DNA from: Clostridia bacterium
GTDB lineage: Bacteria; Bacillota; Clostridia; Monoglobales; Firm-18
Assembly: GCA_045654805.1 (NCBI GenBank)
Contig: JAZOOD010000027.1
Coordinates: 1,719 to 65,718 of the forward strand
DNA length: 64,000 bases
Direction of reading: 5' to 3'
In this document: positions 1 through 64,000 of the stretch, one piece after another
How positions within the stretch are numbered: the first letter of the stretch is position 1
Layout: each line of letters begins with the position of its first letter
Notes under the pieces: model-generated
What the model was told of the DNA's origin: nothing
The model's database searches: none
What the model saw: only the letters and a program-made list of their open reading frames with translations
Translations under genes and position numbers: made by a program

Positions 1-322
1 CCTGTTCGGCGGATAACTCAGATAATGTTATTTTATCAAGCACTGCAGATAATAGTTGTGGCTCGATTGGTTGTGTTTCATCTATAGCAACATCATCATT
101 TATCTCGTGATAGCATAAGTCTTCGCGGGGTATTTTAAATTCACGCAGAATCTTTCGAGAAAAAGCTTCCGCTTTTGTCTTGTTGCCCTTTACCGGAAGT
201 TTGGTCGCAAACCATTTCTCTTTTCGTTCACCTCTGACATTCGTATAAACCATTACCGCATAATATAAACCGTTCTTTTGCCTGATATAGTTTTTGACAT
301 CAATATACTGTTCTTTTTCCAT
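1..322 (-). CDS. tyrosine site-specific integrase, N-terminal part (CDS runs off the left edge)
   Basis: Absent from the ORF track because it is open at the edge. ATG at 322-320 follows a GAGGTG SD. Translation is MEKEQYIDVKNYIRQKNGLYYAVMVYTNVRGERKEKWFATKLPVKGNKTKAEAFSRKILREF..., the AP2-like arm-binding N-domain pattern of phage/ICE integrases. Confidence 0.7.
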   Translation of the reverse strand, partial: MEKEQYIDVKNYIRQKNGLYYAVMVYTNVRGERKEKWFATKLPVKGNKTKAEAFSRKILREFKIPREDLCYHEINDDVAIDETQPIEPQLLSAVLDKITLSELSAEQ

Positions 323-400
323 TTATTTTCACCTCTGTAATATCATCTCCTAATCAGGTAAATTCTATCGCACGATTAGCTATATTATATCACTACATAA

Positions 401-429
401 GAAAAAGAAGCATTGCAAGCAATGCTTCT
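401..429 (-). terminator. intrinsic terminator after the HExxH gene
   Basis: 10-bp stem AGAAGCATTG/CAATGCTTCT with a 4-nt loop, followed on the minus strand by TTTTTC. Confidence 0.6.
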
Positions 430-482
430 TTCAAACATCAAAAAAGCCAACACATTATTTTCATTCAACCAAATATGATATT

Positions 483-1124
483 TTAGTCCATGCTAATCAA
501 ATCTTGCTCATCGTATCCCAAAGCATTTCTTACAATTTTTAAAGATTCTAAAAAATGATCTTTTGCGTAATCGTCAGCAAATTTTTCGGATGGAAACTGA
601 GAATATATTTCTTCATTATATTTTTCTCCAAGAATTCGCTTCATAGGATCTAAATCATGCATTTTATAAATTTCTTCCCACACCTTTTCATATGGTTGTC
701 GAATACTTTTCTCCATTTCACAATACTCATACGATGTTTTGCCACTATTCAAAAAATATATCCAATGACCATATTCGTGTAGTATAGTATAAATTGCTAT
801 CGCCAAAGAATATTCTTTTATATATACTCTAGTTATACAACTTAATTCATCTATGTGACTTTTTATAGCCATAGGATTTCTCCCATTTTCCAGATGTAAA
901 TATTCATCAATATCTACATCTGGAAAATACAACCCCAAATCTTCATCATTATACTTTTTATCAGGATTGTGTGTACCGTCAATTACTGCCCTTGTTTCTT
1001 CTTCGCCCATAATCTTACACAAAACATAATTGTGTTTATTTAAATTATCTCTTGGTGTAAGGTGAACAGGAGCATCTATATTTAAAATTCCTATAAGTTT
1101 TCTAAAATCTATACATAAATCCAT
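483..1124 (-). CDS. putative zinc metallopeptidase (HExxH), family not recognised
   Basis: 213-aa ORF with an AGGAGG SD. Contains the HEYGH motif with Glu residues about 20 aa downstream (gluzincin-like). Its position upstream of int on the same strand recalls ImmA-type proteases. Confidence 0.45.
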   Translation of the reverse strand: MDLCIDFRKLIGILNIDAPVHLTPRDNLNKHNYVLCKIMGEEETRAVIDGTHNPDKKYNDEDLGLYFPDVDIDEYLHLENGRNPMAIKSHIDELSCITRVYIKEYSLAIAIYTILHEYGHWIYFLNSGKTSYEYCEMEKSIRQPYEKVWEEIYKMHDLDPMKRILGEKYNEEIYSQFPSEKFADDYAKDHFLESLKIVRNALGYDEQDLISMD

Positions 1125-1355
1125 TTCAAGTATTTTCCTCCTTTGTATAGTTCTTTATAATAAAACTTTTGTTATCTGCATCAATTTCGGCCATTTAATT
1201 GTCAAAAGTAAATCAACATTAATGGTTCTTATAATTATACCACAATTCATTTAATAATACAATTGGTATAGTAAACGAAAAACCATATGTCGTTTTTGTA
1301 AAGTGCAATACATTTTGTTATAAACACGAAAAGCACAGGATAAGCTACACACCCG

Positions 1356-1517
1356 ATGTTTACTATATTTTTTAGAATAAATAGTCGCCATTTTCATTTA
1401 CTCAAACAGTTGCACCTCGGTGGTCCAGACGGTGAACTTGGTGCATCATTAAGATATTTATCACAGAGATTTTCTATGCCAACAGATATGGCTAAGGGCA
1501 CACTTACTGATATCGGT
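1356..1517 (+). pseudogene. cotJC: manganese catalase / CotJC-family gene, 5' segment of an interrupted gene
   Basis: The frame from ATG 1356 reads ...LHLGGPDGELGASLRYLSQRFSMPTDMAKGTLTDIG, then leaves family homology at 1518 (VSVPK-stop). This matches the CotJC N-terminal region up to the residue just before the TEExxH motif. Confidence 0.8.
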
Positions 1518-1525
1518 GTATCAGT
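1506..1525. repeat. attL dyad ACTGATA-N6-TATCAGT centred on the GG shared with attR
   Basis: Perfect 7-bp inverted repeat. Its centre (1515-1516) lies within the GGT trinucleotide that is common to both junctions. Confidence 0.55.
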
Positions 1526-1548
1526 GCCTAAATAGCACCTTTATACAT

Positions 1549-1590
1549 AAATGGGCAAAACCTACTGATTATCAGTAAGTCTGCCCATTT
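1549..1590. repeat. nested palindrome between attL and the recombinase stop codon
   Basis: The outer arms AAATGGGCA/TGCCCATTT enclose TACTGAT-T-ATCAGTA, which reuses the ACTGAT half-site seen at attL. Confidence 0.5.
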
Positions 1591-1593
1591 CTC

Positions 1594-3333
1594 TTATAAT
1601 ATCTTACAATCTAAAATCTCAGTTCTATACCCATCTAATTTGCCTTTTGACTTATATTCAACCATAAATCTGAATGGTAAGTCTTTAATTCTGACCTCTA
1701 CTATATGCCCTTTATATACTGTTATACTATGTGTCATAGCACCAAGCAAAGCATCCATATTATCATTTTCAAAAGACAAAGCATTATCTATCTCTGCAAT
1801 AATGTTATCAATCTGATTAACTTGATTTTCTTTTTCTTGTCTTTCTTGTTCTATTCTTTCTTTTGTTACAAAGAGTTCTGAAAGCTCCTTATCTAATTTT
1901 TCTTTCTGCTCTACAAACTCTGTTTTTGTAATTTCATCAGCAAGTCTGATTTCAATGAGTTTTTGTTTTCTTTTCTCAACACTTTGAATTTTCTTTTCAA
2001 AATAATCAGTATTTAACCCATTACTTTTCTTATCTAAAGTCTTAATATCTTCTAATATCTCTTTTTTAAGCATTTCCTTGTTGTCTGCCAATATGTTCAG
2101 TATGTATAAAACAATCTGCCTTAAACTTTTGTCACTTGCCCATTCTGATTGCAAACATTCCTTTGTCCTGTCAGCAGTAGCCTTTGTATGATTATAGCAA
2201 GTCCAAGCCTTTGTCCTACCAACTGATGTTTTTTTCTGCTTACTTACAAATCTTTCTCCACACTCTCCACAGTATATCTTGCCACTTGCCCAATATCGAT
2301 TGCTATGCCTTGACTTTTGCTCTTCTGAAGGGCTACGCCTTGCAAGTTCTTTTTGTGTGGCATCCCACATATCTCTGTCTATTATAGCTATCTCTGGATG
2401 GTGGTCTTTAATATATACCATATCTTCTACATTGTGATTATATCTCTTTTTATGGTCAAGAAAGTCTGGTGTATAGGTTTTGCCTTGTAGCAAATCCCCA
2501 ACGTATTTTTCATTTCTCAATATTCTTAAAATTACTGTGTTTGACCAATCATTCTTATACTTTGCTTTACCATCTGGATTCAAAGGTCTGATACCTTCTT
2601 CTTGCAGTTCTCTTGCTATCACATAAGTACCCTTGCTCTCAATCAGATACTTATAGAAAATCTTTCTGACAATCTCTGCTTCTTCTTCAACCAAGTAAAG
2701 CTTGCCACCTTTAACCCTATATCCAAGCATATCCCTACCAAATACAACCCCTTTTTCCATCTGACGCCTTTGACCCCATTTCACACGTTCAGAGGTCTTT
2801 CTGCTCTCATCTTGTGCCAAGGATGCCATAAGGGTTAAGCGCAATTCTCCATCTTTGTCAAGAGTGTTGATGGCATCTAACACAAAGTAAACCCCAACAC
2901 CTAACTTTTTTAATAACCTTGTAATTTGCAAAGTATCAACTGTATTTCTTGCAAATCTTGAAACTTCTTTTGTGATGATAAAATCAATTTTACCAGACAA
3001 AACATCATCAAGCATTGAATTGAAACCAACACGATTTTCAGTTGTTGTACCTGTCAAACCATCATCAGAATAAACCTTAACTAATTCCCAATCATTTTGA
3101 TTGTTGATAAAATCTGTAAAAAATTTTACCTGACTTTCAAATGAGTTGGCTTGGTCATCCTTATCTGTGCTAACTCTTGCATAAGCAGCCACTCTAATTG
3201 TATCAGCCAAAACATTTCTAACACTATTTAACCCATTAATAATATTGACATTATCAATCACAGCACTACTACCATTAACAACATTTAAAATATTACTACC
3301 ATTACTACCAATTAAATTACTAAAATTCTTCAT
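1594..3333 (-). CDS. large serine recombinase (SpoIVCA/TnpX-like)
   Basis: 579 aa. Resolvase catalytic domain (YARVSTDKDDQ...SRFARN), recombinase domain, zinc ribbon (CGECG...WTCYNH) and a C-terminal coiled coil. AGAGG SD precedes the ATG. Confidence 0.9.
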   Translation of the reverse strand: MKNFSNLIGSNGSNILNVVNGSSAVIDNVNIINGLNSVRNVLADTIRVAAYARVSTDKDDQANSFESQVKFFTDFINNQNDWELVKVYSDDGLTGTTTENRVGFNSMLDDVLSGKIDFIITKEVSRFARNTVDTLQITRLLKKLGVGVYFVLDAINTLDKDGELRLTLMASLAQDESRKTSERVKWGQRRQMEKGVVFGRDMLGYRVKGGKLYLVEEEAEIVRKIFYKYLIESKGTYVIARELQEEGIRPLNPDGKAKYKNDWSNTVILRILRNEKYVGDLLQGKTYTPDFLDHKKRYNHNVEDMVYIKDHHPEIAIIDRDMWDATQKELARRSPSEEQKSRHSNRYWASGKIYCGECGERFVSKQKKTSVGRTKAWTCYNHTKATADRTKECLQSEWASDKSLRQIVLYILNILADNKEMLKKEILEDIKTLDKKSNGLNTDYFEKKIQSVEKRKQKLIEIRLADEITKTEFVEQKEKLDKELSELFVTKERIEQERQEKENQVNQIDNIIAEIDNALSFENDNMDALLGAMTHSITVYKGHIVEVRIKDLPFRFMVEYKSKGKLDGYRTEILDCKIL

Positions 3334-3382
3334 AAACTTTTTACCTCTCTAAACTATAAATTTTATCTTTTTGTATTTGGAA

Positions 3383-3402
3383 TGGTCACATTATAGCGTG
3401 AC
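3383..3402 (-). promoter_or_regulatory. palindrome GGTCAC-N8-GTGACC bracketing a TATAAT box upstream of the recombinase gene
   Basis: The minus strand reads GGTCACgcTATAATGTGACC, 50-70 nt upstream of the ATG at 3333. The -35 element is weak. Confidence 0.35.
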
Positions 3403-3421
3403 CACTCCACAATTGCAGCCC

Positions 3422-3646
3422 CTAATTTAAAAATTTAGGCGCTTTATCTAACAAATCTTTTAACTGCATATCAGAAATTAAATCTTTTTCTTTCAAATCC
3501 CTAAAAATAGCAGCCTTAAGATTATAATGTAAATTCTCTTTCTCTTTATCAGAAAGAATAACATTTACCTTATCTTTGCCAATAGACATAATAACACCAC
3601 CATTAGATGTATATGCACTACCAGCTTGACCTAATGCTCTACTCAT
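3422..3646 (-). CDS. hypothetical 74-aa protein (candidate recombination directionality factor)
   Basis: Strong GGGGGTG SD. Small charged helical C-terminus (LKEKDLISDMQLKDLLDK). Sits between the two recombinase genes. Confidence 0.5.
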   Translation of the reverse strand: MSRALGQAGSAYTSNGGVIMSIGKDKVNVILSDKEKENLHYNLKAAIFRDLKEKDLISDMQLKDLLDKAPKFLN

Positions 3647-3762
3647 TTAAGCACCCCCTGACTTGTCTTGATACTATAAATAAGTGAGCAGTGGTCATTT
3701 ATGTTAAAAAAACTGAAAAAAGCATATTTTTTTGAATTTTAGTAAAATTTCTTTAATTTATG

Positions 3763-4347
3763 TTATATTTTTTTCACCAACTGTCTTTTCTTTTCTCTTT
3801 GTAGTGTACTCTTCGATATACCTGTCATCGCTGAAACCTGTTTATATGAATGATTTTCCAACAACTGCATAGCCAGACTTAATTGTGTCTTGCTATATTT
3901 CTTTGGTCTGCCTTCTATGTAACTATCCTTTTGTCTTGCCAATTCTCTGCCTGCTTTGGTGCGTTCTACAATCATATTTCTTTCAAATTCTGCAAAAGAC
4001 AATAAGATTGTATATGTCAATCTGCCAACAGGTGTATTATCTATAACACCTAAATTGAGTATATCTATCTTAACACCTTTATCCATCAAATGCTCTATGA
4101 TGTCTAATCCTTCTCTCACATTGCGGCAAAACCTATCCATTTTGCACACAATCAGAACATCTCCACTTACTAATCTATCTACCAACTCATTAAATACAAA
4201 TCTATTATTGAAATCTTTTGCAGCAGTATAAACTTCTCTGTGTATCTCTGCTGAAGGATATTTTTCTAATATAGTCTGTTCTTGCTCTGCCAGAGAATTA
4301 TTTTCAGCCTGACCTTTGCTTGACACACGAACATATCCGTATTCCAT
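3763..4347 (-). CDS. small serine recombinase (resolvase/invertase family)
   Basis: MEYGYVRVSSKGQ catalytic motif and a C-terminal HTH (SYKQVSAMTGISKSTLQR). Start moved to ATG 4347, which sits behind an AGGTG SD. Confidence 0.88.
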   Translation of the reverse strand: MEYGYVRVSSKGQAENNSLAEQEQTILEKYPSAEIHREVYTAAKDFNNRFVFNELVDRLVSGDVLIVCKMDRFCRNVREGLDIIEHLMDKGVKIDILNLGVIDNTPVGRLTYTILLSFAEFERNMIVERTKAGRELARQKDSYIEGRPKKYSKTQLSLAMQLLENHSYKQVSAMTGISKSTLQREKKRQLVKKI

Positions 4348-4364
4348 ATCTAACACCTGCCTTA

Positions 4365-4426
4365 TGAATATATATAATGAATACCCACAAGCCTACAAGT
4401 TACCTGAATAGGCAAAGTGTATTCAT
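4365..4426. repeat. cluster of TGAATA half-sites directly upstream of the small recombinase gene
   Basis: TGAATA at 4365, 4378 and 4405, and inverted TATTCA at 4420. ATGAATAC (4377-4384) is the exact reverse complement of GTATTCAT (4419-4426). Confidence 0.35.
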
Positions 4427-4818
4427 AACTTAAAATATATGAACCATCTTTTGACGCTCTCACACGTCAATTTTTATGTAAATTTATAAAAACCTTGTCA
4501 TCTCAACACAAAACCACGATAAAAATTTTCAAATTACAAAACGCCGTCATTTCAGCCTTTTGTTGATGTCAAAATTAAATTATTGTTGATTTCTTTAATC
4601 TTAATTTTTTACGACCACTATTTAATGGTATAAGATAAATAAGACTTAAATAATCTGCAAATTTTTACATTTCACTCCCGAACTAAAACCAACACTTTTG
4701 ACACTTTTTATATCTGATGACTAAAAATTTAAAAATCAGCCTGCTGAAAAACCAATAAATTTTATGCTGGTTGAAAAAATATCATAAAATTTCCAACGCT
4801 TTTAAACAAACACTTTGC

Positions 4819-5313
4819 TTACATGACGACGCAATCAAGTCCATCAGAGAATACCATATCTTTTATTAACTCTGTATCAATCATATAATACCTTATCAAC
4901 CTGTCTGCAACCGATAAATCTTCCGCATCATCTACACCCATATAGATACTTTCTGTAGTACGATATATAACCTTACACCCAACAAGCATACAACACCCAA
5001 AGTTTAAATTTTGATTATATCTGTTCAATCTTTCAAGTGTCTGGGCTTTCTTCTTTATAAATGCTCTTGTACCAATGTTCCAGAGGTCTGCCTCTAATAC
5101 AAGCCTTTGATTTGCTCTGTCAACAACAATCTCAAATTCTTCATCATCTTTAATTGCTCTGACCATACCATTTTCTGCATCTGCTACGCTATACAACCCT
5201 AATAAGTCAAGAACTCTCCTGATAAAAACCGCTACCGTTGTAAACTTAAAACCAATATCTTTATAATTCTTATTTTTCTTAACTATCTTTTTGAAACTAC
5301 TACTATGTAACAT
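4819..5313 (-). CDS. hypothetical protein, YbjN / T3SS-chaperone-like pattern
   Basis: 164 aa with a GGGGGT SD. The alternating beta/helix pattern (FEIVVDRANQRLVLEADL...LERLNRYNQNLNFGC) resembles the YbjN family. This is a similarity judgement only. Confidence 0.4.
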   Translation of the reverse strand: MLHSSSFKKIVKKNKNYKDIGFKFTTVAVFIRRVLDLLGLYSVADAENGMVRAIKDDEEFEIVVDRANQRLVLEADLWNIGTRAFIKKKAQTLERLNRYNQNLNFGCCMLVGCKVIYRTTESIYMGVDDAEDLSVADRLIRYYMIDTELIKDMVFSDGLDCVVM

Positions 5314-5347
5314 AATCTGTTACCCCCTTATAAAAATATTTCTGCAC

Positions 5348-5379
5348 AAAAAAAGTGCCGTTACCGTTTGTAACGACAC
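5348..5379 (-). terminator. intrinsic terminator after the lipoprotein genes
   Basis: Minus strand reads GTGTCGTTAC-AAACG-GTAACGGCAC (10-bp stem including one G-U pair) followed by TTTTTTT. Confidence 0.65.
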
Positions 5380-5628
5380 ATAAAGTCTTTTATGACCTTT
5401 GCTCTATTCATTATTTAATCTCTTTAGCATCCACCAAAGAAAACCACCGCCACCGCCACCAACTTAAATAAATAATTCAAGCCGTGCCGTTGCACTCATT
5501 ACCAAAATTACAAGCAAATCACATACTCATATAACTTACTCTTATATAATTATAACTCTTCCTGATACTATAGTCAATGCCCATGAACAAAATATTTTTT
5601 TCATCACGAACACAAAAATTAATCTGTA

Positions 5629-5955
5629 TTATTTTTTACACATAATAACATAATTATCATATCTAACTAATTCAATCATTTCATCGCTTTCAATAATAGT
5701 ATAATCTGCCTGTGTATCTTCATATTTTAACGAAATTACATCTCCGTCGATTTCCCACTCAAACTCACTTTTTGCACTACCTAACATATGAAATCCTGTT
5801 CCATCCTTTTCAAAATCATATATAACAACCTTATCTGCAAAGTAATCACAAGTCCATTTTCTCTCAACTAAATAATCTTCAAAATTCTTTCCGCAACCTG
5901 ATAACAACATTATCAAAGCCATTACAATAATACCAACGTTAAAAAACTTTTTCAT
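5629..5955 (-). CDS. small lipoprotein (lipocalin-like pattern)
   Basis: Signal peptide with the lipobox LLSGC. AAGGAGAA SD. Confidence 0.7.
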   Translation of the reverse strand: MKKFFNVGIIVMALIMLLSGCGKNFEDYLVERKWTCDYFADKVVIYDFEKDGTGFHMLGSAKSEFEWEIDGDVISLKYEDTQADYTIIESDEMIELVRYDNYVIMCKK

Positions 5956-5992
5956 AATTCTGTTCTCCTTTTCATTTGTAACTTTTTATAAT

Positions 5993-6823
5993 TTACATAA
6001 CAACATCTGTAAATGCAAGTGTATATGTTCCAGGTGCAAGTTTACTTGTATTAGTTATATATATGCTTTCAGAAAATTTTTCATTAAGATTAATGTTATG
6101 CTTTGTAATCATTCCTGACCCCACAACAACATTAGAACTATCATATAACTTCCAATTCATAGTGCAGTTCATAGATGCACCACCTTTAAAATCAAAGGTT
6201 TTTTCACAAAGCAAATCAAGAGTAATCTTTTCAGATGTAACATTTACTTTTGCTTCTCTTATTGTACAGGTAGAATATTTATCGCCTCTGCTGCCTATCC
6301 AATGTACATCTTGTGGCAAGTTGTTTTTTAAAACAACTGATATATTTGGCTTATTCTCTTTAGTGGTTGATGCTTGTGTTTCATCTGTTTTCTTTTCAAC
6401 CACATTAACTTTACATCTGTTAGTTGTTGATTTCTCATCTATTCCAATTTCAACAAAGATATAAGTTGTTCCAAGTGCTACCGCTTGAAACGTTTCAAAG
6501 CCTGGCTCATCAGTGTTAATTAGTCCTTTGTTAGGGTCCCAATCTCCGCCATATCTTAATATACGGGTATCACTTGTTTCTCTTTCACCATTCTCTTTTT
6601 GATAATAAAAAAGTGGTCTTTCTTTGTCCTTTGGAGAGTATTCAATTTGAAATTCTTCACCTAATTCAACAGTTATTTCTTCAGGTGATATTACCCAATT
6701 TATAATCTCGTCAGGTTTAGGTTCATTAGAAACATTTGTACTTTCTGTATTACTACAAGAAATAAGTGTTAATGAAATAAGCAAACATAAGCATACTGTT
6801 ATTAATTTTTTTGTGTTTTTCAT
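5993..6823 (-). CDS. lipoprotein, unknown function
   Basis: Signal peptide with the lipobox LISCS. 276 aa, beta-rich. GGAG SD. Confidence 0.7.
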   Translation of the reverse strand: MKNTKKLITVCLCLLISLTLISCSNTESTNVSNEPKPDEIINWVISPEEITVELGEEFQIEYSPKDKERPLFYYQKENGERETSDTRILRYGGDWDPNKGLINTDEPGFETFQAVALGTTYIFVEIGIDEKSTTNRCKVNVVEKKTDETQASTTKENKPNISVVLKNNLPQDVHWIGSRGDKYSTCTIREAKVNVTSEKITLDLLCEKTFDFKGGASMNCTMNWKLYDSSNVVVGSGMITKHNINLNEKFSESIYITNTSKLAPGTYTLAFTDVVM

Positions 6824-6841
6824 AGTAATTCTCCTTGTATT

Positions 6842-6869
6842 AAAAAATGCGTGGGCAAATGCCCACGCA
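6842..6869 (-). terminator. leader terminator (attenuator) 19 nt upstream of the lipoprotein ATG
   Basis: Minus strand reads UGCGUGGGC-AUUU-GCCCACGCA followed by UUUUUU. It lies just before the SD at 6834-6831. Confidence 0.6.
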
Positions 6870-6894
6870 CGAAAAACGAGGCAATGCTCCTGTT

Positions 6895-7000
6895 GTCACG
6901 CAGTTCACTATTCCTACATCGTATGGAAAATGATAAGCAAGCCTGCGTTTTTACCAACGCAAGCCACACGATATAAGAATAACATATTAAACTACGTGAC
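6895..7000 (-). promoter_or_regulatory. structured 5' leader (riboswitch-like, class unknown)
   Basis: Three nested helices on the minus-strand RNA. P1 pairs 7000-6991 with 6904-6895 (10 bp). P2 pairs 6972-6964 with 6926-6918 (9 bp). P3 pairs 6963-6956 with 6949-6942 (8 bp). Each helix contains a G-U pair that would be an A-C mismatch on the other strand. Confidence 0.45.
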
Positions 7001-7006
7001 TAATAC

Positions 7007-7035
7007 ATTTTAACATAAAATTTATCTCTTTTCAA
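7007..7035 (-). promoter_or_regulatory. sigma-A type promoter for the leader and lipoprotein operon
   Basis: TTGAAA, 17 nt spacer, TAAAAT on the minus strand. Confidence 0.6.
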
Positions 7036-7060
7036 TACTTTTACAAATATTTACCTGATT

Positions 7061-7090
7061 AAACAAAAAATAACCGTATTGACTACGGCT
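7061..7090 (-). terminator. intrinsic terminator with no associated ORF
   Basis: Minus strand reads AGCCGUA-GUCAA-UACGGUU followed by AUUUUUUGUUU. Confidence 0.4.
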
Positions 7091-7361
7091 ACTTTATACA
7101 TATATCCCAACCACCCACCCTTGCAAAATACCATAAGGATATAATTCCCATATGATTTAATGTTGTATAAGAATTTTAAGTTGTATTATTATTTTATACT
7201 AGTATATATACCTCTCTATATTAATAACAACGACACTGTCTAAATTTATGTCCAATATAAAACTTTTTTTATAAATATTTTCCAAAATAATACTTTTCTG
7301 TGTTATTGCTGAAAATAAAATTTTTAAATTTTTCTATGTATTCCATATCAAGCAGAAGGCA

Positions 7362-7766
7362 GGTACAGAAGAACTTGCACACCTTGAAATTGTTGGTGCA
7401 ATGGTTCATCAGTTAACCAGAAATTTATCTATGAAACAAATTAAAGAACAAGGTTTTGGTGATTATTATACAGACCACGGTGTTGGCGTATATCCACAGA
7501 GTGCAGCAGGTACTCCCTGGTCAGCTGCAACAATTGCTGTAAAAGGTGATGTAATTGCAGACCTCAACGAAAACCTTGCTGCTGAACAAAAAGCAAGAGC
7601 AACCTACGAAAATCTGCTAAAATTAGCTGATGATCCTGATGTAATTGAACCTCTAAAATTTCTTCGTACAAGAGAAATTGTTCATTATCAACGTTTCGGT
7701 GAAGTTTTAAATGATATTCAACAAAAAATGTCATCTAAAAACAAATTTTATTTTAACAAAAAATGA
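7362..7766 (+). pseudogene. cotJC: manganese catalase / CotJC-family gene, 3' segment of an interrupted gene
   Basis: GTEELAHLEIVGAMVHQL...AAEQKARATYENLL...FLRTREIVHYQRF, with the ExxH and REIVH metal-ligand motifs. It is in frame with the 5' segment when 1517 is joined to 7365. Confidence 0.85.
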
Positions 7767-7797
7767 CAAAACTTTTTTCAATATTATAAAAAACAAT

Positions 7798-7827
7798 AAC
7801 CGCAATTCTAAAATTAGAATTGCGGTT
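7798..7827. terminator. bidirectional terminator (cotJC on plus, tRNA operon on minus)
   Basis: AACCGCAATTCTAA/TTAGAATTGCGGTT stem with T-runs on both strands. Confidence 0.7.
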
Positions 7828-7833
7828 ATTGTT

Positions 7834-7924
7834 TGGCGGAGAAGGAGAGATTTGAACTCTCGCGCCGGTTTCCCGACCTACACCCTTAGCAGGGGCGCCT
7901 CTTCGGCCTCTTGAGTACTTCTCC
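7834..7924 (-). tRNA. tRNA-Ser (anticodon GCU)
   Basis: 91 nt. GGAGAAG...CT-GCT-AA anticodon loop, long variable arm, GTTCAAATC T-loop and encoded CCA. Confidence 0.9.
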
Positions 7925-7988
7925 AAACCGTAGCTAACTATGAAATATTAAAGTAAAAACTCCGAAAGATACTATCTCCGAAGTTTTA

Positions 7989-8078
7989 TGGAGGAGAGGG
8001 GCGGATTCGAACCCCCGGACGGCGCAAACCGTCACTGGTTTTCAAGACCAGCTCTTTAAACCACTCAGACACCTCTCC
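7989..8078 (-). tRNA. tRNA-Ser (anticodon UGA)
   Basis: 90 nt. GGAGAGG...CT-TGA-AA anticodon loop, long variable arm, GTTCGAATC T-loop and encoded CCA. Confidence 0.9.
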
Positions 8079-8093
8079 GTGTCAACGAATAAT

Positions 8094-8122
8094 ATTTTAA
8101 CACAATTAAAAGGTTATGTCAA
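8094..8122 (-). promoter_or_regulatory. sigma-A promoter for the tRNA-Ser pair
   Basis: TTGACA, 17 nt spacer, TAAAAT on the minus strand. Confidence 0.6.
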
Positions 8123-8142
8123 TAGTTTTTTGAAATTTTATT

Positions 8143-8172
8143 AAGGAGTTTCTTTAATTAAAGAAACTCCTT
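8143..8172 (-). terminator. terminator after pth
   Basis: AAGGAGTTTCTTTAATTAAAGAAACTCCTT is a perfect hairpin. Confidence 0.6.
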
Positions 8173-8180
8173 GACATGAA

Positions 8181-8738
8181 TCAATTATATTTATTCATTG
8201 CTTTTGAAATGTGACCTTTTATTATTAATTCAATAATCTCAGGTATATTTTTAGCACTTTCAATAAGAATTTTAGTTTCATCCTTGGAAAAATTAGATAA
8301 CACATAATCAGCAAGGTCTCCAACAGGCTCACCTATACCAAAACGAACACGCGGAAATTCATCGCTTTGCAAATGATATATAATATTTTTCATACCATTG
8401 TGTCCGCCGGCACTTCCCTTTTGTCTGATACGAATTTTACCAACATCAAGGGAAATATCATCATACATTACAAGAATGTTTTGAACAGATATTTTGAAAT
8501 AATTGCAAAGTTCTCTTACACTTTCACCAGACAAATTCATATAAGTTTGAGGTTTGGCAAGAATAACGGGTACTCCTCCTATTCTTCCTTCTCCTATCAA
8601 TGCTTTACATTTTACTTTATTAATCTTAATATTTGCATATGACGCTAATACATCAAGCATTTCAAAGCCAACATTGTGTCTGGTATTTATGTATTTTTTA
8701 TCGGGATTACCTAATCCAACTACAAGAAATTTTTCCAT
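8181..8738 (-). CDS. pth: peptidyl-tRNA hydrolase
   Basis: MEKFLVVGLGNPDKKY...HNGMKNI. Start trimmed to the conserved N-terminus. Confidence 0.93.
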   Translation of the reverse strand: MEKFLVVGLGNPDKKYINTRHNVGFEMLDVLASYANIKINKVKCKALIGEGRIGGVPVILAKPQTYMNLSGESVRELCNYFKISVQNILVMYDDISLDVGKIRIRQKGSAGGHNGMKNIIYHLQSDEFPRVRFGIGEPVGDLADYVLSNFSKDETKILIESAKNIPEIIELIIKGHISKAMNKYN

Positions 8739-8739
8739 A

Positions 8740-9696
8740 TTAAACAAATATCTCACTAATTGAAGTATCATCATATATTCTCTTTATTGCTTCACCAAAT
8801 ACATCTGCAACTGAGAGAAATTTAATTTTATCGCATTTCTTTTCTTCAGGCTGACATATTGTATCAAGAATAACAAGCTCATCAATAACAGAGTCATTAA
8901 TTCTTTGAATAGCAGGACCTGACAATACACCATGAGTTGCGCATGCATAAACCTGTTTTGCACCTCTTTCCTTAAGTGCGTTGGCACCATTACAAAGAGT
9001 ACCTGCTGTATCTATCATATCGTCCACTATAATACATATTTTGTCCTTAATATCACCAATAATATTCATAACTTCACAAACATTAGCTTTTGGACGTCTC
9101 TTATCAACAATGGCAATAGGAACATCTAAACGTGTTGCAAAATTTCTCGCTCTTGTTACACTGCCAAGGTCTGGAGAAACAACAACAACATCCTCTTTAT
9201 TTCCATCAAATTTTTCATTAAAATACGGAGCCAAAATTGGCACACCAAGTAAATGGTCAACAGGTATATCAAAAAATCCCTGAATCTGTGGGGCATGTAA
9301 ATCCATTGTAAGAACTCTGTCAGCGCCTGCCTTTGCAATAAGGTCTGCAACAAGTTTAGCTGAAATAGGGTCTCTCGCTTTAGCTTTTCTATCCTGTCTA
9401 GCATAACCATAATAAGGCATAACAGCTGTAATCCTGCCTGCAGATGCTCTCTTACAAGCATCAATCATAATAAGAAGTTCCATCAAATGTTCATTTACAG
9501 GATATGACGTAGACTGAACAATGAATACATCCTGACCTCTGACAGTTTCATTAATATTTACACCAATTTCACCGTCACTAAACTTAAGTACCTGTGCATC
9601 ACCAAGGCTAACACCTAATTTAGATGCGATTGCCTGCGCTAGTTCCGGATTAGCATTTGCAGAAAATACTTTAATGTTTTTACCGTGTGTTATCAC
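8740..9696 (-). CDS. prs: ribose-phosphate pyrophosphokinase
   Basis: Full-length PRPP synthetase motifs ([21 protein letters not shown]). Confidence 0.95.
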
Positions 9697-9810
9697 TTTT
9701 AAGTCCTCCTATTTACCATTCTTTTTCATAAAAGTTTTATTATATATACAGTATATCACACTTTACTGTAAAAATCTACTTTTTTCTCTATTTTTTTTAA
9801 AAATAAAGTT

Positions 9811-10629
9811 TTATGTTAACATCAACCCACGCATATAGTAAAATAAATATTGCTGTGCAAAGCCTGCAAGCTCGCCAAAATGATCAATAACAAATGAATC
9901 AAATTGTTTTTCATCTACTTCATATAACTGGTGTAAAACTTTTTTTATCCATACATCTTTCGGAAAAACATCATATTTTTGATATGCAAACAGTAATATG
10001 CAATCAGCAACCTTATTACCAACACCTTTTATTTGCTTCAGATATTCTCTTGCATCATTAGTATCCATATTATAAATCATATTAAGATTAATATCGCCAT
10101 TTGACACCTTAATTGCAGCGTCAATAATGTATTTAGCCCTGAATCCGCTCTTTATAACATCAAGCTGTTCAATTGTCAGCTTACTCAATGTATAAGCGTC
10201 GGGAAATGCATAATATGGTTTATCACCATATTTTATTTCTCTACCAAAATTTTCACACAAGCTTTCTATTATCTTCTTTATTCTTGGTATGTTATTATTT
10301 GCAGATATTATAAAGGAAATCAGTGTTTCCCAAGGGTCCTGTTTTAATAATCGTATTCCGTATCCGGCAGGAATAGCCTTTGCTAATATTTCATCTCGTT
10401 CTGAAAGCTTTTCTTTTATTTCATAATAACTTTTATCAAAGTCAAAATATGAATTAACAAGTTCTTCATTATCAATTTCTATATCAAAAATATTATTATT
10501 CTGTACAATCTTAATAACAGAATCACCAACAATACCAAGGTAAGAGTTATCATCAATTTTATTCCACCTAAAGCATTGACCACATTCAAACGTATGTACC
10601 AAATCAAAATCACTATTTTGAATTTTCAT
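9811..10629 (-). CDS. ogg: 8-oxoguanine DNA glycosylase (HhH-GPD, Ogg type)
   Basis: FECGQCFRW N-terminal motif and HhH-GPD (IKGVGNKVADCILLF...D). Confidence 0.8.
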   Translation of the reverse strand: MKIQNSDFDLVHTFECGQCFRWNKIDDNSYLGIVGDSVIKIVQNNNIFDIEIDNEELVNSYFDFDKSYYEIKEKLSERDEILAKAIPAGYGIRLLKQDPWETLISFIISANNNIPRIKKIIESLCENFGREIKYGDKPYYAFPDAYTLSKLTIEQLDVIKSGFRAKYIIDAAIKVSNGDINLNMIYNMDTNDAREYLKQIKGVGNKVADCILLFAYQKYDVFPKDVWIKKVLHQLYEVDEKQFDSFVIDHFGELAGFAQQYLFYYMRGLMLT

Positions 10630-10705
10630 AAAAAACAACCTTCCCATTTACAATTAAAAAGAAAAATGATATAATCATATACAAGCCAAAAAAGGAGATG
10701 TAACA

Positions 10706-11440
10706 ATGAAAGAAACAATATATACAATCCCAATTAACGAGGCATTTGATCAAAAATGCAGTTGTGCTATATGTTCTATTGAATATCGTATTGAAAGAGA
10801 GGAAACCGATGCAGTTTTAGGTCCTGCAATGATGGAGCCTGATTTTCGTATTAATTCTAATCACAAAGGTTTTTGCAAAACACACTACAGTAATTTACTT
10901 AAAAACTGCAAAGCCTTACCAATGGCATTGGTTTTACAAACACATATCCAACAACAAAACAAAGATATTTTTGCTGAAAAGATAGACTTTGTTTCAAAAA
11001 ACAAATTTATGAAAAAGCAAAGTGATGAACATATTTCAGCAACAAAAATTACCAATTATATTGAGAAAGTCAACAACAGCTGCATAATTTGCGACAAAGT
11101 AAATGATATTATGAACAGATACTTTGACAACATTATATACATATGGAAAACCCAGGAAGATTTCCGAAAAAAATTTTCATCACAAGAAGGGTTTTGCATT
11201 CCTCATTTTTCAAAACTCCTAAAATATGCTATGGATAATCTTAACGAACGTGAATTTAAAGAATTTTATCATACAATTATTAATATACAAGAAAAATATC
11301 TAAATCAATATTATAGTGATATTTCAGAATTTACAATGTTATTTGACCATAACAATAACAGCATTCCCAAGGATAATGTAAAAAATTCCATAAAACGTTC
11401 CGTACATATAATTTCAAGCCTTAATTGTGAAAGCGATTAA
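10706..11440 (+). CDS. Cys-rich protein with an internal duplication (DUF6062-like)
   Basis: Two halves each carry CxxC...GFCxxH (CAIC...FCKTH and CIIC...FCIPH). Confidence 0.55.
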   Translation: MKETIYTIPINEAFDQKCSCAICSIEYRIEREETDAVLGPAMMEPDFRINSNHKGFCKTHYSNLLKNCKALPMALVLQTHIQQQNKDIFAEKIDFVSKNKFMKKQSDEHISATKITNYIEKVNNSCIICDKVNDIMNRYFDNIIYIWKTQEDFRKKFSSQEGFCIPHFSKLLKYAMDNLNEREFKEFYHTIINIQEKYLNQYYSDISEFTMLFDHNNNSIPKDNVKNSIKRSVHIISSLNCESD

Positions 11441-12137
11441 CAATATAATTGTTTGCAGTAATTTCAATACTGTCATCAATGTCTTGCAAAACAAAGTCTT
11501 CATACTTGTTTTGCAAGGCTTTTTTTATTATAAAATCACACAGGTGCGGATTTTTAGGCAAAAGTGGTCCATGTAAATAGGTACCTATTACATTTTTATA
11601 CATAACACCCTCATAGCCATCAGCTCCGTTATTTCCATTACCATACACAACTGTTCCAAGTGGATTATAGTTGTTAATGAAAGTTCTTCCTCCGTGATTT
11701 TCAAATCCTACAACGGGATATTCAAGAAAATCCGTGTTTATTACAACATCACCAATAAACCTGTTATCATCATTTTCCGAATAAATATCTAATACTCCCA
11801 ATCCTTTAACAGTTTTATCTTTCATTTTATAATAATTCCCCAAAATCTGATATCCGCCGCATATTGCAACAACAACACCATTATTTTCAACATAATTTTT
11901 AAATTCATCTTTAAATTCATAAAGCTTTTGGCACACTAAAAACTGTTCTCGGTCAGAGCCTCCTCCTATAAAGAGGATATCTGTATTTTCAAAGTTTATT
12001 TTATCGTCTAGCTTATACTCAGTAACAGACACATTAATTCCGCGCCATTCAGCACGTTTTAAAAGTGAAGTAATATTTCCTCTGTCCCCATAGAGATTAA
12101 GTAATTCAGGATACAGATGGGCTATTTTAAGTTCCAT
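11421..12137 (-). CDS. gatD: lipid II isoglutaminyl synthase, glutaminase subunit
   Basis: MELKIAHLYPELLNLYGDRGN and a CobQ-type GATase (ICGGYQ). Translationally coupled to murT. Confidence 0.88.
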   Translation of the reverse strand: MELKIAHLYPELLNLYGDRGNITSLLKRAEWRGINVSVTEYKLDDKINFENTDILFIGGGSDREQFLVCQKLYEFKDEFKNYVENNGVVVAICGGYQILGNYYKMKDKTVKGLGVLDIYSENDDNRFIGDVVINTDFLEYPVVGFENHGGRTFINNYNPLGTVVYGNGNNGADGYEGVMYKNVIGTYLHGPLLPKNPHLCDFIIKKALQNKYEDFVLQDIDDSIEITANNYIVNRFHN

Positions 12138-13471
12138 TATTCCGCCTCCAGACTTTTTAGAATATCGTGCGTAGAAAATAAAGCTGTGTAATTTACCAAA
12201 ATATATAACACTTCAATATCCGCTTCCAAACCTTTTAGAATTGAATCTTTAATATTGTCAGTAATATCAAAATTGTTGATTTCTGCATATTTAAAACGAA
12301 CAGCAACATCATCACGTCTTATGCCTGAAAAATAAAATTTATTTGCATTTACATTATTGAATCTTTCAAAATCAACATCCCAAATCCATGAAATATCTTT
12401 ACCATCACCTGCATTGTCATTAATTACAACAACTATATTTTTCTTTCTCTTATCTCCTGCAACAGTTGAAATTGCCTGGTTAAATCCCGCAGGATTCTTT
12501 GCAAGATTGAACACAACCTGTTTTCCGTTAATAACAAATTCTTCCATTCTTCCGGTCTGTGGCTTATATTCAGAAAGAATATCGTTTAAGTTATCTGAGC
12601 TTATACTACATAGAGAAATGGCACTATAAGACGCAAGAATGTTATAAATATTGTAAAAACCCCTGTATTTTACAGAAAATTTCTGCGTACCTACATTAAA
12701 TTCAATTCCATTATCCAAATTGATGTCTGTTGCCTCGAAGTTAACCTCAGGACGTTTAAAATCGCATTTGCTACACTTATATTTACCCAATTGACTGTAA
12801 TGATAGAAATCATATTCAAGTTCTTCGCCGCAAAACATACAAAAACGACCTTCCTTGGCTTCATTAAGTGCAATACCCGCATCTTCACCTATGCCAAAAT
12901 AGTAACATTCTTTTTTGGATTTTTCTCCAAGAGATGCAACCAACGGGTCATCCGCATTAAGTATCAATTTGGTATTTTCGCACATATCAACAGCTTTTAA
13001 TAAATAATTAATAGTAATATCAATATCACCGTATCGGTCAAGCTGGTCACGGAAAAGGTTTGTGAGAATCATATAATCAGGCTCAAAGTGAGCAAAAACT
13101 TTAACTGCGGAAATTTCATCAATTTCAATACATGCATAATCCGCATCCAAATTGCCAAAAAAATCTGTTTTTTCTACAAAAGCTGTAACAACACCAGGGA
13201 GCATATTTGCCCCTACATTGTTGCAGACAACTTTTTTTTCGGAAGATTTAATTATTGTATTCAAAAGATTATTTGTAGTTGTTTTACCATTTGTTCCGCA
13301 CACAACTATAATTTCATTTTTAATTTGTTTAGCCAGAATTTTTAAAATATCCGGACATATTTTCATAGCAAAAATACCAGGGGTAGACGAACTTTTCTTC
13401 CCTGCAATTTTACCTATAAATATCAAAATTTTGGTTGCCCATACAGCAAGTAATTTCCTCATACAATTCAC
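12137..13471 (-). CDS. murT: lipid II isoglutaminyl synthase, Mur-ligase subunit
   Basis: GTNGKTTT P-loop, a Cys4 ribbon (CMFCG...CSKC) and a DUF1727-like C-terminus. Confidence 0.88.
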   Translation of the reverse strand: MNCMRKLLAVWATKILIFIGKIAGKKSSSTPGIFAMKICPDILKILAKQIKNEIIVVCGTNGKTTTNNLLNTIIKSSEKKVVCNNVGANMLPGVVTAFVEKTDFFGNLDADYACIEIDEISAVKVFAHFEPDYMILTNLFRDQLDRYGDIDITINYLLKAVDMCENTKLILNADDPLVASLGEKSKKECYYFGIGEDAGIALNEAKEGRFCMFCGEELEYDFYHYSQLGKYKCSKCDFKRPEVNFEATDINLDNGIEFNVGTQKFSVKYRGFYNIYNILASYSAISLCSISSDNLNDILSEYKPQTGRMEEFVINGKQVVFNLAKNPAGFNQAISTVAGDKRKKNIVVVINDNAGDGKDISWIWDVDFERFNNVNANKFYFSGIRRDDVAVRFKYAEINNFDITDNIKDSILKGLEADIEVLYILVNYTALFSTHDILKSLEAE

Positions 13472-13484
13472 CTGTTAGTTTTGT

Positions 13485-13982
13485 TTATTTCCAAACTTTA
13501 TCAATAATTCCTGTAACATTACAATTAATGTTGGCAAGAGTAATCTCTTTGCCTGCACATACCTCATACATTTCAGGAGTATAATAACCCGTATCGGTTT
13601 CAGAACCCGTTACTTTAAATGTTAAAACAACATCATACTTTTCAGGAACAACAGCACTCACAATAGTTCCATCTGTTTTTTCAACTTCACAAACGGCTTC
13701 ATTTACTTTAACCTCTGTCAGTGTTCCCATAGATGAGCTGATTTTTCCTGAAAGACGAAAGTCTGTACCTACACTGTTCATAAGTAAATTTTTATTAGTT
13801 TCTCTTATTTCTCTTATAGTAATATTGTAATTAAATTCAGATGTCTGGTTAATCGCACCAACATTATTACCATTAAAACGTACATATGCTCCAATTATTG
13901 CAATAATAATCAGAATTACAACAAGAATATCCACAATACTTATTTTACCAAAAAGCTTACCTTTAGAATTAAACAACATCAA
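13485..13982 (-). CDS. DUF4330 membrane-anchored protein
   Basis: N-terminal TM (ISIVDILVVILIIIAIIGAYV) and a beta-rich ectodomain. Paralogue of the next gene. Confidence 0.6.
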   Translation of the reverse strand: MMLFNSKGKLFGKISIVDILVVILIIIAIIGAYVRFNGNNVGAINQTSEFNYNITIREIRETNKNLLMNSVGTDFRLSGKISSSMGTLTEVKVNEAVCEVEKTDGTIVSAVVPEKYDVVLTFKVTGSETDTGYYTPEMYEVCAGKEITLANINCNVTGIIDKVWK

Positions 13983-13990
13983 AATTCACC

Positions 13991-14470
13991 TCACTTAAGT
14001 TCATACAAATCAACAATATAACCGTTTTCGGAAGCGGCACCTTTTGCATTAAAAGGCATTTTACTCCCTACCGCAATTTCTTCGCTTCCGCTTGTATATG
14101 CTATATTGGATTTTGAAACATCTGACGTTATTGTAACATTGGCAGTATATCTACCCGGTACCTCCGAAATTACAACCTCACCGTCTTCTGTATTATTAAC
14201 CCATTTTTTAAATGGCACAATCTCAACATTAGATATTACCCCAGTACCCGAGGTAGTTTCGCCCAAAGTAACTGAGTCTCCAACTTTAAAACTATTTGCA
14301 GCATCCTCGGATAAATCTTTTACTTCTACTATAAACAAAATTTTTGTAGTATCTGTATTAACAACGGCATCATCCTTTGTCATATTAAAATACACAAAAC
14401 ATCCAACCGCAATTATCAAAACAGCAACAACCAAAATTACAGCATCAATAATATTAAACTTCGGCTTCAT
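13991..14470 (-). CDS. DUF4330 membrane-anchored protein
   Basis: N-terminal KFNIIDAVILVVAVLIIAVG followed by a beta-rich domain. Confidence 0.6.
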   Translation of the reverse strand: MKPKFNIIDAVILVVAVLIIAVGCFVYFNMTKDDAVVNTDTTKILFIVEVKDLSEDAANSFKVGDSVTLGETTSGTGVISNVEIVPFKKWVNNTEDGEVVISEVPGRYTANVTITSDVSKSNIAYTSGSEEIAVGSKMPFNAKGAASENGYIVDLYELK

Positions 14471-15582
14471 TTTTTACCCTCCAATATTTCTAAATAAAAT
14501 TTTTCCATATTTTCTGTCATTACCTTTGCAGTAAATTTATTTTTATATACTTCCAAAGCACCATCAGACAATCTGTTATACAATTCATCATCCTCTAGAA
14601 GTTTAATAATTTTTTCTGCAAATTCTTCAGCATTCTGGCCGTTTACGACATAGCCGTTAAGGTCATCTGTTACAACCTCTGGATTACCTCCAAAACTGCT
14701 TACAATAGCAGGTACACCTACCCGCATACCTTCAATTGCCGCAAGTCCTAAAGCCTCAAATGAAGATGCATTAATCTGAAGGAACATAATGTTATTAAGT
14801 TCAGGTATGTTTTTCACAAAACCTAAAAACACCACATTATCTGCATGAATATCTTTTACATACTGCTTTAAAGATTCCTCAATAGAGCCTGTACCTGCAA
14901 TTACAAATTTGGCATCATATCCCTTATCCTGAACAATCCTTGCAGCGTCAATAAAGTATTTATGGCCCTTTATTTCCTCAAGCCTTGCAATTATTCCGAT
15001 TAATTTTGTTCCGTATTCAATACCAAAATCAGAATATACTCTTTTTTTATTCTCCACATCAAGTCTTTCAACAGGATTAACGCCGTTATAAATAATTTTA
15101 ATTTTTTTATCATTTATACCTGTTTCTATTAAATTTTTACGAGCGGCTTTTGAAATTGCAATAATACCGTCTGCAAAATAACCGTTGATAAATCCGTTAA
15201 CAAGCTTTCCTATAGGATTAGTAAGCTTTTTACTAGGTGCAGAATCTGTATGCCTTGTATAAACAATTGCTTTTACACCGCATAATTTCGCTGCAATTCT
15301 TGCTGACAAACATGCATGTGCATGAACAACATCAGGTTTTTCAACCTTAAATATTTTCAATAGTTGCTTAATAGCAATCTTACTAAATGACTGTTCTGCC
15401 AATCCATCTATTTCGATGTATGAAAAACCAAGCTTTGAAATTTCATCAATCAATTTACTATTATGTGGTAAAACAATTTTTACAATAAAATTATCCTTAT
15501 TGCAATTTTCAAGATAATTTAAAAGGTATTTTCCTGCTCCTCCAATATTAGAGTCACTTATTATGTGTAAAATCTTCTTCAC
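14467..15582 (-). CDS. glycosyltransferase family 4 (GT-B)
   Basis: GGAGKY N-terminal motif and an E..G....EA C-terminal motif. GTG start sits behind an AGGAGG SD. Confidence 0.8.
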   Translation of the reverse strand: MKKILHIISDSNIGGAGKYLLNYLENCNKDNFIVKIVLPHNSKLIDEISKLGFSYIEIDGLAEQSFSKIAIKQLLKIFKVEKPDVVHAHACLSARIAAKLCGVKAIVYTRHTDSAPSKKLTNPIGKLVNGFINGYFADGIIAISKAARKNLIETGINDKKIKIIYNGVNPVERLDVENKKRVYSDFGIEYGTKLIGIIARLEEIKGHKYFIDAARIVQDKGYDAKFVIAGTGSIEESLKQYVKDIHADNVVFLGFVKNIPELNNIMFLQINASSFEALGLAAIEGMRVGVPAIVSSFGGNPEVVTDDLNGYVVNGQNAEEFAEKIIKLLEDDELYNRLSDGALEVYKNKFTAKVMTENMEKFYLEILEGKK

Positions 15583-16996
15583 AAGCACACCTCCTGGAAG
15601 CAATACCCAAACCTATAAATATCCAAAAAATCGCAAAAACACGATAATTATACCACAAATAATCAAACATTCCCTGTAACAAACAACCTAAAATACCGGC
15701 AATTATTGCTGCACATAAAATACCATACATATTCTTTTTGCCAACGATGTAACCAACAAGTATTTTCTTCAACGAAATTATCATACCTGTTATAAACGTC
15801 AACAATCCACCTATACCTGTTTCAACAATAATTTGCAAATACAAATTATGTGAATGATGAGCAATTGTTGCATTATAGGCATAAATAGGATATATAGTGT
15901 TAAATGCTCCCTCTCCTACACCTACGCCTGTCCACCAATAATCCTTAATCATTCTAAGTGTACCAAGCCATATGTGTACTCTGTACGATGTTGATGAATC
16001 ACCCAAATTACCAATACTTAAAAATCTGTTAATCATACTGTCAGGTAAAACCATAGGTAAAAACAAAGCACCTATTAAACCAAGTAATACTAAGCGTTTA
16101 TCTATTAACAGTGCAAATACAATTGCAACAAGTATTATACCAACCCAACATCCACGTGACTGAGTAAATATAAGACAAAGCGCCCCGCAACACATTGCGA
16201 AAAAATAATAAATACGAGGTAACCACTTTTGAGAAGCATAAACCATTGCTGCACAAATAGGAATAAACATCAATAGATATTCACCTAAAACATTGGGATT
16301 ACCAAATGTTGAATAAACTCTAACGGAAATATCACTGAACATTTCCTCGTCTAACCAGGCATGTCCTATGTTGTTACCAAAGAAATTTTGATAAATCCCA
16401 TAAATTGATACCAAAAAACCTGAGGTTATAAAAGAAAAAATCATATTTTTGAATTTTATTTTATCAGTTCCGCAGGCAATAACCAAAAACATAAAGCAAA
16501 TGAATACTAGATATAAAGCAAATACCTTAATACTTGCAATTCTAGAATATGATGTAACAGAACAAATAAAAAACAAAATTATCAATAGAATAGCAGTCAT
16601 TCCAAATGCGTCTATTTTTATATTAAAATTATTCTTAACAATGCTATTTACAAAAAAAGATGCAAATGTCAATAAAGCTAGTGCAACACAGCCCATAGTA
16701 GGAATAATTGGTGCAAGAAAAATCATTGCATATACGCCAATTTCATAGTGAGAAAACAAATTTAAAAAAATACTGTCACTAATTTTTTCTCCAAATTTTC
16801 CACTTATATTAATACTAAATGTTTTGTTAATAAAAAGATTCAGCATTCGATAAAAAATACTATTATTTGATTTAATATCCTGCAGGTTTCTTGTAACCAG
16901 CCATCCAGCCTGACTTTCATTCCACTTGGAAGCGATTTTAAGGCACACTCTTTTTAAATATGAAAAAATAATACTATTTTCAAGAAAATTTGTCAT
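15554..16996 (-). CDS. O-antigen ligase / Wzy-like polytopic membrane protein
   Basis: About 10-12 TM segments and a Wzy_C-like loop (TQSRGCW). Confidence 0.7.
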   Translation of the reverse strand: MTNFLENSIIFSYLKRVCLKIASKWNESQAGWLVTRNLQDIKSNNSIFYRMLNLFINKTFSINISGKFGEKISDSIFLNLFSHYEIGVYAMIFLAPIIPTMGCVALALLTFASFFVNSIVKNNFNIKIDAFGMTAILLIILFFICSVTSYSRIASIKVFALYLVFICFMFLVIACGTDKIKFKNMIFSFITSGFLVSIYGIYQNFFGNNIGHAWLDEEMFSDISVRVYSTFGNPNVLGEYLLMFIPICAAMVYASQKWLPRIYYFFAMCCGALCLIFTQSRGCWVGIILVAIVFALLIDKRLVLLGLIGALFLPMVLPDSMINRFLSIGNLGDSSTSYRVHIWLGTLRMIKDYWWTGVGVGEGAFNTIYPIYAYNATIAHHSHNLYLQIIVETGIGGLLTFITGMIISLKKILVGYIVGKKNMYGILCAAIIAGILGCLLQGMFDYLWYNYRVFAIFWIFIGLGIASRRCACEEDFTHNK

Positions 16997-18489
16997 CTAA
17001 TCACCTCCCTGACCTCTTTGACCTTAAGTAAATATAAAGACACAGCATATACAACAGCCGATCCTGTCACTATAACACTCATACGTAACCATACATTTAA
17101 ATCATGAGTTATTTTGCTAATTAAAATTACAAAAACAGCCATCAATATTGATGCTATGGAAACTTTTAAAATATGAGTTAAAAGTGATAAATTTATAAGT
17201 TTAATATTACATTGAAGTGATACAATCAATACAATAGCTACCACAAATGTCGCAACAGCCGAGCTTAGAGCCAGACCGCTTACACCAAGATTCCATACCT
17301 TTATAGATAGAGAAGATAAAATAACCGAAACTAATATTCCAGATACAGATGCAATCATAGGAATTTTAGCATTCTTCATTGAATAAAAACACTTATTTAA
17401 AATTTCATTTATACCATATGCAATCATACCAAAAGCAAAAAAACGTAATGCAGAAGCAGTAAGCTTAACTGAGTATTCTGTAAACTCCCCTCGTCCATAA
17501 ACTAACATAATTATATCTTCTGAAAGTAATATCATACCTGTCATTATAGGTGCAATAATCAAAAACATTACCCTTATAGATTGTGTTAAAATTTCTGCAA
17601 AACCTTTGTTATCATCCGCACCAACCTTTTTTGATAAAGCAGGAAAAATATAATTAGTAATAGCAAAAACGAATACTCCCACTACTATAATGTAAAATCT
17701 GTTTGCATAATCTAGTGCGGGTCCTCCTCCGCTGATTGCAGAAGCATATCTTTTATTAACAAAAACTGAAATAGGCTGTACCCACGAACTTATTAATATC
17801 GGCAATGCCAAAATAACAGCTTCTTTTATTCCTGCATCCTTAAAATCAAAAGAAAATTTATATCTATATTTATTTTTGATAAGTGATGGAATTTGTATAA
17901 CAAACTGCATAGCCCAACCAACTAGCATTGCTATACATAACCCATATACATTATCAAAGAATAAAAGATAAATTATTATAACAACATTAGATACCATACT
18001 TATGATTGCCGGAATATTAAATTCTCCCAAGGATTGTAAAATTCCAACAAAAGCATATGCCAAAGTTGTAAAAATCGTAGTTGGCAATACAATAATCAAT
18101 AATTGTTGTAATAACTGCTGCGTAGATACATCAAGGTCTGGTGCAATAAACAGACCGATATATTTAGAAAATATCATACACAAAACACTTATTGCAGCAG
18201 AAATTAAAACCGTAATATTAATAAAATTGTTTGAAAATTCAACAGCACGTTTATTTTCACCTTTTTCCATATAGCCGTTAAAAATAGGAATAAATGTCGC
18301 AAGAACAGCGGCGCCTAGTGTAAAGTCAAATAACTGTACAGGTAAACTGCTTGCATAACTATAAGCAATTGCCTCCATACTCTCGATACCGTATTTTGCC
18401 GCTATAAATACATCTCTAAGCAGACCTGCAATCTTTGAAAAAAGTGTTGCTATCATCATAAAACTAACTGTCTTAACTGTACTTTTCAA
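16993..18489 (-). CDS. murJ: lipid II flippase MurJ/MviN
   Basis: 498 aa, about 14 TM segments, with the LLRDVFIAAKYG N-terminal motif. Confidence 0.85.
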   Translation of the reverse strand: MKSTVKTVSFMMIATLFSKIAGLLRDVFIAAKYGIESMEAIAYSYASSLPVQLFDFTLGAAVLATFIPIFNGYMEKGENKRAVEFSNNFINITVLISAAISVLCMIFSKYIGLFIAPDLDVSTQQLLQQLLIIVLPTTIFTTLAYAFVGILQSLGEFNIPAIISMVSNVVIIIYLLFFDNVYGLCIAMLVGWAMQFVIQIPSLIKNKYRYKFSFDFKDAGIKEAVILALPILISSWVQPISVFVNKRYASAISGGGPALDYANRFYIIVVGVFVFAITNYIFPALSKKVGADDNKGFAEILTQSIRVMFLIIAPIMTGMILLSEDIIMLVYGRGEFTEYSVKLTASALRFFAFGMIAYGINEILNKCFYSMKNAKIPMIASVSGILVSVILSSLSIKVWNLGVSGLALSSAVATFVVAIVLIVSLQCNIKLINLSLLTHILKVSIASILMAVFVILISKITHDLNVWLRMSVIVTGSAVVYAVSLYLLKVKEVREVIR

Positions 18490-18499
18490 TTATAATCCC

Positions 18500-18742
18500 C
18501 TATTCATCTTTAAGGTATTCTTTAAATAATTCCTCAACCAATTCATCACGTTCAAGCTTCATAATAAGTGCTCTGGCGTTATTATGACTTGTAATGTAAG
18601 TTGGGTCTCCTGACATAATGTACCCAACAAACTGGCTTATGGGATTATAACCTTTTTCCTTCAAAGCCTGATAAACTTCCATAATAATTTCTTTAGGATC
18701 AACCTTTTTATTCAAACCGTCAAACTTCATTGTTTCGCCCAT
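18500..18742 (-). CDS. ireB: IreB family regulatory phosphoprotein (UPF0297)
   Basis: [26 protein letters not shown]. Confidence 0.85.
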
Positions 18743-18814
18743 AATATCAGCCTCCTGAATTTTTTAATAGATATGCTTTTTGCCAATACCCAAACGAGCA
18801 TTGGCAAAAAATAA

Positions 18815-21169
18815 TTAATTATCACGGATTTTCGCATCCAGTTCTTTTGATAATATTGAAATAATATCGTCGATAATAGGATTAACGTCATTATCTGACA
18901 AAGTCTTATCAGCATCTCTGAACTTAAGTGAATACGCAACACTCTTCTTTCCCTCAGCAATTTGCTGACCCTGATAAACGTCAAATAATTCGAAACTTTC
19001 GATAATATTTGTTTTTGTCTTTCTAAATACATCCTCAATAACGCGCACTGGAGTAGCAACGTCAACAACCATAGCAAGATCACGTGTTATTGCAGGGAAT
19101 TTTGGTAATCTCTTGTACTTCTTATCTGATTTTTTACATTCAAGCAACAAATTAAAGTCGATAACAGCAGCATAAACAGGTACATTGATACCAAAGTTCT
19201 TTTGCACACTGGGATGAACACGGCCGATAGTTGCAAGCTTTTTACGTCTTACATATATATTAGCTGTCTGTCCGGGATGGAAAACATTGTTATCCTTTTC
19301 AGCTTCAATTTCGTAATACTCAATACCAAAAGCTCTCAAAAGTTCTTCAACTGTTCCTTTAAGGACATAGTAATCAACATTTTTACCATACATTGCAATA
19401 TCAATATCCAACGTTTCGTCAGCAAGACCATCTTCACGAGGAATATATTTTGTTGCAAGTTCATAAAGATATGCTTCTTCATTACGGTAATTATAGTTTG
19501 TAGCAACAGTTTCAAGCATTGAACCTATCGTAACTGTTCTCATTATACTCTGGTCTTCACCCAAAGGATTTAATATTTTTACAGTATCATCCATTTCAAT
19601 GTTAAGTTTGTTATACATTTTTGGACTTACAAAAGAATAAGTTATAATTTCACTTAGCCCTTGTGCACACAAGGTATTTCTTACCAAATCCTCTGCTTTT
19701 TGCTTTTCATTTTTACCACCCAAAGTAGCTTCACCGGAAAGCAAGGTTGTAGGTATATTATTATAACCATAAATTCTTGCAATTTCCTCAGCTATATCAG
19801 GCTCTGCCTCCACGTCTGCACGATATGTTGGAACGTAAATGTCATCACCTTTAATATCAAAATCAAGCATTTTTAAAGTATCAATCATAAATTTTTCATC
19901 AATATCTGTTCCTAAAAATGCATTAATCTTCTCAGGACGGAATTTAATGACATTCTTTTCGGGTAATTTTGAATATACATCAACAACACCATCAACAACT
20001 TCACCTGCACCCAAAATATTAATAAGTTCGCAGGCTCTGTTAATAGCATCCATAGTATTATGAGGATCAAGACCCTTTTCATATCTTCCTGATGCTTCAG
20101 TACGTAAACCAATTTTCTTTGCAGAACTTCTTACTGAAGATCCATTAAACGTTGCACTTTCAAAGAGGATAGTTGTTGTATCATCAGCAATTTCGCTGTT
20201 TTCACCTCCCATAACACCTGCAATAGCTACCGGTTTTACAGCATCAGCAATTACAAGCATATTAGTGTCAAGTTCTCTTTCATTACCGTCAAGAGTTGTG
20301 ATTTTTTCGCCTTTTTCGGCACGTCTTACAACAATCTTACCACCTTCAAGAGTACGGATATCAAAAGCGTGCATTGGCTGGCCGTATTCCAGCATAACAT
20401 AGTTTGTTATATCAACTATGTTATTAATTGATCTTACACCGGACATTTCAAGTCTCATCTTCAGCCAATCTGGTGACGGTCCAATTTTAATATTTTTAAC
20501 TGCACGTGCAGTATATCTATAACATAAATCAAAATCTTTTACTTCAACATCTATATAATTTTTAACATCGTCACCGCAAGTTTTAACATCAGGAGTTTTA
20601 AGATTAAAAGGTCTATTATATGTTACGGAAACTTCACGTGCTAACCCTATAACACTTAGACAGTCAGGTCTGTTTGATGTAATTTCAAATTCCACAACAC
20701 TTTCATTTAATCCTAAAATATCTCTAATATCAGCTCCAACAGGAGTATCATCAGGTAAAATCAAAATACCTGTTGCAGGTTCTGTAGCTATACCCAATTC
20801 TTCTTCAGAACACATCATCCCACAGCTTTCAACGCCACGTAATTTACCCTTTTTAATTTTACCACCGGGTAAAGTTGCGCCGTCTCTTGCAACAGGAATA
20901 ATTGCACCTTCAAAAACATTAGTTGCACCTGTTACAATCTGCACCTCATCATTTTCACCAAAATATACTTGACATACAACAAGCTTGTCAGCATCAGGAT
21001 GTTTTTCAATCTTTGTAATTTTGCCCGTAAAGACGTTAATAATATTTTCGCCCTTACTTTCTACACCTTCAACCATTGAACCACTCATTGTAAGGTCAGC
21101 TGCAAACTGGTGAGGTGTAATATCCTTCATATCTACATAGTCGGAAAACCAACTCATTGGAACTTTCAT
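18815..21169 (-). CDS. pheT: phenylalanine--tRNA ligase beta subunit
   Basis: 784 aa, full-length domain order (tRNA-binding, B3/4, B5, FDX-ACB). Confidence 0.95.
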   Translation of the reverse strand: MKVPMSWFSDYVDMKDITPHQFAADLTMSGSMVEGVESKGENIINVFTGKITKIEKHPDADKLVVCQVYFGENDEVQIVTGATNVFEGAIIPVARDGATLPGGKIKKGKLRGVESCGMMCSEEELGIATEPATGILILPDDTPVGADIRDILGLNESVVEFEITSNRPDCLSVIGLAREVSVTYNRPFNLKTPDVKTCGDDVKNYIDVEVKDFDLCYRYTARAVKNIKIGPSPDWLKMRLEMSGVRSINNIVDITNYVMLEYGQPMHAFDIRTLEGGKIVVRRAEKGEKITTLDGNERELDTNMLVIADAVKPVAIAGVMGGENSEIADDTTTILFESATFNGSSVRSSAKKIGLRTEASGRYEKGLDPHNTMDAINRACELINILGAGEVVDGVVDVYSKLPEKNVIKFRPEKINAFLGTDIDEKFMIDTLKMLDFDIKGDDIYVPTYRADVEAEPDIAEEIARIYGYNNIPTTLLSGEATLGGKNEKQKAEDLVRNTLCAQGLSEIITYSFVSPKMYNKLNIEMDDTVKILNPLGEDQSIMRTVTIGSMLETVATNYNYRNEEAYLYELATKYIPREDGLADETLDIDIAMYGKNVDYYVLKGTVEELLRAFGIEYYEIEAEKDNNVFHPGQTANIYVRRKKLATIGRVHPSVQKNFGINVPVYAAVIDFNLLLECKKSDKKYKRLPKFPAITRDLAMVVDVATPVRVIEDVFRKTKTNIIESFELFDVYQGQQIAEGKKSVAYSLKFRDADKTLSDNDVNPIIDDIISILSKELDAKIRDN

Positions 21170-21183
21170 TGTAACACTACCCC

Positions 21184-22203
21184 CTAAAACTGTTTTAAGA
21201 AACGTAAATCATTTTCGTAAAACATACGAATATCATCTATGTCAAATCTTCTCATAACAATACGTTCCAAACCTATACCAAATGCAAAACCGCTGTAAAC
21301 TTCAGGGTCAATACCGCAAACTTTAAGTACTTTAGGATGCACCATACCTGCACCTAATATTTCAATCCAGCCCTCACCTTTACATACACGACAACCTGTA
21401 CCGTGACACGCAGGACAAGAAATATCAAGTTCAGCACTTGGCTCAGTAAACGGGAAGTGATGAGGTCTGAAACGAACCTGTATATCATCACCGTAAAGCT
21501 TTTTACAAAATACTTCCAATGTACCCTTAAGGTCCGCCATTGTTATTCCTTTATCAACTACAAGACCTTCTATTTGATGGAACAAAGGTGAATGTGTTGC
21601 ATCTAGGTTATCACTTCTAAAAACACGTCCCGGAGCAATAATTCTAATCGGTGGCTTTTGATTTTCCATAGTACGAACCTGACACGGAGATGTCTGTGTT
21701 CTTAAAAGTACATTATCACTGATATAAAAAGTATCCTGAGTATCTCTTGCCGGATGGTTCTTTGGTATATTCAAAGCCTCAAAATTATAGTAGTCGGTTT
21801 CAATTTCAGGTCCTTCTGAAATCTGGAATCCCATACCTATAAATATATCTTTGAGTTCATCGAGCACGACAGTAAGTGGATGTTTATTGCCAACGTACGT
21901 TGATTTACCGGGCAAAGTAACGTCGATAGTTTCCTCTGCCATTTTACGTTCTGTTACTTCTTTTTCAAGCTGAATGGAAATTTTAGAAATCTCTTCTTCT
22001 ATAAAGGCACGTACATCATTGGCTAGCTGTCCTATTATAGGTCTTTCTTCAGCAGAAAGCCCTCCCATACCTCTTAAAACATCAGTAAGCTTACCTTTTT
22101 TACCCAAATATTCAACTCTAAATGCTTCTAAAGAAGCTTTGTCATGTATATTTTTAATAACTTGCTTTGAGGATTCTCTTATTTCCTCAAGTTTTTCTCT
22201 CAT
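21184..22203 (-). CDS. pheS: phenylalanine--tRNA ligase alpha subunit
   Basis: Class II motifs ([23 protein letters not shown]). Start at MREKLEEI behind a GGGAGTGG SD. Confidence 0.95.
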
Positions 22204-22236
22204 ATATATACCACTCCCAAAATACAATCTTATTGT

Positions 22237-22265
22237 ATTATAACAAAAATTTTCCACACTTTCAA
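22237..22265 (-). promoter_or_regulatory. sigma-A promoter for pheST
   Basis: TTGAAA, 17 nt spacer, TATAAT. This leaves a 5' UTR of only about 30 nt. Confidence 0.6.
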
Positions 22266-22298
22266 GTGTTTAAGAAATATTATTTAACAAAGAATTTA

Positions 22299-25200
22299 CT
22301 AAATTAAAGGATAAATATGTGTTTCTTTAACAGACCTTCCGGTAGAAATTTCAAGACAATGTCTGTATAGTTCCAGCTGTTTTTTATATTTTTCCTTTAA
22401 ACTGCCTGTTTTGTAATCAATAATAATAAAATGATCATTTTCAATAAAACAACAGTCTATAACACCCTGCACAAGAATAGTTTCATCATTTGCCTCATAC
22501 CCTAGCTCATTTGCAGGTAAATCAACACAAAATTTAAATTCGCGATAAATTTGGTTTGAATTTAACATCCTCTTACCTATATCACTGCAAAAAAACGAAT
22601 ATATAGCTTCAATATCAATAACATCCTTGTACTTTCCATCAAAAATGCCATTATTAATCATTGAATCAATCTGTAATGATATTGCATCAACACTTTCAAC
22701 ATTATCAAGATTGATATTTTGTAATACAAAATGGATCAATGTACCCCTTTGAGAAGATGATATTTTATCATCTTTAAAATTAAATGAGGTAAGTTTTATT
22801 TCGTCATCAATAGATATTACCTCGCTGATTGATTTTTTTGAAGGAACAAATTTACTGTATGTATACGGATATTTAAAACTAAGACGCTTTGAAATATCAT
22901 CATAAAATTCCGAATAATCATTTATTATTTTATTATCTGATTTTTCTTCATAAAATTCCTCATCCATACCTAAAACATCTGATATATTATAAATTTTTGC
23001 CTCCGCAATACCATTAACATTTGTCAGTATCATATCAAGATAACATTTTTTTAATTTAATATTGTATGCATTACTGTCCGATGTATCATCAACAACCTCA
23101 TCTATAGCTTTTGAACCGATAATAATAAGCTTATATTTTGCTCTGGTAAGTGCAACATAAAGTAAACGTATTTCCTCTGAAATCAATTCATTAAACTTTT
23201 TTTCACACATTGCCTTTTTAACATATGGCGTGTACTTAAGATGACGTTTAATGTCAACAATATCCATTGCTATTCCAAATTCTTCATCAAAAATAAGTGG
23301 CTTTGATAAATCCATTTTATTAAATTGCAAATTAGATTCACACAAAAACACAACAGGAAATTCAAGACCTTTACTTTTATGAATAGACATAATATTTACA
23401 ACATTGTCGTTTTCGCTGATAAGTTTTGGTAAAGAATATTCATTATCACTTTCTATCATTGTTTTAACATATGAAATAAAGTGAGAAACACCTCGGTATC
23501 CCTTCTGCGAAAAAACATTTGCTCTTTCACATAAAAGATTTAGATTCATCGTTCTTACTTCACCATTTGAAAGACCACCTACAAATTGATAATATCCTGT
23601 ATCAAATACAATCTTTCGTACAACTGCTCCTACATCATTGAACTTTGCAAACTTTCTAAAATCATTAATCTTATTTATAAAATCAATAATTTTGTGATTA
23701 TCCGATTTTTTTAACAAATCATAAAGGTGTATTTTTTTATTTTCTGCCCTCATTTCTGCAATAAAATTATCATCAAAACCAAATATTGGACTTCTCATAA
23801 CTGCAAGGAGAGGAATATCCTGCAGTGGATTTTCAATAATTTTCAAAAAAGACATTACTGTTGCAATTTCTATACAGTTAAAATATCCGCCCGATTCTGC
23901 CGTATATACAGGAATACCCCTTTCGGCAAAAACTTCCGCATAAACAGATGCAATATTTTTTGTCTTACGCATAAGAACTACAATGTCTCTGTATGTTACA
24001 TTACGATAAGAATTTGTTGATTTATCAAAAATTTCCGGCTTTTGTTTTTCAACAAGCTCATAAATTCTGTTTGCAGTAAAAATAGCTTCCGCCTGTACTT
24101 TATCTACTTCTATTTCATCTAACGAATCTGACTTTGTATTTATAACATAACGCTCCACGGGGCAATCCAAATCGTTAATTTTTTCATTTCCGTAAACTAA
24201 AGTATGGTCTGAATTATATGTAACACCACCCAAATCGCTTATCATTAATCTCATAAAATAATCATTTATAGCATTGATAACCCCATTGCTGCTTCTAAAA
24301 TTTTTTGTAAGATTAATTTTTGTTCCCTCAGTTTTATAATCCGAATTAAAAGAGTTGTATTTTTCAATGAAATATCTTGGGTTGGAATTTCTGAAACCAT
24401 AAATACTTTGTTTTACATCACCAACCATAAACAGGTTTTTGCCATTTGATAGCATATCAAATAAATAAGCCTGAACACCGTTTGTATCCTGATATTCATC
24501 TACCAGTATTTCTTTATAAAAACCTTTCATATAATCTCGAATTTCAGTATTTTCTTCCAAAAGCTTAATTGCAAAATGTTCAAGGTCATTAAAATCCAGA
24601 ATATTTTCAATTCTTTTTAATGAAGAAAATTCTTCTTTGAAATCTATAACAAGATTGCAAATTGTCTTTATAAAAGGCGACATTAATTGTATTTCACTGA
24701 AGATTTCCTTATCCGTATAAAGGCATAAATCTGTTATTTTTGCAAATTCTTTCTTCGCATTATCTCTCACTTTTTTTACATATTCCGAACTTACAGGGTC
24801 AGCATTCTTTCCCTTCCTAGGCAATCTTTCAAAATTAAACGATAAAATCTTTTTATCGTCGATATTACGTGACAAGATTTCAAAAAAATCAAATTCATTA
24901 AGATAAATATCGTAATACGAATTTAAGTCAGCATCATTTTCAATAATGTCCAGTGCTTTTTTATATTCACTTTTTATACCATTTAATTGTTGTTTAATAC
25001 TTGTATGCACAATATCCTTAAAATGTTGAATCATATTTTCATTTTGCAAATTTGTAACACACACATTAAGCCAGTCAATCGGGTCAGGCAAACTTTCTGC
25101 AAAATTATAAACAGATAGAATAATTTCCAAAAGGTTATCGTCGTTTTTTTTACCGCCAAAGGCATCCACAGTATTGAAAAAATCAATGTTTCCTGATTTA

Positions 25201-25643
25201 TAGTATTTTTCTAAAACATATTCCAAAGCATTTTTTTTCAAAGAAGACAATTTGACTTCGTCAGCAATATCAAAATCACGTCTTATTCCAAGTAAATGAA
25301 AATTTTCACGTATTATATTCATACAAAAAGAATGAATTGTGGATATCTGTGCCTGTCCTAAAAGCATCAATTGTTCTTTAAGAAAAGTGTCGTCGGGATT
25401 TTCATTTATTTTCTGACGTAGGGCAATATATATTCTCTCCTGCATTTCCGATGCAGCGGCATTTGTAAATGTTGCAATTAATAGCTGATTAATATATACA
25501 GGATTTGTTTTATCGGTAATAATATCTATAACACGCTGCACCAATACGGCTGTTTTACCTGACCCTGCTGCCGCAGAAACAAGGGTATTACAATCTCTGA
25601 TTGTAATTGCTCTTTCTTGTTCAATTGTCCATTTCGTCGACAT
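22299..25643 (-). CDS. addA: ATP-dependent helicase/nuclease subunit A
   Basis: UvrD helicase motifs (AAAGSGKTAV) and a C-terminal nuclease. Start at MSTKWTIEQ. Confidence 0.92.
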   Translation of the reverse strand: MSTKWTIEQERAITIRDCNTLVSAAAGSGKTAVLVQRVIDIITDKTNPVYINQLLIATFTNAAASEMQERIYIALRQKINENPDDTFLKEQLMLLGQAQISTIHSFCMNIIRENFHLLGIRRDFDIADEVKLSSLKKNALEYVLEKYYKSGNIDFFNTVDAFGGKKNDDNLLEIILSVYNFAESLPDPIDWLNVCVTNLQNENMIQHFKDIVHTSIKQQLNGIKSEYKKALDIIENDADLNSYYDIYLNEFDFFEILSRNIDDKKILSFNFERLPRKGKNADPVSSEYVKKVRDNAKKEFAKITDLCLYTDKEIFSEIQLMSPFIKTICNLVIDFKEEFSSLKRIENILDFNDLEHFAIKLLEENTEIRDYMKGFYKEILVDEYQDTNGVQAYLFDMLSNGKNLFMVGDVKQSIYGFRNSNPRYFIEKYNSFNSDYKTEGTKINLTKNFRSSNGVINAINDYFMRLMISDLGGVTYNSDHTLVYGNEKINDLDCPVERYVINTKSDSLDEIEVDKVQAEAIFTANRIYELVEKQKPEIFDKSTNSYRNVTYRDIVVLMRKTKNIASVYAEVFAERGIPVYTAESGGYFNCIEIATVMSFLKIIENPLQDIPLLAVMRSPIFGFDDNFIAEMRAENKKIHLYDLLKKSDNHKIIDFINKINDFRKFAKFNDVGAVVRKIVFDTGYYQFVGGLSNGEVRTMNLNLLCERANVFSQKGYRGVSHFISYVKTMIESDNEYSLPKLISENDNVVNIMSIHKSKGLEFPVVFLCESNLQFNKMDLSKPLIFDEEFGIAMDIVDIKRHLKYTPYVKKAMCEKKFNELISEEIRLLYVALTRAKYKLIIIGSKAIDEVVDDTSDSNAYNIKLKKCYLDMILTNVNGIAEAKIYNISDVLGMDEEFYEEKSDNKIINDYSEFYDDISKRLSFKYPYTYSKFVPSKKSISEVISIDDEIKLTSFNFKDDKISSSQRGTLIHFVLQNINLDNVESVDAISLQIDSMINNGIFDGKYKDVIDIEAIYSFFCSDIGKRMLNSNQIYREFKFCVDLPANELGYEANDETILVQGVIDCCFIENDHFIIIDYKTGSLKEKYKKQLELYRHCLEISTGRSVKETHIYPLI

Positions 25644-28600
25644 AGTCAAAAAACTCCTCCATTTTAATTTTTTTATACTTGCGGTATTTATTATTCTTAA
25701 AGTCAACATCAAAATTGCATATATTACCGTATGGACAATAATCACATGCTGTTGAATTATTTCCATAAACAGGATTTATATTGATATTCCCGTCAATCAT
25801 CTTTTCAAAGGCATTTTTCATCTGATTATACGCAGCTTTGCAAAGTTTATTAATTTGGCTGAGTGTCACATTCTTTTTTGCAATAAATATTGACGGAATA
25901 TCAGCAGATTCGTTTATAACGCCATGCATTTTTAATTCTTTTTCTATTTCTCTGGCAATAGCTTCATCCGTCATATTTTTTTCACCTTTTATAACAGGAT
26001 CATCAATGTGATAATAAAGCATAGCAGCGGGTATTACTTTATTGCCTTTTTTTTCAAGATTTTCACATACAGCTTTTATGTATATAGGTAACTGAATCTG
26101 TATACCACATAAAATTTTTTCAAAGTTTATATCTTTAGCACTGGACTTATAATCAACAATACTTACAAAATCACCATTTTCTGTTTGTCTTATATCAGCA
26201 CGGTCTATTTTTCCGCGAAGTTTTACTACTGTGCCATCTGATAAGGTCAATGTTATTGGTTCAAATTCAGAATTTTCGTCAAAGGAAAGCTCATAACCCA
26301 AAGATACATAACCGCTTTGCCTGTAAAAAATGGTAATATTCCAAAGAACGGTATTCATAGCCAAAATTATTTTATTAAAAAGATAACTGAATCTTTCCGA
26401 TTCTGTATAAAATTCGCTTAAATATTCGCTAAGGACATTATTTGTTATTTCTGAAGCCTTTTCCTTGCATATTTCTTCAGTTATATTATGCCAACCGAAT
26501 TCTTCTGCAAACAAAGAAAATTTCTCAATTATTTCGTGCATGAATGTACCATAATCCCTTGCTTCTATCTTATATTCTTTTCTTTCATCAATATTAAGAC
26601 CGTATCTTACAAAATAGGCAAATTGACATTGGTTAAATTTTTCTACACGGGAAATACTCGACTTAATTTCATCACCATAAAGCTTTTTAGCATTTTGAAA
26701 TGAAAGTTTAGGTGGAAGATTAGTATAAACCCTTGCACTATTAATTATATCATAGAGCTCCGGACGGTTATTTTTGTACCATTCGGCAACATAAGACCAA
26801 AATCCATCATTATTATTTTTTAGAACTTTATTAAATGTAGGTATAACACCTTCAACCTCTTTAAGCTTATTTAAATTACAATAGATATTTTGAATTTCTT
26901 TTACCTCTGGAAAAATAGCTTTAATATTATTTATTATTGATGACGGGGACAAAGCTTTACCCTCATTATCCCCGTTTGGATAAGAGAGATAGAGTTTATC
27001 CGAAGCAGACGAAAAAACTCTGTATATAATATAATTTTCATCACTGTGTTTTTGCACAACATCTTCCTCTACACCCATTAAGTTCAATTCAAAATCTTTA
27101 AAAACTCCCTCGTTTATATATCCACAAGGCAATACACTCTCTGACACACCTACAGCAAAAACAACTTTTGCCTTTGATGCCTGAAAACGGTCAACAGTAG
27201 TAATAATCACATCATCAATACCTATTGGTAGTGTATCAATTTCAGTATTTGATAGTGCGGAATCCAAAATTTTATAAAATTTTTCAAATGTTATTGAAAC
27301 ATCACCGAAATATATATTCATTTGATTCACTGAATTTACAATATGATTATATACCGATATAGTTTCTTCTGCCAATTCATTATTTCCTTCGGTTTTTAAT
27401 TGTTTGACAATTTCCTTAACACGTTCACCAGCAGAAATATTATCAAGAAAAGCCGAATAAGCCTGTACAATTTCACACACGGATTTTCTGCCTTTGAATT
27501 TGTTGGTAAAAACTTTCAGGCATTCACGGACATAACAAATAGAATTACAAATTTTTTTGAATTCGTAATCCGTAAAAGTCCCTTTAAATGTAATCTCATT
27601 ATCCTGATTCCATATTTGTTCTCTGTTTCCAACCTCAAGAATATAGTTTTCCAGTAAAAATTTATCATCTTCATCCAAATTACATAAGCAACTTCGTACA
27701 AAACCAAAAACTGAATCAAACGAATACTTATTTATAACTATATCAAAAACAGAAATTAATGCAGCATAGAGAAAATTTGTATTAGAATGTTTAGGTTCTA
27801 TAATATTATAAAATATATCATACCTATCGAATATATCTCTGATAATCGGATAATATACATCGCTATTTCTGGTTATTACAGCAAAATCTCTATATCTATA
27901 ATTTTCCTCCCTTATCAATCTGCAAATTTCTTGAGCTATCTGGTCAACTTCATTATTGTAATTATCACTTCTACATACAACCAAACTGTTTGTCTTTAAA
28001 ACATATGTATTTTTTTTGTCTGCAAAAAAATTATTACGTAAAAAAGTTAATTCTACATTATTATCATAACATTTTTCAAGATACGTATTTGGCAATACCT
28101 CAATATTGTTTTCATACGCAATATCAAACAAAATACCCGCAGTCAATTTCGCCTTATAAAATAATTCAAATTTATTTTTATATTCAAGATTATCAGTTGG
28201 AAGAGTAAAAGTAACCATAGGAGAATTCTTAACTAAACTAGTTATAACCTGTAATTGCTGCTTTGAAAAAGAAACAAAATTATCAAAAAAAATGTATGTG
28301 TTTTTATATAATCCATATATATCAATTTTTTCTGCCAGAATTGTCATATTATCATCTGAATCTATATATGGTAAGTCAAAAAATTTTTCATATTCCGAAT
28401 ATATGAGTATTAAATCAAAAAGTTTATATTTTAAATTAGTATTGTTTGTATTTTCGGCAATATTTTTTAAAATCTCAACAGTTATACAGTTACTTTTTAA
28501 TTTCTTTATTAACTCAAGTATTACAGATGAAAACCCGACAACATCAGCACTTTTCGAAAAATATGTAAGCTTACCGCTGACCTTAATAATAGCTTTTTCA

Positions 28601-28881
28601 ATAATCATAAGCTTTACGTTATCATCAAGGAAATCACACATTACGGGACCAACAGTTGAAAACACACGTTTTGCAAGTCGTTCAAGACTTAAAACTTCTA
28701 CCCTGTCTAATGCCTTTTTAGAAAAATTTGCAGAAATAATCCTTTCAGCCTGTAGCGAATATTGTTCCGGAACAATATACAAAACATTTCCTGTTGAATT
28801 ATCTATAATATTATCTATTTCTTCAAGGCACTTTTGTGTTTTACCACTGCTCACAGCACCGTAAATTATCTTTAAAGACAT
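25621..28881 (-). CDS. addB: ATP-dependent helicase/deoxyribonuclease subunit B
   Basis: GAVSSGKT P-loop, a C-terminal PD-(D/E)xK nuclease and Fe-S cysteines (CDYCPYGNIC). Confidence 0.92.
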   Translation of the reverse strand: MSLKIIYGAVSSGKTQKCLEEIDNIIDNSTGNVLYIVPEQYSLQAERIISANFSKKALDRVEVLSLERLAKRVFSTVGPVMCDFLDDNVKLMIIEKAIIKVSGKLTYFSKSADVVGFSSVILELIKKLKSNCITVEILKNIAENTNNTNLKYKLFDLILIYSEYEKFFDLPYIDSDDNMTILAEKIDIYGLYKNTYIFFDNFVSFSKQQLQVITSLVKNSPMVTFTLPTDNLEYKNKFELFYKAKLTAGILFDIAYENNIEVLPNTYLEKCYDNNVELTFLRNNFFADKKNTYVLKTNSLVVCRSDNYNNEVDQIAQEICRLIREENYRYRDFAVITRNSDVYYPIIRDIFDRYDIFYNIIEPKHSNTNFLYAALISVFDIVINKYSFDSVFGFVRSCLCNLDEDDKFLLENYILEVGNREQIWNQDNEITFKGTFTDYEFKKICNSICYVRECLKVFTNKFKGRKSVCEIVQAYSAFLDNISAGERVKEIVKQLKTEGNNELAEETISVYNHIVNSVNQMNIYFGDVSITFEKFYKILDSALSNTEIDTLPIGIDDVIITTVDRFQASKAKVVFAVGVSESVLPCGYINEGVFKDFELNLMGVEEDVVQKHSDENYIIYRVFSSASDKLYLSYPNGDNEGKALSPSSIINNIKAIFPEVKEIQNIYCNLNKLKEVEGVIPTFNKVLKNNNDGFWSYVAEWYKNNRPELYDIINSARVYTNLPPKLSFQNAKKLYGDEIKSSISRVEKFNQCQFAYFVRYGLNIDERKEYKIEARDYGTFMHEIIEKFSLFAEEFGWHNITEEICKEKASEITNNVLSEYLSEFYTESERFSYLFNKIILAMNTVLWNITIFYRQSGYVSLGYELSFDENSEFEPITLTLSDGTVVKLRGKIDRADIRQTENGDFVSIVDYKSSAKDINFEKILCGIQIQLPIYIKAVCENLEKKGNKVIPAAMLYYHIDDPVIKGEKNMTDEAIAREIEKELKMHGVINESADIPSIFIAKKNVTLSQINKLCKAAYNQMKNAFEKMIDGNININPVYGNNSTACDYCPYGNICNFDVDFKNNKYRKYKKIKMEEFFDYVDEMDN

Positions 28882-28937
28882 ACTTTATCCTCCATATGTA
28901 CAAACAGGGAAAAGCAACTTTGCCTTTCCCAATCAAA

Positions 28938-29207
28938 TTATAAATCTTCTGATTTTTTTGCTTCCTCAAATTTGCTGATAATTTCTATATGAAGTTTTTC
29001 ACGCATTTCAGCATTAATTGGATGAGCAATATCACGATATTCTCCCTCCGGAGTCTTGCGACTGGGCATTGCAATAAAAAGCTTGTCAGCACCTTCTATA
29101 ATTTTTATATCGTGTACAACAAATACGTCATCAAAGGTTACTGAAACAACTGCTTTCATTCTGCCTTCAGTATTGATTTTTCTAATTTTAATATCCGTAA
29201 TATCCAT
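28938..29207 (-). CDS. spoVG: septation/sporulation regulator SpoVG
   Basis: [11 protein letters not shown]...[22 protein letters not shown]. Confidence 0.95.
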
Positions 29208-29375
29208 AAAAAAATACCTTTAACTCCTTTTAATTTTATTGTTATATATATTTTACAACATTTTTTTAAAAAAATCCATAAATATTTTGACTTTTTTACT
29301 GAAAATGTTATATAATAAGTTATAGAAAATTTTTCTAGTAAAATATTTCATACAAAAATCAAGGAGATGTTAATT

Positions 29376-30734
29376 TTGAAAAAGCTTAATGCAAACAGCC
29401 ACGTGCATTTCATTGGTATTGGCGGCATTAGCATGAGTGCTCTCGCCCATATATTAATTTCAAAAGGTCTTAAAGTTACAGGCTCGGATTGGACTGAGAC
29501 AAATATTACTAAAACACTTCAAAAAAGCGGTGCGGAAATATTTATCGGTCAAAACCGTGCTGAGAACATAAAAAATCCCGACCTTGTTGTTTATACTGCT
29601 GCAGTAGCAAATGATAATCCGGAACTATGTGAAGCTAAAAATAAGGGTATTGAAACAATAGAACGTGCGGATTTTTTAGGAGAATTAATGAAAGACTTCA
29701 ATTTTCCCATATCAATAAGCGGTACGCATGGTAAAACAACTACTACTTCTATGCTTTCCTGCGTTTTACTTGAGGCTGATGAAGACCCCACAATACTTGT
29801 AGGTGGCGAACTTAATGCCATAGGAGGAAATTATTATATAGGCAAAGACAAATACCTTATTTTTGAGGGTTGCGAATATGTGGACAGTTTCCTTAAATTC
29901 AACCCATATGCGGCATTGATTTTGAATATTGAAGCTGACCACCTTGACTATTTTAGGGATATCGAACACATTAAAGATTCATTCAATAAGTTTATGCTTA
30001 AAATACCCGAAAATGGTTTTGTAGTTGTAAATGCAGATGATAAAAATGTATTAGATAGCATTAAAAACGTTAAGTGTGAAATAATAACATATGGTGAAAA
30101 AGGTTCGTATTCTTTTAAAAATATATCATTTGATGAAAACGGATATGGAATATTCGATATATACAAAGATGATGAAAAGCTTGCTAACCTTCACCTAAAC
30201 GTTGGTGGAAAGCACAATATATCTAATGCAACTGCCGTATTTGCAGCATCGCACAAATTAGGTGTTGATATTAAATGTATTGTTAAAGGTATCAAAAGTT
30301 TTAACGGGACCAAAAGACGCTTTGAATACAAAGGAATTATTAACGGTGCAAAAGTTTATGATGACTACGCTCATCACCCCACAGAAATAGCTGCAACCTA
30401 CAGCACAGCCTCTAAAATGAAGCATAATAAAACCTGGGTTGTTTTCCAGCCTCATACTTATTCCAGAACAAAGGCTTTGTTAGATGACTTTGTAACTGCT
30501 TTATCAAATTTTGATAACGTAATTATTACGGATATATATGCCGCAAGAGAAAAAAACAATGTAGGAATTACTGCCGAGGCAATTTCCGATAAAATAAAAA
30601 ATGCACGATATATTTCGGATTTTTCCGAAATATCCGAGCATTTAAAGGATAATGTAAAACCAGATGATATCGTAATAACAATGGGTGCAGGAACAATAAC
30701 AAATTTATCGAAGTTCCTTTTTGATATCAACTAA
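29376..30734 (+). CDS. murC: UDP-N-acetylmuramate--L-alanine ligase
   Basis: HFIGIGGISMSALA and GTHGKTTTT. TTG start lies 9 nt after the AAGGAG SD. The ATG at 29367 directly abuts the SD. Confidence 0.92.
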   Translation: MKKLNANSHVHFIGIGGISMSALAHILISKGLKVTGSDWTETNITKTLQKSGAEIFIGQNRAENIKNPDLVVYTAAVANDNPELCEAKNKGIETIERADFLGELMKDFNFPISISGTHGKTTTTSMLSCVLLEADEDPTILVGGELNAIGGNYYIGKDKYLIFEGCEYVDSFLKFNPYAALILNIEADHLDYFRDIEHIKDSFNKFMLKIPENGFVVVNADDKNVLDSIKNVKCEIITYGEKGSYSFKNISFDENGYGIFDIYKDDEKLANLHLNVGGKHNISNATAVFAASHKLGVDIKCIVKGIKSFNGTKRRFEYKGIINGAKVYDDYAHHPTEIAATYSTASKMKHNKTWVVFQPHTYSRTKALLDDFVTALSNFDNVIITDIYAAREKNNVGITAEAISDKIKNARYISDFSEISEHLKDNVKPDDIVITMGAGTITNLSKFLFDIN

Positions 30735-31547
30735 AAATTCATATGGTACACAGAGGTTTCCTCTGCCTATACCAAGATAAACACCAGGTCGGCGGGCACC
30801 ATGAAAATCGGTACCGCCGCTTTTTATTAAATTATATTTTTCACTTATGCTATGAGCAAGTACTTCCACATACTTGTCATATCCCGAATAAAAAACTTCT
30901 ATTCCCTTTAATCCATACCCAATAAGTCTTTTAACAGTTTCTTCAGTATCAGAATCGTTTTGTTTCAAGTAATTAATGTGTGCTAAAACAGGTATACCTC
31001 CGCATTGTAAAATTGCTGCAATACCATCTTCTTCGCTTAGCTGTTTCATAGGAACATATGTTTTTGTTCCGGGAATAAGATATTTTTTAAAAGCCTTCCT
31101 ATAATCGTTCACCATACCCATTTTTTGCATATAATACGCAATATGTAATCTGCCAATATTATTTGTATTAGTTGATTTTTCAATAGCTTCATAGGATATA
31201 TCAAATCCCTCTTTACGTACATTTGCAATCATTTCCTCGTTGCGAGACCTTCTGTAACTGTTTAAGGTATCCATAACCTTTAAAAAGTTATGGTCATTAT
31301 AATCAATAAACAAACCAATTATGTGTATATCTTCAGTGTCTCCAACACTAATTTCAACACCTGGAACAAGTTCCAAATTTACTTCTTTAGCCTTATTTAC
31401 AGCTTCTTCTACACCGCTTATTGTATCATGGTCTGTAACAGCTATAGCAGCAAGCCCGGCTTTTTTTGCCAACAAAACAACTTCCGAGGGAGTGAAAGTA
31501 CCATCTGATGCAGTTGTATGCACATGAAGGTCAATCATTCGGGTCAT
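30705..31547 (-). CDS. PHP-domain phosphoesterase
   Basis: IDLHVHTTASDG and further His/Asp motifs. Confidence 0.8.
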   Translation of the reverse strand: MTRMIDLHVHTTASDGTFTPSEVVLLAKKAGLAAIAVTDHDTISGVEEAVNKAKEVNLELVPGVEISVGDTEDIHIIGLFIDYNDHNFLKVMDTLNSYRRSRNEEMIANVRKEGFDISYEAIEKSTNTNNIGRLHIAYYMQKMGMVNDYRKAFKKYLIPGTKTYVPMKQLSEEDGIAAILQCGGIPVLAHINYLKQNDSDTEETVKRLIGYGLKGIEVFYSGYDKYVEVLAHSISEKYNLIKSGGTDFHGARRPGVYLGIGRGNLCVPYEFLVDIKKELR

Positions 31548-31550
31548 ACT

Positions 31551-32006
31551 TTATTTCTCCTTCAATATTTTCTTAAGTTCATCCATAAACGTATTTACAT
31601 CTCTGAATTGTCTGTAAACTGATGCAAAACGAACATAAGCGACCTCATCAATATTTTTAAGTTCATTCATTACCATTTCACCAATTTCAACAGAAGAAAT
31701 TTCACGCTTCAGGGCATTTTGAATACTTGTTTCAATATTATCTACAACAGTTTCAAGCTGTCCAATTGTAACAGGGCGTTTTTCACATGCTCGCAAAAGC
31801 CCTGTTAATAATTTTTGCCTGTCAAACTGTTGTCTGGTTTTATCTTTTTTCACAACAACAAGTGGAATATTTTCCACTTTTTCATATGTAGTAAATCTCT
31901 TTCCACATTCAAGACATTCTCTTCTTCTTCTGATTGAACTGCCATCATCAGCCGACCTGGAATCAATAACTTTACTTTCGATATGTCCGCAAAATACACA
32001 ACGCAC
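31551..32006 (-). CDS. nrdR: transcriptional repressor NrdR
   Basis: Zinc ribbon (CVFCGH...[10 protein letters not shown]) plus an ATP-cone. GTG start. Confidence 0.92.
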
Positions 32007-32100
32007 AAATATCACCATCCGTTTTAATTTTTGAAAACAGATACATAATTTACTGTAGTCTTTGTATCTTTTTTTACATTATATCACAAATTTTCAAAAA

Positions 32101-32337
32101 TTACAAACAAAAATCCACAAAAATTATATCGTCTCCTATTTTTTTAATATCATCCCAGGGGATAACGTACTCATCACGGCGTGAAAAAATACCCCAAAAT
32201 CCTGATTTATATGGAACAATTAATGCTTCAACCCTTCCTGTTTTAATATCAAACTCAACATCACAAACATATCCCATACGGCTTCCGTCGCTAACATTTA
32301 TTATTTCCTTGTTTCTAAGTTCTACAAATCTGCACAT
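32101..32337 (-). CDS. YlmC/YmxH family sporulation protein (PRC barrel)
   Basis: MCRFVELRNKEIINVSDGSRMGYVCDVEFD. Confidence 0.85.
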   Translation of the reverse strand: MCRFVELRNKEIINVSDGSRMGYVCDVEFDIKTGRVEALIVPYKSGFWGIFSRRDEYVIPWDDIKKIGDDIIFVDFCL

Positions 32338-32432
32338 TAAATTCACCCCATATAATCATATGTTATATTACAAATGATAAATGCACGAAAAAAAAGTATT
32401 TTTCTTAATATATATGTTAAGGAGGTGTTTTT

Positions 32433-33098
32433 GTGAAAAACCTGTATAACAAACATAAATTTCATATGATATATTCTTTAAAACTCAGATGTCAAAAGGT
32501 GATAATAATTATTTTACTTATGATATTTAACACAAGCTTCTGGATTACATTTAAAAGTGTTGAAAAAAATTTCAAACCTTCAGTCACCTCACTTGCAACT
32601 TCATATTCGAATACTTATACTACTTCTATAATTAATCAGTCAGTAAAGGAAACAACCGACCAAAAAATCAGCTACTCAGACTTATGTGAAATTAATAAAA
32701 ACGAAAAGGGTGAAATTATTTCTGTTACAACAAATACAAGTGCAATTAACAGTATTAAATTAAAACTATCTGATAAAATAATTGAAAATTTACAAAAAAA
32801 AAATTCACAAAACCTTGGTATCCCCATAGGGAATCTGACTAAAACATTCATTTTTTCAGGAAGGGGACCAAAAATTCCTATTAAAATATTGACTGCATCT
32901 TCTCCAAAAATTAGCGTAGAAAGTAAATTTGAATCAGCAGGCATAAATCAGACAAAACACAAAATTTCTCTTGTAACAACAGTAAAAATAGAAATTATTC
33001 TCCCATACGAAACACTGATAACTTCAGTCACATCCGAATCATTAATTTGCGATACAATAATTATTGGTAAAGTTCCGAATGTTTATGTTTCTAAATAG
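32433..33098 (+). CDS. yunB: sporulation protein YunB
   Basis: N-terminal TM and a YunB-like core (IPIGNLT...FSGRGPKIPIKI). Confidence 0.75.
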   Translation: MKNLYNKHKFHMIYSLKLRCQKVIIIILLMIFNTSFWITFKSVEKNFKPSVTSLATSYSNTYTTSIINQSVKETTDQKISYSDLCEINKNEKGEIISVTTNTSAINSIKLKLSDKIIENLQKKNSQNLGIPIGNLTKTFIFSGRGPKIPIKILTASSPKISVESKFESAGINQTKHKISLVTTVKIEIILPYETLITSVTSESLICDTIIIGKVPNVYVSK

Positions 33099-33104
33099 TT
33101 GTAA

Positions 33105-35129
<2,025 letters not shown>

Positions 35130-35195
35130 TTGAATTTTTATTTAAAATAGTGTATAATTATTGTTTGGTAAATATTCCAAGGAAGGATGATATAA

Positions 35196-35483
35196 ATGAA
35201 AATCACAACAGATGAAGTAAAATATGTTGCAAACCTTGCAAAACTTTATGTTGATGAATGTGAAGCTGAAAAACTCACAAGCGAAATGAAAAGTATAATC
35301 AATTTTGCAGATATGCTTTCAGAAATTGATACTCAGAGTATTGCACCTACAAACCATGCTATGAAGGTACAAAATGTTTTCAGAGAAGATATTATTAAAC
35401 CATCATACGATAGAGATGATATTTTGAAAAACGCTCCGTCTCAGGAAGGCGGATGCTATCTTGTACCAAAGGTTGTTGAATAG
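35196..35483 (+). CDS. gatC: Asp/Glu-tRNA amidotransferase subunit C
   Basis: 95 aa in the gatC position, with matching sequence. Confidence 0.9.
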   Translation: MKITTDEVKYVANLAKLYVDECEAEKLTSEMKSIINFADMLSEIDTQSIAPTNHAMKVQNVFREDIIKPSYDRDDILKNAPSQEGGCYLVPKVVE

Positions 35484-35495
35484 GAGGTTAGTAAA

Positions 35496-36956
35496 GTGAA
35501 TTTGTATGAATTAACTGCCCACGAGCTTTCGGACAAGCTTAAGGCTAAAGAAATATCCAGTACAGAAATAACAAAATCTGTCATTGAACGTATAGAAAAT
35601 GTTGAAAACAAGGTTGAATGTTATATCACAACAACATATGACCTGGCTTTGGAAACATCTAAAAATGTTGATGAAAAAATAGCAAGAGGTGAAGAAATTG
35701 CCCCGTTGGAAGGTATTCCTATGGCTATTAAAGACAATATTTGTACCGAAGGCATAAAAACAACCTGTGCATCAAAAATGTTAGAAAACTTTGTTCCTCC
35801 TTATGATGCATATGTTGCAAAAAAATTAAAAGAAATCAATGCCCCTATACTTGGTAAACTTAATATGGATGAATTTGCAATGGGTTCTTCTACTGAAAAC
35901 TCATACTTTAAAAAGACAAAAAATCCATATAATCTTCACAAAGTTCCAGGAGGATCATCAGGTGGTTCAGCTGCTTCAGTTAGTGCTGATACTGCGGTTT
36001 ACACACTTGGTTCAGACACAGGTGGTTCCATCCGTCAGCCTGCATCATTCTGCGGTGTTGTTGGTTTAAAGCCTACTTATGGTCTCGTATCAAGATTTGG
36101 CCTTGTGGCATTCGCATCATCACTTGACCAGATTGGTCCTCTTACTAAAGATGTTACAGATTCTGCAATGGTACTTAACCTGATTGCTGGCCATGATAAT
36201 ATGGATACTACTTCTATTAACCTCCCAAAGGAAGATTATACAAAAGCGTTGGTTAATGATGTTAAGGGGATGAAAATAGGTATTCCTAACGACTACGTTG
36301 GTGAAGGCATAAACGAGGACGTAAAAAATGCAATTTTAAAAGCTGTTGAAACTTATAAATCATTGGGTGCGGAAGTGGAATTTTTTGATATGAAAGCATC
36401 AAAATATGCACTACCTGCTTATTATATAATTTCTTCTGCTGAAGCCAGTTCCAATCTTGCAAGATATGATGGAATTAAATATGGTTACAGAACTGATAGC
36501 TTCGAAAACCTCGATGACCTTTATAAGAAGACACGTAGCGAAGGTTTTGGTAAAGAAGTTAAACGCAGAATTATGCTTGGTACTTATGCCCTGAGTTCCG
36601 GCTATTACGATGCATATTATAAAAAGGCCCAACAGGTAAGAACAGTTATCAAAAATGATTTTGATGCTGCATTTGAAAAATACGACTTCATACTTACTCC
36701 TACCGCCCCTACTACTGCATTTAATATCGGTTCAAAAACAACTGACCCATTGCAAATGTATCTTGAAGATATTTGCACAGTATCAATAAATATTGCAAGT
36801 GTACCTGCAATTTCAATACCTTGCGGATTTGACAAAGATAATATGCCAATTGGTATGCAGCTTATAGGTAAAGCTTTCAGTGAATCCACACTACTAAGAG
36901 CAGCATATACTTTTGAACAAAATGCAGATTTGCTAAAAATCCGTCCACAGTTGTAA
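35496..36956 (+). CDS. gatA: Asp/Glu-tRNA amidotransferase subunit A
   Basis: Amidase signature GGSSGGSAA. Confidence 0.95.
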
Positions 36957-36972
36957 AAAGAGGTGAAAAATT

Positions 36973-38406
36973 ATGAATTTCGAAACAGTAATTGGTCTGG
37001 AAGTTCATGCAGAACTTGCAACAGACACTAAAATATATTGTAGTTGTGCAAATGAATTTGGCGGTGATACAAATACTCATTGTTGCCCTATTTGTACAGG
37101 TATGCCGGGGACTTTACCAGTACTTAATAAAAAGGTTGTTGACTATGCTATAAAAGCAGGACTTGCGACAAATTGTCAAATTACAAAAGAAGGCAAGCAG
37201 GACAGAAAAAATTATTTTTATCCCGACCTCCCAAAAGCTTATCAGACATCACAATTTGACCTTCCTTTATGCACAGGCGGTTACGTTGATATTATGATTG
37301 ATGGTAACAAAAAAAGAATTGGAATAACACGAATTCATATTGAGGAAGACGCAGGAAAGTTATTCCACGAAGCTATTGGCGGAAACACATTAGTAGACTT
37401 TAACAGATGCGGTGTGCCATTGATTGAAATAGTGTCCGAACCAGATATGAGAAGTGCCGATGAAGCCAAAGAATATTTGGAAAACCTAAAAGCAATTTTG
37501 GAATACACAGGAGTTTCTGACTGTAAAATGCAAGAAGGTTCATTACGTTGTGATATTAACGTTTCCGTTCGTCCTGAAGGTCAGTCAGAATTTGGCACAA
37601 GAACGGAAATGAAAAACGTAAGTTCCTTCAGCGCTGCAGTACGTGCTATTGAATATGAAGCTAAAAGACAGATTGAAGAAATTACAGCAGGTAATAAAAT
37701 TATCCAGGAAACAAGACGTTGGGACGACGTTAAAGGTGTTTCTATTGCAATGCGTAGTAAGGAAGAAGCTCAAGATTACAGATACTTCCCGGAACCTGAC
37801 CTTGTTCCTATTATTGTAGATGATGAATGGATTGAAAAAATCCGCATATCCATCCCTGAATTGCCTGCACAGCGTAAGGAAAGATATGTTAAAGAATGTG
37901 GTTTAACAGAATATGATGCAGGGCAGATTACACTGAGTATTCACCTTGCTGACTATCTTGATGAATGTATTAAATACGGAGCTAAAGGAAAACTTGCAAG
38001 CAACTGGATTTTAAGTGATATTTCAAGACTTCTTAACGAAAACAATATGGAACCGTCACAAATTCCAATTCCTGCAGAATATCTTGCGAAAATGATTTCA
38101 ATAATCGAAAAGGGAACAATCAGCAATAATCAAGGAAAAAAAGTTATTGAAGAACTCTTCACTAACCCACGTGACCCTGAAATTATTATCAAGGAAAAAG
38201 GTCTTGTACAAATCAGTGACGAAAGCGCATTATTAAAGATTGTTGTTGAAATAATAGATAACAATCCACAATCTGTTGCAGACTACAAGGGCGGTAAAGA
38301 CCGTGCTATCGGCTTCCTTGTAGGACAGACTATGAGAGCAACAAAAGGACAAGGTAATCCACAAATATTAAACAAATTAATCAAAGAAGAACTTGACAGA
38401 AGATAA
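36973..38406 (+). CDS. gatB: Asp/Glu-tRNA amidotransferase subunit B
   Basis: MNFETVIGLEVHAEL, full length. Confidence 0.95.
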   Translation: MNFETVIGLEVHAELATDTKIYCSCANEFGGDTNTHCCPICTGMPGTLPVLNKKVVDYAIKAGLATNCQITKEGKQDRKNYFYPDLPKAYQTSQFDLPLCTGGYVDIMIDGNKKRIGITRIHIEEDAGKLFHEAIGGNTLVDFNRCGVPLIEIVSEPDMRSADEAKEYLENLKAILEYTGVSDCKMQEGSLRCDINVSVRPEGQSEFGTRTEMKNVSSFSAAVRAIEYEAKRQIEEITAGNKIIQETRRWDDVKGVSIAMRSKEEAQDYRYFPEPDLVPIIVDDEWIEKIRISIPELPAQRKERYVKECGLTEYDAGQITLSIHLADYLDECIKYGAKGKLASNWILSDISRLLNENNMEPSQIPIPAEYLAKMISIIEKGTISNNQGKKVIEELFTNPRDPEIIIKEKGLVQISDESALLKIVVEIIDNNPQSVADYKGGKDRAIGFLVGQTMRATKGQGNPQILNKLIKEELDRR

Positions 38407-38443
38407 ACACAAAGCCAATATCAAAATGATATTGGCTTTGTGT
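38407..38443. terminator. bidirectional terminator between gatB and the 56-aa ORF
   Basis: ACACAAAGCCAATATC/GATATTGGCTTTGTGT hairpin. Confidence 0.65.
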
Positions 38444-38613
38444 TATTCCATTCCCAAGAAATTATCTACATAATTTCTTAAATCATTTTCCGAACAAATT
38501 TGAGGTTGAGAATCATTTAACATTTCCTGAACATCATACGAAAGTGACGAATAATATTTATATGCATTCGGACATTTTTCAAGTAATTCATTCATATTTT
38601 TATAATGATGCAT
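38443..38613 (-). CDS. hypothetical 56-aa protein (not in the ORF track)
   Basis: GGAGGTG SD 6 nt before the ATG. Translation is MHHYKNMNELLEKCPNAYKYYSSLSYDVQEMLNDSQPQICSENDLRNYVDNFLGME. The stop codon abuts the terminator. Confidence 0.55.
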   Translation of the reverse strand: MHHYKNMNELLEKCPNAYKYYSSLSYDVQEMLNDSQPQICSENDLRNYVDNFLGME

Positions 38614-38653
38614 GAATTCACCTCCGTTTATATTTTAAAAAATAATTTTAATG

Positions 38654-38683
38654 AAAAAAGGTACGAATTTTTCGTACCTTTTT
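38654..38683 (-). terminator. terminator after the 44-aa gene
   Basis: AAAGGTACGAA/TTCGTACCTTT stem followed by a T-run on the minus strand. Confidence 0.65.
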
Positions 38684-38696
38684 GTTACAGAAACTA

Positions 38697-38831
38697 TTAG
38701 AAATTTCTATTGTCTCTCTTCTGTTCATTTTTATTCTGTTCATTTCTGTTCTGGTTATTGTTTTGCTTGTTCTGTTCGTTTCTGTTCTGGTTGTTGTTCT
38801 GATTGTTGTTTTGTCTGTTTTCGTTATTCAT
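38697..38831 (-). CDS. 44-aa Asn/Gln-rich tandem-repeat protein (not in the ORF track)
   Basis: AAAGGAAGAG SD. Translation is MNNENRQNNNQNNNQNRNEQNKQNNNQNRNEQNKNEQKRDNRNF. Double stop codon, then a terminator. Confidence 0.6.
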   Translation of the reverse strand: MNNENRQNNNQNNNQNRNEQNKQNNNQNRNEQNKNEQKRDNRNF

Positions 38832-38871
38832 GTGTAATCACTCTTCCTTTTTTTAATTTATCTTACACATA

Positions 38872-38900
38872 ATATAATCTACAATTTTTTTAAAAATATT
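38872..38900 (-). promoter_or_regulatory. forespore (sigma-G/F)-like promoter match upstream of the 44-aa gene
   Basis: Minus strand reads GAATA, 17 nt spacer, GATTATA. This compares with the consensus as I recall it: GHATR, 17-18 nt, CATXHTA. Confidence 0.3.
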
Positions 38901-38905
38901 CAAAA

Positions 38906-39199
38906 TTATTTTTTTGGAACAACAATAGTTTTATTATTTATGGATTCACGATATATAATAAATTTACTCCCAATGCACTGAATAGGTTGTGCACCTGTTT
39001 TTTCGCAAATTTCTCCACATGTTTCTCTTACGTCAAGCATCGAATTTTCCAATACTTTTATTTTAATTAATTCATTTGCCTCCAGGGCTTCATCAATCAT
39101 TGAAATTGTATTATCATCAACGCCATTTTTTCCTATTTGATATTTTGCATCAATAGTATTTGCAAGACCTCTTAGATATGCTCTTTGTTTTCCAGTCAT
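38906..39199 (-). CDS. yhbY: YhbY family RNA-binding protein (CRM domain)
   Basis: MTGKQRAYLRGLANTIDAKYQIGKNG. Confidence 0.88.
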   Translation of the reverse strand: MTGKQRAYLRGLANTIDAKYQIGKNGVDDNTISMIDEALEANELIKIKVLENSMLDVRETCGEICEKTGAQPIQCIGSKFIIYRESINNKTIVVPKK

Positions 39200-39300
39200 T
39201 TTATTCTCCTTAATCTATTTCATAAATTTATTTAACCAAACAATTACAACTATATAATATAATAAAACAACTTAAAATTTTTGTCAATAATATGTAGTTA

Positions 39301-39330
39301 AAAAAGCTTTGATTTGCATCAAAGCTTTTA
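39301..39330 (-). terminator. terminator after ytfJ
   Basis: AAAGCTTTGAT/ATCAAAGCTTT stem followed by a T-run on the minus strand. Confidence 0.6.
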
Positions 39331-39334
39331 ATAA

Positions 39335-39712
39335 TCAATCTTTTTTAAACATCTTTGAAAGTGATTCTATAGCAGAGGGCAACATATCACAAATTTTTTC
39401 AAGAGGTGTTGCGCTATCAATATTCAATATTTTCACATCACCGTTAGATACAACTAAAAAGCCAACAGGCTGTACTGTCACTCCTCCGCCGCTGCCTGCG
39501 GTTATGCCATCAATCTTTGAACTTGTATCACCTTTAGAATTATCATAATTCCAGCCACCCATACCATATCCAACCGATAATTTAGTAATAGGAATTATAG
39601 TAGTCCCATCTAAGGTTTCTATAGGTTTCCCTATAATTGTATCTGTATCAATCATACCCTTTAAACCATCCATTGATGCCGAAAATAGACCTTCTAATTC
39701 ATATTGAGCCAT
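39335..39712 (-). CDS. ytfJ: sporulation protein YtfJ (GerW family)
   Basis: IIGKPIE...TIIPITKLSVGYG...GGGVTVQPVGFLVV. Confidence 0.88.
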   Translation of the reverse strand: MAQYELEGLFSASMDGLKGMIDTDTIIGKPIETLDGTTIIPITKLSVGYGMGGWNYDNSKGDTSSKIDGITAGSGGGVTVQPVGFLVVSNGDVKILNIDSATPLEKICDMLPSAIESLSKMFKKD

Positions 39713-39714
39713 AA

Positions 39715-40311
39715 TTAATTACCGCCTTTCAAAGTATTTTTAAATCGTTTAATATGTTTAACTGTTTTTATTAAATATAAAATTCGTGCTGAAAAAACAA
39801 AATCTAATTTGAAATTAAAAATTTTTTCTGTATAATAAGGTTTTACGGCAATATTAGTAAATTCATTAATATTAATATATTTGCTTATAAAACCGCAAAT
39901 ATTCGATATCAGCCCCCAAATAATCCCGCCGGTAATACCTGTTATAGCAGCATCGCCAAAACCGTAATCAAGTGATATATCCAATTTTTTAACTGATAAA
40001 GTTTTTTTAATAAATTTAAGAATATATATAAGATCATCATTTTTATCATCAAGGATTTTTCTGATAAAATTTATAATAAATTTAAAATTCATATATTTTT
40101 TTTCAAAAGATTCATCTTTATTAGTTGTTTTATTAGATTCTATTTTATTTGAGGAATCGTATAGCTTTATTCTGAATAAATATACTTTAATAATCCCATT
40201 ATCTATTAAAATTGATATTTTTATCTTAGCAAACAGTATTACAAACAATAGAATCAATATAAATAGCAAAATAGAATATACTGTTGTAATGAACACATTC
40301 ATACACATCAT
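39715..40311 (-). CDS. DUF2953 (YtfI-like) sporulation membrane protein
   Basis: N-terminal TM. Position upstream of ytfJ. GDAAITGITGG motif. Confidence 0.7.
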   Translation of the reverse strand: MMCMNVFITTVYSILLFILILLFVILFAKIKISILIDNGIIKVYLFRIKLYDSSNKIESNKTTNKDESFEKKYMNFKFIINFIRKILDDKNDDLIYILKFIKKTLSVKKLDISLDYGFGDAAITGITGGIIWGLISNICGFISKYININEFTNIAVKPYYTEKIFNFKLDFVFSARILYLIKTVKHIKRFKNTLKGGN

Positions 40312-40856
40312 CCTTGATTATTTTCTACATCTTCAATAATAAAGCTGTCAACCGGCATAAGCTCTTCAAGACCTGAGATAGCAAAAGTACGTAAAAACTC
40401 ATCCGTAGTACCCAAAAGTGATGGTCTGCCCGGTGCATCTACCCGACCAACAACTTCAATAAGACCAAGTTCTAGAAGCCTACTGACGGAATTATCACAA
40501 TTAACACCCCTTACGTGTTCAATGGATGCACGGGTAATCGGCTGTTTGTATGCAATAATAGCCAAAACTTCCATTGTAGCTTTCGACAAAGGATTTTTCT
40601 TTTTAGGCTCCACAATCTTCTGTATATATTCTGCATATTCCCCACGAGTAGACATCTGATATTTGTCACCTAGTCTTATTATTTTTACACCACGCTTATC
40701 ATAATTATACTTGTCCATCATATTTTTTAGCAAACTTCTTAACTGTTCAGTCTCAACCTCGGTAATTTCACTTAATTTTTCAATATGCAAAGCATCGCCT
40801 GATGCAAAAAGACAAGCCTCTATAATAGCCTCAATAGTCGGTATGCTCAAATTCAT
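40308..40856 (-). CDS. scpB: segregation and condensation protein B
   Basis: IEAIIEACLFASGD and two winged-helix domains. The start is uncertain (40856 or 40883). Confidence 0.88.
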   Translation of the reverse strand: MNLSIPTIEAIIEACLFASGDALHIEKLSEITEVETEQLRSLLKNMMDKYNYDKRGVKIIRLGDKYQMSTRGEYAEYIQKIVEPKKKNPLSKATMEVLAIIAYKQPITRASIEHVRGVNCDNSVSRLLELGLIEVVGRVDAPGRPSLLGTTDEFLRTFAISGLEELMPVDSFIIEDVENNQG

Positions 40857-41592
40857 TTTCTTCAATTTCTCCCTTACCCACATATGTTATTTCATAATCA
40901 CTGTCCTCGTTACCTACAATAATTCTGTTCATCTTCATAAGCTCGAGAACTGCAAGAAAAGATGCAACAGCTTCATCCCTGCTCTTTACATTTTTAAACA
41001 TTTCCTTAAATTTAATCTTCTTCTTAAACAAAAACTTTTTCACAAATTCCTTTACCTTGGTAAACACAGGTATTGGGTCACGACCAACAATACCAGAAAA
41101 TTTTTGTATTGAAACAGGTTTTTTTCTGTCAATTAGGTATACAACATCCTCAGCAGCCCCACAAAGACTTTCCAAAGTAACAAGCTTTAAGCTTTCATCA
41201 ATTAAGATAGGTTGGATATAATCGCGTTGTTTAAAAAATGAAAAACCACCGGAAAATTCCTTTTCTCTCAAATAATCAGCAGCCATTTTCATACGTTTAT
41301 ATTCTTCTAGTCTTTTAGTAAGTTCAAGTCTTGGGTCTTCCTCTTCCATTTCTTCTTCATCTTTTGGTAAAATCATCTTTGATTTAATATACAAAAGATT
41401 GGCCGCAAGTACTAAAAATTCACTTGAAACCTCTATGTCATAATGATCCATTTCCTCTATATAGTCCAGATATTGCTCCGTGATTTCAGAAATCGGAATA
41501 TCATAGATACTTACTTTATTTTTATTTATAAGATGCATAAGCAAATCTAAAGGACCCTCAAAGATTTGCAACTTAAATGCTATTTGTTTCAA
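40831..41592 (-). CDS. scpA: segregation and condensation protein A
   Basis: FEGPLDLLMHLI N-terminal motif. Confidence 0.9.
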   Translation of the reverse strand: MKQIAFKLQIFEGPLDLLMHLINKNKVSIYDIPISEITEQYLDYIEEMDHYDIEVSSEFLVLAANLLYIKSKMILPKDEEEMEEEDPRLELTKRLEEYKRMKMAADYLREKEFSGGFSFFKQRDYIQPILIDESLKLVTLESLCGAAEDVVYLIDRKKPVSIQKFSGIVGRDPIPVFTKVKEFVKKFLFKKKIKFKEMFKNVKSRDEAVASFLAVLELMKMNRIIVGNEDSDYEITYVGKGEIEENEFEHTDY

Positions 41593-42228
41593 TTAAGCCA
41601 CCCCTAATAACGTAAGCAATTTAACTACTAACTCCCACAATTTATTTATAAGATTATTAACACCAACACTGATTATTCTGGAAGAAAGATTTGTAAATGA
41701 AAGCAACAGAATTATTAACATCCCGTATCTTTCGTAAATCATAAGTTTAAAATAATATTTTTCAGGCAAAAAAGCAAATAGAACTTTTGAACCATCAAGT
41801 GGCGGAACAGGCAAAAGATTAAACATTGCCAAAACCGCATTATAATGTACACTTAAATAAAAAAAACTTATAATGTACTCGTTCCAGGTGTTTATAATAC
41901 CTAACGCATAAAATAACAAGGAAATAAACGCAAGAATTATATTCATTAATGGTCCTGCCAATGCAGTAATAGCCATTCCTTTTTTTGGATCACGAAATCT
42001 AAACATATCAACTGGTACAGGCTTCGCCCAACCAATGCCAGCAACAATAAGCATCAAAAATCCAAGCCAATCTATGTGTTTTAAAGGATTTAAAGACAAT
42101 CTATCATTATATTTTGCAGTTTTATCACCCATTATATATGCAGCAAACCCATGGGATAATTCATTCAAACTTAAACTGATTATCAATATAGGAACGGTAA
42201 ACAATAACTGGAGCATATTGAACAACAA
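41593..42228 (-). CDS. site-2 protease family (M50) membrane metalloprotease
   Basis: HELSHGFAA and a downstream NLLPVPPLDG motif. Confidence 0.85.
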   Translation of the reverse strand: MLFNMLQLLFTVPILIISLSLNELSHGFAAYIMGDKTAKYNDRLSLNPLKHIDWLGFLMLIVAGIGWAKPVPVDMFRFRDPKKGMAITALAGPLMNIILAFISLLFYALGIINTWNEYIISFFYLSVHYNAVLAMFNLLPVPPLDGSKVLFAFLPEKYYFKLMIYERYGMLIILLLSFTNLSSRIISVGVNNLINKLWELVVKLLTLLGVA

Positions 42229-42284
42229 AATTCACCCTTTTTCATACTTTTACCCAATTATTCTATCACATATATCCAAAAGTG

Positions 42285-44105
42285 TCAATTTTGGTTATTA
42301 AAATACTCATATATATTCTTAGCGGTATTTTTATCAATTACTTTCGATAATTCCTCCACATCAGCACTCTTTATAACATTAATTGACTTAAAAGTCCTTA
42401 ATAATTTATTCTTCTTTGCCTCACCAACTCCTTTAATGTTGGTAAGTTCGGATTCCAAAGTGGTTTTTTTATGCTTTCTGTGGAATGATTTTATAGCAAA
42501 ACGGTGAGTTTCGTCCTGTATTTGTGTAATAAATTTAAAAATTGCATCTGTTTTTTTAATATAAATTTCTTCACTTTCAGTTGTCACACCCCGTGTCCTG
42601 TGTCTGTCATCCTTAACCATACCAAAAACTGGTATGTCAAGCTTGTAAAAATCCACTATTTCTTTGGCGGCTTTTACATGACCTTTTCCCCCATCAATTA
42701 AAATCAAATCAGGTAATTCAAAGCCATCAACTTTTTCAACTCCATTTTCCAGACGTCTGTACAGAGTTTCTCTAATGCTCTCATAGTCATCTGCACCATC
42801 AACAGACCGGATATTAAACAGCCTGTAATCGGATTTTTTAGGGGTACCATTTTCAAAAACAACACATACACCTACACTATCCGCGCCTGATATGTTGGAA
42901 ATGTCATACGATTCAATCCTCATAGGCGGATTATCCAATCCAAAGGTTGATTTAATCTGATATATAAGGTCATTCATCTTCTTTTTACCGGTATCAACCT
43001 TTAATAAATGAAGCTTTAGTAATTCAATGGCATTATTTTCGGCCATCTTAACTAATTTTGCATTATCACCTCTTAGCGGAATACCTAAATTAATTTTATA
43101 GCCGCATTTATCCGATAACCATTGTTCTATTAATTCTAAATCCTCAATATTTTCTTGTATAAAAATTTTATTTGGAATAAATTCAGTCATTGAATAATGC
43201 TGTTTAATAAAGTCAGTCATCAACCGTTTTTTTGATTCTTTATCAACATTTTTTATAATAAAATGTTCTCTATTAATCATTTTTCCATCCCTAATGCTCA
43301 AAAGCATTATGCAAACATAAATACCAATATCCGCCATAGCTACAACATCTTTATTATTTAATGATGTTGAGGTAATTCTTTGCTTCTCACGAATATGCTT
43401 TATATTATCTATTTTATCTCTTAGCTTAGCAGCTTTTTCAAAATGTAAATTCCTTGCCGCATCAATCATAGATTCTTCTAAAATGTTCAAAACTTCTGAA
43501 TGATTTCCATTTAAAAAATCCACAATTTTTTCAAAATTCTTTTTGTACTCTACCTGACTTATCCTATTATCACATGGCGCGGAACAAATACCGATTTGAT
43601 AGTTAAGACAAGGTCTGTCCTTTCCTATATCACGCGGCAAAACTCTATTACAGGACCTTACATTAAATACAGTTTTTACCATATCAATAGTATCGTTTAC
43701 AACACGTGAATTAAGATATGGTCCGAAATATTGTGCCTTATCCCTCATCACTTTTCTTGCAAGCATAATTTTAGGAAAATCCTCATTCATTGTTATTTTT
43801 ATATATGGATATGCTTTATCATCTTTTAGTAGTATATTATAATAAGGCTGATGTTGTTTAATAAGATTACATTCCAATACTAAAGCTTCAAATTCATTGC
43901 CAACAATAATGTACTCAAACCTGTCAATATTTTCTACCATAGCAGCAACCTTAGGTGTATGGGAAGTATTTTTTCTAAAATATGATGAAACTCTGTTTTT
44001 TAAATTTTTTGCCTTACCTACATATATAATATCATTATTCTTATCATACATAAGATAAACTCCCGGATTGGTAGGCAAATTTTTAACTGATTCTTCAATA
44101 GTCAT
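42285..44105 (-). CDS. uvrC: excinuclease ABC subunit C
   Basis: GIY-YIG (GVYLMYD...IIYVGKA), UVR, endonuclease and HhH domains. Confidence 0.95.
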   Translation of the reverse strand: MTIEESVKNLPTNPGVYLMYDKNNDIIYVGKAKNLKNRVSSYFRKNTSHTPKVAAMVENIDRFEYIIVGNEFEALVLECNLIKQHQPYYNILLKDDKAYPYIKITMNEDFPKIMLARKVMRDKAQYFGPYLNSRVVNDTIDMVKTVFNVRSCNRVLPRDIGKDRPCLNYQIGICSAPCDNRISQVEYKKNFEKIVDFLNGNHSEVLNILEESMIDAARNLHFEKAAKLRDKIDNIKHIREKQRITSTSLNNKDVVAMADIGIYVCIMLLSIRDGKMINREHFIIKNVDKESKKRLMTDFIKQHYSMTEFIPNKIFIQENIEDLELIEQWLSDKCGYKINLGIPLRGDNAKLVKMAENNAIELLKLHLLKVDTGKKKMNDLIYQIKSTFGLDNPPMRIESYDISNISGADSVGVCVVFENGTPKKSDYRLFNIRSVDGADDYESIRETLYRRLENGVEKVDGFELPDLILIDGGKGHVKAAKEIVDFYKLDIPVFGMVKDDRHRTRGVTTESEEIYIKKTDAIFKFITQIQDETHRFAIKSFHRKHKKTTLESELTNIKGVGEAKKNKLLRTFKSINVIKSADVEELSKVIDKNTAKNIYEYFNNQN

Positions 44106-44173
44106 AACAAAAACTCCTATAAAGAAAAAAATAGTCCTGTAAAAACACAGAACTATTCCTGTAATCAAAAATA

Positions 44174-44437
44174 TTATTCAGCAAAGTTTGAAGAAATTAA
44201 TTCTACCAAAGCCATAACCGCCTGTTCTTCATCTGAACCGTCAGCAATAATGTTGATATTAACGCCTCTGGTAATACCAAGTGACAAAACACCCAACAAG
44301 CTTTTGGCATTAACTTTTCGTTCATCCTTTTCCACCCAAATGCTTGATTTGAATTCGTTAGCCTTTTGAATAAAGAAAGTTGCAGGTCTTGCATGTAAAC
44401 CAACCTGATTGCTAACTAATACTTCTTTTGAAAACAT
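44174..44437 (-). CDS. ptsH: phosphocarrier protein HPr
   Basis: His15 (GLHARPA) and Ser46 (NAKSLLGV) motifs. Confidence 0.88.
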   Translation of the reverse strand: MFSKEVLVSNQVGLHARPATFFIQKANEFKSSIWVEKDERKVNAKSLLGVLSLGITRGVNINIIADGSDEEQAVMALVELISSNFAE

Positions 44438-44560
44438 AGAATCTCTCCTTCATACCTCAGGAATAATTTATATATTAATAGAATACTAAATTTTTTCAAC
44501 AAAGTCAACATAATTTTAAAATTTTGTTAATATTTACATCTTTTTTTCTTAAAAAAGATA

Positions 44561-45730
44561 TTATTTTAGCCAATCTAATATAATATCCTTACGATGAATC
44601 ATTTCATCAATACGTTCAACATAATCCCTTGCCTCTTTTACATTAAAAACCCTTTCAATCCTGTCATTTGGCAAATTAACTATTTTTGTAACACCGCCGC
44701 ATCCCATAGAAATAATACTGTTAGTTTCTTCCATTATCATAATATTATACAAACATTCCTTGCCTTCCTTTGAGTAACCTATATTTTCAAAATTTCCTAC
44801 CATATGCTTCTGGCGATACAAATAATATGGAAAGTATCCGTTATCATATAACATTTTTGTTGAATAATCAACCATACTTTCTACAATATTTTCATCAGTC
44901 AATGCATAATCCCCTAGCTTTTCATGTAAAATTGAACCTCTTTTTATACTCATAGTATGCACGGTAATGCATTCCGGTGCAAGTTCAATTACACGGTTTA
45001 CAGAATTTTTAAATTCATCAAGGGTTTCTGTTGGTAAACCTGCAATTAAATCCATATTTATATTGTCAAATCCACAATCTCTGGCAAGTTTAAAACTTTC
45101 ATAAATATCATTTACGGTATGTGCTCTTCCAATAACTTTTAATATATTATCATTCATCGTCTGAGGGTTGATACTTATCCTTGTAACTCCACATTTTTTT
45201 AAGGTTTCAAGCTTTTCGCGATCTATTGTATCCGGTCTTCCTGCCTCTACTGTAAATTCAACAATATTTTCAAGTTTGAAACACTCAAAGCATTTTATAA
45301 TTACATCTTCCAAATCCATTGCAGAAAGTGTAGTGGGTGTACCTCCCCCAAAATAAAGGCAAACTATATTATAATCTGTTTTTTTAAGTAATTCAGCTGT
45401 ATACTCTATTTCTTTTTTTAATTCTTTTATAAACTCCCGCATATATTTTTTATTATTTGCAGCTGAATTTGTGACAAAAGAACAATAAAGACATCTTGTT
45501 TTGCAAAAGGGAACGCCGATGTACAAACAAATATCATTTTTATTAAAACCTTCTAGAATATTCATCTCTCTAATAGCTATATCCAAAGTTAACTGTGTTT
45601 TTTCCTTACTAACATTAAGTTCTTTTTGAAACTTATTTATAAAATCATATTTTGTACTGCCGGACCCAAGCAAAGTCCTAGCTATTTTAACAGGACGTAT
45701 GCCAGTTACATCTCCCCATAGATTTTTCAT
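44561..45730 (-). CDS. radical SAM protein, HemZ/HemN-like
   Basis: CKTRCLYCSF cluster motif and an N-terminal TGIRPVKI. Confidence 0.75.
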   Translation of the reverse strand: MKNLWGDVTGIRPVKIARTLLGSGSTKYDFINKFQKELNVSKEKTQLTLDIAIREMNILEGFNKNDICLYIGVPFCKTRCLYCSFVTNSAANNKKYMREFIKELKKEIEYTAELLKKTDYNIVCLYFGGGTPTTLSAMDLEDVIIKCFECFKLENIVEFTVEAGRPDTIDREKLETLKKCGVTRISINPQTMNDNILKVIGRAHTVNDIYESFKLARDCGFDNINMDLIAGLPTETLDEFKNSVNRVIELAPECITVHTMSIKRGSILHEKLGDYALTDENIVESMVDYSTKMLYDNGYFPYYLYRQKHMVGNFENIGYSKEGKECLYNIMIMEETNSIISMGCGGVTKIVNLPNDRIERVFNVKEARDYVERIDEMIHRKDIILDWLK

Positions 45731-45731
45731 A

Positions 45732-46358
45732 TTAGTATTCCCTCACATATGGATTATTATTTTTTTCATTAATTATTGTTGTCAAATCACCATGTCCCGG
45801 ATAAACTACAGTATCATCAGGCAATTTGTATAAATTTTTAATTGATTTTTTCAGTTTATTAAAATCACCATCTACAAAATCTGTTCTTCCTATAGAATGT
45901 TCAAATAATGTATCACCGGAAAATAAGATACCTTCAGTATAGACAGAAATACTTCCATTTGAGTGTCCGGGTGTATGAATAATCATTAGTTTATTATTTC
46001 CAAGTAAATATATTTCGTCATCATTATGTAAATCTATTTCCTTTACAACATTTTCTGTATTAGACGAGTTCAAATAAAAAATTTCATTTTTTGATAAAAT
46101 AGATGAAATATCATTTTTATGCATTAAAACAGTTGATTTATCAAAAAAATTCATATAATATTCCATACCGCCAATGTGGTCAAAATGTCCATGTGTAAAG
46201 ATTATATACTTTACATAATAATTATTGTTTAATATATCTAGGTTTAGCTTTTCACATATATCACCCGGATCTATAACAGCACATTCTTTTGTCTCTTCAT
46301 CAATCAACAAATAACAATTAGTCTGATACAAGCCGATACAATATCTTTTTACAATCAT
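45732..46358 (-). CDS. MBL-fold metallo-hydrolase
   Basis: THGHFDH motif. Confidence 0.85.
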   Translation of the reverse strand: MIVKRYCIGLYQTNCYLLIDEETKECAVIDPGDICEKLNLDILNNNYYVKYIIFTHGHFDHIGGMEYYMNFFDKSTVLMHKNDISSILSKNEIFYLNSSNTENVVKEIDLHNDDEIYLLGNNKLMIIHTPGHSNGSISVYTEGILFSGDTLFEHSIGRTDFVDGDFNKLKKSIKNLYKLPDDTVVYPGHGDLTTIINEKNNNPYVREY

Positions 46359-46371
46359 TATGATTCTCCTA

Positions 46372-48555
46372 TTAATGTTTTACACGGGAAACAGATGTTA
46401 CGCTTTCAATCCCCCTTAGGGATTTCATAAGTTTTTGAATCTGTTCCTGAGATGATACTACTGCTGTAACGTTTATTATAGCAAGATTATCTTTAGTTAC
46501 ACGGCTGTTTACAGCTCTAATTTGTGATTTTGCGGCAGATACAACATTCATTACATCTACCATTAGACCACCTCGGTCATTTGCAATAATCTGCAAATCG
46601 GATTCATAGTTTGAATTCTGGTCAGATGACCACCAAACTTCAATGAATCGCTGAGCATCAACTTCATTAATATTAGTTATATTGACACAGTCAGCTCTGT
46701 GAACAGATACTCCTCTTCCCTTTGTTATATATCCAACTATATCGTCACCTGGCACAGGGTTACAACAATGAGAAATCTTTACCAAACAATTATTAATGCC
46801 CTTTACTATTATACCATTGTTAGATTTGGTTATTTTTTCTGATGATATATTAACAAGGTCTTCAATTACATTGGTGTCACTTTCTATAGGATTAAGTTTT
46901 CTATAATAATCCTTTATTCTTGAAAAAGCTTTAGTAAGTGGAACACCACCAAAACCAACTGTTGATAATAAATCTTCTATTGTAGACAGTGTAAATTTCT
47001 TGCATATTGGTTCCATAAACTTTTTATCATTTAAAACAAAAATTGGAATTCCAGCCTTTTTTAATTCTTTTTCAATCATTTCACGGCCCTTTAGAATATT
47101 TTCCTCTCTGTTTTCCTTTTTAAACCAATCATTAATCTTCTTTTTAGCCTGAGATGTCTTTACAATTTTAAGCCAGTCACGGCTTGGCCCTCTTGAGTTT
47201 GATGACGTTATAATTTCAACAATATCACCGTTGGTAAGCTTATGTTCCAAAGTAACAATTTTACCATTAACCTTTGCTCCAACTGTTTTATTACCAATAG
47301 CACTGTGAATAGCATAAGCAAAGTCTATAGGTCCCGCGCCGTTTGGCAAATTAATTACTGCACCTTTAGGCGAAAATACAAAAACCTCATCTTCAAACAA
47401 ATCGATTTTTAAGTTATGAATAAAGTCTTCAGCATCATTCATATCTCTATGAATTTCCAAAAGTTGCCTTACCCATTCAAGTTTATTATCTAAATCGGTA
47501 GCACCTGAAACTCCCTCTTTGTATTTCCAATGAGCAGCAATACCCACTTCAGCAATTTTGTGCATTTCCCATGTACGTATTTGAACCTCAAAAGGTCTTC
47601 CTCCGGGACCAATTAAGGATGTATGCAGGGATTGGTACATATTCTTTTTGGGCATCGCAATATAATCCTTAAATCTACCTGGAATAGGTTTATATATTTC
47701 GTGTACCATACCCAAAACAGCATAACATTCGTTAATATTGTTAACTATAACTCTTACAGCAAGCAAATCATATATCTCATCTATTGAAATGTTATTAGTA
47801 TACATCTTTTTATATATACTGTAAAAATGTTTGGCACGTCCGCTCATCCCAGCTTCAATTCCCATTTCATCTAATTTTTCCTGAAGGGTTGATTTAACAT
47901 TTTCAAGATACTCTATTCTCTCGCCGCGTTTCAAGCTGATGTGATCTGATATTTCTTTGTAAGCAATTGGGTCTAGATAACGTAGAGATAAATCCTCAAG
48001 TTCCCACTTAATCTTTTGCATACCAAGACGATTTGCCAATGGGGCAAAAACCTCCATTGTTTCATGTGATTTTTCACGTTGCTTTTCTTCTGACATACTC
48101 TTAAGAGTTCTCATATTATGAAGTCTATCTGCTAATTTTATAATAATAACACGGATATCTTTAGCCATTGCAAGGAACATTTTTCGCAAATTTTCTACCT
48201 GTTGTTCCTGTCTAGTGCTATACGGAATTTTACCAAGTTTTGTAACACCTTCAACAAGAAGCGCAACATTTTCACCAAAATTTTCTTTTATGTCATTAAT
48301 TGTACAAGATGTATCCTCAACAGTATCATGTAAAAGACCGGCAATTATTGCTTCATCATCCATTTCCAATTCAGACAGGATATATGCAACATTATATGGA
48401 TGAATAACAAAGGGTTCACCGGATTTACGATTTTGACCATCATGTGCTTTAGTAGCAAAATCGCCCGCCTTTTTAATTAAATCCAAATTACTGTTGGGAT
48501 TGTACTTTGCAATATTCTCTTTTAATTTTTCAAAATTCATAGCTGCATCATACAT
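46372..48555 (-). CDS. relA: bifunctional (p)ppGpp synthetase/hydrolase
   Basis: HD (HDTVEDT), RelA_SpoT, TGS and ACT domains. Start at MYDAAMN behind a GAGGTG SD. Confidence 0.95.
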   Translation of the reverse strand: MYDAAMNFEKLKENIAKYNPNSNLDLIKKAGDFATKAHDGQNRKSGEPFVIHPYNVAYILSELEMDDEAIIAGLLHDTVEDTSCTINDIKENFGENVALLVEGVTKLGKIPYSTRQEQQVENLRKMFLAMAKDIRVIIIKLADRLHNMRTLKSMSEEKQREKSHETMEVFAPLANRLGMQKIKWELEDLSLRYLDPIAYKEISDHISLKRGERIEYLENVKSTLQEKLDEMGIEAGMSGRAKHFYSIYKKMYTNNISIDEIYDLLAVRVIVNNINECYAVLGMVHEIYKPIPGRFKDYIAMPKKNMYQSLHTSLIGPGGRPFEVQIRTWEMHKIAEVGIAAHWKYKEGVSGATDLDNKLEWVRQLLEIHRDMNDAEDFIHNLKIDLFEDEVFVFSPKGAVINLPNGAGPIDFAYAIHSAIGNKTVGAKVNGKIVTLEHKLTNGDIVEIITSSNSRGPSRDWLKIVKTSQAKKKINDWFKKENREENILKGREMIEKELKKAGIPIFVLNDKKFMEPICKKFTLSTIEDLLSTVGFGGVPLTKAFSRIKDYYRKLNPIESDTNVIEDLVNISSEKITKSNNGIIVKGINNCLVKISHCCNPVPGDDIVGYITKGRGVSVHRADCVNITNINEVDAQRFIEVWWSSDQNSNYESDLQIIANDRGGLMVDVMNVVSAAKSQIRAVNSRVTKDNLAIINVTAVVSSQEQIQKLMKSLRGIESVTSVSRVKH

Positions 48556-48571
48556 AAAAACACCTCGCCTG

Positions 48572-50272
48572 TTACATCTGCCTGATTCTTTTAATATCCT
48601 TAATAATGATTTGAGGAGTCTCCACACCCCTATAACTATTTATATCTAAATTACCTGCAATATCAATGTAATTACCTACCGATATAATCGATGAAAATTC
48701 ACCCATCGAAAATCCTATTGCATCTATTAAAGTATTATTACATTTTAAAACAAGCCTAATATGCTTACCATCTGATAATAGGGATTTTCTAATAACCTCT
48801 GCACCGAATAATGCAAACACAGGTCTGGGATTACCTACACCATATGGTTCAAGTACTTCTATACTTTTTATACTTTTAGTATCTAAAAAAACATCTTTTA
48901 AAATATAATCAATATTTATTTTTTGTACAAAACTTTCTCCATTTAATAAATTATCAGCATATTCATTTATCTTTACCCTGAATAAGTCAATATTTTCTTT
49001 ATTCATAGAAAGACCGGCTGCAAGTGAGTGACCTCCAAATTTCATAAGTAACTCAGAACAAGCACTCAAAGCCTCGTATAAGTCAAAATCGTTGACACTT
49101 CTGCCGGACCCTTTAACAATACTATTAATATCATCTGTAAGTACTATGCAGGGTTTATAATACACTTCACTCACCCTAGAAGCTACTATACCGATTACAC
49201 CGCTGTTCCATCCTTCGCCATAAACAACAATAACATTATCCTTATATAATTTATTATCATCAATAAGTTGAAAAACATTGTCTGCTATATTTTTTTCGAT
49301 ATCCTGCCTTTGAGAATTCAATTCATCCATTTTTTTTGCAATTGCATAACATCTACTATAATCATTTGAGGAAAACAATTCCACACAAACAGATGCATCT
49401 TCAAGACGTCCGGCTGCATTTATCCTTGGAACAATACCAAAAGCAAAATCGGCTACTTTTCCCTCACCTTCAATGCCCGATACATTCAAAAGAGCTTTTA
49501 TTCCTATATTATTATCGTACCCAACCATTTTAAGCCCCATAATAACAATGGCTCTATTTTCATCATTTAAAGGAACAACATCTGCTATTGTACCAATAGC
49601 AGTAATAAGAATATATTTTTTTATAACTCTTTCAAGGCTATCTTTGTTAAGAGCTGTAATAAGTTTGAAAGCAACACCTACTCCAGCCAGTTCTGAAAAC
49701 GGATATGTACTGTCCTTGCGTTTTGGATTTATTACCGCACAACAATCAGGAATACGTTCCGGACATTCGTGATGGTCCGTAATAATTATGTCAACACCAA
49801 GAGTTTTAGCATACTCTACTTCATTATATGCTGCAATTCCATTATCTACTGTTATAATCAGCTTAGTACCATTATCAGCAATTTTACGAATTGCATCAAC
49901 ATTCATACCATAACCGTCTGAAAATCTGTTTGGAATATAAAAATCAACATCAGCACCATTTTCTCTTAAAAACATATACAAAATACTTGTACTTGTAACA
50001 CCGTCCGCATCATAGTCACCAAAAACAGTAATTTTCTCATTACGCATAATTGATTTTTCTATCCGCGCTACGGCAATATCCATATCATTAAGTAAAAAAG
50101 GATTATGTAGATTGTGTAAAACCCGTTTAAAAAGATTAGCAGGATTACCCCCTACAATATCCAGGCGATTATGAAGTACACCTGAACAAAGCTCACTTAA
50201 CCCATATCGTGTCATCAAATCCTTGACTATTACATTGTCAATATTTTTATATATCCAAACTTTATTATTCAT
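48572..50272 (-). CDS. recJ: single-stranded-DNA-specific exonuclease RecJ
   Basis: DHH (GDYDADGVTS, ITDHH) and DHHA1 motifs. Confidence 0.93.
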   Translation of the reverse strand: MNNKVWIYKNIDNVIVKDLMTRYGLSELCSGVLHNRLDIVGGNPANLFKRVLHNLHNPFLLNDMDIAVARIEKSIMRNEKITVFGDYDADGVTSTSILYMFLRENGADVDFYIPNRFSDGYGMNVDAIRKIADNGTKLIITVDNGIAAYNEVEYAKTLGVDIIITDHHECPERIPDCCAVINPKRKDSTYPFSELAGVGVAFKLITALNKDSLERVIKKYILITAIGTIADVVPLNDENRAIVIMGLKMVGYDNNIGIKALLNVSGIEGEGKVADFAFGIVPRINAAGRLEDASVCVELFSSNDYSRCYAIAKKMDELNSQRQDIEKNIADNVFQLIDDNKLYKDNVIVVYGEGWNSGVIGIVASRVSEVYYKPCIVLTDDINSIVKGSGRSVNDFDLYEALSACSELLMKFGGHSLAAGLSMNKENIDLFRVKINEYADNLLNGESFVQKINIDYILKDVFLDTKSIKSIEVLEPYGVGNPRPVFALFGAEVIRKSLLSDGKHIRLVLKCNNTLIDAIGFSMGEFSSIISVGNYIDIAGNLDINSYRGVETPQIIIKDIKRIRQM

Positions 50273-50282
50273 ACTACCCCTA

Positions 50283-51611
50283 TTATTCAGCTAATTTTTT
50301 TACTGCATCAATCATATCATCAACATAAGAACGTTTTACATAAAAATCTATTTCTCCATTTACGCTTGCAGCAGCATACATATCACCGTATTCATAATAA
50401 ACAACAGTTTCAGGTGGTGTATTTGTATTATAGTTAAATGTAAAACTGCACAATTCTTTACCAATATTTACCAAATCAACCTCCCCTGAAATAACAGGAG
50501 CAATAATCGATTCGTATGCAATGCGGAATAAATTTTCATCAACTTTTTTATTATTAAGATAAAAATCCGAATTCCCAACCTTTAGTACATAATTTTCACC
50601 AGCATTAAAAACAATATTATCCGTAGAAATTATTTTCCTGATAAACACATAAGATTCAAGGAGATATACAGGCTCAAAATCTCTGTATTTTACCAACTCT
50701 TTATTTATAGAATAAACGTTAGGTTCGTCAGCTATTTTAATATATATTGAACTACCGTCTTTATCATTTCCTAATAATATTTTATAAACTTCACTGACTG
50801 TTTTTATAGTTATTGTATATCTTGGAACATTAAGACCATACTTGTTATAATCAGCAGGATTGTCATCAATAAATTCGGAAATTGTAAAATCGAGTGCATC
50901 AATAATTTTTCCTTCAAAAATACTCTGGTTTACATCCTTTTTATATGGAGTAATCATTTCCCATTTGGACATATTGTTTGCATTAACATTTTCTGAAGTT
51001 TTTGTCTGAATTGTAAATGTCGATTTTTCATTGCTTATTGTGATTCCTGTAATCAACTCTTTAATATCAACTATAGTTTTACTACGAAGAGAAGAAATCC
51101 CTCCATTTAATGCATTAAAAATATCAGTTGAAACAATATAAATTTCATCTTCATCATTTACAGTTGTATAGTATCCTGACTGTGTACCTGTCTGTATACC
51201 AAATTTAATCTTACTAACATTATTATCCACGTCTGTCATAATAACAACCATTGATGGATTATCCAGTCCATATGCAGATAAATCACTTGCATTTTCAGCA
51301 ATCAATTCTTCTGCATACAAAAATTTTACCTTTGATATAACAGAAGAAACTTTACTTTGCTCAAGCCTTATGTTTGAAATATCCATAACATTCCAAACAT
51401 TATTAACCTTGTTAAGCTTGTATGATTCATTAGAACCAGAAACTGAAAAAGTCAGTAAATCAGTTTCAATATTCATTATTTGAACACCTGTATCTACTTC
51501 AGTATGTTCACCTTTACCTGGTTTTGAGGAATTTAAGGACAATGTCACAAATACACCAAGCAATATCAAAATAGCCACAGCAATGATTATAAGTTTAGCT
51601 TTTATTTTCAT
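50283..51611 (-). CDS. DUF4340 domain protein
   Basis: N-terminal TM. Typical partner gene downstream of GldG-like genes. Confidence 0.6.
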   Translation of the reverse strand: MKIKAKLIIIAVAILILLGVFVTLSLNSSKPGKGEHTEVDTGVQIMNIETDLLTFSVSGSNESYKLNKVNNVWNVMDISNIRLEQSKVSSVISKVKFLYAEELIAENASDLSAYGLDNPSMVVIMTDVDNNVSKIKFGIQTGTQSGYYTTVNDEDEIYIVSTDIFNALNGGISSLRSKTIVDIKELITGITISNEKSTFTIQTKTSENVNANNMSKWEMITPYKKDVNQSIFEGKIIDALDFTISEFIDDNPADYNKYGLNVPRYTITIKTVSEVYKILLGNDKDGSSIYIKIADEPNVYSINKELVKYRDFEPVYLLESYVFIRKIISTDNIVFNAGENYVLKVGNSDFYLNNKKVDENLFRIAYESIIAPVISGEVDLVNIGKELCSFTFNYNTNTPPETVVYYEYGDMYAAASVNGEIDFYVKRSYVDDMIDAVKKLAE

Positions 51612-52972
51612 AGATATCTCCTCTTAATCCAAACAAACAATCCAATAATTATAATAATAAACGGAATTACAAAAGTAAGTATAACTTGCCATGTTCTGTA
51701 TTGTTCCACAGTTATTTCAAGTGGATTATTACTTATAAGTTTAGAGGAAATACTAATATTCTCATCAGATTTACCCATCCACAATACGCTATTTATCAGC
51801 AAAGGCTTATTATATGTCATAACCCCTTCATTAAATATATAAGAACTGCCACTGGCAATAACATGAGATATTATCTGGGACTTGGTAATTCTGGATGAAA
51901 TTGTCATAATACAATATGAACCAACCGCAGACTGATTTGCGTACAAGGTTGCTTTATCTGATGTATAAAGCATAGGTGATGTATCAATACTGTTTTTAGA
52001 TTCCCAAAGTGGCGTTACACTTACAGTATATGGCACAACAAGATTGTTTTTAATTGTATTTGTAACAGAGTGAGAAATCATATAAGGTACTGCATAACCA
52101 GAAATAATGCGCTGTGTATCTTTTTCCTCTACATATGCACCATTATACCCTAGTCCTAACTGAGTTAAATATTCGGTAAGGTTAGAACAATCTGCAACGT
52201 GGTCCATATGAATTTGCATATTGTGTCCGGATGAAAGATATTCTTCAATTCTGCTAATTTCATCAATTGAATAATCTACACGCGGTCCATAAATGAAAAT
52301 CATATCATATTCATCAGATATACCGTCTATCATAATATTAAAATCTTCATATTCTATGCCCTCAGTGCTAAGTACAGATTTTATAGCCGATGTATCTTCT
52401 TCATTATGTCCGGTAACAAAGCCTATCTTTATTTTTTCTTCCCTCATAACCGAACTAATCATAGATGCAAACCTTTCTTCAGCTAATATAGCTTTATTCC
52501 CGTTATTGTCATAGGATTGGATATCAGTTGCGGGCATTGAATTGAATTTTTCACCACAGGAGAAAATAACGTCTTCAAGATTTACATTCCCAAATTTTGA
52601 TGCAATTTCCGGATTTTTGTCCGGGTCTGTTATTATTAAGTTGATATTCGAATTCATACTTTCAACTTTTTCAAGTATTTGTTTAATTCTATACAGATAA
52701 TTATAATCCTGGAGTTCGAAGACCTCATCAGGATTCAAATCCTCCGGATTAACAAGGTAATATATATCTATGTCCTTATCTACTGATTGTATAATCTCTT
52801 CAAATTCTTCGGAAAAATCAAGAATTTTAGTTTCAGTAATATCAAATTTTATTCCAAAACTTTCCGTCAACATACCTGCAATAATATTTAACAGTATTAT
52901 AATTATACAAACACCTGCTATTAATGCTGCAGAACCGGTGCCGTAGATGAATTTTTTATTTATATTTTTCAT
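51608..52972 (-). CDS. GldG-like ABC-transporter auxiliary protein
   Basis: N- and C-terminal TM segments flanking a large ectodomain. Context next to the ABC-2 permease. Confidence 0.6.
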   Translation of the reverse strand: MKNINKKFIYGTGSAALIAGVCIIIILLNIIAGMLTESFGIKFDITETKILDFSEEFEEIIQSVDKDIDIYYLVNPEDLNPDEVFELQDYNYLYRIKQILEKVESMNSNINLIITDPDKNPEIASKFGNVNLEDVIFSCGEKFNSMPATDIQSYDNNGNKAILAEERFASMISSVMREEKIKIGFVTGHNEEDTSAIKSVLSTEGIEYEDFNIMIDGISDEYDMIFIYGPRVDYSIDEISRIEEYLSSGHNMQIHMDHVADCSNLTEYLTQLGLGYNGAYVEEKDTQRIISGYAVPYMISHSVTNTIKNNLVVPYTVSVTPLWESKNSIDTSPMLYTSDKATLYANQSAVGSYCIMTISSRITKSQIISHVIASGSSYIFNEGVMTYNKPLLINSVLWMGKSDENISISSKLISNNPLEITVEQYRTWQVILTFVIPFIIIIIGLFVWIKRRYL

Positions 52973-52984
52973 TTTAATTCCTCC

Positions 52985-53689
52985 TTAGCTCCAGCGCTTT
53001 TTCTGTATAAATATAACAGAAAGAAAAACAAATAATCCCGCAAATGTTAAATAGTATATAAATATGGATATATCTATTACACCCCATACAAAATTATCAA
53101 ATCTTGAAAACAATGAAAACCACTGTATGCCTTTAGATAAATAGCCTATATCAACTGCAGATGCAAAAACATCCGATAATTTCAAAAACAAAATAATTGT
53201 AAAAGTAACTATTGCAGAAACAATCTGACTTTCTGTCATCGTGGACACAAAAAGTCCTACGGAAAGCAAGGCACATCCCATAAGGAAATATCCTAAAAAT
53301 AGTACTAATGCATTAGACCATATTACTGTTCCAAAAAAAGACATTACAAAAGGATATATAAACATAATAACAACGTTAATTAAAAACAAAGTTACACATG
53401 CAAAATATTTTCCAAGAATAATCGAGATAACGGGAACATTTGTAGTAAGCAGGAGTTGGTCTGTTTTGTTCTTCCGTTCTTCCGACCAAAGGTGCATTGT
53501 CATAAGTGGTACCAAAAGTACAAAAACTAACGAAAGATACGAAAAAAATATAAGCATACTGGTGCTTTTACCTGATAAATTATAAACACCAAACAAATAT
53601 CCGCTTATACAAAGTGCTGCCGCAAGTACAATATATCCAATAGGAGATGTAAAATAAGCAAATAATTCTCTTTTATAGATAGCTTTCAT
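52985..53689 (-). CDS. ABC-2 type permease (GldF-like)
   Basis: Six TM segments, 234 aa. Confidence 0.7.
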   Translation of the reverse strand: MKAIYKRELFAYFTSPIGYIVLAAALCISGYLFGVYNLSGKSTSMLIFFSYLSLVFVLLVPLMTMHLWSEERKNKTDQLLLTTNVPVISIILGKYFACVTLFLINVVIMFIYPFVMSFFGTVIWSNALVLFLGYFLMGCALLSVGLFVSTMTESQIVSAIVTFTIILFLKLSDVFASAVDIGYLSKGIQWFSLFSRFDNFVWGVIDISIFIYYLTFAGLFVFLSVIFIQKKRWS

Positions 53690-53690
53690 T

Positions 53691-54653
53691 TTATTTATCC
53701 CCTTTCTTCAAATTTTGTTTCTTTTTCTTTGCAGTTACTTTAAGGAAAATATCTTCCAAAGTCATTTTTTTAGTATCAAAAGACATAAGTGAAAGATTTT
53801 TCTTATCTACAATATCCAAAATTTGTTTTCTTATATCCTTACCCTCTTTTGGTGTTATTGTATATATAAATTTATCCGTTTCACCCGTTGACTCAACCGT
53901 AACTGTTTTTACATCTGAAATGGTATTAATAGCATTAATAACAATATCCTTTACCCCTAAAATAGTAGCAACATAAACAGATTGATTAACAAGCTGTTCA
54001 TTAATATTCTTGATTGTATCATACACAACCAATTTACCATTATTAATTATTAACACCTTAGAACACACAGATGTAATTTCAGATAAAATATGAGAACTAA
54101 TTATAACAGTTCTGTTCTTTCCAAGATTACGAATCAAAGTTCTAATTTCCTGAATCTGGCTTGGATCAAGACCAACTGTTGGTTCATCCAGAATCAATAT
54201 TTCAGGATTACCAATAAGAGCCTGTGCAATACCAACCCTTTGTTTATAACCCTTTGATAAATTTTTTATTATACGGTCTTTTACATTAGTAATCTTCACA
54301 AGAGACATTATATCTTCAATATGTTTAGCCCTATTAAGCTTTACATTTTTAAGTTCATACACAAACTTAAGATATTCCAAAACTGTCATATCCATATAAA
54401 GTGGAGGGTTTTCAGGCAAATAACCAATTAGTTTTTTTGCCCTATCTGCATCCTTTAGTATATCAAACCCATTTATTTCAATACTGCCTGATGTTGTTGA
54501 AATATAACCGGTCATCATATTCATAGTGGTACTTTTACCTGCACCATTAGGCCCCAAAAACCCAATTATTTCACCTTCATCAAATTTTACGGAAATATTA
54601 TTAACAGCAGTATTTAAACCAAATTTTTTGGTAACATTTTTTAATTCAATCAC
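53691..54653 (-). CDS. ABC transporter ATP-binding protein
   Basis: Walker A GPNGAGKST, signature LSKGYKQR and Walker B ILILDEP. Confidence 0.9.
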   Translation of the reverse strand: MIELKNVTKKFGLNTAVNNISVKFDEGEIIGFLGPNGAGKSTTMNMMTGYISTTSGSIEINGFDILKDADRAKKLIGYLPENPPLYMDMTVLEYLKFVYELKNVKLNRAKHIEDIMSLVKITNVKDRIIKNLSKGYKQRVGIAQALIGNPEILILDEPTVGLDPSQIQEIRTLIRNLGKNRTVIISSHILSEITSVCSKVLIINNGKLVVYDTIKNINEQLVNQSVYVATILGVKDIVINAINTISDVKTVTVESTGETDKFIYTITPKEGKDIRKQILDIVDKKNLSLMSFDTKKMTLEDIFLKVTAKKKKQNLKKGDK

Positions 54654-54674
54654 AATAACACCTCTTTAGACAAA

Positions 54675-55922
54675 TCAGAAGTTTTCTTCAATAACTCTTT
54701 TTAAATCAGTAATTGCAACTTCCTTCTGTTCGCCGGTTGCCATATTTTTGACATTAACTTTATCGTTTTTAATTTCGTCATTTCCGATAACAACCGTATA
54801 TTTTGCACCAATTTTGTCTGCATATTTCATTTGAGCTTTTAAGCTTCTGCCCATCAAGTCTTTTTCAACCGAAATACCTTGTAATCTCAAATCATTTGCA
54901 AGCTTTTGTGCAAACAAATCAGCATCTTCACCAATATTGGATATATAAAGTTGAACTTCAGCCTGTGATTCAGGTAAAAGCCCCTGACTCTCCAAAACCA
55001 TCAAAAGCCTTTCCAATCCAAGTCCAAAACCAACACCGGGAGTAGGCTTGCCACCCAATTCCTCAACAAGACCATTATAACGACCACCGCCGCACACAAC
55101 CAATCCCTCTGATTTAATTTCAAAAACAGTGGTTGTATAGTAGTCAAGCCCTCTAACAATGGTGTCATCAATTTCATAGCTGATACCCATAGCATCAAGG
55201 TATTTGCAAAGCTTGTTGTAATGTTCCATACATTCGGGACATTGTTCATTTAAAATTTTAGGTGCACAAACACCAATTTCTTCACAATGTTGGACTTTGC
55301 AGTCAATAATTCTCATAGGGTTTTTATCAAGTCTTGTCTTACAAGTTTCGCAAAGTTCGTCAGTATAATTTGAAAAATAATTTTTAAGCTTTGCATTATA
55401 CTCCTTACGACAATCGGGACACCCAATGCTGTTAACATATAACTTAAGGTCCCTAACACCCAAGGTCTTGAGCAAATTATATGCCATAGAAATAACTTCA
55501 GCATCTATTGATGATTCAGGACTGCCAAATGCCTCAATACCAAACTGATGGAATTCCCTTAATCTGCCTGCCTGAGGCTTTTCATATCTGTAACACGAAA
55601 GCATATAATACATCTTTGTTGGCTGAGCATCTGCAAAGAGATTGTTTTCTAAAAAGCATCTAACTGTACCTGCTGTACCCTCAGGTCGTAGTGTAATACT
55701 TCTTCCACCTTTATCTTCAAATGTGTACATTTCCTTTTGAACAACATCAGTTGTATCGCCAACACCACGTTCAAAAAGTTCCGTATGTTCAAATACAGGA
55801 ATACGAACTTCCTTGTATCCGAAATTTTTACATATATTGCGGATTTCTTCTTCCACATAATGCCATTTATAGCTTTCCTGAGGAATAACATCCTTTGTTC
55901 CTCTTGGTGCTTTTGTAATCAT
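54675..55922 (-). CDS. hisS: histidine--tRNA ligase
   Basis: Class II motifs (RYEKPQAGRLREFHQ, GGGRY). The ATG overlaps the engB stop codon (ATGA-type overlap). Confidence 0.95.
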   Translation of the reverse strand: MITKAPRGTKDVIPQESYKWHYVEEEIRNICKNFGYKEVRIPVFEHTELFERGVGDTTDVVQKEMYTFEDKGGRSITLRPEGTAGTVRCFLENNLFADAQPTKMYYMLSCYRYEKPQAGRLREFHQFGIEAFGSPESSIDAEVISMAYNLLKTLGVRDLKLYVNSIGCPDCRKEYNAKLKNYFSNYTDELCETCKTRLDKNPMRIIDCKVQHCEEIGVCAPKILNEQCPECMEHYNKLCKYLDAMGISYEIDDTIVRGLDYYTTTVFEIKSEGLVVCGGGRYNGLVEELGGKPTPGVGFGLGLERLLMVLESQGLLPESQAEVQLYISNIGEDADLFAQKLANDLRLQGISVEKDLMGRSLKAQMKYADKIGAKYTVVIGNDEIKNDKVNVKNMATGEQKEVAITDLKRVIEENF

Positions 55923-56506
55923 TATTCTTCAACTCCTATCATCTGTTTAAACAGGCTCCATACCTCGTCAACACCGTCACCTTTTTCAGAGGAAAAAGGT
56001 ATTACTTCATCAATACCAAAGGTGTTTTTAATAAGATTCAAAGCATCTTCACGCTGACTTGGTTTAACCTTATCTTTTTTGGTAGCAATAACGACCGGTT
56101 CAAAACCGCTTTCAACTATCCAATTAAACATCATAATATCATCGTTAGTTGGTTTATGTCGCATATCTACTAAAAGTACAACTTGTATAAGTTGTTCTCT
56201 TTCATTAAGATATTCCTCAATCATCCTGCCCCATTTTTCCTTTTCCTGCTTGGAAACCTTGGCAAAGCCATAACCGGGCAAATCAACAAAAATCAATGTT
56301 TTATCAATGTCATAAAAATTAATTGTAGCGGTTTTACCGGGCTGGGCACTAACTCTTGCAAGTTTTTTTCTATTTAAAAGCTTATTGATAAGTGAAGACT
56401 TACCAACGTTAGACCTTCCTGCAAAAGCTATCTCGGGTAAATCTGTATTAGGATATTGTCTTTTACTTACAGCAGAAAGCATTAAAGCAACATTATTCAA
56501 ATTCAT
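55922..56506 (-). CDS. engB: ribosome biogenesis GTPase YsxC/EngB
   Basis: GRSNVGKSSLIN, DLPGYG and TKKDK. Confidence 0.93.
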   Translation of the reverse strand: MNLNNVALMLSAVSKRQYPNTDLPEIAFAGRSNVGKSSLINKLLNRKKLARVSAQPGKTATINFYDIDKTLIFVDLPGYGFAKVSKQEKEKWGRMIEEYLNEREQLIQVVLLVDMRHKPTNDDIMMFNWIVESGFEPVVIATKKDKVKPSQREDALNLIKNTFGIDEVIPFSSEKGDGVDEVWSLFKQMIGVEE

Positions 56507-58908
56507 TGTTTAATCATTGCCTCCTCACTCTTTGCTGTTTTCACATCAACAAATTTATAATCTTTTACAGCAGGTTTATCACATAATGCAACAGACAAAA
56601 CTTTATCAATATTATCTACTGTTATAAAATTTAATTCATTTCTTACAATTTCAGGAATATCAGCAATATCAGGTTCATTTTGCTTTGGAATTATAACAGT
56701 TTTCACACCCGCTCTATGTGCTGCTATTGACTTTTCTTTTAATCCACCAATAGCCAAGACTCTGCCGCGAATTGTAATTTCACCAGTCATTGCAACATCA
56801 CGTCTAACGGGAATTTTGGTAAGTGCTGAAACAACTGACGTTGCTATTGTAATACCTGCAGAAGGACCATCCTTTGGAACAGCACCCTCCGGTACGTGCA
56901 CATGAATATCAAATTTTTTATAAAAATCCGGAACTATCCCTAGTTTATCACAATTAGCACGGATATAGCTAATTGCAGCAACTGCAGATTCTTTCATTAC
57001 ATCTCCAAGCTTACCTGTAAGTTCTATCTTCCCTGTGCCGGGCATAACGTTTGTTTCTATCTGCAAAGTATCACCGCCGACGCTTGTCCACGCAAGACCA
57101 TTTGCAACACCAATTTCATCATTGTTTTCAATATCTGTAAATAAAAACTTACGTTTTCCAAGATATTTTTCAAGATTAATAGGAGTTACAATAACAGATT
57201 TAACACCATTTTCAACAATATTTTTTGCAGTCTTACGACAAATTTCCGCAATTGAACGTTCAAGATTGCGTACTCCGGATTCCTTTGTATAATAATTTAC
57301 AATATCGCGTACAGCATCACGTGTTATACGCAAATTTTTGGTATCCAAACCATGTTTTTTCCTTTGTTTTGGAATAAGATGGTCAAGTGTAATTTCAATC
57401 TTTTCCTGCAAAGTATAACTGGAAATATTAATAACTTCCATTCTGTCAAGCAACGGTCTTGAAATAGTATCAAGAGAATTTGCAGTTGTTACAAAAACCA
57501 CATCCGACAAGTCAATTGGTATTTCAAGAAAATTGTCTCTGAATGAAAAATTCTGTTCGGAATCCAAAACCTCAAGCAATGCCGATGATGGATCACCTTT
57601 ATAATCCGAGCTTAGTTTATCAATTTCATCAAGCAAGATAAATGCATTCATACTCTTCGCCTGTTTTATTGCATTTACAATTCTGCCAGGCATAGCACCA
57701 ACATAAGTTTTTCGATGTCCCCTTATTTCCGCTTCATCACGGATACCGCCAAGAGAAATACGTACATAATTTCTGTTCATAGCCCTTGCAATACTTTTTG
57801 CAACAGATGTTTTCCCAACACCCGGGGGGCCTACTAGACACAATATTGTGCCATTATAATCCCTTGCAATGTGCTTAACGGACAAAAATTCTATAATACG
57901 TTCTTTAACATCTTCAAGCCCGTAATGGTCAGCATCCAAAATATTTTTAGCCTGCTTCACGGATAATCTGTCCTTAGTATATACTCCCCACGGAAGTTCA
58001 AGAACAATATCCAGATAATTACGCATAACTGCACTGTCGGAAGACATCGTGGACATTTTGGATAACCTATCTACATCCTTCAACAATTTTTCTTTTATAT
58101 TATCAGAAAAACTAAGTTTAGATATTTTTGAACGGTATTCATCACAATCAGACTGGTGTCCGTCTTTGTCACCAAGTTCTTCATTAATTGCCTTAACCTG
58201 TTCGCGAAGATAGTATTCTTTTTGGTGTCTGTCCATTTCCTCTTTAACACGGGCAGCAATATCATACTCAATTTTCATAATTTGTGACTCATTGTTCATT
58301 ATTTCAATGAGTTTTTCCATACGCTTATATATATCAGTTTCAGATAAAATTTTCATTTTATCTTCTTGTTTAACAAATATATTTCCTGCTACAACATCAA
58401 TAAACTCTTCAACTTCTGTAATATTCATTATCTGAGCAACAATTTCATGCGGAAGTTTGGGAAGAAATTTCAGGTAATCGTCCAACATATCCTTTGCTGC
58501 ACGCATAAATGCTTCCACTTCGTCAGTAGATTCAACTCTGGCGGCAGGGTATCTTCTAAGTTCTGCAACATAATGTGTTGTTTCATCAAGTATTTTAGCT
58601 ATTTTACCTCTGGCAATGCCCTCAACCAAAATACGGATATTGCCATTTTGCAGTTTCATAATCTGCTTTATTTTTGATACTGTGCCGAAAGTATAAACAT
58701 CTTCCGGCTTTGGGTCATCCGTTTTTATATCCTTTTGTGTGGAAAGAAAAATCAACTGTTCATTATTCATTGCCTCCTCAACAGCCTTTATAGATTTATC
58801 TCTGCCTACGTCAAAATGCAAAACCATATATGGAAATACTGTCAAGCCTCTGAGAGGCAACAAAGGCAAGACCATTTTTTTAGTTATTATTCTTTTATTT
58901 TTAACCAT
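56503..58908 (-). CDS. lon: ATP-dependent Lon protease
   Basis: LON N-domain, AAA+ (GPPGVGKTS) and the proteolytic PKDGPSAG. Confidence 0.95.
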   Translation of the reverse strand: MVKNKRIITKKMVLPLLPLRGLTVFPYMVLHFDVGRDKSIKAVEEAMNNEQLIFLSTQKDIKTDDPKPEDVYTFGTVSKIKQIMKLQNGNIRILVEGIARGKIAKILDETTHYVAELRRYPAARVESTDEVEAFMRAAKDMLDDYLKFLPKLPHEIVAQIMNITEVEEFIDVVAGNIFVKQEDKMKILSETDIYKRMEKLIEIMNNESQIMKIEYDIAARVKEEMDRHQKEYYLREQVKAINEELGDKDGHQSDCDEYRSKISKLSFSDNIKEKLLKDVDRLSKMSTMSSDSAVMRNYLDIVLELPWGVYTKDRLSVKQAKNILDADHYGLEDVKERIIEFLSVKHIARDYNGTILCLVGPPGVGKTSVAKSIARAMNRNYVRISLGGIRDEAEIRGHRKTYVGAMPGRIVNAIKQAKSMNAFILLDEIDKLSSDYKGDPSSALLEVLDSEQNFSFRDNFLEIPIDLSDVVFVTTANSLDTISRPLLDRMEVINISSYTLQEKIEITLDHLIPKQRKKHGLDTKNLRITRDAVRDIVNYYTKESGVRNLERSIAEICRKTAKNIVENGVKSVIVTPINLEKYLGKRKFLFTDIENNDEIGVANGLAWTSVGGDTLQIETNVMPGTGKIELTGKLGDVMKESAVAAISYIRANCDKLGIVPDFYKKFDIHVHVPEGAVPKDGPSAGITIATSVVSALTKIPVRRDVAMTGEITIRGRVLAIGGLKEKSIAAHRAGVKTVIIPKQNEPDIADIPEIVRNELNFITVDNIDKVLSVALCDKPAVKDYKFVDVKTAKSEEAMIKQ

Positions 58909-59128
58909 AAATATTATTTCACCTCAATTTCACGCCATTTGGGTAAGGTAATCCAAAATAAAATATTACCTATCATAACATTATACTATTTTTTATGAAA
59001 TATTTCAACCTTTTTTACAAAACTTTTACTGGTTAATTAATACATATCTGTATTTTTATTGTTGCATTCGCGTATAAAAATCAAAATGTATGAAATCATA
59101 ATTTTATATTTATACGGAGGTTGATAAA

Positions 59129-59782
59129 ATGAAAAAAATTTCAATATTTATAATCTTATTATCGTTGGTTATTAGTGCCGCTGTATTTAATAACAGAAGT
59201 AATGAAGTTTTATCAAAAAAAGGCTCCACAGGAAATGAAGTAATACAGATACAAAAAAAATTAAAATACTGGGGATATTACAATGGTGATGTTGACGGAA
59301 TATACGGAAGTAAAACAAAAGCCGCAATAGAGAACTTTCAAAGAAAAAACGGGCTAACTGTTGACGGTATAGCAGGAACAAATACACTAAATGCTATGGG
59401 CATACAATCTTCCTCTAATAATTACAATTACGACAATGATGCAAAATTGCTTGCCAGAATAATTAATGCAGAGGCTCGGGGAGAATCGTACGTAGGACAA
59501 GTTTCTGTAGGAGCGGTAGTACTAAACCGAGTTGATCATCCCTCTTTCCCAAATACCATAGCGGGTGTAATTTTTCAGGAAGGTGCCTTCACTGCCATAG
59601 TAGACGGACAATGGGATGCCGATATGTATGAAAGCTCTTACAAAGCAGCACAAGACGCACTTAACGGTTGGGACCCAACCGGTGGTGCCATATATTATTA
59701 CAACCCTGCAAAAACTACAAGTAAGTGGATTTACTCACGTCCTGTAATTACAACTATTGGAAAACACGTGTTTGCCAAATAA
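59129..59782 (+). CDS. sleB: spore cortex-lytic enzyme SleB-like
   Basis: Signal peptide, PG_binding_1 repeat (DGIYGSKTKAAIENFQ) and Hydrolase_2 (NAEARGE...VVLNR). Confidence 0.85.
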   Translation: MKKISIFIILLSLVISAAVFNNRSNEVLSKKGSTGNEVIQIQKKLKYWGYYNGDVDGIYGSKTKAAIENFQRKNGLTVDGIAGTNTLNAMGIQSSSNNYNYDNDAKLLARIINAEARGESYVGQVSVGAVVLNRVDHPSFPNTIAGVIFQEGAFTAIVDGQWDADMYESSYKAAQDALNGWDPTGGAIYYYNPAKTTSKWIYSRPVITTIGKHVFAK

Positions 59783-59845
59783 AATAATTACAATGTTGAT
59801 TTTTGTAAAATTTTATGATAAATTACATTATGAGGTGAACGTAAG

Positions 59846-60499
59846 TTGAATATGATGGAGAAATTTACAAATTTTAAAGAAAGAATAACTACAACAGCGG
59901 TTTATGAAACATATATTGACACAAAAGCATATATTCAACGTCATAAATTTTTATTATCTATTTTATTAGTTGTAAACTTTTCGATTATCCTTGCTCTGGT
60001 ACCGCTTTTTCACAATATAATTTATAAACCCCAAAACACTGAGCATTTTACTATAAATTCATCAATCAATGATTTTGAACAAAAAATCTATATTACTGTT
60101 ACGGGGGAAGTCAAGTATCCAGGTATGTACGAAATGACTACCGAAGACAGAATTGCAGATGCAATAGAAAAAGCCGGTGGATTTACCCAAAGAGCCTATA
60201 CAAGCAACATAAATCTTGCTCAGAAGTTAACTGATGAGCAATACATAAATGTATCACCATATGAAGAAACAACAAATAAATCCTCCTCTTCATACACTGA
60301 ATTTACCGGTATTGTTAACATCAATACTGCAACTGCAGATGAGCTTTGTAAATTACCTGGAATTGGGGAATCAACAGCAAACAGCATAATTGAATACAGA
60401 CAAAATGCAGGACAATTTAAACGAATTGAAGATATTCAAAATGTAAGAGGTATTGGAACTGAAAAATACAATAAAATTAAAAATAATATTACAATATAA
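59846..60499 (+). CDS. comEA: ComEA family DNA-binding protein
   Basis: TM segment, SLBB-like domain and a C-terminal HhH (LPGIGESTANSIIEYR). Confidence 0.85.
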   Translation: MNMMEKFTNFKERITTTAVYETYIDTKAYIQRHKFLLSILLVVNFSIILALVPLFHNIIYKPQNTEHFTINSSINDFEQKIYITVTGEVKYPGMYEMTTEDRIADAIEKAGGFTQRAYTSNINLAQKLTDEQYINVSPYEETTNKSSSSYTEFTGIVNINTATADELCKLPGIGESTANSIIEYRQNAGQFKRIEDIQNVRGIGTEKYNKIKNNITI

Positions 60500-60561
60500 T
60501 TATAGACATTTTTCTCCAAATATTGTATAATAAATAAAAATGAAAGAAAGGGAGTAAAAAT

Positions 60562-61191
60562 ATGAAAGAACTACATATTATGACACATCCTCTTATAAAG
60601 CATAAAATCACCATGTTGCGAGACGAAAACACAACAGATAAGGATTTTAGACTTTTAATACACGAAATCGCTTTATTGATGGGTTATGAAGCAACAAAAG
60701 ACCTTCCAGTTGTTGACCATAAAGTTATGACTCCTCTTGCAGAATGCAATGGTAAAATTGTTGAAAAACAGGTGGCACTTGTACCTATTTTAAGAGCAGG
60801 TCTTGGAATGGTAGATGCAATATTAGATCTTATTCCGGCAGCAAAGGTTGGCCACATTGGTTTGTACAGAGATCACGATACACTACAGCCCGTTGAATAC
60901 TACTGCAAAATGCCTACTGATATTGAACAAAGACAGGTTATAGTTTTAGACCCTATGCTTGCTACCGGCGGAAGTGCTATTGCCGCAATAGAATTAATTA
61001 AAAAACGTTATAATGTCAGCAAAATTAAATTTATGTGTATAATTGCCGCTCCTGAAGGTGTAAAAGCTATGCAGGAAGCACATCCTGATGTTGATATTTA
61101 TGTTGGAAATCTTGATGAGAAACTCAATGAAAACGGCTACATACTCCCCGGTCTTGGAGATGCCGGAGACAGAATTTTTGGTACAAGATAA
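60562..61191 (+). CDS. upp: uracil phosphoribosyltransferase
   Basis: [16 protein letters not shown] and PGLGDAGDR. Confidence 0.95.
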
Positions 61192-61213
61192 CTTCATAAA
61201 TCACAAGATGACG

Positions 61214-61250
61214 AAAAAAGACATTATTCAAAGATGAATAATGTCTTTCT
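61214..61250 (+). terminator. terminator after upp
   Basis: AAGACATTATTCA/TGAATAATGTCTT stem followed by TCTT. Confidence 0.6.
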
Positions 61251-61326
61251 TGGAGCTGATAATGGGACTTGAACCCACGACTTCCACCTTACCAAGGTGG
61301 TACTCTACCGTCTGAGTTATATCAGC
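61251..61326 (-). tRNA. tRNA-Thr (anticodon GGU)
   Basis: 76 nt. GCTGATA...TT-GGT-AA anticodon loop, GTTCAAGTC T-loop and encoded CCA. Confidence 0.9.
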
Positions 61327-61337
61327 GAACAAAATAT

Positions 61338-61366
61338 ATTATATATAACATTTAATTGTTTGTCAA
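61338..61366 (-). promoter_or_regulatory. sigma-A promoter for tRNA-Thr
   Basis: TTGACA, 17 nt spacer, TATAAT on the minus strand. Confidence 0.6.
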
Positions 61367-61403
61367 GTAAAATGTATTTTATACAGCCTTACAGACAAAC
61401 GAG

Positions 61404-61432
61404 AAAAAGCTCTCGAACATCGAGAGCTTTTT
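61404..61432 (-). terminator. terminator after hup
   Basis: GCTCTCG/CGAGAGC stem flanked by A5 and T5. Confidence 0.65.
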
Positions 61433-61442
61433 ATAAATATAA

Positions 61443-61715
61443 TTATTTTATAGCGTCTTTGAAAGCTTTACCAGCCTTAAAAGCAGGAGCTTTAGAAGCA
61501 GCAATCTTAATTTCTTTTCCTGTCTGTGGGTTTCTACCTGTACGAGCAGCCTTGTTACGTACTTCGAAAGTACCAAAACCAACCAACTGTACCTTATCAC
61601 CTGATTTTAGAGCTTCTGTAATAGCTTCGATTGTAGCGTTCAAAGCCAAATCAGCATCCTTCTTTGTCATTGAAGCCTTTTCTGCAATAGCAGCAACCAA
61701 TTCTGTTCTTTTCAT
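61443..61715 (-). CDS. hup: DNA-binding protein HU
   Basis: [14 protein letters not shown]...[12 protein letters not shown]. Confidence 0.95.
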
Positions 61716-61961
61716 TAATTATACCTCCTAAATTTATCTCATGCAACCGCATGTATTGTTCTTAAGTCATATTCATTTTACCACTTAGAATCAATAAATA
61801 CAATAGAATTTTAATATTTCTCTCAATTTTTAGTTAATTTTAATAAAAATAATATATAATTATTTGTTTAAAAATATTTTTTTAGTTTTTTTTTAGTGAA
61901 AAACACCAATAAAAATGTATTATTTCACTAAATAAAGAAACAATAAACACGAGGTGGTTAA

Positions 61962-62633
61962 ATGATGGATAATGAATCAAATGAAAATAAAAAAGAAAAA
62001 AAACTTGATGCAACTACACCTGTAATAAACGCACCCCACAACATACATTGTCTTACTATAATCGGACAAATTGAGGGACACAATATCTTGCCACAAAACA
62101 ATAAGGCAACTAAATACGAGGATGTTCTTCCTACTCTGATAAATATAGAAGAAAATAAAGATATTGAAGGTTTACTGATACTACTAAATACAGTAGGTGG
62201 TGATGTAGAGGCAGGTCTCGCAATAGCAGAGATGATTGCAAGTATGTCAAAACCTACTGTGTCAATAGTTTTGGGAGGTGGACACAGCATAGGTGTACCA
62301 CTTGCGGTAGCTTCTAATAAATCATTTATTGTGCCCAGCGCAACAATGACGATACACCCAATCAGAACAAATGGACTTGTAATAGGTGCCATACAAACCT
62401 ATGAATACTTTAACAAGGTACAGGACAGAGTAGTTTCATTTGTTGCAAAAAACAGTAAAATTTCAAAGGAAAAACTTTTATCTCTTATGATTGCTACAGG
62501 AATTATTGCTAATGATGTAGGTACAATTTTGTTCGGCGAAGAAGCTGTAAAATGCGGACTTATTGATTCTGTGGGTGGTATTTCCGACGCACTTTCTGAG
62601 CTTTATAAATTGATTGAAAATAAGCACACTTAA
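61962..62633 (+). CDS. tepA: ClpP-fold serine protease TepA family
   Basis: IHCLTIIGQIEGH and a ClpP-like core (NTVGGDVEAGLAI). Confidence 0.8.
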   Translation: MMDNESNENKKEKKLDATTPVINAPHNIHCLTIIGQIEGHNILPQNNKATKYEDVLPTLINIEENKDIEGLLILLNTVGGDVEAGLAIAEMIASMSKPTVSIVLGGGHSIGVPLAVASNKSFIVPSATMTIHPIRTNGLVIGAIQTYEYFNKVQDRVVSFVAKNSKISKEKLLSLMIATGIIANDVGTILFGEEAVKCGLIDSVGGISDALSELYKLIENKHT

Positions 62634-62742
62634 TTTTTTAAAAAAGTGTGTTTATTTTTTATAAAATTCATTGCTTTTTTACAAAAAATTAGGTATAATA
62701 CTATTAATTATGAAATTAAGTAAGGAAGGATTGAATTCAGCA

Positions 62743-63084
62743 ATGGAAAAAAACAAAATTACAATAACCATAAACAACAGGGACTATACCCTCGTATCAG
62801 CAGATACTAAAGAGCATATGGAGATGGTTGCTGAATATATTGACAAAAAAATTGGAGAAATAACATTTGCCAGCGGCGGCAGTCTGACTATTCAGGATAC
62901 ATCAATTTTAGCAGCAATAAATGTAGCTGATGACTATTTTAAAAGTGAAGAAACAGCAGATAATTTACGTTCTCAAATAAAACAGTACATAGATGAAGCA
63001 TCTGCTGCTTCCTTTAAGAACAGTCAGTTGGAAACTGAGGTTGCACGACTAAAAGCAGAAATCAGAGCTTTAAAGGAAAGATAG
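62743..63084 (+). CDS. zapA: cell division protein ZapA
   Basis: ITITINNRDYTLVS plus a C-terminal coiled coil. AAGGAAGGA SD. Confidence 0.85.
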   Translation: MEKNKITITINNRDYTLVSADTKEHMEMVAEYIDKKIGEITFASGGSLTIQDTSILAAINVADDYFKSEETADNLRSQIKQYIDEASAASFKNSQLETEVARLKAEIRALKER

Positions 63085-63091
63085 GCCAATT

Positions 63092-64000
63092 ATGATTAAT
63101 TGCGAATTACTTGCACCTGCAGGGAATATGAAATCACTAGAAGCTGCTGTACTCTGCGGAGCTGATGCTGTTTATCTCGGGGGTAGTTTATTTAACGCAA
63201 GAGCATCTGCCGTTAATTTTAATGACGATGAGCTTAAAGAAGCTGTAAACTTTTGTCATATTAGAAAAGTAAAAGTATATGTTACTGTAAACATTTTAAT
63301 ATCCGACAAAGAATTTGGAGAGCTTGATGCTTTCATACGCAAAATCAACAAAATTGGTGTTGATGGAGTGATTGTTCAGGATATAGGTGTTGCAATGTAT
63401 ATTAAAAAAATCGCACCCGATTTACACTTACATGCAAGCACACAGATGACTGTATATGATACAGAAGGCGCAAAATTTTTAAAAGATTTGGGATTTAAAA
63501 GAGTTGTACTTGCACGCGAGCTTTCTGCAGAAAAAATTAAAGAAATATCGCAAAATTCAGGTATCGAAACAGAAATCTTCGTGCACGGAGCAATGTGTCT
63601 TTGTTATTCCGGCCAATGTCTTATGTCCGGTATTATCGGTGGCAGAAGCGGAAACCGCGGCAAATGTGCCCAACCCTGTAGATTACAATATAGAATTGAC
63701 AACAAAAACGGATTTTTGATGAGTCTTAAGGATATGTGCCTTATTAGTCATCTTAAAGAAATTGAAAGATGCGGAGTTGCATCACTTAAAATTGAAGGCA
63801 GAATGAAAGGTCCGGAATATGTAGGTACAATTGTATCCATATATAAAAAATATCTTGAAAACGAAGCTGACGTTTCAAAGGAAGATTATAGCAGATTAGA
63901 AAAAGTCTTTTACAGAGGAGGTTTTTCTGATGGATATTTCCTGAATAAAAAGGGAAATGAAATGTTTTGTCATACAAAACCCGACAACCCCTACCTCCGT
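63092..64000 (+). CDS. peptidase U32 family protein (runs off the right edge)
   Basis: Absent from the ORF track because it is open at the edge. MINCELLAPAGNMKSLEAAV...HGAMCLCYSGQCLMS...SLKIEGRMK. Confidence 0.85.
   Translation, partial: MINCELLAPAGNMKSLEAAVLCGADAVYLGGSLFNARASAVNFNDDELKEAVNFCHIRKVKVYVTVNILISDKEFGELDAFIRKINKIGVDGVIVQDIGVAMYIKKIAPDLHLHASTQMTVYDTEGAKFLKDLGFKRVVLARELSAEKIKEISQNSGIETEIFVHGAMCLCYSGQCLMSGIIGGRSGNRGKCAQPCRLQYRIDNKNGFLMSLKDMCLISHLKEIERCGVASLKIEGRMKGPEYVGTIVSIYKKYLENEADVSKEDYSRLEKVFYRGGFSDGYFLNKKGNEMFCHTKPDNPYLR

Follow-up and report, generated by a model that had tools for sequence, protein, structure and literature searches.

The heterocyst elements of Anabaena interrupt nifD, fdxN, and hupL, genes that only a terminally differentiated cell requires, and are excised there by XisA, XisF, and XisC, of which XisA and XisC are tyrosine recombinases; several elements are removed per cell. 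In B. subtilis, the skin element comprises 48 kb and SPbeta 134 kb, and cotJ is expressed in the mother cell (sigma-E). Skin interrupts sigK and is served by SpoIVCA, while the C. difficile skin element is served by CD1231 together with the recombination directionality factor (RDF) CD1234 (PMC5025042). Those members of this class that have been studied are excised during sporulation by a large serine recombinase (LSR) and a directionality factor (PMC4191935, PMC5595907, PMC5025042, PMC10747680). Interruption of cotJC itself has already been mentioned in passing, by Abe et al. 2013 (according to bioRxiv 10.1101/2021.11.22.469490) and for Laceyella sacchari in bioRxiv 10.1101/2022.02.25.481979.

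The split cotJC gene and the anatomy of element B

The window is the whole 64,000-nucleotide stretch of DNA analysed here. Its plus strand translates at 1419-1517 to GGPDGELGASLRYLSQRFSMPTDMAKGTLTDIG, thereafter running into VSVPK-stop, and at 7362-7766 to GTEELAHLEIVGAMVHQL...FLRTREIVHYQRFGEVLNDIQQKMSSKNKFYFNKK-stop. The preliminary description took these for two in-frame, adjacent halves of cotJC, and the comparison with homologues bears this out, codons 30-62 and 63-195 being collinear in a cotJC-type spore-coat Mn catalase of a gut Clostridium. The joined product belongs to PF05067 (Mn_catalase, E=1.7e-42 in Pfam) and across the junction has 93% identity to intact 195-aa proteins such as P0002. 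Compared with P0002 (locus L002), the middle fragment shows 100% amino-acid and 85% nucleotide identity and the C-terminal fragment 91% amino-acid identity. In an alignment with 1JKU, the L. plantarum catalase with ligands numbered Glu35, Glu66, His69, Glu148, and His181, the five metal-ligand columns are occupied in the joined CotJC by E35, E65, H68, E136, and H170. The break thus lies where it had been placed, between the first metal-ligand region (Glu35) and the ExxH motif. The features of the split gene and of the intervening element, termed element B, are as follows.

1419-1517, plus strand: cotJC middle fragment, codons 30-62 (GGPDGE...TDIG), with the first metal ligand Glu35 (1JKU alignment)
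1490-1545: attL of element B, crossover dinucleotide GG at 1515-1516, junction ACTGATATCGG / TGTATCAGTGCCTAAATAGCACC
1518-7364: element B, cotJC-intervening, 5,847 bp, precisely absent from L001
1553-1586, minus strand: palindromic hairpin right after the recombinase stop, possibly the LSR terminator
1594-3333, minus strand: LSR, 579 aa (PF00239, PF07508, PF13408; phrog_95 integrase)
3379-3408, minus strand: stem-loop between the 74-aa ORF and the LSR gene, 13 bp in the window (-20.5 kcal/mol, z = -2.5)
3422-3646, minus strand: 74-aa ORF, candidate RDF (motif linked to LSR)
3763-4356, minus strand: small serine recombinase of resolvase/invertase type, 197 aa (PF00239 and HTH domain; phrog_125 DNA invertase)
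4819-5313, minus strand: 164-aa ORF without family match, conserved core of the element subgroup
5629-6823, minus strand: variable cargo, two predicted lipoproteins of 108 aa (DUF5640) and 276 aa (Pfam)
7340-7385: attR of element B, crossover GG at 7362-7363, junction CAAGCAGAAGGCAGG / TACAGAAGAA
7365-7766, plus strand: cotJC C-terminal fragment, codons 63-195 and stop, with the ExxH, Glu136, and His170 ligand positions (1JKU alignment)

A precise empty site for element B exists, since a metagenomic contig (L001, ENA k141_335623) carries the direct 1517/7365 join. This contig is 100% identical to window positions 1224-1517 fused to 7362-7702, with a GGT overlap, and the join is exact, in frame, collinear with intact homologues, and located exactly where an empty site had been predicted. 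Joining 1517 to 7365 had also been expected to give a CotJC of 187 aa; the frame is indeed kept, but the 21 N-terminal residues (MFTIFFRINSRHFHLLKQLHL) are foreign to CotJC. Homology with cotJC begins at 1419 (codon 30) and not at the ORF start at 1356, and the ATG at 1356 with the following 21 codons was rejected as the CotJC start and regarded as a chance ORF in the arm of a neighboring element (element A, below).

The stop codon of the 579-aa LSR lies 76 bp from the left junction, as initially reported. The catalytic part of the protein matches PF00239 (Resolvase, E=1.7e-31) and contains YARVST with Ser55 invariant in 16 aligned relatives, and the C-terminal part matches PF07508 (Recombinase, E=6.9e-21) and the zinc ribbon PF13408 (Zn_ribbon_recom, E=6.3e-7). 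A weak CdvA-like match at residues 448-519 was the sole hint of a coiled-coil insert, and the best NCBIfam match, XisF, was far under cutoff. GGT is present at both junctions (1515-1517 and 7362-7364), in keeping with the first account, but the recombination core is GG, as the att overlap in L098 consists of GG only and narrows the crossover to these two bases.

One arm of the hairpin following the LSR stop is similar to the left half of the host attB, and the stem-loop upstream of the LSR is partly conserved in relatives, its sequence being kept in L011, L012, and L018. The small serine recombinase shows 71-88% identity in L009, L011, L012, and L018 and approximately 65-69% nucleotide identity to plasmid recombinase genes. 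The 164-aa ORF has counterparts of 55-85% identity in L011, L012, and L018, and gene calling in L098 likewise gave a gene of 164 aa. The lipoprotein cargo is common only to L012 (87-91%), with a GIY-YIG gene in its place in L098. Element B is small and free of phage genes, as had been claimed: PHROGs detected no phage structural, packaging, or lysis genes in it. A prophage identity was rejected because the PHROGs matches were limited to an integrase and a DNA invertase. The best phage LSR match was 42.5% identical, and its record proved to be a chromosomal fragment.

That the split arose as an assembly artefact or in a chimeric contig has next to no probability. The window is probably part of a metagenome-assembled genome (P0121, the representative of the LSR cluster, lies on a 67-kb NCBI contig), which would leave room for such an error, yet the same architecture with codon-precise junctions recurs in dozens of independent assemblies as well as in isolate genomes.

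Element A and the double interruption of cotJC

The 5' side of the middle fragment is occupied by a second mobile element, element A, for which four features were recognized.

1-1418: right-hand end of element A, inserted at cotJC codon 29/30 and extending past the left edge of the window
2-322, minus strand: N-terminal part of a tyrosine-integrase-like gene, truncated by the window edge
483-1124, minus strand: 213-aa ORF, cargo of element A (no Pfam, PHROG, or NCBIfam match)
1234-1418: conserved arm at the end of element A, probably the region of the att half-site

A Pfam search of the integrase-like fragment alone found nothing, and homologues at 95% identity carry PF14659. In L088-L091 a PF00589 catalytic part comes after them, split off as a short piece of its own in L088/L089 and forming a 316-aa ORF in L090/L091. 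The exact 213-aa protein is present in four ENA contigs. L004 has 99.7% identity to the window over 270-1423 and only about 65% from 1424 onward, where it contains a different cotJC allele. Window positions 1-431 and 1234-1426 are conserved in L088, L090, and L091, with the 1234-1418 arm at 77-81% nucleotide identity and with indels; in L090/L091 the frame matching the ORF at 1356 has stop codons and no ATG.

The window contains no cotJA, cotJB, or codons 1-29 of cotJC, and cotJA and cotJB are displaced by element A. The third-gene position in a cotJA-cotJB-cotJC operon, found in L002, L003, L088, and L098, is therefore not seen here. The initial claim that excision of element B alone would restore a 187-aa CotJC does not hold, since codons 1-29 would still be lacking on account of element A at codon 29/30; such excision would yield a 5'-truncated gene lacking cotJA, cotJB, and the native promoter. 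Because of this second element, a functional cotJC at this locus needs two independent excisions.

A gene broken twice and cut off from cotJA, cotJB, and its promoter could be taken for a dead relic, in which the insertion is old and no longer mobile and what is left of cotJC is a pseudogene in decay. This is very improbable given the state of the locus. The LSR ORF is intact and, judging from dN/dS of 0.02-0.21 between family members, is under purifying selection, attL and attR are both intact, and the flanks of the empty site are 100% identical. Moreover, an 89% identical element resides in another host, and the fragments retain 91-100% protein identity to intact relatives as compared with 78-85% nucleotide identity.

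A mobile recombinase family and its sites in cotJC

Among 80 genome loci that encode relatives of the LSR (identity 44-68%), 69 contain a cotJC fragment broken at residues 58-63, in most cases <400 bp from the LSR 3' end. The distance from the end of the LSR match to the adjoining cotJC fragment in relatives ranges from about -46 to 375 bp and is typically 20-140 bp. The family is large, occurs in gut and other Clostridia, and its members are nearly always found in the same cotJC codon, across dozens of species. Cultured carriers are Caldicoprobacter algeriensis TH7C1 (L081) and isolate 1XD8-76 (L053). Across the family the module of small ORF, then LSR, then near-palindromic attP is conserved. 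Att arms of the form ATGYGCAATTTCGATACCGATA..GG..TATCGGTATCGAAATTGCRCAT recur in approximately 50 loci and are conserved and dyad-symmetric, the window's own arms being less symmetric than those of the family. The att sites are short, with imperfect dyad symmetry, a 2-bp crossover, and no long direct repeats.

The 74-aa ORF matched no family in Pfam, NCBIfam, or PHROGs and gave no fold match. Its motif, LK.GIYKELH.R.LLSD.QL, occurs 65 times in 1.29 Mb, every time within 500 nt upstream of an LSR, and was found in that position in 65 of 81 loci. From this we infer a candidate directionality factor. Upstream of the small ORF, motifs resembling those of sigma-E and sigma-K were not significantly enriched (7/65 vs 2.3 expected, shuffle maximum 8).

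By sequence comparison, the elements are horizontally mobile, since LSR dS is far lower than host cotJC dS within the same locus pairs and an 89% identical element occurs in a different host. The latter, in L098, is the closest relative of element B (88.9% identity over 1418-5598) and interrupts an otherwise intact cotJABC operon. In all surveyed loci, cotJC fragments are free of frameshifts and internal stops, other recurrent insertion sites excepted; as the elements move horizontally, this intactness is not attributable to selection after insertion. A few LSR relatives are inserted at cotJC-like pseudo-sites in other genes. Two GenBank records named 'Bacteriophage sp.' were observed to be junctions of split-cotJC elements.

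At least four recurrent, codon-precise insertion sites are present in cotJC, namely Y29/G30, G62/T63, within the Glu136 codon, and following QRFG(E/D)A. All of them border a metal-ligand codon, and a distinct LSR lineage acts at each of sites A, B, and C. More than one element may occupy a single copy, as with A and B in the window, A, B, and C in L073, and A, B, and D in L011. These patterns tentatively suggest, at somewhat under even odds, that cotJC is a landing pad with at least four codon-precise attachment sites, of which A, B, and C have their own LSR lineages. Should the mother cell excise all elements, it would take two or three DNA rearrangements, independent of each other and in parallel, to rebuild one small coat enzyme; sporulation would then have its equivalent of the multiply interrupted heterocyst nif genes, and a common one in gut commensals.

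Proposed excision during sporulation and relation to known systems

Pfam matches in the window to Spore_YtfJ, Spore_YunB, a SleB-like Hydrolase_2 with PG_binding_1, and DUF2953/YtfI agree with the earlier statement that the host is a spore former. Element B is inserted within a PF05067 cotJC-type gene, and its relatives within cotJA-cotJB-cotJC operons. We consider it probable (approximately 0.6) that element B is a site-specific integrative element with an LSR in cotJC, whose attL x attR excision restores the reading frame, mainly in the mother cell. Insertion would have proceeded through attP x attB exchange at the GG in the Gly62 codon, just before the ExxH motif, and the reverse attL x attR reaction would restore the frame exactly. 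On the model of skin, SPbeta, gin, and yin, the LSR would catalyse excision with the 74-aa upstream ORF as its putative directionality factor, for the most part in the mother cell, which expresses cotJ and undergoes terminal differentiation. The sequence of an excised circle (attP) was not found in viral or JGI metagenome collections. L001 lacks element B, retains the element A junction, and has a different insertion near codon 176, and is therefore more likely to represent a variant strain than DNA rearranged in a mother cell.

Under a rather unlikely alternative, a selfish element uses cotJC as a safe harbour; in its favor, the empty and occupied states resemble strain polymorphism. The conserved metal-ligand DNA of a dispensable gene would provide a widely available attB, the gene would be inactivated, and the element would exit only on transfer and not in sporulation, the host forgoing its coat catalase or using a paralogue. 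Loss of cotJC could be tolerated, as B. subtilis and C. difficile can largely do without genes of the cotJC type and mutant phenotypes are mild (PMC11222575). The clear horizontal mobility of the elements, the pseudo-site insertions outside cotJC, and a sporulation-promoter signal short of significance are compatible with this account, but fragment decay was seen in 0/69 independent loci, doubly and triply split genes included, and a small partner ORF that is both conserved and dedicated to the LSR points to regulated excision. Four recurrent sites beside the most conserved codons would be expected if sequence conservation, and not gene function, steers targeting; however, the convergence of several LSR lineages on one mother-cell gene is easier to understand if insertion is cost-free through reversal in the mother cell, and the studied LSR elements in mother-cell sporulation genes (SPbeta, gin, and yin) do excise during sporulation.

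Element B and its relatives extend the known sporulation gene-intervening elements by a clearly delimited family of very wide distribution. New here are the conservation of the site in 69/80 loci, the att arms with their GG crossover, the linked small ORF, at least four cotJC sites, and the distinct LSR lineages of sites A, B, and C. Most carriers are uncultured gut Clostridia, in which rearrangements of this kind have received very little attention; cotJC genes split in this way are probably mis-annotated as pseudogenes and their junctions as 'phage' contigs. Exact attL, attR, attB, and attP, the crossover dinucleotide, the candidate directionality factor, and two cultured carriers provide experimental handles. 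The multi-site, multi-element cotJC makes it testable whether insertion into mother-cell genes is cost-free for mobile elements, and the large number of diverged LSR/att pairs, along with their co-evolving small partner and three further LSR lineages for neighboring sites, constitute natural orthogonal integrase sets for genome engineering.

Among known systems, the heterocyst elements of Anabaena belong to another phylum and another cell type. In the available text of the earlier mentions of interrupted cotJC, the same target gene is given with a skin-like description, in one line and without att sites, family-wide site conservation, a partner ORF, a multi-site or multi-element picture, or gut Clostridia. 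Skin is prophage-derived and interrupts a regulator essential for late sporulation, whereas cotJC encodes a structural or enzymatic coat component that is probably dispensable. SPbeta in spsM (SprA/SprB; PMC4191935, PMC5499854) employs an LSR and a small RDF to rebuild a spore-surface gene, as proposed for element B, but is an active phage, whereas element B carries no phage genes. Gin, in gerE of Bacillus cereus ATCC 10987 (GirC LSR and GirX RDF; PMC5595907), is 28.6 kb long and found in bacilli, in contrast to the 5.8 kb of element B in cotJC of Clostridia; the small ORFs are unrelated. Each of the two is a non-phage element located in a short sporulation gene of the mother cell, and both combine an integrating LSR, a very small accessory protein, one or more extra serine recombinase genes of unassigned role, and att sites that form an imperfect inverted repeat.

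The interrupted cotJC gene and its empty site

Two pieces of a cotJC-type manganese catalase gene are found on the plus strand of the window, separated at site B (codons 62/63) by a 5,847-bp insert (element B, 1518-7364) in which every ORF is on the minus strand. The slash denotes a junction or breakpoint throughout.

Features of the interrupted cotJC gene and of element B
1419-1517, plus strand: cotJC middle fragment, translating to GGPDGELGASLRYLSQRFSMPTDMAKGTLTDIG and then reading on into VSVPK-stop
1594-3333, minus strand: large serine recombinase (LSR), 579 aa, with Resolvase, Recombinase and Zn_ribbon_recom domains; stop codon 76 bp from the junction
3422-3646, minus strand: 74-aa ORF
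3763-4356, minus strand: small serine recombinase, 197 aa
4819-5313, minus strand: 164-aa ORF
5629-5955 and 5993-6823, minus strand: two predicted lipoproteins
7362-7766, plus strand: cotJC C-terminal fragment, translating to GTEELAHLEIVGAMVHQL...HYQRFGEVLNDIQQKMSSKNKFYFNKK-stop

The product joined at 1517/7365 matched PF05067 (Mn_catalase) in Pfam (E=1.7e-42) and aligned without gaps over the junction to intact metagenome proteins of 192-197 aa, including the 195-aa CotJC-type protein P0002 (93% identical), in agreement with the in-frame split proposed in the preliminary description. Its placement of the break between the first metal-ligand region and the ExxH motif is likewise seen in the alignment to the Lactobacillus plantarum Mn catalase structure 1JKU, where the break falls between the Glu35 column and the ExxH motif (Glu66/His69 in the ligand numbering of 1JKU). 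Furthermore, exactly the predicted join, a collinear empty site, is present in L001 (ENA contig k141_335623, sample ERZ27317055, 877 bp), which at 100% identity matches window 1224-1517 running straight into 7362-7702, with a three-base overlap; this empty site looks like a strain variant. The GGT said to be common to both junctions was found at each of them, the 76 bp between LSR stop codon and junction was measured again in the window, and PHROGs recognised just the integrase and the invertase in element B with no other match, as expected of an element without phage genes.

The closest relative of element B, L098 (88.9% identity over window 1418-5598), is located within a cotJA-cotJB-cotJC operon that is intact apart from the insertion. 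Both elements have a common core of LSR, 74-aa ORF, small recombinase and 164-aa ORF, and differ in cargo, with a GIY-YIG gene in L098 where the window has lipoproteins. The L098 junctions (attL ...ATCGG/TGTATCAG; attR ...GGCAGG/AAACGAG) narrow the overlap to GG, and from the sequence this GG (window 1515-1516 and 7362-7363) is the probable crossover dinucleotide. As derived for the window, the empty host site attB (1516/7364) reads ...GATATCGG/TACAGAAG... and the excised-circle junction attP (7363/1517) reads ...GGCAGG/TGTATCAG... Across the LSR family the consensus junctions are ...ACNGAYATHGG/TRTATCGGT..AAATTGCRCAT on the left and ATGYGCAATWTCGATACCGATAYMGG/NACNGARGAR on the right, indicating that the element ends are inverted repeats and that attP is a near-palindrome centred on GG.

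Several further features were observed in and around element B. A hairpin downstream of the LSR stop codon (1553-1586) contains 17 nt that are 94% complementary to the attB left half at 1496-1512 (GGGCACACTTACTGATA), which may reflect chance, a terminator or an additional recombinase-binding site. The interval separating the small ORF from the LSR holds a stem-loop (3379-3408, minus strand) that measures 13 bp in the window and shows partial conservation in relatives; it carries TATAAT in its loop, lacks a T-run after the stem, and could control LSR expression as a regulatory or processing signal. At the 5' end of the LSR gene, where the start codon is uncertain, a 27-nt tandem repeat (3267-3320, minus strand) codes for an Asn/Gly/Ser-rich low-complexity N-terminal extension preceding the catalytic domain. 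The resolvase/invertase-type recombinase at 3763-4356 belongs to the conserved core of its subgroup (71-88% identical in L009, L011, L012 and L018); in other subgroups, unrelated small serine recombinases adjoin the LSR module (L064, L065, L072, L074, L077), and a search for inverted repeats bounding an invertible segment gave nothing convincing. Exact-protein look-ups of the LSR, the attL ORF, the small recombinase and a lipoprotein found none on record, and that for the small recombinase may have missed merely owing to its GTG start. Plasmid and phage similarity searches gave generic recombinase matches only and no carrier replicon. Directly downstream of cotJC are tRNA-Ser (GCT) at 7834-7924 and tRNA-Ser (TGA) at 7989-8078, both on the minus strand, followed by genes which, read by eye, are presumably pth and prs. 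This chromosomal context is not conserved, with other neighbours in L003 and L098.

A second interruption and the recurrent breakpoints of cotJC

Intact close homologues start MWSYEKKLQYPVNIKNPNPKTAKLIISQY-GGPDGE while the window reads MFTIFFRINSRHFHLLKQLHL-GGPDGE, and nucleotide homology of the window to cotJC begins at 1419. Relatives have a cotJA-cotJB-cotJC operon; neither cotJA, cotJB nor cotJC codons 1-29 were found in the window. Identity of L004, a contig from a different sample, to the window is 99.7% over 270-1423 and falls to ~65% from 1424 on, where the contig runs into another, GC-richer cotJC allele. This break identifies window 1-1418 as the right-hand end of another mobile element (element A), which extends past the left edge of the window and occupies one and the same codon (Tyr29/Gly30) in two different hosts. 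L088, L090 and L091 all conserve the right arm of element A (1234-1418), which in the latter two directly abuts cotJC codon 30. The full layout is seen in relatives of element A: L088 (12.7 kb) carries in turn cotJA-cotJB-cotJC(1-~29), an antisense 482-aa LSR, HTH_3 and DUF3990, a fragmented tyrosine integrase (PF14659 and PF00589), cargo and the conserved right arm, and its flank beyond that junction is not cotJC-like. The minus-strand ORF 322-2 of the window is, judged by its homologues, the N-terminus of the tyrosine-integrase-like gene of element A; the edge-cut fragment (2-322) had no Pfam match. By analogy with L088, a ~480-aa LSR and cotJA-cotJB-cotJC(1-29) should be located about 5-6 kb to the left of the window.

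The claim that excision of the 5.8-kb element would yield a 187-aa CotJC did not hold, given that its 21 N-terminal codons are not cotJC and that codons 1-29 are missing from the window. The possibility that element A furnishes a new N-terminus through the ORF from 1356 was also considered and rejected, as neither its ATG nor the 21 codons that follow are conserved as a frame in L090 and L091. The 187-aa product is thus partly a read-through of the element A arm, and the gene is not rebuilt by excising the 5.8-kb element alone.

Besides site B (G62/T63), three codon-precise recurrent breakpoints were identified, and a metal-ligand codon adjoins each of the four sites.

Recurrent cotJC breakpoints other than site B
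Site A: Y29/G30 (CAGTAY/GGNGGNCC); window, L011, L012, L029, L044, L073, L076, L077, L084
Site C: inside the Glu136 codon (GCNGCNGA/); L015, L026, L038, L059, L061, L073, L090, L091
Site D: after QRFG(E/D)A; L001, L011, L020, L040

Site A has an LSR family of its own (L012, L084 and L088 are 43-47% identical mutually, and L076 represents a further lineage), as does site C, with DUF4368 (L090 and L038 57% identical). Identity between the site A, site B and site C groups is just 23-31%. Copies of cotJC may be split threefold, at A, B and C in L073 and at A, B and D in L011. The window is split at A and B, L001, of the same sequence background, at A and D with B empty, and L090 and L091 at A and C with B empty. 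A weak HTH_17 (excisionase-like) ORF was noted at the site D junction of L001.

An LSR family targeting one codon

Homologues of the element B LSR number in the thousands. A profile scan of one genome per GTDB species yielded 80 loci (44-68% identity). Among their hosts are Oscillospiraceae, Lachnospiraceae, Ruminococcus, Butyricicoccus, Roseburia, Acetatifactor and Defluviitaleaceae, as well as two cultured carriers, Caldicoprobacter algeriensis TH7C1 (contig NZ_JAHUQD010000024) and isolate 1XD8-76 (RAZE01000004). By tblastn, 69 of the 80 loci hold a cotJC fragment with its break at residues 58-63, and an assembly artefact, in which the split would be a product of contig construction, is very unlikely. 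The LSR is antisense and <400 bp from the N-terminal cotJC fragment in ~43 loci, as in the window, and sense beside the C-terminal fragment in ~13 (L024, L026, L028, L056, L078, L080, L081, L084 and others); most of the others reach a contig edge or have a few intervening genes. Element size was 3.3-11.7 kb (median 7.3 kb) in the 25 loci with both halves visible. In sense-LSR members the orientation of the att arms relative to cotJC is unchanged, which implies a GG/CC core inverted with respect to the LSR gene.

Five relatives are inserted outside cotJC at sites still resembling the attB half-site (ACCGATRTAGGT, ACAGAGGAGG), suggesting that sequence, rather than gene, drives targeting. Relatives outside cotJC include L025, L065 and L082, which look like pseudo-site insertions (example site ACCGATGTAGGT/GTATCAG). 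L096 (GenBank MT839280.1) and L097 (MT837874.1), entered as 'UNVERIFIED: Bacteriophage sp.' and originating from human faecal samples, have an LSR 40-43% identical to that of the window and are chromosomal LSR-cotJC junction fragments, neither phage genomes nor excised circles.

Purifying selection acts on the LSR genes (dN/dS 0.02-0.21), and a dead relic, an element no longer able to move, is very unlikely. Within a given genome pair, dS is far lower for the LSR than for the adjoining cotJC fragment (0.04 vs 1.3 for L054/L055), indicating that the elements are younger than the divergence of their hosts and move horizontally. For the same reason dN/dS dating of the insertion was uninformative on post-insertion selection on cotJC. 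No frameshift or premature stop was found in the surveyed cotJC fragments except at the recurrent insertion sites; given horizontal movement, this intactness is not usable as evidence of such selection.

Proposed excision and comparison with known systems

Taken together, element B represents reversible, codon-precise integration by an LSR of a mobile non-phage element into a mother-cell coat gene. Excision (attL x attR) would be carried out by the LSR with the small ORF, in the mother cell during sporulation, and by analogy with known elements we assign this developmental reading a probability of roughly 0.6. Its main rival, possible and clearly the less probable, is a selfish element using cotJC as a safe harbour and merely inactivating a conserved yet dispensable gene; cotJC-type genes are largely dispensable in the model organisms B. 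subtilis and C. difficile (PMC11222575). Neither the exact window 24-mer nor the degenerate family pattern for the attP circle had a match in viral_contigs, and the degenerate pattern gave four chance matches in metagenome_contigs, none with LSR or cotJC. Regular expressions for sigma-E and sigma-K promoters upstream of 65 small ORFs were not significantly above shuffled controls, and a sigma-70 scan gave nothing interpretable. These two nulls, together with L001 as a variant and the dispensability of cotJC, weaken the developmental reading and make the safe harbour its main rival.

An interrupted cotJC was mentioned earlier, in a preprint on SPbeta relatives that cites Abe et al. (bioRxiv 10.1101/2021.11.22.469490), and Galperin et al. 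2022 reported that cotJC of Laceyella sacchari carries a skin-like element (bioRxiv 10.1101/2022.02.25.481979). In C. difficile R20291, the functional prophage phi027 adjoins a third cotJC-like Mn-catalase gene, CDR20291_1465 (PMC11222575). In the searchable literature, Abe 2013 aside, we found no experimental work on an element that interrupts cotJC, nor did we find the LSR family with its conserved site, att sites and linked small ORF, the four cotJC sites or the multiply split copies described; the likeliest novelty lies in the family-wide and multi-site picture.

The small ORF (45-80 aa) is directly upstream of the LSR and has a conserved C-terminal motif (LKAAIFRDLKEKDLISDMQLKDLL in the window, LKRGIYKELHKRSLLSDAQLNSLL in typical relatives). 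When 1.29 Mb of locus sequence was scanned with a regular expression for this motif, 65 matches were obtained; each is no more than 500 nt upstream of the LSR, and 65 of 81 loci have one. The ORF had no counterpart in Pfam, NCBIfam or PHROGs, and an exhaustive phmmer search with the 74-aa ORF returned three matches only. In a medium-confidence single-sequence AlphaFold model (pLDDT 69.5), the 74-aa ORF folds into a beta-hairpin and then two helices, and Foldseek retrieved nothing from the PDB at E<=0.001. Excision of the kind proposed has been demonstrated for SPbeta, skin and gin, and in part for yin (PMC4191935, PMC5025042, PMC5595907, PMC10747680). The small ORF is, by its size, position and strict linkage to the LSR, the obvious candidate directionality factor, comparable in that role to SprB, GirX and CD1234.

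Follow-up and report, generated by a model that had tools for sequence, protein, structure and literature searches.

The 64,000-nt window, which is the whole stretch of Clostridia DNA that was analysed, carries on its minus strand a gene for a 276-aa lipoprotein (positions 6823 to 5993; lipobox LISCS), the putative regulated gene of a structured leader that lies directly upstream of it. The protein had no match to any Pfam or NCBIfam family; homologues in the loci L010 (91% identity), L011 (58%) and L012 (53%) have the same type of leader. All elements that an earlier note on this DNA had described were found in place or within a few bases when the sequence was re-read. Their order on the minus strand is promoter, a 106-nt rod (P1, hinge, P2 and P3), a 24-nt linker, terminator, Shine-Dalgarno sequence (SD) and lipoprotein gene. 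The promoter scan recovered the near-consensus promoter with 10 of 12 matches: a −35 hexamer TTGAAA (7035–7030), a 17-nt spacer and an extended −10 element TGtTAAAAT (7015–7007, with TG at 7015–7014 and TAAAAT at 7012–7007). With 6 nt between the end of the −10 hexamer and the start of P1, transcription is predicted to start at ∼7000. The minimum free energy (MFE) of the 185-nt fold was −74.3 kcal/mol versus −42.0 ± 3.9 kcal/mol for 200 dinucleotide shuffles (z = −8.4; 0 of 200 as good), so that the proposed minus-strand structured leader with a promoter of its own was confirmed.

The three nested helices described before are present, but in the MFE fold they form one continuous rod. The 5' arm of P1 (a; GUCACGUAGUUUA, 7000–6988) pairs with its 3' arm (a'; UGAACUGCGUGAC, 6907–6895, assigned from the fold and the family alignment) in a duplex of −17.7 kcal/mol. 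It is followed by the hinge, a 5-nt bulge on the 5' side (6987–6983), and in the hinge region UAAUAU (6989–6984) is a −10-like hexamer. The 5' strand of P2 (6982–6965) pairs with 6925–6908, a 3' strand identified both in the fold and in the family duplex test. The P3 hairpin (6964–6941; GCUUGCGUU / AACGCAGGC, 6964–6956 with 6949–6941, −12.5 kcal/mol) has the apical loop GGUAAA, and a 15-nt internal loop (6940–6926) separates it from P2 on the 3' side. The strong intrinsic terminator claimed directly before the lipoprotein gene was found by the terminator scan as GUGCGUGGGC-AUUU-GCCCACGCAU plus U run (6870–6842; −19.0 kcal/mol), with a stem at 6870–6847 of 10 bp, 7 of them G-C, and U6 at 6847–6842. 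The SD of the lipoprotein gene, AAGGAG (6836–6831), begins 5 nt past the U run and not 7 nt as had been given.

A feature that had been overlooked is the double complementarity of the linker that follows P1: it matches the P3 3' strand with the adjoining internal loop, and it also matches the terminator 5' arm (T5'). Segment X (AAAAACGCAGGCUUGCUU, 6952–6935) comprises the P3 3' strand and the start of the internal loop, and segment Y of the linker (GAGCAUUGCCUCGUUUUU, 6889–6872) can pair either with X (16 bp, −17.2 kcal/mol) or with T5', which gives an antiterminator. In the fold of the truncated window transcript the antiterminator paired 7 of 10 arm bases and was weak (−7.4 to −9.7 kcal/mol; family mean −12.5 kcal/mol). 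Next to Y, segment a2 (AACAG, 6894–6890) repeats the inner part of the P1 5' arm and is able to pair with a', in the window copy over only 3 bp (−2.8 kcal/mol). As Y is complementary to both X and the terminator 5' arm, the leader would be a multi-segment attenuator.

The window leader belongs to a very large RNA family of gut Clostridia for which Rfam 15 has no entry. A covariance model (R1) was built from 37 diverse members. It scored the window copy (7000–6842) with 99.6 bits (E = 1e-15), a value that is partly by construction because this copy is one of the 37 seeds, and non-seed members reached up to 134.9 bits. The model found five copies in the window's own genome and 111 copies in 100 fetched loci, and it confirmed 95 of 95 pattern-derived loci. 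Matches occurred in 41 of 151 sampled Clostridia genomes, mostly from uncultured gut and rumen lineages, and numbers rose to at least 19 copies per genome. The family was detectable only via a pattern drawn from the base of the terminator stem and the covariance model; blastn of the leader against its own genome, its family, plasmids and phages returned only itself. The upstream neighbours of the copies are unrelated housekeeping genes and most copies are chromosomal, which overturned the view of the leader as a peculiarity of a mobile element. Phage-borne copies were few (3 pattern matches in IMG/VR and 2 blastn matches in a phage collection), and on these counts a mainly phage-borne family was rejected.

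Searches at the Rfam 15 gathering thresholds returned only tRNAs for the window and nothing on the motif for 18 typical member loci. At E up to 10, the best match in the window was nqrA-II with 28 bits versus a threshold of 55, aligned mainly on the segment downstream of the internal loop, terminator included, and the typical member L106 gave chance matches only. The assignment to no known class was therefore upheld. The conserved sequences were absent from papers in a literal sequence search, the scope of which did not extend to the HMP2 structured-RNA catalogue (PMC8040213), and a literature search returned no paper that ties BspA genes to a riboswitch in Clostridia.

The anatomy of the leader was regular across the family. 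Among the 84 members with good promoters, the gap between the −10 hexamer and P1 was 6 nt in 70 and 7 nt in 13, and the TG extension was present in 77. P1 measured 11–14 bp and was 98.8% paired on the family alignment, with compensatory changes at every pair, and P2 ranged from 9 to 23 bp. The central sequence anchor of the family, GGUAAAA at the apex of P3, is present in the window; the apical loop is often merely a UUCG-type loop before this anchor. The 3'-side internal loop measured 5–19 nt in parsed members and the linker 23–25 nt. The base of the terminator stem is conserved as GUGCGU/ACGCAU, a degree of conservation that is exaggerated, since the search pattern by which most members were gathered came from the terminator itself; the window has UUUUUnGUGCGU...ACGCAUUUUU directly before the SD and ORF. 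The best-conserved bases fall in the alternative pairings, and few unpaired bases are conserved. G-U pairs made up ∼10% of rod pairs. The sense rod had a mean of −40.0 kcal/mol versus −31.0 kcal/mol for its reverse complement and was the more stable of the two in 98% of 111 members, so that the earlier argument from G-U pairs for a minus-strand RNA holds both for the window copy and across the family.

The rod and terminator and the alternative helices are both conserved by covariation. For the rod and terminator, 89.9% of alignment cells were paired and the covariation was 0.418 versus 0.142 after shuffling (0 of 500 as high), falling to 0.066 or less when the partners were slid. For X:Y together with a':a2, 82.1% were paired and the covariation was 0.315 versus 0.186 (0 of 500), and at most 0.13 with slid partners. 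The check for covariation and conservation among homologues that the earlier note had proposed thus came out positive for the rod, the terminator and the alternative helix. When own and other duplexes were compared, X:Y gave −16.3 versus −10.7 kcal/mol over the family and P2 gave −13.9 versus −5.6 kcal/mol. For a':a2 the values were −3.1 and −1.7 kcal/mol, and its inner four pairs were 77–94% paired with several pair types each. Applied to 45 segment pairs, the same test flagged only P1, P2, P3, X:Y and the terminator, with weaker signals for Y:T5' and a':a2; among these pairs there was no hidden 5' local hairpin and no further conserved pairing. In L055 the flanks were ∼90% identical while P2 had been rewritten by compensatory changes, a replacement that we read as selection on pairing. 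Transcripts truncated before the terminator 3' arm folded into rod plus antiterminator in 95% of members.

We consider it likely that the ∼160-nt leader acts in cis as a conditional transcription terminator, i.e. an attenuator, of the lipoprotein operon and that it would belong with a large uncatalogued Clostridia family of such devices. Transcription would start at the first base of P1, and the RNA would first zip into the long rod P1-hinge-P2-P3. Pairing of Y with the terminator 5' arm would form the antiterminator, block the terminator and permit read-through into the gene. Pairing of Y with X, for which P3 must open, would leave the terminator free, and transcription would stop 5 nt before the SD; a2, which adjoins Y, could alternatively pair with the P1 3' arm. 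We infer that the two sets of helices are mutually exclusive, and that the choice between them is made co-transcriptionally and answers a trans-acting input. The start site, the termination point and the conditional read-through are predictions of this model. As the antiterminator of the window copy is weak, its default is probably termination.

The model places demands on the geometry of the rod. Only 5–8 nt separate P1 from Y, and the straight rod measures 24–35 bp; 5–8 nt cannot span this distance, so that X could pair with Y only if the rod bent sharply at the hinge or came open. It is possible that the hinge bends and lets Y reach X, given that the difference in length between P1 and P2 is bounded (mean 1.5, sd 5.6 bp). 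A length-matched fold-back of P2 on P1 that would bring Y to X was rejected, as the length of P1 does not correlate with that of P2 (r = −0.07). The stability of the rod, which would be made first, counts against easy opening of P3 or P1. With the rod intact, the terminator state was more stable than the antiterminator state by a mean of 5 kcal/mol, and by 13 kcal/mol in the window; X:Y is thus not thermodynamically required for termination. A UAA/GAN or K-turn hinge was discarded because the 3' side of the hinge is unconserved and its 5' side is a degenerate TAnnnT. A leader peptide was likewise discarded, as there is no SD for one and the short ORFs differ between the window and L011.

Behind 110 of 122 copies, an ORF on the same strand, with an SD, was found within 300 nt, and its start codon usually lay 15–25 nt past the U run. 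This distance leaves no room for a second promoter, and expression of the downstream gene should therefore depend on read-through. About 10% of copies had no close downstream ORF. The genes behind the leaders are diverse, with BspA-LRR surface proteins, lipoproteins, tiny helical proteins and AbrB/XRE regulators among them, and showed no metabolic theme; PHROG matches of the downstream proteins fell mostly in two unannotated families (12 members each) and in regulators. A cotJC-type gene in the window is split by an element, and the leader sits within this element, ∼360 bp from its right end. The suggestion of an undescribed cis-regulator carried on a mobile element was right in its first part, which is the most likely reading, and wrong in its second, as the leader is not specific to mobile elements. 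A related element in another genus has the same promoter and leader head with a different cargo gene.

As to the input, our guess is a protein, an RNA-polymerase-linked signal or a kinetic signal acting on the rod or on P3, rather than a small metabolite. A protein or RNA-polymerase factor comes near to an even chance; purely kinetic, NTP or temperature control is rather unlikely, and a small ligand is more unlikely still. Several candidate effectors were rejected. For a NusG paralog of the LoaP type, 38 of the 41 leader-positive genomes had a single PF02357 match or, in the case of one incomplete genome, none. A recurrent small protein (YKEMY..LFN..ITD..EExYI), which belongs to no Pfam or NCBIfam family, was absent from three leader-rich genomes and cannot be a universal effector. 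A regulator encoded beside the leader was dismissed on the unrelated housekeeping genes upstream, among which no regulator was enriched.

The earlier reading as a riboswitch held for the structured leader with its terminator and found no support for a ligand-binding aptamer. In a true riboswitch the rod with its hinge and loops would be a small-molecule aptamer, e.g. for a second messenger, and the ligand would stabilise P1 and P3 and leave Y for the antiterminator (an ON switch), or the reverse. The layout fits, with a promoter, a domain closed by P1, the alternative a':a2 pairing and a terminator with antiterminator, and so does the occurrence in many copies ahead of surface-protein genes. 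The c-di-GMP riboswitches of Clostridia (c-di-GMP-I/II) likewise occur as 5' leaders in many copies, have terminators and precede genes of the cell-surface and adhesin type; unlike them, the leader has no match to their sequence or structure and no conserved junction core. However, no Rfam class was matched even at E up to 10, the downstream genes lack a metabolic theme, and the P1 of 11–14 bp in a rod of mean −40 kcal/mol indicates that the rod forms without a ligand. With so few conserved unpaired bases, apart from the alternative pairings only a degenerate TAnnnT hinge, and a P2 of such variable length, a metabolite aptamer is unlikely, and we hold a true riboswitch to be improbable.

Even more improbable in our judgement is a module operated by RNA polymerase in the manner of phage lambda PR'-tR' with Q. 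Here the −10-like hexamer of the hinge (+12 to +18) would cause a sigma-dependent pause, a factor loaded at the pause would make the polymerase resistant to the terminator, and the helices would mainly set default termination. The fixed promoter-P1 spacing of 6–7 nt and a G at +1 in 93% of members would suit such a module. TAnnnT was found at +9 to +26 in 84% of members versus 50% in a control window, and matches of at least 5/6 in 40% versus 17%, with the enrichment at +12 to +15; the hinge variants (UAAUAU, UAUAAU, UAAAAU, UAUAUU) resemble −10 variants more than a single RNA motif. The lambda 6S RNA unit is a short terminated transcript directly ahead of genes and resembles the design of the leader. 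Together with the HK022 put RNA, it shares with the leader a strong promoter, a transcript of ∼160–190 nt, an early transcribed −10-like element and a strong terminator before genes, and a few leader copies lie on phage contigs. The leader differs from these phage systems in its two covarying alternative folds, and the covariation of X:Y and the antiterminator would be left unexplained. Moreover, an unpaired bulge rich in A and U may be enough to account for the hexamer enrichment, no factor resembling Q or NusG turned up and no regulator was enriched beside the copies, most of which are chromosomal and adjoin housekeeping genes.

The unit could also be a gene for a stand-alone, trans-acting small RNA of ∼160 nt, with downstream expression as incidental read-through. 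It has a strong promoter and a strong terminator of its own, tandem arrays of 2–3 complete units were present in 8 of 100 loci, the tenth of copies without a nearby ORF would be accommodated, and the 24-nt linker would be single-stranded and free to pair in the terminated RNA. Against this stand the ORFs with an SD so close behind 110 of 122 copies and the conserved antiterminator pairing, which would be purposeless in a pure small RNA. The X:Y complementarity is copy-specific, which points to intramolecular pairing and not to a common trans target, and we regard this explanation as very improbable. A DNA-level feature (a recombination or attC-like site, a single-strand origin or a mobile-element leftover) was considered for the long imperfect inverted repeat near the end of the cotJC-splitting element and for P1 sequences such as GCCAAAC/GTTTGGC, which we take to recall attC core sites faintly, but it was rejected as scarcely credible, because the sense strand is the more stable one in 98% of members, the fixed-distance promoter and the terminator belong to the conserved unit, the covariation of X:Y and the antiterminator is sensible only for RNA, and most copies lie outside mobile elements.

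The favoured reading as an attenuator has parallels among Bacillota attenuators such as B. subtilis pyr/PyrR, trp/TRAP and the S-box platforms. In these, as proposed for the leader, segments overlap so that their helices exclude one another, and a helix further upstream (in the leader X:Y versus P3) settles whether the antiterminator (Y:T5') or the terminator forms; in both, the terminator lies directly before the gene. Unlike them, the leader lacks a binding consensus for PyrR, TRAP or SAM and matches no family in Rfam, its sensing part would be a long rod that begins exactly at +1 and has a variable P2, and it occurs in many copies (at least 19 in some genomes) before unrelated surface and accessory genes and not before one pathway. 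A tentative and somewhat doubtful proposal is that the leader represents a new kind of RNA sensor, be it an additional class of riboswitch or a self-contained RNA device that the transcribing polymerase reads, and that surface, lipoprotein and small accessory genes in roughly one in four of the sampled genomes of the class form a large regulon under its control, in answer to a signal so far tied to no known RNA element. Should the model hold, many uncultured Clostridia of the gut and rumen would gate dozens of genes for surface proteins, lipoproteins and small proteins via one RNA device, and the cargo operon of the cotJC-splitting element would be expressed via a portable promoter and leader head. 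The device, absent from Rfam 15 and the searched literature, would mark out a large regulon, so far hidden, in organisms as yet hard to grow or manipulate. The family would also offer a clean natural RNA switch with covariation for both folds, and its more than 100 diverse members would ease the design of compensatory mutations.

T-box leaders resemble the leader in that a long 5' stem, which has an internal loop on its 3' side, precedes an antiterminator weaker than the terminator with which it competes, and termination would probably be the default without an effector in both. The two differ in that the internal loop of the leader pairs in cis with the linker and not with a tRNA anticodon, and that the genes behind the leader are not aminoacyl-tRNA synthetase or amino-acid genes. 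RF00230, a model that takes in stem I and the conserved T-box antiterminator sequence, gave no match at E up to 10. By eye, the L011 linker (AAUUGGGGGACUACAC) bears a faint resemblance to the T-box sequence.

The leader ahead of the 276-aa lipoprotein gene (6823-5993, minus strand) is real, and selection acts on its structure; the best reading is that of a terminator switch that works in cis and belongs to an uncatalogued family. Every element described in the earlier note (promoter, helices, terminator and SD) was present on the minus strand when the sequence was read. The -35 box TTGAAA (7035-7030) is separated by a 17-nt spacer from the -10 box TAAAAT (7012-7007), which has a TG just before it at 7015-7014, and the promoter scan scored 10 of 12 matches. 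The RNA is predicted to start at ~7000, six bases past the -10. The fold of 7005-6821 (ViennaRNA) had an energy of -74.3 kcal/mol, against -42.0 ± 3.9 kcal/mol in shuffles (z = -8.4). The three helices had been described as nested; their pairings are present, and the fold is a single long rod. It consists of P1 (7000-6988 with 6907-6895), a 5-nt hinge bulge on the 5' side, P2 (6982-6965 with 6925-6908), an internal loop confined to the 3' side (15 nt, 6940-6926) and P3 (6964-6956 with 6949-6941), capped by the loop GGUAAA. A 24-nt linker lies between the P1 3' arm and the terminator (6870-6847), which has 10 bp and a run of six U. The SD (6836-6831) begins only 5 nt past the U run, so that the lipoprotein gene can be transcribed by read-through only.

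A blastn search with the window leader against its own genome, its family, plasmids and phages returned only the self-match. Lipoprotein homologues led to further leaders: one with 91% identity (locus L010) had a leader almost identical to that of the window, and two with 58% and 53% identity (L011 and L012) had the same leader architecture with compensatory changes in P1. The terminator base common to both leader types was converted into the pattern TTTTTNGTGCGTN{10,18}ACGCATTTTT and used to collect further loci. It matched at least 120 genome loci, nearly all in Clostridia MAGs, and promoter, rod, linker and terminator lay upstream in all matches except two chance ones (Kurthia and Calothrix). 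A covariance model built from 37 diverse members, the window copy among them, confirmed all 95 pattern-derived loci tested and found 111 leader copies in 100 fetched loci and 5 in the 1.9-Mb source genome of the window. With even sampling of the class, it matched 41 of 151 genomes and 27 of 108 genera; some genomes held at least 19 copies, a floor set by the 19 candidates scored per genome. Phage linkage was minor (three pattern matches in IMG/VR and two blastn matches in a phage collection). Tandem arrays of two to three leaders occurred in 8 of the 100 fetched loci. These are complete promoter-leader-terminator units arranged head to tail with 49-175 nt between them, as in the window's own genome (contig C66, 96881-97055 and 97230-97403), in L110 and L105 with three units each, and in L026, L072, L082, L083 and L086.

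The earlier note had recognised no known class, and Rfam agreed with this: Rfam 15 found only tRNAs in the window, and relaxing the search to E up to 10 gave no meaningful match in the leader. Likewise, no family for the leader was returned for 18 typical member loci at gathering thresholds or for one typical member (L106) at E up to 10. The leader family is absent from Rfam, and full-text literature searches for its conserved sequences, and for BspA together with riboswitches in Clostridia, found nothing relevant.

In the family, 84 of 110 copies have a promoter that scores 9 of 12 matches or better and has its -10 near P1; 77 of these 84 carry the TG extension, and the distance from the end of the -10 to the first P1 base is 6 nt in 70 and 7 nt in 13. 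From this spacing the transcript is predicted to start at the first paired base (G in 93% of members). In most members P1 has 11-14 bp; it keeps the identities G1-C, C2-G and A4-U, while its third pair covaries freely; P2 is anywhere between 9 and 23 bp long and lacks sequence conservation. G-U pairs make up about 10% of rod pairs and the sense strand outfolds the antisense in 98% of members, which fixes the RNA strand and bears out the earlier argument from G-U pairs for a minus-strand RNA.

Two competing structures were conserved. The rod plus terminator had 89.9% of alignment cells paired and a covariation score of 0.418; shuffles gave 0.142, and sliding the partners gave 0.066 at most. The alternative structure rests on a segment X, formed by the P3 3' strand (UAAAAAUGC) and the first internal-loop bases (GCUCY), and on a linker segment Y (consensus RGAGC-UAUGYG-UUUUU) that is complementary to X over its full length. 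It was 82.1% paired, and its covariation score of 0.315 was reached by none of 500 shuffles (0.186) and exceeded the values after sliding (0.13 or less); the variable X:Y triplet beside A5/U5 covaries (CG/UG/UA, GC/AU/GU, CG/UG/UA). In an alignment-free test, the energy of X with the linker of its own copy was -16.3 kcal/mol, compared with -10.7 kcal/mol for linkers from other members, and in 95% of members the own pairing was better than the average foreign one. The linker also favored its own terminator 5' arm (-12.2 versus -9.1 kcal/mol), and a transcript cut before the terminator 3' arm folded as rod plus antiterminator hairpin in 95% of members. The first linker bases (a2), a copy of the inner P1 5' arm, can pair with the P1 3' arm (a'); at four of these pairs, 77-94% of members are paired and several pair types occur (-3.1 own versus -1.7 kcal/mol other). 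When all 45 pairs among ten leader segments were compared in this own-versus-other manner, only P1, P2, P3, X:Y and the terminator were flagged, with weaker signals for Y with the terminator 5' arm and for a':a2, and no further conserved pairing emerged.

These pairings suggest a five-segment attenuator composed of the P3 5' strand (0), X (1), Y (2) and the terminator 5' (3) and 3' (4) arms. Pairing of 0:1 and 2:3 would give read-through, and pairing of 1:2 and 3:4 would give termination. In the window copy the calculated energies are -17.2 kcal/mol for X:Y (16 bp), -12.5 for P3, -19.0 for the terminator, -7.4 to -9.7 for the antiterminator and -2.8 for a':a2 (3 bp), and termination is the probable default of this copy. 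As long as the rod stays intact, the terminator state is favored over the antiterminator state by 5 kcal/mol on average, which makes the antiterminator a kinetic intermediate, as it is in many riboswitches.

The geometry poses difficulties for this scheme. The rod is transcribed first and is very stable, and a':a2 cannot coexist with P1. Y is tethered just 5-8 nt from the P1 base and X lies at the opposite end of the rod, 24-35 bp away; for X:Y to form, the rod must therefore either bend sharply at the hinge or open. The lengths of P1 and P2 are uncorrelated (r = -0.07). Since the difference between them stays within limits (1.5 ± 5.6 bp), the rod might fold back through the hinge. The 5'-side hinge, at +12 to +18, contains a degenerate TAnnnT hexamer (UAAUAU, UAUAAU, UAAAAU and similar; 6984-6989 in the window) in 84% of members versus 50% in a control window. 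Given its likeness to a -10 box, a sigma-dependent promoter-proximal pause element is one possibility; the enrichment may also simply reflect an AU-rich bulge.

The earlier description as riboswitch-like holds in the sense of a structured, cis-acting terminator switch; a riboswitch in the strict sense, with a metabolite aptamer, is possible but not favored, as few unpaired bases are conserved, P2 varies in length and the rod is intrinsically stable. The genes behind the leader share no common pathway (109 ORFs). They encode BspA-type LRR proteins (12), Cu_amine_oxidN1 proteins (4), AbrB/MazE-type proteins (4), XRE HTH proteins (3) and, among the commonest types, helical proteins of 40-55 aa (M..YKEMY..LFN..ITD..EExYI; about 17) that had no Pfam or NCBIfam match; many of the remainder carry a signal peptide or are lipoproteins. 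One leader-rich genome (G154; loci L141, L143, L145, L147-L152) has 11 copies of the small helical protein, several directly behind a leader, and in the window's own genome a 120-aa protein encoded after the second tandem leader (C66, 97422-97785) carries the motif at its C-terminus. As a universal effector this protein was rejected, being found in none of three other leader-rich genomes; five leader-free genomes had none either. A specialised NusG paralog was excluded, since 38 of the 41 leader-positive genomes had a single NusG-family match, or none (one incomplete genome). The upstream neighbors of 89 copies were unrelated housekeeping genes (alaS, metK, IMP dehydrogenase, RNase Y and others), with no enrichment of regulators.

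In the window, a cotJC-type Mn-catalase gene is interrupted by an element of about 5.85 kb, and the leader sits within this element, about 360 bp from its right end. Both halves of this gene, first pointed out in the earlier note, were recovered on the plus strand: the N-terminal piece (1356-1517, +3 frame) ends in GTLTDIG at about 1516, and the remainder (about 7362-7766) resumes with TEELAHLEIVGAMVHQL and covers Mn_catalase profile positions 98-198. The element encodes a large serine recombinase (579 aa, 1594-3333) and a small resolvase (197 aa, 3763-4356). A Ructibacterium sp. MAG of another genus (L055, 4290-4850) is about 85-90% identical to 6815-7375 of the window, sharing the junction, the 'orphan' region 7061-7243, the promoter and the leader, which differs in P2 only, by compensatory changes. 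The homology does not extend past the SD, and L055 has a Cu_amine_oxidN1 protein as its cargo. With the same head before a different cargo, the promoter-plus-leader behaves as a portable head for differing cargo genes.

A terminator-like hairpin (7095-7067, minus strand) upstream of the leader promoter and the ORF-free DNA around it (7061-7243) are about 90% conserved in L010 and L055 and form part of the element end. Another leader copy of the own genome (contig C29, 70393-70548) adjoins, near the contig end, a transposase gene pair (69024-70267) that we take to be IS3-type, judging by eye from the N-terminal sequence; a 68-aa ORF after this leader has weak similarity to Spo0A_C and sigma region 4 (E = 5e-4, below the Pfam cut-off). 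Between the split cotJC fragment and pth/prs lie two tRNA-Ser genes (GCU and UGA; 7834-8078, minus strand), after which comes a hairpin terminator with a perfect stem of 21 bp (7834-7791).
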